Origin: Fistulifera solaris
Lineage: Eukaryota
DNA: 27,166 nucleotides
Reading direction: 5' to 3'
Assembly: GCA_030295235.1 (NCBI GenBank)
Contig: AP026144.1
Span: 868,001 to 895,166 of the forward strand
In this document: positions 1-27,166 of the stretch, piece after piece
Layout: each line of letters starts with the position of its first letter
How positions within the stretch are numbered: the first letter of the stretch is position 1
Translations under genes and position numbers: made by a program
Notes under the pieces: generated by a model
What the model saw: the letters and a program-made list of their open reading frames with translations, nothing else
Told to the model about the DNA's origin: nothing
The model's database searches: none

Positions 1-435
1 GAACTTTTGTGGTGTGAACTTTTGGTCGAAATGGCCAACAGCGGTCAACCCATTGAAAGCCACAATGGTCAACTCTGGAATGTAGTGGTGAACGAAGAGG
101 GTTTCCCTTGCATCAAAACAATACAACAATTGAATGAAACCCATTCCATGGATGCTTGCATCACAAAATGTGACATTCTGGCACGCAATGGTATTGTTCA
201 CGAAATTGATTCGCTTATTGTGTATCAAAGCTTGGATACACTCGCTCCATTCCCACCGGTGGCGCCCTTTGCCCCGTCAGCTCCATCGCCGCTTTTCGAA
301 CAACCCATCCAGCGTGACAACATAACAGCTCCTACTTTGGCACCCAGTTCGGCAGCGTGGCGAACAACAACGTCGTCGTCGTCGTGGGGATTGGTATCGT
401 CTCTACTTGCCGCTATGTTGTGCTATTTCCTCTAG
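1..435 (+). CDS. Fasciclin (FAS1) domain cell-surface protein, 3' part only, probable GPI or membrane anchor
   Basis: Frame is open from base 1. FAS1 H2-like motif CDILARNGIVHEIDSLI is followed by a Pro/Ala/Ser-rich stalk and a hydrophobic C-terminus (SSAAW...LVSSLLAAMLCYFL*). Confidence 0.7.
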   Translation, partial: ELLWCELLVEMANSGQPIESHNGQLWNVVVNEEGFPCIKTIQQLNETHSMDACITKCDILARNGIVHEIDSLIVYQSLDTLAPFPPVAPFAPSAPSPLFEQPIQRDNITAPTLAPSSAAWRTTTSSSSWGLVSSLLAAMLCYFL

Positions 436-551
436 GCGAGCGGCGAACAAACACTCTCCCCCTTTTTAGGATTGCATATTTATTTCTAGTTTATTTTGTA
501 TGAGAATCAAACAAACGTACCAAGCCACTGTACTATGACTGTAGTCGCTTT

Positions 552-1955
552 TCAGGATCCTGATAGTTGACAGGAAAATGGTGCTCCATGCTTTGACCAG
601 TCTTGTTGAATAGAATAGACAGACCCAGCAGTAGCTGTGATCATAAAGACGAGAGAAAAGTATGTCAACGCACAGCTCCAATCGAGTGACAGTCTAAATA
701 ATGCTAATCCGTGTCGCTTTCGCCAAAAGACAGCGGGCAAGAGCAGCGTCAAGGGAACGGATGTAATCGCTCCAATGAAAGACACGAGATCCGAAAAGAA
801 GGGAATCGCGTTTGATAAAGAGAGCGCCAGACTCTGAGGTGCTCGTTGACGATCGACCAGCTCGTGTCGAATGTTCAAAAATAATTTTTGACTGCCCACG
901 GCAAAGCCAATACTACCCAAAGCACTGAATTTCCGTAACCAGCTGGTGACGGTCGAGGTTGCTGGTAAACTCATGTCCGTATGTATTTTTGAAGATGCTG
1001 AAAAATGAATGGCATGGATACATTGCACTACCACCACCAACAAGGCCAATAAACTCAATAGACTGGCTGTTCGCCCCAAGCGCGCCATGGTCCGCAGTTG
1101 ACTGACACCCAACATACAGAGACAGGCACACAAACCCGCCATCGGCAAACACAGACGTACAAAAACCGCTTGCAAGGCATGACTCATGACCAAGACATAA
1201 TTCCCCAAAACGAGAAATATGTTGGAGTAGTAAATGATACGAACCATTCTTGTCGCCCTTTTGTGATCAAACAGCGCTTGTGTGAAACCAATAAAGTCAT
1301 GAGTGGCCGTGTCGTGGTGCAATTTTTCTCCCGTACAAGCTGTTAGGGGAAGTAGATCGACCCACTCGGGGTCACTCTGCTGCTGTTGTTGCGATAATAA
1401 ACTCAGGATAGAATTCGCTGTATTCTGATTGATTTCTCGATAGTCAGTGTCATCGGCTATCTTGGATTGAATAACTTCCGACTGGGTGTTCTTTTCCAAG
1501 CAAGCTGTCTTGGCAATTTTACCCTGTTGCAACGATTCCTGATACCATCGATTCTCTAATTCATGTTGCTGTTCGACATCTAATGCGGTCCAATGTAAGA
1601 TCGTTCCCGCATATAGATTGATCGGCAACTGCATTACTAAGAAGAAGAACCCCCAGAAATTCCCCAGTGTGGCAATGTTGCCCGGCAACGCTAACAAACC
1701 CGTCCCCAAACATTCCGCCGTCAACAAAAGAGCACCTTGACCGACATTTAAAAGACGGGATGCATCATTGTTACCTGGTGAATAATTCGAATCGATACTG
1801 AATTCAGAATCATGACGAATCAACACGTTGCTGGTAAGATTCGTGGGCAATAATTGTGTTTGCTCGTTGGTTGTTACATTCGAAGGATGATTTGAGGCGT
1901 TCTTTGTCGGATGATGATCCTTCGGCGGTTCGAATATATCCAGAAGTGATGTCAT
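552..1955 (-). CDS. Amino acid transporter (Aa_trans/AAAP family), apparently lacking an internal segment
   Basis: TM1 motif LLTAECLGTGLLALPGNIATLG, plus LGNYVLVM, GFAVGSQKLFLNIRHEL and IPFFSDLVSFIGAITSVPLTLLLPAVFW. The ORF is open to 2087, but the ATG at 1955 (MTSLLDIFEPP) is the more plausible start. Confidence 0.8.
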   Translation of the reverse strand: MTSLLDIFEPPKDHHPTKNASNHPSNVTTNEQTQLLPTNLTSNVLIRHDSEFSIDSNYSPGNNDASRLLNVGQGALLLTAECLGTGLLALPGNIATLGNFWGFFFLVMQLPINLYAGTILHWTALDVEQQHELENRWYQESLQQGKIAKTACLEKNTQSEVIQSKIADDTDYREINQNTANSILSLLSQQQQQSDPEWVDLLPLTACTGEKLHHDTATHDFIGFTQALFDHKRATRMVRIIYYSNIFLVLGNYVLVMSHALQAVFVRLCLPMAGLCACLCMLGVSQLRTMARLGRTASLLSLLALLVVVVQCIHAIHFSASSKIHTDMSLPATSTVTSWLRKFSALGSIGFAVGSQKLFLNIRHELVDRQRAPQSLALSLSNAIPFFSDLVSFIGAITSVPLTLLLPAVFWRKRHGLALFRLSLDWSCALTYFSLVFMITATAGSVYSIQQDWSKHGAPFSCQLSGS

Positions 1956-2749
1956 ATGCTTTTGATGCAGCAGGAAGAGATAGAAGGGAAAGATATACGG
2001 TTGTGTAATAGGAAGAAGCATATTATAATGACGAGAATCAGGACGAAAACGAAACTTATTTTTTTGCGAAAAAATGTCGCTCATCATTCGTGATTTACAT
2101 CGTCCTACGCGGTAAGTTAGACTTCATTAGAGAGTACAAGGAGTAACGTGCGACGTGCGACGCATTGGGGAAAAAACCCAGTCACGGACTATGTAAAGAA
2201 TGATAAACGACTACGAATATTGGACTGCAATAACTAAATGATACTCCGTACAGAACAGTGATATTCATGAATGGAAGTCGAAAACCTTGTGCATGCTGAG
2301 CTACTCCAAACTACTAGCTCAATGCGCTTTCTCAACGTCGCCACGACTGCATTTTAAGTCAATGATCAATGATCAAAAAAAGTTGTGTCTTAGCTGGCGA
2401 TGGCTCTTTTGCCTTTGTTTAGGTTGTATATCATATTTTTGTAACGCAATGATTAAAATAAATGTGGTAAGGCTATCATTACCAATCGATTTGCTGCATA
2501 AAATCGATCAATGTAGCTAATTTTTTTCATACACAAAATAAAGGGAGCATTCTACTCTTGTCAGCGTTTTTCTCCTTCCCCAGTTTAGCGACGGCCCAAG
2601 GAGGTCATGCGGCGCTGAATCTGTGCGTGGGACTCTGTGATAAGAGAGAGAGTGGTTAGTCAATGCATCATTGCATCATTAACGAGATACAGAAACGACG
2701 CAAAAGCTACAGGTCTCGTTCGCCCAACTCGTCCTATATTCATACGAAA

Positions 2750-3115
2750 TTACTCACCACGCTTTTCTGACAAAGCCCGACGGGCCTCGACGGCTGCACC
2801 GGCAGTCATTCCGGCAAACGGATCGGTAGGTCGTCGCGACGACAGGCGATAGCTGTGACATGCGTCAGGAAGATCTTCGTAGCGCAGCTGGGACGCCAGT
2901 CGCTCACAGTAGGCTTGATCGGAAGACGATGAAGTAGTAGTAGAACCTGCAATTATTTGAATGAAATAAAAAGGAAGTGAGATGACTGAAACAAAAAGAC
3001 GGTGGGGCAACACGACCCCAATAGAACGTAAAAGTCCTCGAAATACACAACACAACAACTTACCCGTCTTGGATGATACGGGGCTGTTCTTGGGAATTGA
3101 AGTTGCGAGAACCAT
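2750..3115 (-). CDS. Small hypothetical protein (~82 aa after removing one 117-nt intron, 3063-2947)
   Basis: Donor ACG G|GTAAGT at 3063 and acceptor TTGCAG| at 2947 bound a pyrimidine-rich, in-frame intron. Spliced product: MVLATSIPKNSPVSSKTGSTTTSSSSDQAYCERLASQLRYEDLPDACHSYR...EKRGE. No family recognised. Confidence 0.45.
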   Translation of the reverse strand: MVLATSIPKNSPVSSKTGKLLCCVFRGLLRSIGVVLPHRLFVSVISLPFYFIQIIAGSTTTSSSSDQAYCERLASQLRYEDLPDACHSYRLSSRRPTDPFAGMTAGAAVEARRALSEKRGE

Positions 3116-3616
3116 GATATCGTTTAGTTTTATTGAACAGGAAAGGATCTTTGGAGAGCAATGACCGGAAGAGGAAGAAAATGAATGATCTCTCTGGCGC
3201 AGAAAATCAACAGAAGGAAGCAGAAAAAAAACGATCGATGGATCCGTGTCAAGGATACCATGTCAGACGCGGAGTGGTACCAGTACCAGAAGTACCCTGT
3301 AGTATTCAACAAAGAGTGCAATCCAAATGGAGCTCTACATCAAAACACGCAGAACACGGAAGAACAGCGTGGGCTGTAGGTCACTGGGATCTTTGTGTTC
3401 TATAAAGAACCGTACCAGGGTACGTGGTGTTCTTCTACCAATCAAAACCGACGGAATTAACGATTGCTCGAAGATACGCCAACTTCACCGAAAAAAGTCT
3501 AGTAAGAACGGCAACGAGAGTTTAGCTCTACTATTTGCAAGCACTAGACTCATATTGTCGCAATCAATCATTATACATTTGATTTTGTTGAACGTGGATA
3601 CTACTGATTTGCCGAT

Positions 3617-4923
3617 CTAGCCCTCATAATCTGGAATAATCTCAACACCCGGCAGTTTATCACCCGCCAGGAGTTCAAGGGTGGCGCCACCTCCGGTGGA
3701 AACGTACGTAACCGAGGACGTCTTGTCAAAGGCAGCTAAGGCCGCCACACTATCACCACCTCCAACGACGGTAATAGTACCGTTGCGGGTCACTTTCTCG
3801 AGTTCATCTACCAGCATGCGAGTCCCTTGATCGAAAGGGGCAATTTCGAAGACTCCCATGGGTCCGTTGAAGCAAATCTTGCTAGATTCAGCCAACGCCG
3901 ATTTAAAGGAATCAATAGTCGCCGCACCACAGTCAAGACCCATCCAGCCTTCTTCAATGCCAGCACCAACTTTCATTTCAAACGTCTTCGTGCCTTTGGG
4001 ATTCATGGGGGCCTTGGGGAATCCTTGCGCACAAACGGCATCGATAGGCAGAAAGACCTTTTACCAGCAGCTTCGGCTTGCTCTAGCAAGGTCTTGGCAG
4101 TATCAATCATACCTTCTTCGACCAAACTGGTACCAATGTTGATACCTTTGGCTTTCAAAAAAGTAAAGGCCAGGCCACCTCCCAAGATCAAATTATCTAC
4201 GTTACTAAGAAGGCCCTGGATGACGGGCAGCTTTGTGCTGACTTTGGATCCTCCAATAATGGCCGTGATCTTATCGTCGGACGTGTGGCGGAAATCGAGA
4301 AAGGCAAGCTCAGAAGCGACCAAAATTCCGATACCAACTTTACTCTTGTCCGTCATGCACGCTGGAACACCGTGTGTCGACGCATGAGCACGATGGGCTG
4401 TTCCAAAAGCATCGTTGATATAAGCATCGGCGTAACTGGCGAGAACTTGCGCCATTTCCGGATCATTCTTCTCTTCCTTCTTGTAAAAGCGTAGATTCTC
4501 CAAGACACAGATTTGGCCTCCAGACAACTGAGACACGATATCTTTCGCGTCGAGACAATCGGGAGCAAAAACAACTTCCTTGTTAAGCAAGTTTCCCAAA
4601 TACTCGGCAATGGGCTTGAGAGACAAGGAGTGGCGTTCGTGACGCGTCGCCTCATCGTCGGCGCCGGCCTGCACCAACTTTGGACGTCCCATGTGACTGC
4701 ACAAGACGGCATTGCATCCAGCCTCGATGACACATTGAATCGTCGGCAAAGCACCGCGGATACGACTGTCGTCGGTAATGTTGCCATTCGAATCCATGGG
4801 AACGTTGAAATCAACTCGAATCAATAGAGTTTTATTGGGTTCTCCGAGGGTTTCGAGAACATCGTAGACGTTGCGTTTGCGAGTAGCGCCGGCGGGCATG
4901 GGAGGAATTCCGGGTTGCGACAT
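3617..4923 (-). CDS. PGK: Phosphoglycerate kinase, probably cytosolic (~435 aa), split by a 1-nt deletion at 4059-4062
   Basis: Hallmark motifs RVDFNVP, SHMGRP, LENLRFY, NDAFGTAHRAHAS, IIGGSKVSTK, NGPMGVFE, GGGDS and VSTGGGATLELLAG. Adding one A to the minus-strand A4 run joins ORFs 4003-4923 and 3617-4006 as GKKVFLPIDAVCA. No signal peptide is visible. Confidence 0.96.
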
Positions 4924-5483
4924 GATAGTTAATGAAGTATTTAACTATAAAGAAGGAATAGAAAGCATGTGAGACAGAGAACGAAATCTTTGAAGCTTTT
5001 CTACGACCGAATGCTAGCAGACAAAACGAACAGAAGTTCCTCGCAAGCAACGTGCACTGTATTCGCCTTCACTTCTGGATTGAAAACTATCGGTTGAGTA
5101 GATTGTAGCACTATCATCGTACCTTGGGTTGTTATTATCGATTCAGTCGATCGTTTTGTATTTACTTGGAACTTTTATGAAGGAGAAGATGATGCGATCG
5201 CATCTGCCGTCGACATGAAAAAAGATTTGGGATTCGCATCGATCACACTGCACTCAAAAAGTACACAGGCACGCGGAGAAGCCTTCGGTCGAAGCTATTC
5301 ATTCATTCGAGAGAAAGTACGACGCGTCACAAAGAGGGTCGTCGTCGGGTGTCAGCTGGTCCAATCAGTCCCATTTCGACGACTCAGTCACGTGTAATCT
5401 GTCACGAACGATTGACAAATGGGGTTTTCTTCTAGCAATAACTTCTATACTCTCAGGTTAGTCTATTCATTACAACGCTTCTT

Positions 5484-6197
5484 TTACTTTGCCTTTTTAG
5501 AATCACCATGTTTTGTTTGCTTCCCCTTCTTGGCCGACATAAACAACCCTTCGACGAGGATTTTCCCCATCTTGAAATACCAGAACCAATTCAATGCATA
5601 AAATCCTATCACAGCCAATACGATCGGGTGCTGCCAGTCCATACCTTCGTTCCGACATTCCTGGATCATGATCGGAATCCAGACAATCCGACACAATGTA
5701 AACACTGTAACAAATAACAAAAATTGCAATGGTTGTCGCGTGCGTTTCGCCCAGTGCATGAACGGATTGCTGAGTTCACACAGGGCCGCCTTACTGTTGG
5801 TGCGCAAATGCCGACACACGGGGTGTGTATAATTGGCGAGACCGAGTCCAAGGCACAAGATGCCGTGCAGTAAATAGGGTCCATCGCCTCGAAGACTGCA
5901 GTCGATAATATCAATTACAAAATAACCGACGGACCATAAGATACCGATTCTTTCATTGAAACGAGTATCGTCTTGATAATACAGACTGATGATTCCCAAT
6001 ACAATGGCTCCTAAATTGTGTAAATTGTGTAAGGTTTCCCATTTGTGAAAGGAGAATTGGGAATGCCGTGCGTACGCGTACGCAGTCGTCCACAGAATCA
6101 GGGGAATTATGAAAGGTGCGATGGCATCGGGAGCATTATAGGATGACCAAGCGCTAGTCAATGATTCTTGGAGCATTGTTGCTGTATCTTGATTCAT
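5484..6197 (-). CDS. TLC (TRAM/LAG1/CLN8) domain membrane protein, TMEM56-like
   Basis: Multi-pass protein with SVGYFVIDIID, LLHG, CELSNPFMH, FTLCRIVW and LNWFWYFKM. The Lys-rich C-terminus (..SKKAK) resembles an ER-retrieval signal. Confidence 0.8.
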   Translation of the reverse strand: MNQDTATMLQESLTSAWSSYNAPDAIAPFIIPLILWTTAYAYARHSQFSFHKWETLHNLHNLGAIVLGIISLYYQDDTRFNERIGILWSVGYFVIDIIDCSLRGDGPYLLHGILCLGLGLANYTHPVCRHLRTNSKAALCELSNPFMHWAKRTRQPLQFLLFVTVFTLCRIVWIPIMIQECRNEGMDWQHPIVLAVIGFYALNWFWYFKMGKILVEGLFMSAKKGKQTKHGDSKKAK

Positions 6198-6440
6198 CTT
6201 TTATTGACTTGTGTCTGTGGTTTGTGATCGAATGTTGCAATTTGTTCTGTGCATGCGTTGTGCGTTTTGAAAACGAATTTTCCCCCCAGCGCGACAGTCT
6301 GTCTGTCGGACATCGGCATTCGGACGAAATAATATGGGCGACGATTACGAAAACCATGCGCTTCGGTACCCAGTCCCTAAGTAAAATTCATCGTTACGTA
6401 TCAGGTACTTTTTACTTTGTAGTCACACCCGTTTTCACAC

Positions 6441-6462
6441 GATGATGATGATGATGATGATG
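6441..6462. repeat. (GAT)7 microsatellite in a divergent intergenic region
   Basis: gatgatgatgatgatgatgatg read directly. Confidence 0.9.
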
Positions 6463-6542
6463 CTGTGATTGTTGTTCTGTTTGTTTATAGTCAACGAATC
6501 GTATCCTCTCACTTTTTGACTTACTTCCGAGAAAGAACCACC

Positions 6543-7005
6543 ATGAAGGAATGCAGTAATACGGCCGAAACAGCCGCAATCGATCAGATCGCTTGCATTC
6601 TGAGTTACAACGGAACTGTTCTGGATACGGTTTTGAATTACACAATCTTGGCCGCACATGTGTACGCGGACCGTATCGCAACCACACGTCGTTCTACCGC
6701 AACCACTCTTTCCTGCTTCCTATTCGTTTTTGGGTTTCCAAATTGTCTTGTGCTTGGTGGTTGGATGTTCCGGCATCTCCATCATTTGGTGTGCTTGTTT
6801 GGGATGGCAGTATCGACAATTGCCTCTTTGGCTGGGTATTCTTGACGGCCTTCTGCTCTTGTATTATGCCGTTACAGCGGAATGGATCACAACCATCGCA
6901 CATGCTTGTGCGATTGTCTTGGGTCAAGGACTCTACGCGATGTCGATGTGTTTGGAAGATTCGTTGCATCAACGACCTATGTATCGCCCCATTGACACGA
7001 AATGA
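6543..7005 (+). CDS. Hypothetical small multi-pass membrane protein (~150 aa), with a frameshift near 6665-6695
   Basis: ATG 6543 gives MKECSNTAETAAIDQIACILSYNG... and appears to continue in the +1 frame as hydrophobic segments FLGFQIVLCLVVGCSGISIIW, LLLLYYAVTAEWITTIAHACAIVLG. The join is inferred. Confidence 0.5.
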
Positions 7006-7113
7006 AGGAAAGAAAAATAAGAAGGAATGATTCGCGGTTACGATGAAAATATGCGGAATCTAAGATCAATCTACATACATCAAGAAATGACTGTCGTGGG
7101 AACTACTTTTCAG

Positions 7114-8044
7114 TCACTTCCCAGTCAAAGTCTTGCAGCATTCGTTTTCACAATCAGGTGTAGGCGGGGATATCGCTTTCGCGTTTTTGACACAACACGT
7201 CGTTGCGCAACAGTAGCAACTACCACAAGAATGCAAACATTCCGAATGTTTCAACAACAGGATTTCAATCTCTTCCAGATCACTCGATCGAAAGATCCAG
7301 TACATCACATACCACACCAAAAGGAGCATTCCCCAAAAAGCCCCATAGAAAGCTTTGAACCATCGTGCTGTACACTTTTGATGCTGAAGCATGGTTGCAA
7401 TGTCTTGCCAGTGGTGCAAGGCTCGACTACAAGAAGGATGGACGTTTTGTTCGATCCATGCGGTTTGCAAACAATCACTGGGAAAGGTTGTAGATACTAA
7501 CGGATAGGACTGACTCTCAATGAAATCTTCCGTCAAGTGACGGCGACTGGTTGCTGTGCGAAGATATTGTGGTTCAGCAGACGAAGTGGTACTAGGAACT
7601 GAACTTGTTGGTGATATCGCTGAGTCGGGTATATTGCGTTTTTCAATGCTGGAATCCATCAATTGAATCATGTGAGGTGCACTGTCTCGTTCTAAAGACA
7701 AAGTTAAAGTCCAGGCATCCATTTGCGGCGTTGATACCGTGTGTGACGGCTCGGATGAGGAGACTGATTCGCATAGTTCCCGCTCATCTCGAAGACACAG
7801 ATCGTGCGCCGCTACGTACGCCGCCTCCACATCTTCTAAAGCTCTATTCCAGTAGTCGTTCAGCACTTGATCTGTGAAAATGATTCCATAGACATTGTGG
7901 ATTATTCAAGTTATTGAGAATCGAGTGGAAAGCATTGCAAACAGGTATATATTTTTTTTGTTTCTTACATTTTCGAATGACCGAGACACAGCACGCAATC
8001 GTCAAAAGAAAAGTGAGAAATGACTGAAGCTTTGTCATTCTCAT
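7114..8044 (-). CDS. Cys-tailed membrane protein, paralog A (277 aa; exons 8044-7969 and 7871-7114)
   Basis: Exon 1 MRMTKLQSFLTFLLTIACCVSVIRK is signal/anchor-like. A phase-1 intron GTAAGA...TTTTCACAG (97 nt) joins it in frame to YQVLNDYWNR. A TM segment (FYGAFWGMLLLVWYVMYWIF) precedes a tail with 10 Cys. Confidence 0.75.
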
Positions 8045-9150
8045 TATCTTTCAGAGATACACAACGTATTTGTTTTATCAACTACAATGCATCGATCGTT
8101 TTCTACTGTAGTTATTGCATGGTCTCGCCATGACAAATGAGAATCCATAAAGCTCTTTTTTCATCATCTCTCCCCGTGATCCTTTTTCTTCAAAAACTCG
8201 TGCAAATGAATGTCAAAATATCAATGCCGCTGTTCGACGGTGTTCTTTGTCGTACTCAAAAGTTTACAGTCTTTTTCACATGCGTCGCTGTCTGTGTTCC
8301 AACGAACAATCTTACCGGTTCCAAATATTTTATCTGGCGAATATCCACTCATGACTGGAAAGCAGTCATGAAGAAAGGTCGCCGACATTATTTATTTGGG
8401 TTTACCAGTAGAGCAAATTTAAAAGATAACAATTTTTACAAGACTTTTCGACCGTGAAGAGTCGATGCGTGAAGTTCAAATGCTATTGTTAATACTTGGG
8501 TCGGATATAAAAATACTTATCATTAGTTGACAAGCTTGCAGAACGAGCAGAGTTCAACTACCGTATCAGTCGAGCTCTGGGAGAATGCGCTTGGCGAGAC
8601 TTGAAGCGCACCGCTTTCCTGCTGACCAGCTACACTGACTCCTTGAACGAGTTGGTTCAGTCAGCAGTCCTTGGTGTCACAGAACTCACTGATGAACATG
8701 ATAACAAGTTGTCGGTTGATTCTTGTGAGCGATCCTCTCGGTTGAAACGTATTAGAACGAATTATGACAGAGAATAGGATCTCTAATTCAGTCGCGAATT
8801 CGGTCAGAGTCCTTCGTGGCTCTGGTAAACGCTTGGCTTGGAATCACCAGTAAAACCAAACAGCCAGATAACGAAGCATGACTCTTCTATGCGTTGTTGT
8901 TGACGATGTTGTTGAATGAATCTAGGCTACATATTCTCCGTTTTTAAATTTCACCAGTTTGATTGGTAGTGGACTTTTCTCCTACTAAATCGAGTTCAAT
9001 CCCGAGTTAAACTGCTAAACTTGTCGAAAAAAATTGTCAAAGAGAAAACATTGTAGACTACTACTGGATAAAATGAATTTTGGATATACATATATTCACT
9101 TATAGAAATAAACTTGAGATCCTCGTCTGTCTCTCTGATTGATTACCACT

Positions 9151-9310
9151 TTACGAGCTACTAATGTGCGTTTTGCAACAAGGACACTCGGAGCAGCAGT
9201 TGCAATCACCCGAGCGACTGTTATCGTTTTTACAGCAGTGACAGTTGTCACCGCACTTGCAATCAGGGGGAGCCACATGGGCAACGAGTTGTAGGCGCGG
9301 AGGAAGTCAT
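9151..9310 (-). CDS. Metallothionein-like protein (52 aa, 13 Cys), needing removal of one base from the G5 run at 9266-9270
   Basis: Manual translation: MTSSAPTTRCPCGSPDCKCGDNCHCCKNDNSRSGDCNCCSECPCCKTHISSS*. It has CxC and CxCC motifs, no Phe/Tyr/Trp, and two Cys clusters separated by a polar spacer. Absent from the ORF track. Confidence 0.75.
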
Positions 9311-9811
9311 GATCGCGGATCGATCTGTCTTGATTCTTTAAGAAAACGGGACATGAAAAAATGAGAAAAGCAGTGTAACGATCAAACGGCAAAGACAAAC
9401 ACAACAAGAAGAAACTTTTGACGCTTAATTCACAGAACAACCTCTTCCTATGAGATTCGTACCTCCTCGTTTGTGAGAGGAGAATGAAAGTAGGATGCAA
9501 AGTTTTGAACGTAAGGTCGTGTTCTCATGGTTCACGCTTCGGAAAAGAGATTACGGCGAAATCCATAGAAGAAACCATTTACGATAGAGCTAAATGGTCT
9601 TCCTTAAAAGGTGAACTCGTCCGATGAGTGATCCTGCATAACCGATGGTAAAGAAATACTTGTTAAAGAGTGACTTTTTAAGTGTACGTGACCCAAAAGA
9701 GGATTCACAGTCAGAACCACAAGGTAAATCAATTTTTTGACACACGGGCATAATGTAGAATATTGAGTAATAGGCGATGATTCCTCAATCGTCATCTTCC
9801 CGAACAGACAA

Positions 9812-11103
9812 TTATACGACAAGTATGCGAATCGGCATTTCGTCACTATTCGCAATGGGCAGATTGGAAGTGGAGGAACATCCACCACCACAGCAAGAAG
9901 CACAAGCTGCACTACAAAGGCCCGTGCCCTTGCAACAATTGCAGCAACTTTCTTCCAGCGTTGGATTGTTGGAAGAAGTCTTGCAGCAGCAGCAAACACA
10001 AATATCGGTACCCTGCGCATCGCGGTTGCTCGCATGTTTACGCTCCGAGCAGCAGCAGCAGCATGTGCCGGAGCAGCAACCATCACTGCAGCAGCAGCAA
10101 TCTTGAAAGAAGCACTTGTTTTCGTGGCAGCAACCATTTCCACCGCAGCATCCACCTGCGCTGCAGCAACATTTTCCGGAGCAACATCCACCTGAATTGC
10201 AACAACCATCTCCACTGCAGCAACATTTGTTACCGGAGCAGCAGCCGTTACTCGAGCAGCATTTATCGCAGCACGAGCAGCAAGAACAAGCGTCTCTTGT
10301 CGGAACCAATCGTTTCATGATTCGATAGAGCATCCATACGGCGTAGGCAAACCACATGGCACAAACAAATACCAGCACTGTTTGACACATCCATTTATGC
10401 AAATTTTGCATTTCCCGTGCGTTCTGCAAATGAGTTAAGGCTCTGCTACACTCGGGACGCACACCTTGTTCCATCCAAGCCAAGTACAAGCAGATATCCG
10501 GGAAGGGGGATGACGACTTGTGCGTGCAGGGAGACAACTCTTCTGTCAAACGACGGTGGCGCATAGTCTCGCTGCGCAGTTGAGGATCTTGTATCTTTGA
10601 GACAACATCCGAAGGCGATGCTTGGGTAGGCAATGGGTGATCTTGGGCTTGTTCGTCTTGGTTATGATTCTCCTGAAGTCGATTGTCATGAATCCAAATC
10701 CAAGTGGTCGTAGAACCCACAAAGTGCGGAATACTTTCGGCTTCCTGAGATACCCACAAAAAGGTCATCAAAAGATTCGCTTCTTTCATAAGGAACGAAA
10801 GTTCGGGGGTATTGTAGTAACGCGGAGATTCACAGAATCGCCATTGATCCAGCTGACACTGTTCCTGGGCCATCTGATACGCCACGGCGACGTTTTTCTG
10901 CGTCATGTTCCACGACTTTTTCATTTCATGTACTAATTGCGTTTATGAGGGAGAATATAGGGTGAAAGATTGAACAAAACGTAGACCAGACAGAGTGTCA
11001 GTCTACCACATCTTGTGACACGCTAGATCTTCAACATTTTATTTTGCTTACATTGATAAATGTTCGCCAAGAGAACGATCGCCAAGCCGTACATTTGCTT
11101 CAT
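9812..11103 (-). CDS. Membrane protein with a very Cys-rich metallothionein-like C-terminal tail, paralog B (390 aa; exons 11103-11052 and 10932-9812)
   Basis: Exon 1 MKQMYGLAIVLLANIYQ, phase-1 intron GTAAGC...ATTAG (119 nt), then LHEMKKSWN. TM segment VLVFVCAMWFAYAVWMLY, followed by ~49 Cys in ~136 aa arranged as CC, CCC, CCCC and CCCCC clusters. Confidence 0.8.
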
Positions 11104-11644
11104 GTTATTTGTGCTTCTTATTTTGTATAGAGAATAATCGATAACAGAAACCGCAACACTTCGTAATGAACAAAGAAGGTTGCCGATGAGAAATGAGGCA
11201 GCAGCGGCGGTGTTAATTTTACACAAAAGTCGTGTAGAAAAATGTACTGTTCCAAGCATCAAGTTCCGCGACGATGCCATTACTTTGTATTATTACAAAG
11301 TATTTTATGTGTTCCGAATGTTCAGTCATGGGTCAAGGCTTTCAGTCACGAATATGAACGTTCTACAGAATTTTTGTCGCACCAGGAACAAAACAAGCGA
11401 TTTTCTTTCGACCTTTGCGATGGTCAGCGATGCCGAATCGGCACTGCTTTTGTACTCTCGCAATAGCCCACGTCACCAGCGAACCGGTTGGCGCTGTTGA
11501 ATTTTTTCGAAAAAAGGGCCCGGAAAAGACAAAGCACAAAAACCATTGGCAGTTTGTGTTTTCATGTTATTCGTTCTTTCTTTTGTGTTTGTTTGTAGAA
11601 ACGTCTTTCTATTCAGTCATAATATAAACTCATAAAGAAACAGC

Positions 11645-12745
11645 ATGACAAGATATCTGATAGTTTGGGCAGCTTTCGTGGCAACGACGTCGTATGCCTT
11701 TGTTACGAGAATCGACTCGACTTTCTCATCGATGCGTTTGCATTCGTCGCCACAATCGCAACCCGATGGCCGTTCAGCCGTCAGTTACAATGCTCTGAAT
11801 AATATGCCTCCTCCTCTTCCTCCTGGGTTTGCGCCGCCCGGTGGAGAACTAGCTCGTCCTCCTCAGCAGCAGCCGTGGCAACCTCCTCAAGAACAACAAG
11901 TGTGGCAACAACAAGCTCCTCCACAACGAGCCGGTCCTCTCAATCCAGATGACAACTGGAGACGTCCTCTTCAGGTCGACAATTATCAATACCGTACCGT
12001 TCAAGGAAATAGTCGAAAAACTTTCAATACGATGGGAGGTCGCAATGAGGTCGAATTTTCAACGGATGGACGTGAGCTTTATACCGACATGGAAGTGTGG
12101 CAGGGCCCTGACAACACACCGCAAACAATGAAGTGGTATGCTCAGGATGGAAATCATCGCATTCGTGCGACGGTGACGTCCACTCAATACCATTCCATCG
12201 AAACTAGAAACAGGGGAACGCTCGAATTCCCCATGAATGTACAGATGCAACCACAGGCACCCGGTTCTCCAACGAAACAACAACACCAACCCTTCCACGG
12301 CACTAATTCCGTTCCTGCTGTCGAATTTCGTCCCATCCCAAGTCACGAAGATCGCATGGCGAAACGCGATCCCAGTCGCGGCACGACCATTCAAGGAGAT
12401 GGCAGTGTCAAAACGTACCCGATTGACCCCTACACTTCCAGTGTCCAAGTATTGCTCGACGGGCAGGGATTTCCAGTATATGCCCGTATTGAGTTGTTGC
12501 AAGGTCCAGATTGTGTCAAAATATTGGGTGAATTGTACAACGATGGCTTGCAAAATGGCGGTGAACCGGTCCGGACGGTTTTGGAAACACCCGGATACGG
12601 CAGTACACTTCGTGTGGTCAACACGGGACCGATGGAATATCCCATCATTTGCACCGTCGCCCCAGCTTCGTATGGTGAACCAGTGAACAATTATCAGCAA
12701 CAGCAGAGTGTTTTCGATTCGAATGGACGGTATATTGGGTACTGA
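11645..12745 (+). CDS. Uncharacterised protein with two internal repeats and a signal plus transit-like presequence
   Basis: Signal MTRYLIVWAAFVATTSYA|F has Phe at +1 (ASAFAP-like), followed by a Ser-rich transit-like segment and a Pro/Gln-rich linker. Two repeats share QG..KT, E..QGPD, Y..DG and N.G..E(F/Y)P. Confidence 0.8.
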   Translation: MTRYLIVWAAFVATTSYAFVTRIDSTFSSMRLHSSPQSQPDGRSAVSYNALNNMPPPLPPGFAPPGGELARPPQQQPWQPPQEQQVWQQQAPPQRAGPLNPDDNWRRPLQVDNYQYRTVQGNSRKTFNTMGGRNEVEFSTDGRELYTDMEVWQGPDNTPQTMKWYAQDGNHRIRATVTSTQYHSIETRNRGTLEFPMNVQMQPQAPGSPTKQQHQPFHGTNSVPAVEFRPIPSHEDRMAKRDPSRGTTIQGDGSVKTYPIDPYTSSVQVLLDGQGFPVYARIELLQGPDCVKILGELYNDGLQNGGEPVRTVLETPGYGSTLRVVNTGPMEYPIICTVAPASYGEPVNNYQQQQSVFDSNGRYIGY

Positions 12746-13145
12746 GAGACAGACATGCAAGCTAGAGTGAAACGATGACCTTCTGCTATGAAAATACTTT
12801 AAGCCTCAGTAGAATTAAATAAAGAGAGCGATTTAACAAGAATGCTTTGTATTTGTTTGTTAAAATAAAACTTTATTCTTCGTATCCGTAGTTCGATGGA
12901 GAGTTAAAAGCAATTCGCTCGCAACAGTACTCAACGGACACCCAATGTACATTGTTTGCCGTAGTCGTTACAAAGTACTCTGTATTGGTCGCCTGGGAAC
13001 TGAAGTAGCCTTCTGATATTTCCGATGACTGTTTCCTGCCACAAAACGAAAACAAAAAGAACCTGTTTGCCCTTCATAAACACATTCATCAAGCAACAAG
13101 CGTTTCTTTCCCATACATTGACCGTACTAAAGATACAGGAAAGAA

Positions 13146-14564
13146 ATGCGACATTACAGGTGCTTTTTAGGTTGTCTGCTGCTTCTTTTGCAGCAAAAAG
13201 CACAAGGGGAGGTCATTCGACAATCGGCACATCGGAAAATACAAGCAACAATCGACGCCACAACAGGCGATCTTACTGTTCTTGCTGGAACGGACTTTTG
13301 CTGTTCGAATGGTCTTCGTACAGCAACTTCGTCGACCAGCGCGGCCGCGAAGAATCGTCGGAAGTTGAATACTCAACCGCATATTGGATGGACCGATCCG
13401 GGTGATTGGGTGGCTTACCCAGTAGAAATAACTTCGGCCGGTACGTATCATGTTCACTTTCATGTATCCAGTCCATTTGGTGATGGAGGATTTGAGTTGA
13501 TGGATTTACAAACGCAACAGTTATACGGCACCGTGGATACCATGCCCGTGACTACGACCTGGGACACGTTTGAAACTATTTCTCTGCCCGTCACATTGCC
13601 GGCCGGTCTCGTTTCGTTGCAAGTACGACTTTTATCAGCAGGTTGGAATCTGTTGTGGCTGGCGGTAAGCAACGAGGATAGTGTCGGAAGCATTCCGGGT
13701 GTAATTGTACCCCCACCGTCGCCGGCTATAATTGTATCTCCTGATGCCACTGTCACACCCTCATTACCCGCTGTGAGTAACCCAGCTACATTGTCCGTAG
13801 CTCCAAGTGTGACAGTGGCACTCGATGAGATTACGTCTTTTCCGTCCCTGAGCAGTTCCTCTTCAGGAACAATCATCCCAACCCCAAATAATGCAACGTC
13901 TCCGGTTGTTCCAATGCCGACACCGAATACAAGTGTCACATCTTTGATTCCTTCCACGCCGGTTAACGCCCCTGTTCCTACAGGTTCGGCAACAGTTCCG
14001 TCACCTCTAGCCAATGCTCCAATTTTATCGCCCTTGGCTACCCCGACTTCCACACTGCCCAGCGTTCCAGCCTCTAAACCAACACACAACAAACGCCCGT
14101 TCTTACACGAGTTTATAACGTTTGAAGATTTTACGCGCACATCTCCCAATATTGTATGGCAAACGAGTGAAACGGAACAACGCACGCAAGCTGTTGAGTT
14201 AAAGACAGGCGATTGGTTGGAATTTCAGTTGGCAATCCCTGTGGCCGGGCCGTATCAAGTACACGTTCGCACGTCGAGTCCTAGTGGAGAAGGCTCGTTT
14301 GAGCTGGTACACGTCGAGATAGACGAATTAAATAAACGCGAAACGGAAGTTCCTTTGGGCATATTTTCGGGATTCCCCACAACTGGTTCGTGGGAAGTGT
14401 ACCTTCGAATGGAACAAGAAATAAATTTACCAGCCTCACCTTTAAACATTGGCCTGTTGATGCGCATCAATGTATTGGAGCCAGGATTCAGTCTATCGTG
14501 GCTCTACGTGGAACCTAGTGATTTATGGGACGCAATTGATGCTAGAGACGATGGAAATGTTTGA
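13146..14564 (+). CDS. Secreted protein with two CBM6-like carbohydrate-binding modules joined by a Pro/Ser/Thr-rich linker; no catalytic domain seen
   Basis: Signal peptide, then IGWTDPGDWVAYPVEITSAGTYHVHFHVSS...TTTWDTFET...GWNLLWL and LKTGDWLEFQLAIPVAGPYQVHVRTSS...TTGSWEVY...GFSLSWL. Both fit the CBM6/CBM35 beta-sandwich pattern. Confidence 0.8.
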   Translation: MRHYRCFLGCLLLLLQQKAQGEVIRQSAHRKIQATIDATTGDLTVLAGTDFCCSNGLRTATSSTSAAAKNRRKLNTQPHIGWTDPGDWVAYPVEITSAGTYHVHFHVSSPFGDGGFELMDLQTQQLYGTVDTMPVTTTWDTFETISLPVTLPAGLVSLQVRLLSAGWNLLWLAVSNEDSVGSIPGVIVPPPSPAIIVSPDATVTPSLPAVSNPATLSVAPSVTVALDEITSFPSLSSSSSGTIIPTPNNATSPVVPMPTPNTSVTSLIPSTPVNAPVPTGSATVPSPLANAPILSPLATPTSTLPSVPASKPTHNKRPFLHEFITFEDFTRTSPNIVWQTSETEQRTQAVELKTGDWLEFQLAIPVAGPYQVHVRTSSPSGEGSFELVHVEIDELNKRETEVPLGIFSGFPTTGSWEVYLRMEQEINLPASPLNIGLLMRINVLEPGFSLSWLYVEPSDLWDAIDARDDGNV

Positions 14565-15154
14565 GCTGTTTGCTGACTTGCAATCCTACATGGTAAACAA
14601 TCTACGACACTGGAGCCTTGTAACGACGGCTGATTTCGATTCGTCTCTGACTGGATGATGGAAGGATATCTATCATTTACAACAGAGAGGCACTTTCTTC
14701 TCTTTGTATTCACGATCAAATTATTGGTATACGTTTTGGACAAAATCAAGGCTCGGCGACCCTTCATGAGGTTCGTGGGAAGTGTACCTTCGAATGGAAC
14801 AAGAAATAAATTTACCAGCCTCACCTTTAAACATTGGCCTGTTGATGCGCATCAATGTATTGGAGCCAGGATTCAGTCTATCGTGGCTCTACGTGGAACC
14901 TAGTGATTTATGGGACGCAATTGATGCTAGAGACGATGGAAATGTTTGAGCTGTTTGCTGACTTGCAATCCTACATGGTAAACAATCTACGACACTGGAG
15001 CCTTGTAACGACGGCTGATTTCGATTCGTCTCTGACTGGATGATGGAAGGATATCTATCATTTACAACAGAGAGGCACTTTCTTCTCTTTGTATTCACGA
15101 TCAAATTATTGGTATACGTTTTGGACAAAATCAAGGCTCGGCGACCCTTCATGA
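14385..15154. repeat. Tandem duplication, 2 x 385 bp (14385-14769 and 14770-15154)
   Basis: Both copies run GGTTCGTGGGAAGTG...GACCCTTCATGA and look identical by eye. The ORF track shows identical 62-aa ORFs at 14470 and 14855, an offset of 385. Confidence 0.95.
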
Positions 15155-16013
15155 AGCCATCAATCTCCTTAGAAGCATTGCGCCGTCGTTTTTCATAGCT
15201 TGTAGTTGGAACTAAAGTGTTAGACTTGAAACTTGAGATAGACCACGATAGTTTTTCGAACCACTGGCGATCTGTCGTACCAGGTAACGTACATTAACGT
15301 ACATGCTTGTCGCTTCTCTATAAGCCCTGACCAAACTCTAGGAGCGTTGTGATCCCTAGTCCCTCTAGTGACCCGATTCTTTTCTTCCCATTTAAATTAA
15401 AGAAAATAGCCCCTTCTGAATAGCTGTAAACGAAGACAAGAAATAGTCACAGAGCAATGGAATTGTTAAAACACGTGCCGAACTATAAATTGTTATGTTT
15501 GATGTTTGTTCCTGGTAGTCTGGGGTAGTTGTTCTCATTTATTTCGTCTTCAAGATGCAAACGATAAAGATACGTACAAGGGATTCCAGATTTAAGCAAC
15601 TTTTTTTACAAAAATCTCGATATAATCCCAACTTATTTAAAACTTTAGTCTTAGAGCTTCGGACTCGGTCCTAAATTTCTGATACAAGAAAAGTCATTAC
15701 GTAGCTGTTTAGACGGACGCTTGGGGTGGGTATAAATCCTGAAGTGTTAAACATCTTAGGTGATTACGCCGTATTTATCTACCGGTCAAAATTAAGCTCC
15801 ACAAGGGCAAATATCCTGCCGACACCGAACCAATTAGAATAGATGGTAAAGTGTAGTCGGTCTTCGTTAGGCTTCGTCTTTAAGAATAGCTGATCGTAAA
15901 AGCCCTTCCCGAACCGAGAAGCGACAAGACGTCTCACACAAATTCACGTTTGTTGCCTCTCTTTATTTTGTTTCGTTTCTTCATTTCCTTGCAAACGAAG
16001 ACAACAACAAATC

Positions 16014-17606
16014 ATGTACCGATCACTTCTGATTGGTTTATTCTTGACGTTAGCCTCTCAAGCATCTGCGGAATGCGACGGCACTTGTACGCCCGACGGC
16101 GAAGCCTGTCAAGTCGACGGAAAGCCGTGCTGCGAAACGGGAAGCTCCTGTTACGGATTCAACTTTTACAAGAAATGTCAAACCCCACCTTTGTGCTTAC
16201 GCGAATGGTATGACTGCACGAGTGGAATGGCGGGTAACGTGCCGTGCTGTGAAGGCATGGAATGCGTTTTGGGTGACGGCGAGCAATACGAGTGTCAACA
16301 CATTTACGAGCCTATTGCTGTAGAAGGCTTTGCGACTACTCCCGTTGCTCCTGTGGCCCCTGTTACTGCTCCCGTGACACCTGTCTCTGCTCCGGTTGCT
16401 CCTGTTGCTCCGTTAACCGAAGCGGCCGTGATTAAGCCATGGTCGCCTGCCGATGAAGGCTATTTGTTCTTTGCCAACATGACCAACGCGGGTGTACAAG
16501 ATCCTACTGCCCCCAATTATCAAGTTGCTGCCAAAGCGTACATCAAAGCGGATTGTGCGGGTCCTCACTTGTGCATTTACGTCATGGCAGAGCCCGGTGT
16601 GGCTCTTTCGTCGACAGAAGGGTGGTTCAAAGACTATACCTATTCTACTGCTTCTATTCCCTTTGTCGCACCCGGATTGACCTACCGCGAAGAGAATGGA
16701 GTGATTGTAGGATGGTCCGGTTGCGTGACTGTTCCTTTCGATAAAGGTGCAACCGGATTGGGTGTCGAAATCCACGCCAATTGGGGACTAAAAGGTTCCA
16801 ATTCACTCGGCAACACGGCTTCCACCGGCAAATCGGGAACCACTTTGGTCACAATGGACTATCCTGTGTGCTTGAAACCGGCCTTTGTGGAAGGTGAAAC
16901 CGCACCCGTGGCAACCGCTCCTCAAGCGACACCGGTGGCCGCTCCCAGCGCCCCAACACCCACGGCGGCGGGTGCCCTCGGAACCGCACCTACTCCTGTG
17001 ACTTCGCCTGTCACAGCGCCCATTCCGTCACCGGTTGCCGCACCGGTCCCTGTTACAGCAGCCAGTCTCACAGATAAAGGCTGGACTCCACTCTTCAGCA
17101 TGTACAACGCCGGAAACCCTGACACAAAAAGTTCCAACTACCAGTTGGCGGGCAAAGCGTGGTACAAGTACGACTGTGCGGCGCGATTGATTTGCTGGTT
17201 GGTAATGGCCGAGCCTGGCTTGGAAATTTCCGGAACGGAAGCATGGTTCAAGGATTATGGTCGTGGTAACAGTGCGATAGAAGCGGTCGCTCCCGGTATC
17301 ACCTTCAAGATGACCAACAATGTCCGCACGGGCTGGACTGGATGCTTCTATGAGCCCCTCGGCGCAACGGGGTCCATTGAAGTTCACGCTAATTACGGAG
17401 TCGCCGGCAGCGGAAAACTCGGCAACACCATGTCGACCGGTAAATCGAATACTTTGGGCGGATACGCCACGATCGACTACGATCACCATTGCGTTGGATT
17501 AGCTCCCACTTGTGCGGCAGCCGGTGCTAAATGCAACGGAAGTATGCCCTACTGCAACGGACGAACCTGCCCGACCTCCGGAAACAAAGTGTGTCCGAGC
17601 AAATAA
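16014..17606 (+). CDS. Secreted modular protein: two Cys-knot-like modules, Pro/Val/Ala/Thr linkers, two ~140-aa repeats of an unrecognised domain, and a C-terminal Cys module
   Basis: Signal MYRSLLIGLFLTLASQASA and C-C-CC-C-C modules. The repeat pair shares M.NAG..D, NYQ.A.KA, DCA, VMAEPG, WFKDY, VAPG.T, GW.GC, E.HAN.G and LGNT.STGKS. Confidence 0.85.
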   Translation: MYRSLLIGLFLTLASQASAECDGTCTPDGEACQVDGKPCCETGSSCYGFNFYKKCQTPPLCLREWYDCTSGMAGNVPCCEGMECVLGDGEQYECQHIYEPIAVEGFATTPVAPVAPVTAPVTPVSAPVAPVAPLTEAAVIKPWSPADEGYLFFANMTNAGVQDPTAPNYQVAAKAYIKADCAGPHLCIYVMAEPGVALSSTEGWFKDYTYSTASIPFVAPGLTYREENGVIVGWSGCVTVPFDKGATGLGVEIHANWGLKGSNSLGNTASTGKSGTTLVTMDYPVCLKPAFVEGETAPVATAPQATPVAAPSAPTPTAAGALGTAPTPVTSPVTAPIPSPVAAPVPVTAASLTDKGWTPLFSMYNAGNPDTKSSNYQLAGKAWYKYDCAARLICWLVMAEPGLEISGTEAWFKDYGRGNSAIEAVAPGITFKMTNNVRTGWTGCFYEPLGATGSIEVHANYGVAGSGKLGNTMSTGKSNTLGGYATIDYDHHCVGLAPTCAAAGAKCNGSMPYCNGRTCPTSGNKVCPSK

Positions 17607-18520
17607 AATACGAGACTCCTTCGTTTCGCTATCTTCTTTGTATCCTGGTAACAACGCACCACTTCTTTTGCATTATATATTCGTAAACATGAACTTTCCT
17701 TTATCAGACAAGTAGAACCAATCTTACATGCATCTTTTTTCGAGCAGCGAAATACTGTGTACGGAGTACAAAATTGTGGCGAAGTTTGCAATTCTAGAGA
17801 TCAAAGTGTGGACAAAAAATCGTCAAGACTGCATTTAAGTCAAGAGTAAAGTTGTTCTGTAAGATTCACATTCGTCTTTCATCATCCATTTTCCTTTCCT
17901 CGCCACCTTCATTACTAAACCAAGTCGTTTGATAACATACTAGTCATTATTGGAAAGGGTTGTCTGAAGCACAGAGCGTTAAAATTTGGATTGTCGTTGC
18001 ACTGCAAATCACACACTCATGACTGAAAGGGCAGTCTTGGCAAACATGGATTCCTATTCTGGACTCTACTGGTACGGTAGTAAAAATCAAAGAAAGGATC
18101 CGAGACGAGTTTCGACAAAGTCATAGAATTGCGTGTCACAAATGTAGTAAAATATGCTTTGGCAGTGAAATAGTTCAAGGACAAGTTTAGGAGAGCGTTC
18201 TACAAGGTACCATGGCGTGCATACGAAAGCAACAAGAAACGGATCCACTATTCTTCTGATTCATGACTGAGAATCCAGTCTTGGAGAAAGATCGCTCACG
18301 CTTGCATCCATAATAACTTTTCATGTGACTAAATTGATCTTTCAATCACGAGGAAGACGTGGCATGCCACGCGATGCACAAAAGATACTTTTTCAATGGC
18401 ACTCTTCGTCTTTGACCGCAAAAGCCAGACGCTCATTATTCTCTCCTTTTTGATTTTAATATTAGAGAAACGAACAACGTAGTTAGCTATTCAAGACAAA
18501 TAAAATTCTGTTTTAAGCTT

Positions 18521-19750
18521 ATGTTTCAACTGCGGCTCGGAATAATGGCTTGTTGTGTGATGTTGGGCGAATCATGGACGACTCCGTCCAAGTTGATGTA
18601 TCATCCTCGTGGTCGTCAGCACACCAAAATTCATCAAACGCCTCTCTCGGAAACCGTATCTTTGAGAACTCCCTTGAATACAACTGTCGGAATGATGAGT
18701 TCGCTCGATATCAGTAGCAAGGATGAGATCGACTCGGTGTTTTCTTCCATATCGATACGATCAAAGTCGACATATCAGTCTGGTTTGATCACCATTGGCT
18801 TTGCACATTGGCTTTTGCAAGTCTGTCTCCCATTTCGAAATGGGTACTGAGTGGTGAGCAGAAAATGAGCGTTTTGGTTTTGAATGCCATGACAAGTATT
18901 TTAGCGCTTTTCTTTGTTTGGGTCGGAGGTCCTCTTTTGGAAACGATCTTTTATCATCTTCGTCGAATGGTATGAATGATCGCGGTGAATTGTCGAAACA
19001 GAAAACCGTGGATGCGTGGAAGGGCGGTCTCGAACTCGGAGTATGGAAATCGTTGGGGACTACAGCTAATTTGTATGGCTTGAGTATGACAACTGCCGAC
19101 CACGGTGCTTTTCTCATTCAATTGACGACACTCATCGTTCCTACCGTTCAAGCACTCTGTGGTGTCCCCATTCCGCGTCGTATACAAGGAAGTGTTTTCT
19201 TGGCACTCATGGGAGTCTTTTGTTTACACAAGATAGTACCGCAAAGGTCGGCGAAGCCACAAAAATCGCCTATTCCACTCAACAATTGGGCGACTTGTTA
19301 TGCATCGTGGCGGCTGGTTTCTATGCAACATATGATTTACGACTGTTTCAATGGGGACAGCGCGTTGCTCCACGGCCGCTGATGATACGAAAGATATTAT
19401 TTCAAGCCGTCTTGGCAATCACGTTTCTTTGTGTCAGTCAGGAGCCGATTGGTGAACTATGGCAAGAGGCTTCTCGTTGGTGCACACCGACGACCTTGGC
19501 GCTGGTAGTATGGAGTGGATTTATCGTCAACGCGTTAGTACCCTTCTTGCAAGTTACGGGTCAACAAATCATTGGACCAACTCGATCACAAACGATTTAC
19601 GCATCACAGCCCTTATGGGCTTCTTTGATGAGTTTTGTACTTTTGGGAGAGACTGTGGGCTTCCAAGGATTCATAGGCGGTTCAGCGTTCTTGATAGCAC
19701 TGATGTTGGCAGCCACTGCTGAGCCACCAGAAAGCAAAGATGCGGCCTAG
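18521..19750 (+). CDS. EamA/DMT-superfamily transporter (~410 aa), possibly plastid-targeted, split by three 1-nt deletions
   Basis: Motifs GGLELGVWKSLG, GLSMTTADHGAFLIQLTTLIVP, LGDLLCIVAAGFYA, LQVTGQQIIGPTRSQTIYASQPLWASLMSFVLLGE. Adding one base at 18800-18802 (T), 18941-18943 (A) and 19218-19221 (T) gives one frame. The signal ends GES|W. Confidence 0.85.
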
Positions 19751-19789
19751 TCTTAAGCTCAAGGGCTCTGGCAAAGTTTACTATCAATT

Positions 19790-21693
19790 TTATTTCTTTT
19801 GAAGCGTATCTCCAACACACTGAGCAAGTCGTTGTTGGTCCACATTCGAGAGTGGCCCATCGCCCGAGAACGAGCCTTCTTCTTGAACAATGCGAATCAC
19901 GATTTCATTGTTGGACAATGTACGCGCTGAAGGTTGCATGCTTGAGAATCGAGTTGGCTGTATCAGAAGGACGTAAAATCCGTAGCACCCCAAAACGAAC
20001 CATAAGCAAATCATGGCTCCGAGACACAGAAAAATCCATTTCCGTTGACGTGCACCAAATCTCAAAGGAGTAGGAGAGCTTTGTACTTTCGGTAAAGATT
20101 GTGCCAACAAGCGCTGCTTCAAAGTTTCCGCGGAAAAAGCTGACTGACGTACACGACCTTTTGGTTGAGCGGCAAAAGTTGTCTTTGAGCGCTTTTCTTC
20201 AAGAATTGAATCAAGTACGCGATAAAAATGTTGAACGGCCGTTTCGCCTTCCTTTAATTTGGTGGATGCTGGGTGCCACGGATCAATAGCGAGTGGAGTG
20301 CCATTCCTTGAGTCCAAAGAGGCCCGTGTACGGCGTGCTGCAGATACATTTTTGGATTCTAGCGGTACATCTTCTACATCACATTTCACGGCGGATTCAT
20401 CGTCGTCGTTTATTGTTGTTGTCATGTCAATTTCGCTGTCTTCTGTATTACCATTTCTAGGCTGATGCATTCCGCGTTCATCAGCCGCTTCGACATGTCG
20501 AAGTATACCGTTTTGAGAAAGTCGACGTCGACCTCTTTACGCACTTTTTCTGGCATTCCATCCATAGACTCATCAAGTTGTTGCCGTATGGATGACTCCT
20601 GATCCCAGTCAATGCACGCATGTCGTAAATGATGAGTGCCTTCCTCCGATGGATCATCGTTCTCGTGATCGAAATGATCATCATTGCAAACAATTTGTGT
20701 GGGCAAATCATCTGGTAACTTGCCCATACTACTCAATATAGCTTCTTCAACTGTTATCGGTGTACCATCGGGCTTGGTTCGATGGAGCAACGAGAGTCGC
20801 GCATGGTGCAGATTCTGTTGATAGACATCTCGATCATGTCGTTGTTGTGGATTATTGTTCAATTTAACTTTGGCTTGTTCCATTTCAAGCGCATAACACA
20901 AATACGCCGTCACCTCCGCCCAGGCCGTCGTTGTTTGTGGATCATTCAACACTTGGGCTAACGACTGTACTACCGTCTTGCAATCCAAAATCAATTGTTG
21001 TGTTTTCCCCGAACTGAGTATTTGCAACACTCGAATCCAGTACACACACAACTGATCCAGATAATCGTGGCACTCCGTCGAATCACACCACGCGGCGAAC
21101 TTGACCCAACAAGCTGTAAACTCCATCAAAGCTTGTCGACTCGCATCAGTCGCCAAGACTTGCACCAAATCTACCCATACAATCAAGAGTCGTTCACGCA
21201 AGGCTTGACCGGAAACAGTTTCGCGCAATACCGAAATAAAATGATACACACTACTCGACACAATCCGAAACCAATCTTGCAGTCGTTCCGGTGTTTCGTT
21301 TTGCAATAAATCCAGAAACGCATGCCACAATTGCGGCAAGACATATTTTTGTGTCACGTGCAAAGGCGGTTGCATGAGCGTCCCCGTCGTCGAAAGAGTG
21401 ACACCACCAGCAATGCGCAGGAATTCTAAAGATGCGGCTACCGCGGAACTGGCAATGCGGTCGTGCAAAGGAATGTCTTCTTTTTCTTCTTGCACGGTCG
21501 TCACCCTTGGTGTATTTTGTTGAGTACTGCTTCGATTGTTACTGCGATTATCGACACGTTGTGTATTTTGTCGATCAATAGAAGGATATCCATTGCGTAG
21601 GGATGCAGAAGGAAAGTAATTGTGTACGCTGGCTTGAGACGAGGAGCCCGAACGGCGTCGCCGTGAAGCGGAAGACGAATGACTTGATGACAT
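19790..21693 (-). CDS. Hypothetical protein (~634 aa) with a helical core and one C-terminal TM segment, split by a 1-nt deletion at 20511-20514
   Basis: ORFs 20422-21693 and 19790-20470 join as DVDFLK-NGILRHVEAADERGMHQ when one A is added to a minus-strand A4 run. TM segment WIFLCLGAMICLWFVLGCYGFYVLLI. No family recognised. Confidence 0.7.
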
Positions 21694-22219
21694 TGTCCAG
21701 CAGACTCGGGATGCGCTTTACAATACGAGTTATTCGCGAATACTTTTTTGCTTTAAGCCTACACGAGTGACTCCAACACTTCTACACGTAAAAATTCAAG
21801 AGAATGAAAGGATAATGATTGCAACAATGACAACAATGACGTTAACAAATAAATAATGAATATGATCATAATGTTTTCTTCCTCGTCGTTCCATCTCGTC
21901 GCGTGTTTGCTTCGATGTCGATCGGCGATCGGCGATTGACGGTCTAGTTTTGGCTATTGACTTTAGTGTAGGTTTGAAGCCTTTTCTATGTCCATCCGTT
22001 ACTGCTAATTTAGTGCTTCAGTCTTGCTCTCGCAGCTGGCAGCTCTCTCATCACTCATCTTTCATCATCATCTCACATCAAGACTTTTTTTTCATCAAAT
22101 AAGTCGTTTCTTGAAAACATGCATCTTATGATTCTTTTCTTATCTTTTCTTATTAATATCTTTCCTATAAAATACTCTGTCACACAACGACAGAGAAGAT
22201 AACATGAATCAATCTTCTT

Positions 22220-25178
22220 TTACTTAGGACGGCACTGACCGTTGGTGCACACATCCTTTGTCGTGTCACAGCAGGGCATCGTACTACTGCAAGCATTCCA
22301 CTGAGGAGCACACGATGGTTGGCACTGTCCGTTCTTGCAAGCAAAGCGACTGCTGTTGCAGCAACCGGCACCCGCCGAGCAAGGCTGCCAGTCGTTGGCG
22401 CAAGAAGTCACTGTAGGCTTGCACTGACCACCTTGGCAACTGTAATTCTTTGAGCAGCAACCCTTTGTGCTACTGCACGAGTTCCAATCAAAGGCACAGT
22501 TCGGCTGACAGGTTCCATTCGTGCACGCGTAACCACTGTTGCAGCAACCAAGTGTCGAAGTACAGGGCTGCCAATCATTTCCGCACGTGGGTTTCGGTTT
22601 GCAAGTTCCACTTTGGCACGTGTACGAAGTATCACAGCAACCGAGTTCCGAAGTGCACTGCTGCCAGTTGCCACCACACGTCGGCTTGGGCTTGCAAATG
22701 CCTCCTTGGCACGTGTGAGTGCTGTCGCAGCACGGTTGATCGGCACTGCATTGACCCCAGTTGCTTGCGCAAGCGGCCTGGCACTGAGAAGTGGTGTATC
22801 CCCTGACTGTCGGTGAACGAAAGCGCATTTCAACGGCTTGGGACCATCTTGGCAACACCCAACATACGCACAGCTTTGCCATTCGTTGACACACTTGGGA
22901 AGTTTGCGACCACGAACTGCGTCCGTGCACTTTCGGTGACGCCGCGTCAAACCATCACAGCATTTGAAGTCGGCACTGCAAACTTGCCATTCATGGGCTT
23001 GGCACGTAGGGACGTTACGGCCGCGTCTTGCGCTGCGAGTGAACATCGGTGGCGCATTTGAGGCCATTGCAACAATCTACTCCGAGACTGCAGTCTTGCC
23101 ATTCGGGCATGCACGTGGGAAGATTCACGGCATTGCGGCGATCCATCGGGAAGCTCGACACACTTCAAGCCATTGCAGCAGCCGACATCTTTGCACGAAC
23201 GCCATTCGGGGCATGCAAGTAGGAAGATCCATGCAAGTTTTGGGCCCCCAAGGTTGTTGGACGCATTTTAATTTTCCACAGCAGGGAGTAAGAGTACCAC
23301 AGTTGGCCCATTCACCGACACATTGTTGTTCATTGATTACACATTCCTTGGCGAAACCGTTGACTTGAGCACATTTGAGACCACTGCAGCAACTCGAAAC
23401 GTCGCATTCACCGCCCTTTCCATTGCATGTCGTCGCCACGGCTTTGCGACTCTCGATCGTACTCGCTGCAGCTTCCACTCCCATTAAACGAGCATCAATG
23501 ATGCACAAGAGTTCGTTCTTGCAAAGTTCTTTAATCTTCGGATCGACATCGAGGAGATATTGGTCCACAGTGCTACCGTGCGGCAAGTTGCAATGCATGA
23601 TATCTTCAAACCAGTCCAAACCGAGTTCCTTGTGCGCAAAGAGGGAGTCGGCTTGTTCGCGAATACACCAATGGGTGGTACAGTACTCGTAGCCAGCCCA
23701 ACGCAATCGGTCCGTTAACGACGTCGGAACCGGCAACAATTCACCATCTCGTGTCTTCCAATCGTTTGAGGTGTCGCCATCTGCCGAACCGAACATACCA
23801 GTAGTCTTGTCGACATCCGGAACATGCGTGCAAACTTCAAAATAGCAACCATTGGCGTAAGCGACGTTGGCGGTGACTTTGAATTGCGACGCCGTGTAAA
23901 GAATTTCGACAGTTTTACGTGTCCAAGTGACCTTGACCTTGGGAGAACCGGAACCATCGTTCAAATCGCGCTGAACGCCATCGACATAGAACAAAACTTT
24001 GCAGCTCTCTTGTCCAATGGTGTTGGGCGCGAAAGAATCGGGAAAGATGGGAAAGGAAAGCTCAACCTTGGGCGTATCACCTTCATCTTGAGTGACAAAA
24101 CCCTTAACGACCGCCCATGCCCTGTAGAGATAAGAATTAGCAAGGAATGTTAGACGACTATAGTTTCAATGACAAGCAGTTGACTCCAAAACTCCACCGC
24201 CCTTTCGACCTACCATCCTGGACTGAAAATATCGGCAAAGAATGCAAAACGACCTTGGACTTCACGCTGCGTGATGGTCGATTTCATCAAAGTGAACTCT
24301 CCTTCGGCTCTGATGGATAACAAGTCGGAGTGAGGTCAGATTCAAGTCAAATTTCGCCAAATTTTCGCCCACAAAGAGATCCACTTACTGGCAATCATAA
24401 GCTAACGGTGGGTTGAAAGTAAAAAGTTTGGTGTGAGGAAAGTTGGTGGAATAAGATAATGAGAGATATCACGAAAAAACTGCAAGGCAAACCCAAAGCA
24501 AAACAGCACATTCAGCAACCAAACCCAAACCCCGCGATTTTTTCTCACCAAGACCATCGAAACTGGAAAGGAGGTGGTGTGAGATAATGAGAAATAGAGA
24601 TATCCGAACGGAAAAACGAAGCAAAAAATCACCTGTATATATGCGGATCACCGACCGCACACGCGGTCTTCGTTTTGACTGCTGCTCCAGGAATAGCCGT
24701 CGTCTTCAAGTTTGGTCCGGTGGGTGGCAAGGTCGGAGCCGCCGTAGGAATTTTGACCGGAGCGACAGGAGCCGCAACGGGAGCGGCCACAGGAGTCGGC
24801 ACAGGAGCTGGTACAGGAACCGGAACAGGAACCGCAACTGGAGCACTCGTTGAAATGAGATCGGCCCCCGTCAGATTGGTTTGGAGGGTGCGAACTTGGC
24901 ATTCGCTCACACCACCTTCTGTAACGGCACAGACGAGATCTCCACAGCAGGGCATTGAATTGCTGCAATCGTACCATTCAGCGAGACACGCCGGAGGAGT
25001 GCGGCAACGCTTGAAAAAGTTGTATCCGAAGCAACCAAGACCATCGCAGCAACCGTCTAGGTTGTGCGTGCATCCTATCATTCTCGGCGATGCAAGTGCT
25101 TTCCGCGCATTCTTCCGCAGCTGTAAAGGAAACAACAACAGCTAAGAACAGAAAATACAAAGATCTTTCGATCTGCAT
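22220..25178 (-). CDS. Large secreted GDPH/VWD-domain protein with 2 N-terminal and ~12 C-terminal cystine-knot-like repeats (exons 25178-24633, 24562-24549, 24401-24389, 24309-24214, 24121-22220; several indels)
   Basis: Signal MQIERSLYFLFLAVVVSFTAA. Splicing four GT-AG introns yields CAVGDPHIYSFDGLAYDCQAEGEFTLMKS. Downstream lie the VWD-type TTGMFGSADGDTSNDW and repeats of C-xxx-W-xx-C-x(4-5)-CC-x(4-6)-C-xn-C. Indels occur near 25072 and between ~22780 and 23210. Confidence 0.85.
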
Positions 25179-26697
25179 GATGAGAGAATGTTTCTTTTGT
25201 GTAGTTCTTCTCTCTTTCGTCGAGGAAAACAATGTAAAACAAAAAAAGAGATGAAAAGTCTTGGCGTTTTTGTTTGCCGCAAAGTCTTGGTCTGCGGTCT
25301 GCGGTTTCCCCACTGTTCCAGCTAGTGTACTCATGACTTTAGACTGTGATTGTGGGTGTGGATTTCGATTAGTGAAAACGGTGAAACGTTGACCTTTGGG
25401 CCTTTTTATATCAGTGAGGTACAAAGAAAAACTCAGTAAGAACCACCGGAGTCCCCACCCATGTCCATTCATCATTTCCAAAATAGAAAAAAAAATGAGG
25501 TAAAAAAATTGATTAGTGATTCATTTTAGCAGAGTCGTACGGAAACACAATAGAAGCTTCACAATTTGCCAACAACTTGTGAAGCCGACATTTCTCAGTT
25601 ACCAGGTATCAATATCAGAAAGGATGGTATGCGTCACCAACAAATCATTATGCCTGTGTAGGCATGCTACTTTTGATGCATGTGGCCACATTACAGAAGC
25701 AAAGGAGAGGAAGTCGGTTTGGGAAACAAACCATAAGCAGGACTTCGACGCTCAGTTGAGGATGTTTATCATCAGCTCGGTGATTACTATTTTAGCGGCG
25801 CTTATAGAATGACATTTGTGTCATTTGTTAAGCTTACAATCAATTGAAGCCTCACATTGAATTTTCTATCAACCCGGGAAGAGGGGAAAGGTTGGGTCCA
25901 GTATCACAAGTACATTAGGTACCAAAAAAGCAAACGTCCTCAGTCTTGGTGACTGGGTTTCCTCTAACCACTTAGTAAGCCTTCGTTTTTGACCAGTGAT
26001 TGGGCTTTTCAGGCTTTCCGAGGGATCTTGGCGGCGGCCTGCGACTTCATTCGCGCCCAACATTGCTGTGTTAGGTGTAATGTTGCGTTTACCAAGTTCG
26101 AAGACAAAGAGTTTTAAGAGGATCTGTATCGAGGGACAATAATGGCTGCCCTTCAACACAAATACCAATCGAAAAAACCCACAGGAATTCCAATGAATGT
26201 TGAGGAACTGGGGTGGAAGCAAATGGGGCGACTGGAAGCGGAATCTACGGCGCACTACCACTGCTGAGATTTCATGGTGCGTGCTCTTGAACGGACAGCT
26301 GGGTAGATGCGCCTTCATCAGAAGAATCGTCGGAATCAATACTCCCATGGTCTGCCAAGCGGCGACTGCCTCGTCCATATCAGAGCTCTCGGCTCTCATT
26401 CTTGTGATGCGCTCGTCACCAACTGAGCCGGAATCATGCGGCTCTCGTGCTAGCGGATCAACAGGCAGGTTCCCTTCAGCAACCGCGTTGCAACAAGGGG
26501 GTATTATAGTTACTCATGAGATTTTCTGATGGGAAAGACAGTGGAATAAAGAAAGTAATTATAGAAATGGCAGATTTTGATATGCCGACGTTCAATAATT
26601 TGGGGAGAAAGGCGGAAAACGGTGCTACGGACGAACTCTGTTTTTTCAACTCGATTTTTTCCGAGTTTGCAACTCCATTTTTTTCTTGGCAAACTCG

Positions 26698-27166
26698 TTA
26701 GGGTTAGGGTTAGGGTTAGGGTTAGGGTTAGGGTAAGGGTTAGGGTTGGGGTAAGGGTTAGGGTTAGGGTTAGGGTTAGGGTTAGGGTTAGGGTTAGGGT
26801 TAGGGTTAGGGTTAGGGTTAGGGTTAGGGTTAGGGTTAGGGTTGGGGTTAGGGTTAGGGTTAGGGTTAGGGTTAGGGTTAGGGTTAGGGTTAGGGTTGGG
26901 GTTAGGGTTGGGGTTAGGGTTAGGGTTAGGGTTAGGGTTAGGGTTAGGGTTAGGGTTAGGGTTAGGGTTAGGGTTAGGGTTAGGGTTAGGGTTAGGGTTA
27001 GGGTTGGGGTTGGGGTTAGGGTTAGGGTTAGGGTTAGGGTTAGGGTTAGGGGTTAGGGTTAGGGTTGGGGTTAGGGTTAGAGGTTAGGGTTAGGGTTAGG
27101 GTTAGGGTTAGGGTTAGGGTTAGGGTTAGGGTTAGGGTTAGGGTTAGGTTAGGGTTAGAGGTTAGG
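26698..27166 (+). repeat. Telomere, (TTAGGG)n, ~78 units with scattered variants
   Basis: G-rich strand runs 5'->3' to the window end, as expected at a right chromosome end. Variants TAAGGG, TTGGGG, TTAGGGG, TTAGAGG and TTAGG are present. Confidence 0.99.

Follow-up and report, generated by a model that had tools for sequence, protein, structure and literature searches.

The DNA analysed here, referred to as the window, is a 27,166-nucleotide stretch of Fistulifera solaris, an oil-producing diatom (GCA_030295235.1, contig AP026144.1, positions 868,001 to 895,166), and all coordinates given below are window positions. This copy of the locus is designated C22 and its homoeologue C21. Three genes of interest are located on the minus strand in the order gene B, a metallothionein-like peptide gene and gene A; the same order occurs in C21, the two subgenomes of F. 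solaris being those for which the linkage is shown. The adjacency of B, the peptide gene and A is older than the hybridisation of the two subgenomes. A preliminary description of this DNA had read the three genes as consecutive; all three do lie on the minus strand, but the remnant of an unrelated plus-strand gene (8511..8777) separates the peptide gene from A. The match of this remnant covers 8574-8630, and a longer, likewise broken form is present in C21, where the equivalent interval is approximately 1.7 kb longer.

Gene B consists of exon 1 (11052..11103), carrying the start codon and a hydrophobic leader that may be a signal peptide or an anchor, and exon 2 (9812..10932), separated by a 119-nt GT..AG intron in phase 1 (10933..11051). 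The spliced joint 10932/11052 is present in contigs of the RNA-like run X2, and the 390-aa product is identical to the database protein P0020 (FisN_7Lh398). Exon 2 encodes a putatively luminal four-Cys hairpin, an RRL motif of the RxL type (10547..10555, residues 144-146) in the loop that separates Cys 2 from Cys 3, a membrane helix predicted from hydropathy (10325..10381, residues ~202-220) that is followed by RIMKR, and a 170-aa Cys-cluster tail (9815..10324). The tail, like those of the relatives discussed below, was delimited with a crude hydropathy scan; 49 Cys were counted in it, in agreement with the approximate figure first proposed. It has 26 CC pairs, with 29% Cys and 1% aromatic residues, closes with a hydrophobic motif of the IxxxV type that several relatives share, and brings the Cys content of the whole protein to 56 (14%). 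In a comparison of the homoeologues, 45 of 46 aligned tail Cys were kept versus 86 of 118 non-Cys residues, and the dN/dS of the tail was 0.42, versus 0.14 for a TLC control gene.

Gene A is likewise encoded by two minus-strand exons, the first (7969..8044) with the start codon and a hydrophobic leader whose flanking charges are balanced, and the second (7114..7871) with the predicted luminal four-Cys hairpin, a membrane helix and a 59-aa tail. The intron between them (7872..7968; 97 nt as assembled, GT..AG, phase 1) has the same position as that of B, and the joint 7871/7969 was found in contigs of the RNA-like runs X2 and X3. A second intron of 102 nt (6977..7078, GT..AG) lies in the 3' untranslated region, 35 nt past the stop. 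The RxL motif of A reads RHL (7534..7542, residues 136-138) and is RRL in the C21 copy, and the helix is predicted at 7294..7350 (residues ~200-218). The spliced 277-aa model bears out the 10 Cys expected after the helix; they make up 17% of the tail, all 10 are kept between homoeologues, and the whole protein holds 17 Cys (6%). A and B are paralogous, as had been proposed, with 34% identity over query residues 5-201 (E 1.6e-13), and are old tandem paralogues and real spliced genes. Cover in the contigs of X2 and X3 was deep for A (hundreds to thousands), thin for B (~2-19) and lacking for the peptide gene, a contig depth that cannot rank genes and a missing cover that proves nothing. Small shares were present in the freshwater and wetland runs X5-X7.

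The metallothionein-like gene (9151..9310, minus strand) contains 13 Cys codons, and its frame is broken by one extra base as assembled. An intact copy was found on another contig, C40 (G000:C40:75378-75536), and encodes a 52-aa peptide with 13 Cys (25%), no F, W or Y and no leader, in which the Cys are spaced CxC-x4-CxC-x3-CxCC-x9-CxCC-x2-CxCC. Metallothioneins are defined in section 5 of PMC7216689 as proteins of at most 300 aa with 15-35% Cys and less than 10% aromatic residues; the C40 peptide falls within this definition and carries the CxC/CxCC motifs. Whole A and B fall outside it, with a leader, a membrane helix and 6% and 14% Cys, while the composition of the B tail fits it and that of the A tail does so marginally. 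The peptide resembles gene-encoded metallothioneins, which form at least 15 convergent families, in its size, Cys share, lack of aromatics, CxC/CxCC motifs and lack of a leader, whereas B resembles them in its tail alone and is otherwise a 390-aa membrane protein.

All 13 Cys are kept in each of the three copies (C22, C21 and C40). The coding region is 91% identical between homoeologues, versus 77-82% for its flanks, with a pN of 0.066 and a pS of 0.174, and in neutral simulations the probability of keeping all 13 Cys codons was 0.004 at a divergence of 0.17 and 0.0001 at 0.28. Since Cys are retained between homoeologues and the neutral probability is low, the Cys pattern of the tails and of the peptide is not a matter of chance. 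The identification of the middle gene as a metallothionein thus holds up by composition, motifs and selective Cys conservation, and judging from the sequence it is probably a real, so far unannotated diatom metallothionein that would bind metal. Searches with the peptide gave no Pfam family at E up to 1, no candidate relative among the 28-91-aa proteins of a set of 5.8 billion, no exact match in the protein collection, no match in a PDB sequence search and none in metagenome scans with its motif, the scanned collection being one from which near-identical records may be missing. Because metallothionein families are convergent, a missing family match does not exclude a metallothionein. A descent of the peptide from one of the family tails found no firm support: alignment scores with the B tail were not above shuffles (p 0.39-0.43), those with the A tail were borderline (p 0.03-0.05; with Cys fixed, 1 of 11 tails gave p <0.05), and neither tail showed any likeness at the DNA level.

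The 52-aa, 13-Cys product proposed for the middle gene is supported by the 13 codons and the C40 copy, but the window ORF, which begins with the ATG at 9310, stops after 15 codons at an in-frame TGA (9265-9263). The frame shifts by +1 at a run of five C (9266..9270), and the remaining 11 Cys lie in the shifted frame. C21 has the same +1 break, and the C40 copy is in frame. As C40 resembles C21 by 95% but C22 by 72% in the region upstream of the gene, an old break shared by the homoeologues would have required a reversion. The phosphoglycerate kinase gene likewise carries homopolymer frameshifts on C22 and on C21, within ~10 bases of each other, further 1-base coding indels were found between the homoeologues, and a DNA-like short-read contig crossing the C run showed two gaps, one of them placed at 7952, where it has one base fewer in a run of eight T. 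With the C40 copy intact, all 13 Cys kept and like homopolymer breaks in neighbouring genes, the break is most likely a homopolymer assembly error.

We consider it improbable that the break is real, in which case the copies between A and B would be recent pseudogenes and the C40 copy would do the work, or a programmed +1 frameshift would restore the product. The identical shift in both homoeologues and the existence of an intact duplicate favour this, as does a short-read contig of the C40 type at about twice the single-copy depth (39.2 versus 17.8), a poor measure of copy number. It is countered by the retention of all Cys, by the absence of further disabling changes from the two copies, and by the homopolymer indels that disrupt other genes in both homoeologues. 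Programmed frameshifting at CCC-UGA / CCC-CGA is much less likely than pseudogenes and can be given hardly any weight: the C22 context UCC CCC UGA resembles antizyme shift sites, but in C21 no stop codon stands at this position.

The copy on C40 is part of a duplicated segment of ~1.07 kb (8713..9782) that comprises the upstream region, the peptide gene and the downstream region, and it was copied alone, without A or B. On C40 the segment is embedded in an array of a ~210-bp dispersed repeat, which marks the B-A interval as the older location; that interval was the one ancestral peptide locus found in the 51.7 Mb genome. An ORF adjoining the same repeat on contig C13 may be that of a Helitron; it had no Pfam match.

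A and B are members of an undescribed family in diatoms, whose proteins are predicted to be membrane proteins of the secretory pathway. Among 1.84 billion proteins 18 hits were obtained, 16 of them true members; P0016 and P0018 were unrelated repeats and were dropped. Word-based homology searches returned 1 and 3 proteins and are too insensitive to bound the range of the family. Members share a leader, a luminal four-Cys helical hairpin around the RxL site, one to three membrane helices (mostly one or three; two alignment rows were scored as having two) and a Cys-cluster tail, the topology being predicted. Cys3, the Leu after it, Cys4 and the Leu of 'AL' are invariant in all 21 rows of the alignment, Cys1, Asp and Cys2 are kept in at least 90%, and the RxL+T/S/A+E/D pattern occurs in 14. 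Tail Cys number from 0 to 53, with 6-14 in 15 of the 21 rows. Three rows (P0011, P0015 and P0017, two of which are perhaps truncated gene calls) have 0-3, and the family can therefore do without the Cys tail. In distant members the C-terminus is formed by a YEGVPIQ-type motif.

The predicted structure of A has helices at 2-37 and 145-214 and a loop (40-125) below pLDDT 50, and the family models reached pTM 0.44-0.45. Structure comparison gave best VIA Z scores of 8.4 (P0017; rmsd 3.2, 82 aligned) and 8.1 (A; rmsd 3.7, 69 aligned), all to generic helical hairpins, and no fold was assigned. Foldseek returned 0 matches at E 0.001, the PDB sequence searches no match below E 0.19 and the ESM Atlas no usable match for A or P0017; none of the 16 members matched Pfam, CYSTM included, and 0 of 183 metagenome candidates were confirmed, again in a collection that may lack near-identical records. 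The pattern C..D...C / CL..(11-12)..C..AL of the GLG1/MG-160-type repeat (PF00839, Cys_rich_FGFR) is also seen in the core of the A/B family. Against 11 bacterial PF00839 repeats, a small template set, the core with its loop left out gave an hhalign probability of 37.5% (P 3.5e-4), versus 1% with the loop kept. Ten of 16 cores beat all 20 Cys-fixed shuffles, A not being one of them, and none of the 16 members reached the PF00839 cut-off on the compact ~58-residue unit. A PF00839 search of the genome G000 yielded 0 candidates, the controls being silent too. GLG1-type repeats have an insert of ~12 residues, whereas the A/B family has a single unit with a 45-113-residue insert that carries the RxL.

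Two other groups were compared with A and B. Silicanin-1 (Sin1), as described in PMC5525289, has an RXL 30 residues past the signal peptide and an NQ-rich domain of 341 aa that holds 18 Cys. With further secretory proteins of diatoms that bear RXL and are treated there, Sin1 is like A and B in its leader, RxL, luminal Cys and single membrane helix. In A and B, by contrast, the RxL lies at residues 136-146, four luminal Cys are conserved and a Cys-rich tail is predicted in the cytosol, and they do not classify as silicanins. CYSTM proteins, as described in PMC10840359, are 60-150 aa long with 5-6 terminal Cys and a palmitate anchor, and have been linked to metal tolerance. CYSTM/CYSPD proteins share with A and B a membrane association and a Cys-rich C-terminus, but a leader, a luminal domain and a true helix, together with 10-49 tail Cys, place A and B outside the group.

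Metallothionein thiolates bind metal in clusters, and by this stoichiometry the 13 thiolates of the 52-aa peptide, predicted to be cytosolic, would wrap ~4-5 Zn/Cd ions or one Cu(I) cluster. The leader would direct the N-terminal region of A and B to the lumen. There, two helices would be stapled by the four conserved Cys, presumably as disulfides, around a long disordered loop whose RxL site may be a substrate of the diatom RxL protease. The membrane helix would then set the Cys-cluster tail in the cytosol. In B, a family core of 6-14 Cys appears to have grown by CC-rich repeats to 49-53 Cys, and such a tail could act as a membrane-tethered Zn/Cd/Cu thiolate sponge with room for up to ~17 divalent ions at ~3 Cys each. 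A metal-binding role of this tail is plausible from its composition, and by analogy a tethered sponge is most likely what it is. The analogue is the C-terminal extension of the plant P1B-ATPase HMA4, in which di-Cys motifs bind zinc with nanomolar affinity (PMC6255694); both proteins have a long tail with many CC pairs past the membrane domain, cytosolic in HMA4 and predicted to be so in B. B, likened to HMA4 by layout and not by sequence, differs in having one helix, 29% Cys and no ATPase or transporter domain. Cleavage at the RxL of B may occur as in the proteins treated in PMC5525289.

Cys clusters directly past a membrane helix are typical acylation sites, and the tails of A and B might be S-acylation and trafficking signals, with metal handled by the middle peptide only. 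We regard this as doubtful. The YEGVPIQ-type end of the distant members, which looks to us like a sorting signal, the 0 to 53 range of Cys number over the family, and the palmitoylation of yeast CYSTM Cys clusters (reported in PMC10840359) agree with it. In B, however, 49-53 Cys spread over 170-180 polar residues and conserved at 45 of 46 positions are far beyond the need of acylation, the first Cys lies 12 residues past the helix and the clusters extend to ~20 residues before the end; acylation is more plausible for A than for B. It is very unlikely that the topology is reversed or the tail shed, making it a luminal or extracellular, disulfide-cross-linked structural polymer of the cell wall, like keratin-associated proteins. 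The (CC-S/G-x-G)n repeats of B do resemble ultra-high-sulfur structural proteins, the leaders may be uncleaved anchors, and many wall proteins of diatoms carry RxL motifs as a mark (PMC5525289). The basic RIMKR after the helix of B, the four-Cys core and RxL on the N-terminal side of the helix, and an odd number of helices (one or three, apart from the two rows scored as two) that keeps the tail opposite the core all point instead to a cytosolic tail.

It had also been suggested that the locus is a co-regulated module, in which a free metallothionein and the tethered A and B stay linked and are jointly induced by Cu, Zn or Cd. This suggestion was not borne out and now appears unlikely. In its favour, the two subgenomes share the arrangement B - peptide - A, the location of the peptide gene next to B predates that on C40, and the sole ancestral peptide locus found lies 501 bases from the 49-Cys gene. 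A-like and B-like proteins of another record also seem to sit on one 18,310-base contig, which suggests an A-B linkage there. Against this, the conserved promoter 6-, 7- and 8-mers common to all three genes numbered 12, 2 and 0, and 21, 8 and 55 of 55 control triples matched or exceeded these counts, in a comparison of low power in which the PGK control was misplaced. The element TGCRCNC was present in 0 of 6 upstream regions. The unrelated remnant intervenes between the peptide gene and A, and the peptide gene moved to C40 by itself. Cys tails also occur in unlinked family members such as that on C13, whose 10-kb locus showed no small Cys-rich ORF of the peptide's kind; searching the genome with the peptide gave no match there either. 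Three other same-contig pairs (64,725 and 118,258, probably the same pair, and 3,854) suggest ordinary tandem duplication, and family members seem to sit habitually in tandem pairs.

A more elaborate form, in which a metallothionein of a new family and an RxL-processed protein with a tethered, giant 49-Cys metallothionein tail are clustered and co-induced for two-tier sequestration, is in our judgement improbable; if true, it would concentrate Zn, Cd or Cu at the plasma membrane or at that of a vesicle. In a eukaryote, co-regulation of such a cluster would be unusual, and it is so far unsupported. The locus probably holds two separate things side by side, a metallothionein gene and the A/B family, and not one regulated unit. 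As a whole, we somewhat favour a reading in which the peptide is a genuine, new metallothionein of diatoms and adjoins a family in which the B tail would be a membrane-tethered thiolate sponge, the two being separate units. If the genome has no other gene of the peptide's type, the position of this one beside the 49-Cys gene is a coincidence that this explanation leaves unexplained.

Metal tolerance of diatoms is usually ascribed to phytochelatins. In section 5 of a 2020 review (PMC7216689), T. pseudonana is the only diatom listed with a predicted metallothionein, so that one diatom genus is represented there. The peptide gene is an unannotated, selectively conserved metallothionein candidate of a kind that gene callers miss, and our literature search found no description of a membrane protein that has a single helix and a 49-Cys tail but lacks a pump. 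The supplements of PMC8779346 contain predicted metal-binding proteins of F. solaris, which might include A or B. Expression studies and metal analysis could test the peptide and B directly, and PMC13276009 is listed as giving a CRISPR method for F. solaris.

The assembly of F. solaris, which is described as an allopolyploid diatom (PMC5935921), consisted of 62 contigs totaling 51.7 Mb. A TTAGGG telomere array (26699-27166) closes the window, which places the locus at 16-19 kb from the chromosome end. The region is also present in a diverged form, with approximately 80-86% DNA identity, on the homoeologous contig C21. As the preliminary description had stated, the two membrane-protein genes are paralogues, and both products carry Cys residues after a membrane helix. 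Their identity is 34%, and both genes have a phase-1 intron 3' of a hydrophobic first exon. Gene B (exons 11103-11052 and 10932-9812, minus strand) encodes 390 amino acids, with a helix around residues 202-220 and a 170-residue tail containing 49 Cys; gene A (exons 8044-7969 and 7871-7114, minus strand) encodes 277 amino acids, with a helix around residues 200-218 and 10 Cys downstream of it. Both introns are skipped by RNA-like contigs. Among F. solaris proteins, FisN_7Lh398 is identical to the B product and FisN_7Hh398 corresponds to the C21 copy. The transcript continuing from A (6800-7113, minus strand), whose 3' UTR contains a 102-nt intron, overlaps antisense a membrane-protein gene on the plus strand (6423-7005). 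A contig from the freshwater metatranscriptome run X5 differs from gene A at only 2 of 641 bases (7135-7775), so fresh water may harbour a lineage very close to A's subgenome.

A profile of the N-terminal parts, searched against 1.84 billion proteins, matched 18, of which 16 were true members; P0016 and P0018 contain unrelated repeats and were rejected. The named members are F. solaris hypothetical proteins, further members are encoded on C13 and C14 of the same assembly, and the taxonomic range looks narrow. This is an undescribed membrane family, real and testable. Its members begin with a leader and a helix ending in C..D...C, followed by a disordered loop of 45-113 residues, the second Cys pair in P..CL..aW....v...C..AL continuing into a long helix, one to three membrane segments, and a Cys-cluster tail. 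For A and the member P0017, AlphaFold predicted a helical hairpin with an unstructured loop (pTM 0.44-0.45). The loop contains an RxL motif in 14 of 21 alignment rows; this motif is described for diatom secretory precursors, from which it is taken off by an unknown protease (PMC5525289), and if it were cut here the halves would stay disulfide-joined. In the pattern of its four Cys, the family is similar to the GLG1-type repeat PF00839. Remote homology to that repeat is suggestive only, since loop-less cores compared with 11 bacterial PF00839 repeats gave a probability of 37.5%, and 10 of 16 cores, A's not among them, scored above their own shuffles. The members on C13 (L008, 4838-5932) and C14 (L028, 4938-5912) occupy homoeologous positions with merely 32% identity; their close relatives have equal longest contigs in other records, suggesting that the two derive from an old tandem pair of which each subgenome lost a different gene.

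Tail Cys numbered 6-14 in 15 of the 21 rows, 49-53 in three (B and two close relatives) and 0-3 in three. Since the end of the B tail can be aligned over 62 residues, at 49%, with the tail of the unlinked member on C13, the B tail consists of the core common to the family, enlarged by expanded CC repeats; one family member has an expanded, metallothionein-like tail. Between homoeologues, B kept 45 of 46 aligned Cys versus 86 of 118 other residues and differs by insertions of whole CC units, as expected if the number of thiolates counts above a fixed fold. Basic residues directly behind B's helix point to a tail in the cytosol, where free thiols at this density would most likely bind soft metals, in the manner described for the di-Cys motifs of the HMA4 tail (PMC6255694). 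For the short tail of A, palmitoylation, demonstrated in CYSTM proteins (PMC10840359), is a fair rival role.

The middle gene (9151-9310, minus strand) had been described as encoding 52 amino acids with 13 Cys, which holds for an intact third copy on contig C40. In the window, the frame from the ATG at 9310 meets a TGA after 15 codons, and 11 of the 13 Cys lie in the +1 frame downstream of a five-C run; the C21 copy has the same shift in a six-C run. We regard an assembly error as the very likely cause. The assembly is noisy at homopolymers, as judged from three regions. A phosphoglycerate kinase gene (PF00162; 3617-4944, minus strand) is frameshifted near 4050-4060 in C22, the contig of the window, and in C21, in different runs approximately 10 bases apart, probably through assembly errors; the neighbour at 6423-7005 is two ORFs in C22 and one in C21; and a DNA-like short-read contig, otherwise identical over 7420-10709, has one base fewer in the 7952 run and one further, unplaced gap, for which 9266 is one of approximately 11 candidate runs.

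The peptide frame was under selection after the subgenome split: the coding parts in C22 and C21 are 91% identical, compared with 77% and 82% for the 400-base flanks, pN is 0.066 versus pS of 0.174 (8 and 5 changes, which are small numbers), and all three copies conserve the stop and all 13 Cys, three of whose codons carry silent changes. In a neutral simulation, the probability of retaining 13 of 13 Cys was 0.004 or 0.0001. The metallothionein signature was borne out, as the peptide fits the compositional definition (PMC7216689, section 5). No relatives were found in Pfam, PDB or protein collection searches, and the peptide is, by its sequence, a new metallothionein candidate, real and testable.

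The C40 copy lies in a 1.07-kb segment within an array (C40:74289-76068; L012, L013) of an approximately 210-bp repeat, which was matched at least 183 times across the assembly. It brought approximately 450 bases of upstream DNA; this setting and the 95% likeness of the upstream region to C21 indicate a derived copy that left A and B behind. The same repeat adjoins a C13 ORF (L123, 7585-8754) that resembles a Helitron Rep N-terminus and matched no Pfam family. Capture of the peptide gene by a mobile element is possible.

The preliminary description was partly confirmed as an observation and partly supported as an interpretation. B, the peptide gene and A do follow one another in both subgenomes, but an unrelated gene remnant on the plus strand sits between the peptide gene and A, where the C21 interval is approximately 1.7 kb longer. 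The proposed co-regulated metal-handling module is improbable, even though the order is conserved and the sole ancestral peptide locus lies 501 bases from B, the richest Cys tail. Against it stand the remnant, the movement of the peptide gene alone to C40, and the absence of shared promoter words above those of 55 control triples; moreover, Cys tails are a family-wide trait, and family members appear, by inference from equal longest contigs (18,310; 64,725 and 118,258; 3,854), as same-contig pairs in other records. Had the peptide arisen locally from one of the tails, the adjacency would be accounted for without co-regulation; comparison with the family tails did not support such an origin. 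The preliminary description knew of no comparable system, and our literature searches likewise turned up nothing on a Fistulifera metallothionein, the family or this arrangement; passages of PMC8779346, on diatom metalloproteomes, contain no mention of it.

The window ORFs scanned included no recognisable metal transporter. Pfam identified an amino-acid transporter (PF01490; 552-2123, minus strand), a TLC-domain protein (PF03798; 5484-6200, minus strand) and an EamA-like transporter (PF00892; 18416-19750, plus strand). Divergent from B, with approximately 540 bases between start codons, is a diatom pyrenoid shell protein gene (PF25192, E 3.9e-49; 11636-12745, plus strand), and a secreted-looking product with CBM6/CBM35 modules flanking a Pro/Ser/Thr linker is encoded at 13131-14564 (plus strand). 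Three subtelomeric ORFs, at 15900-17606 (plus strand), 22220-24165 and 24629-25141 (both minus strand), matched no family in the Pfam scan; their products are Cys-repeat, Pro/Thr-rich and secreted-looking, and the subtelomeric region has many indels relative to C21.
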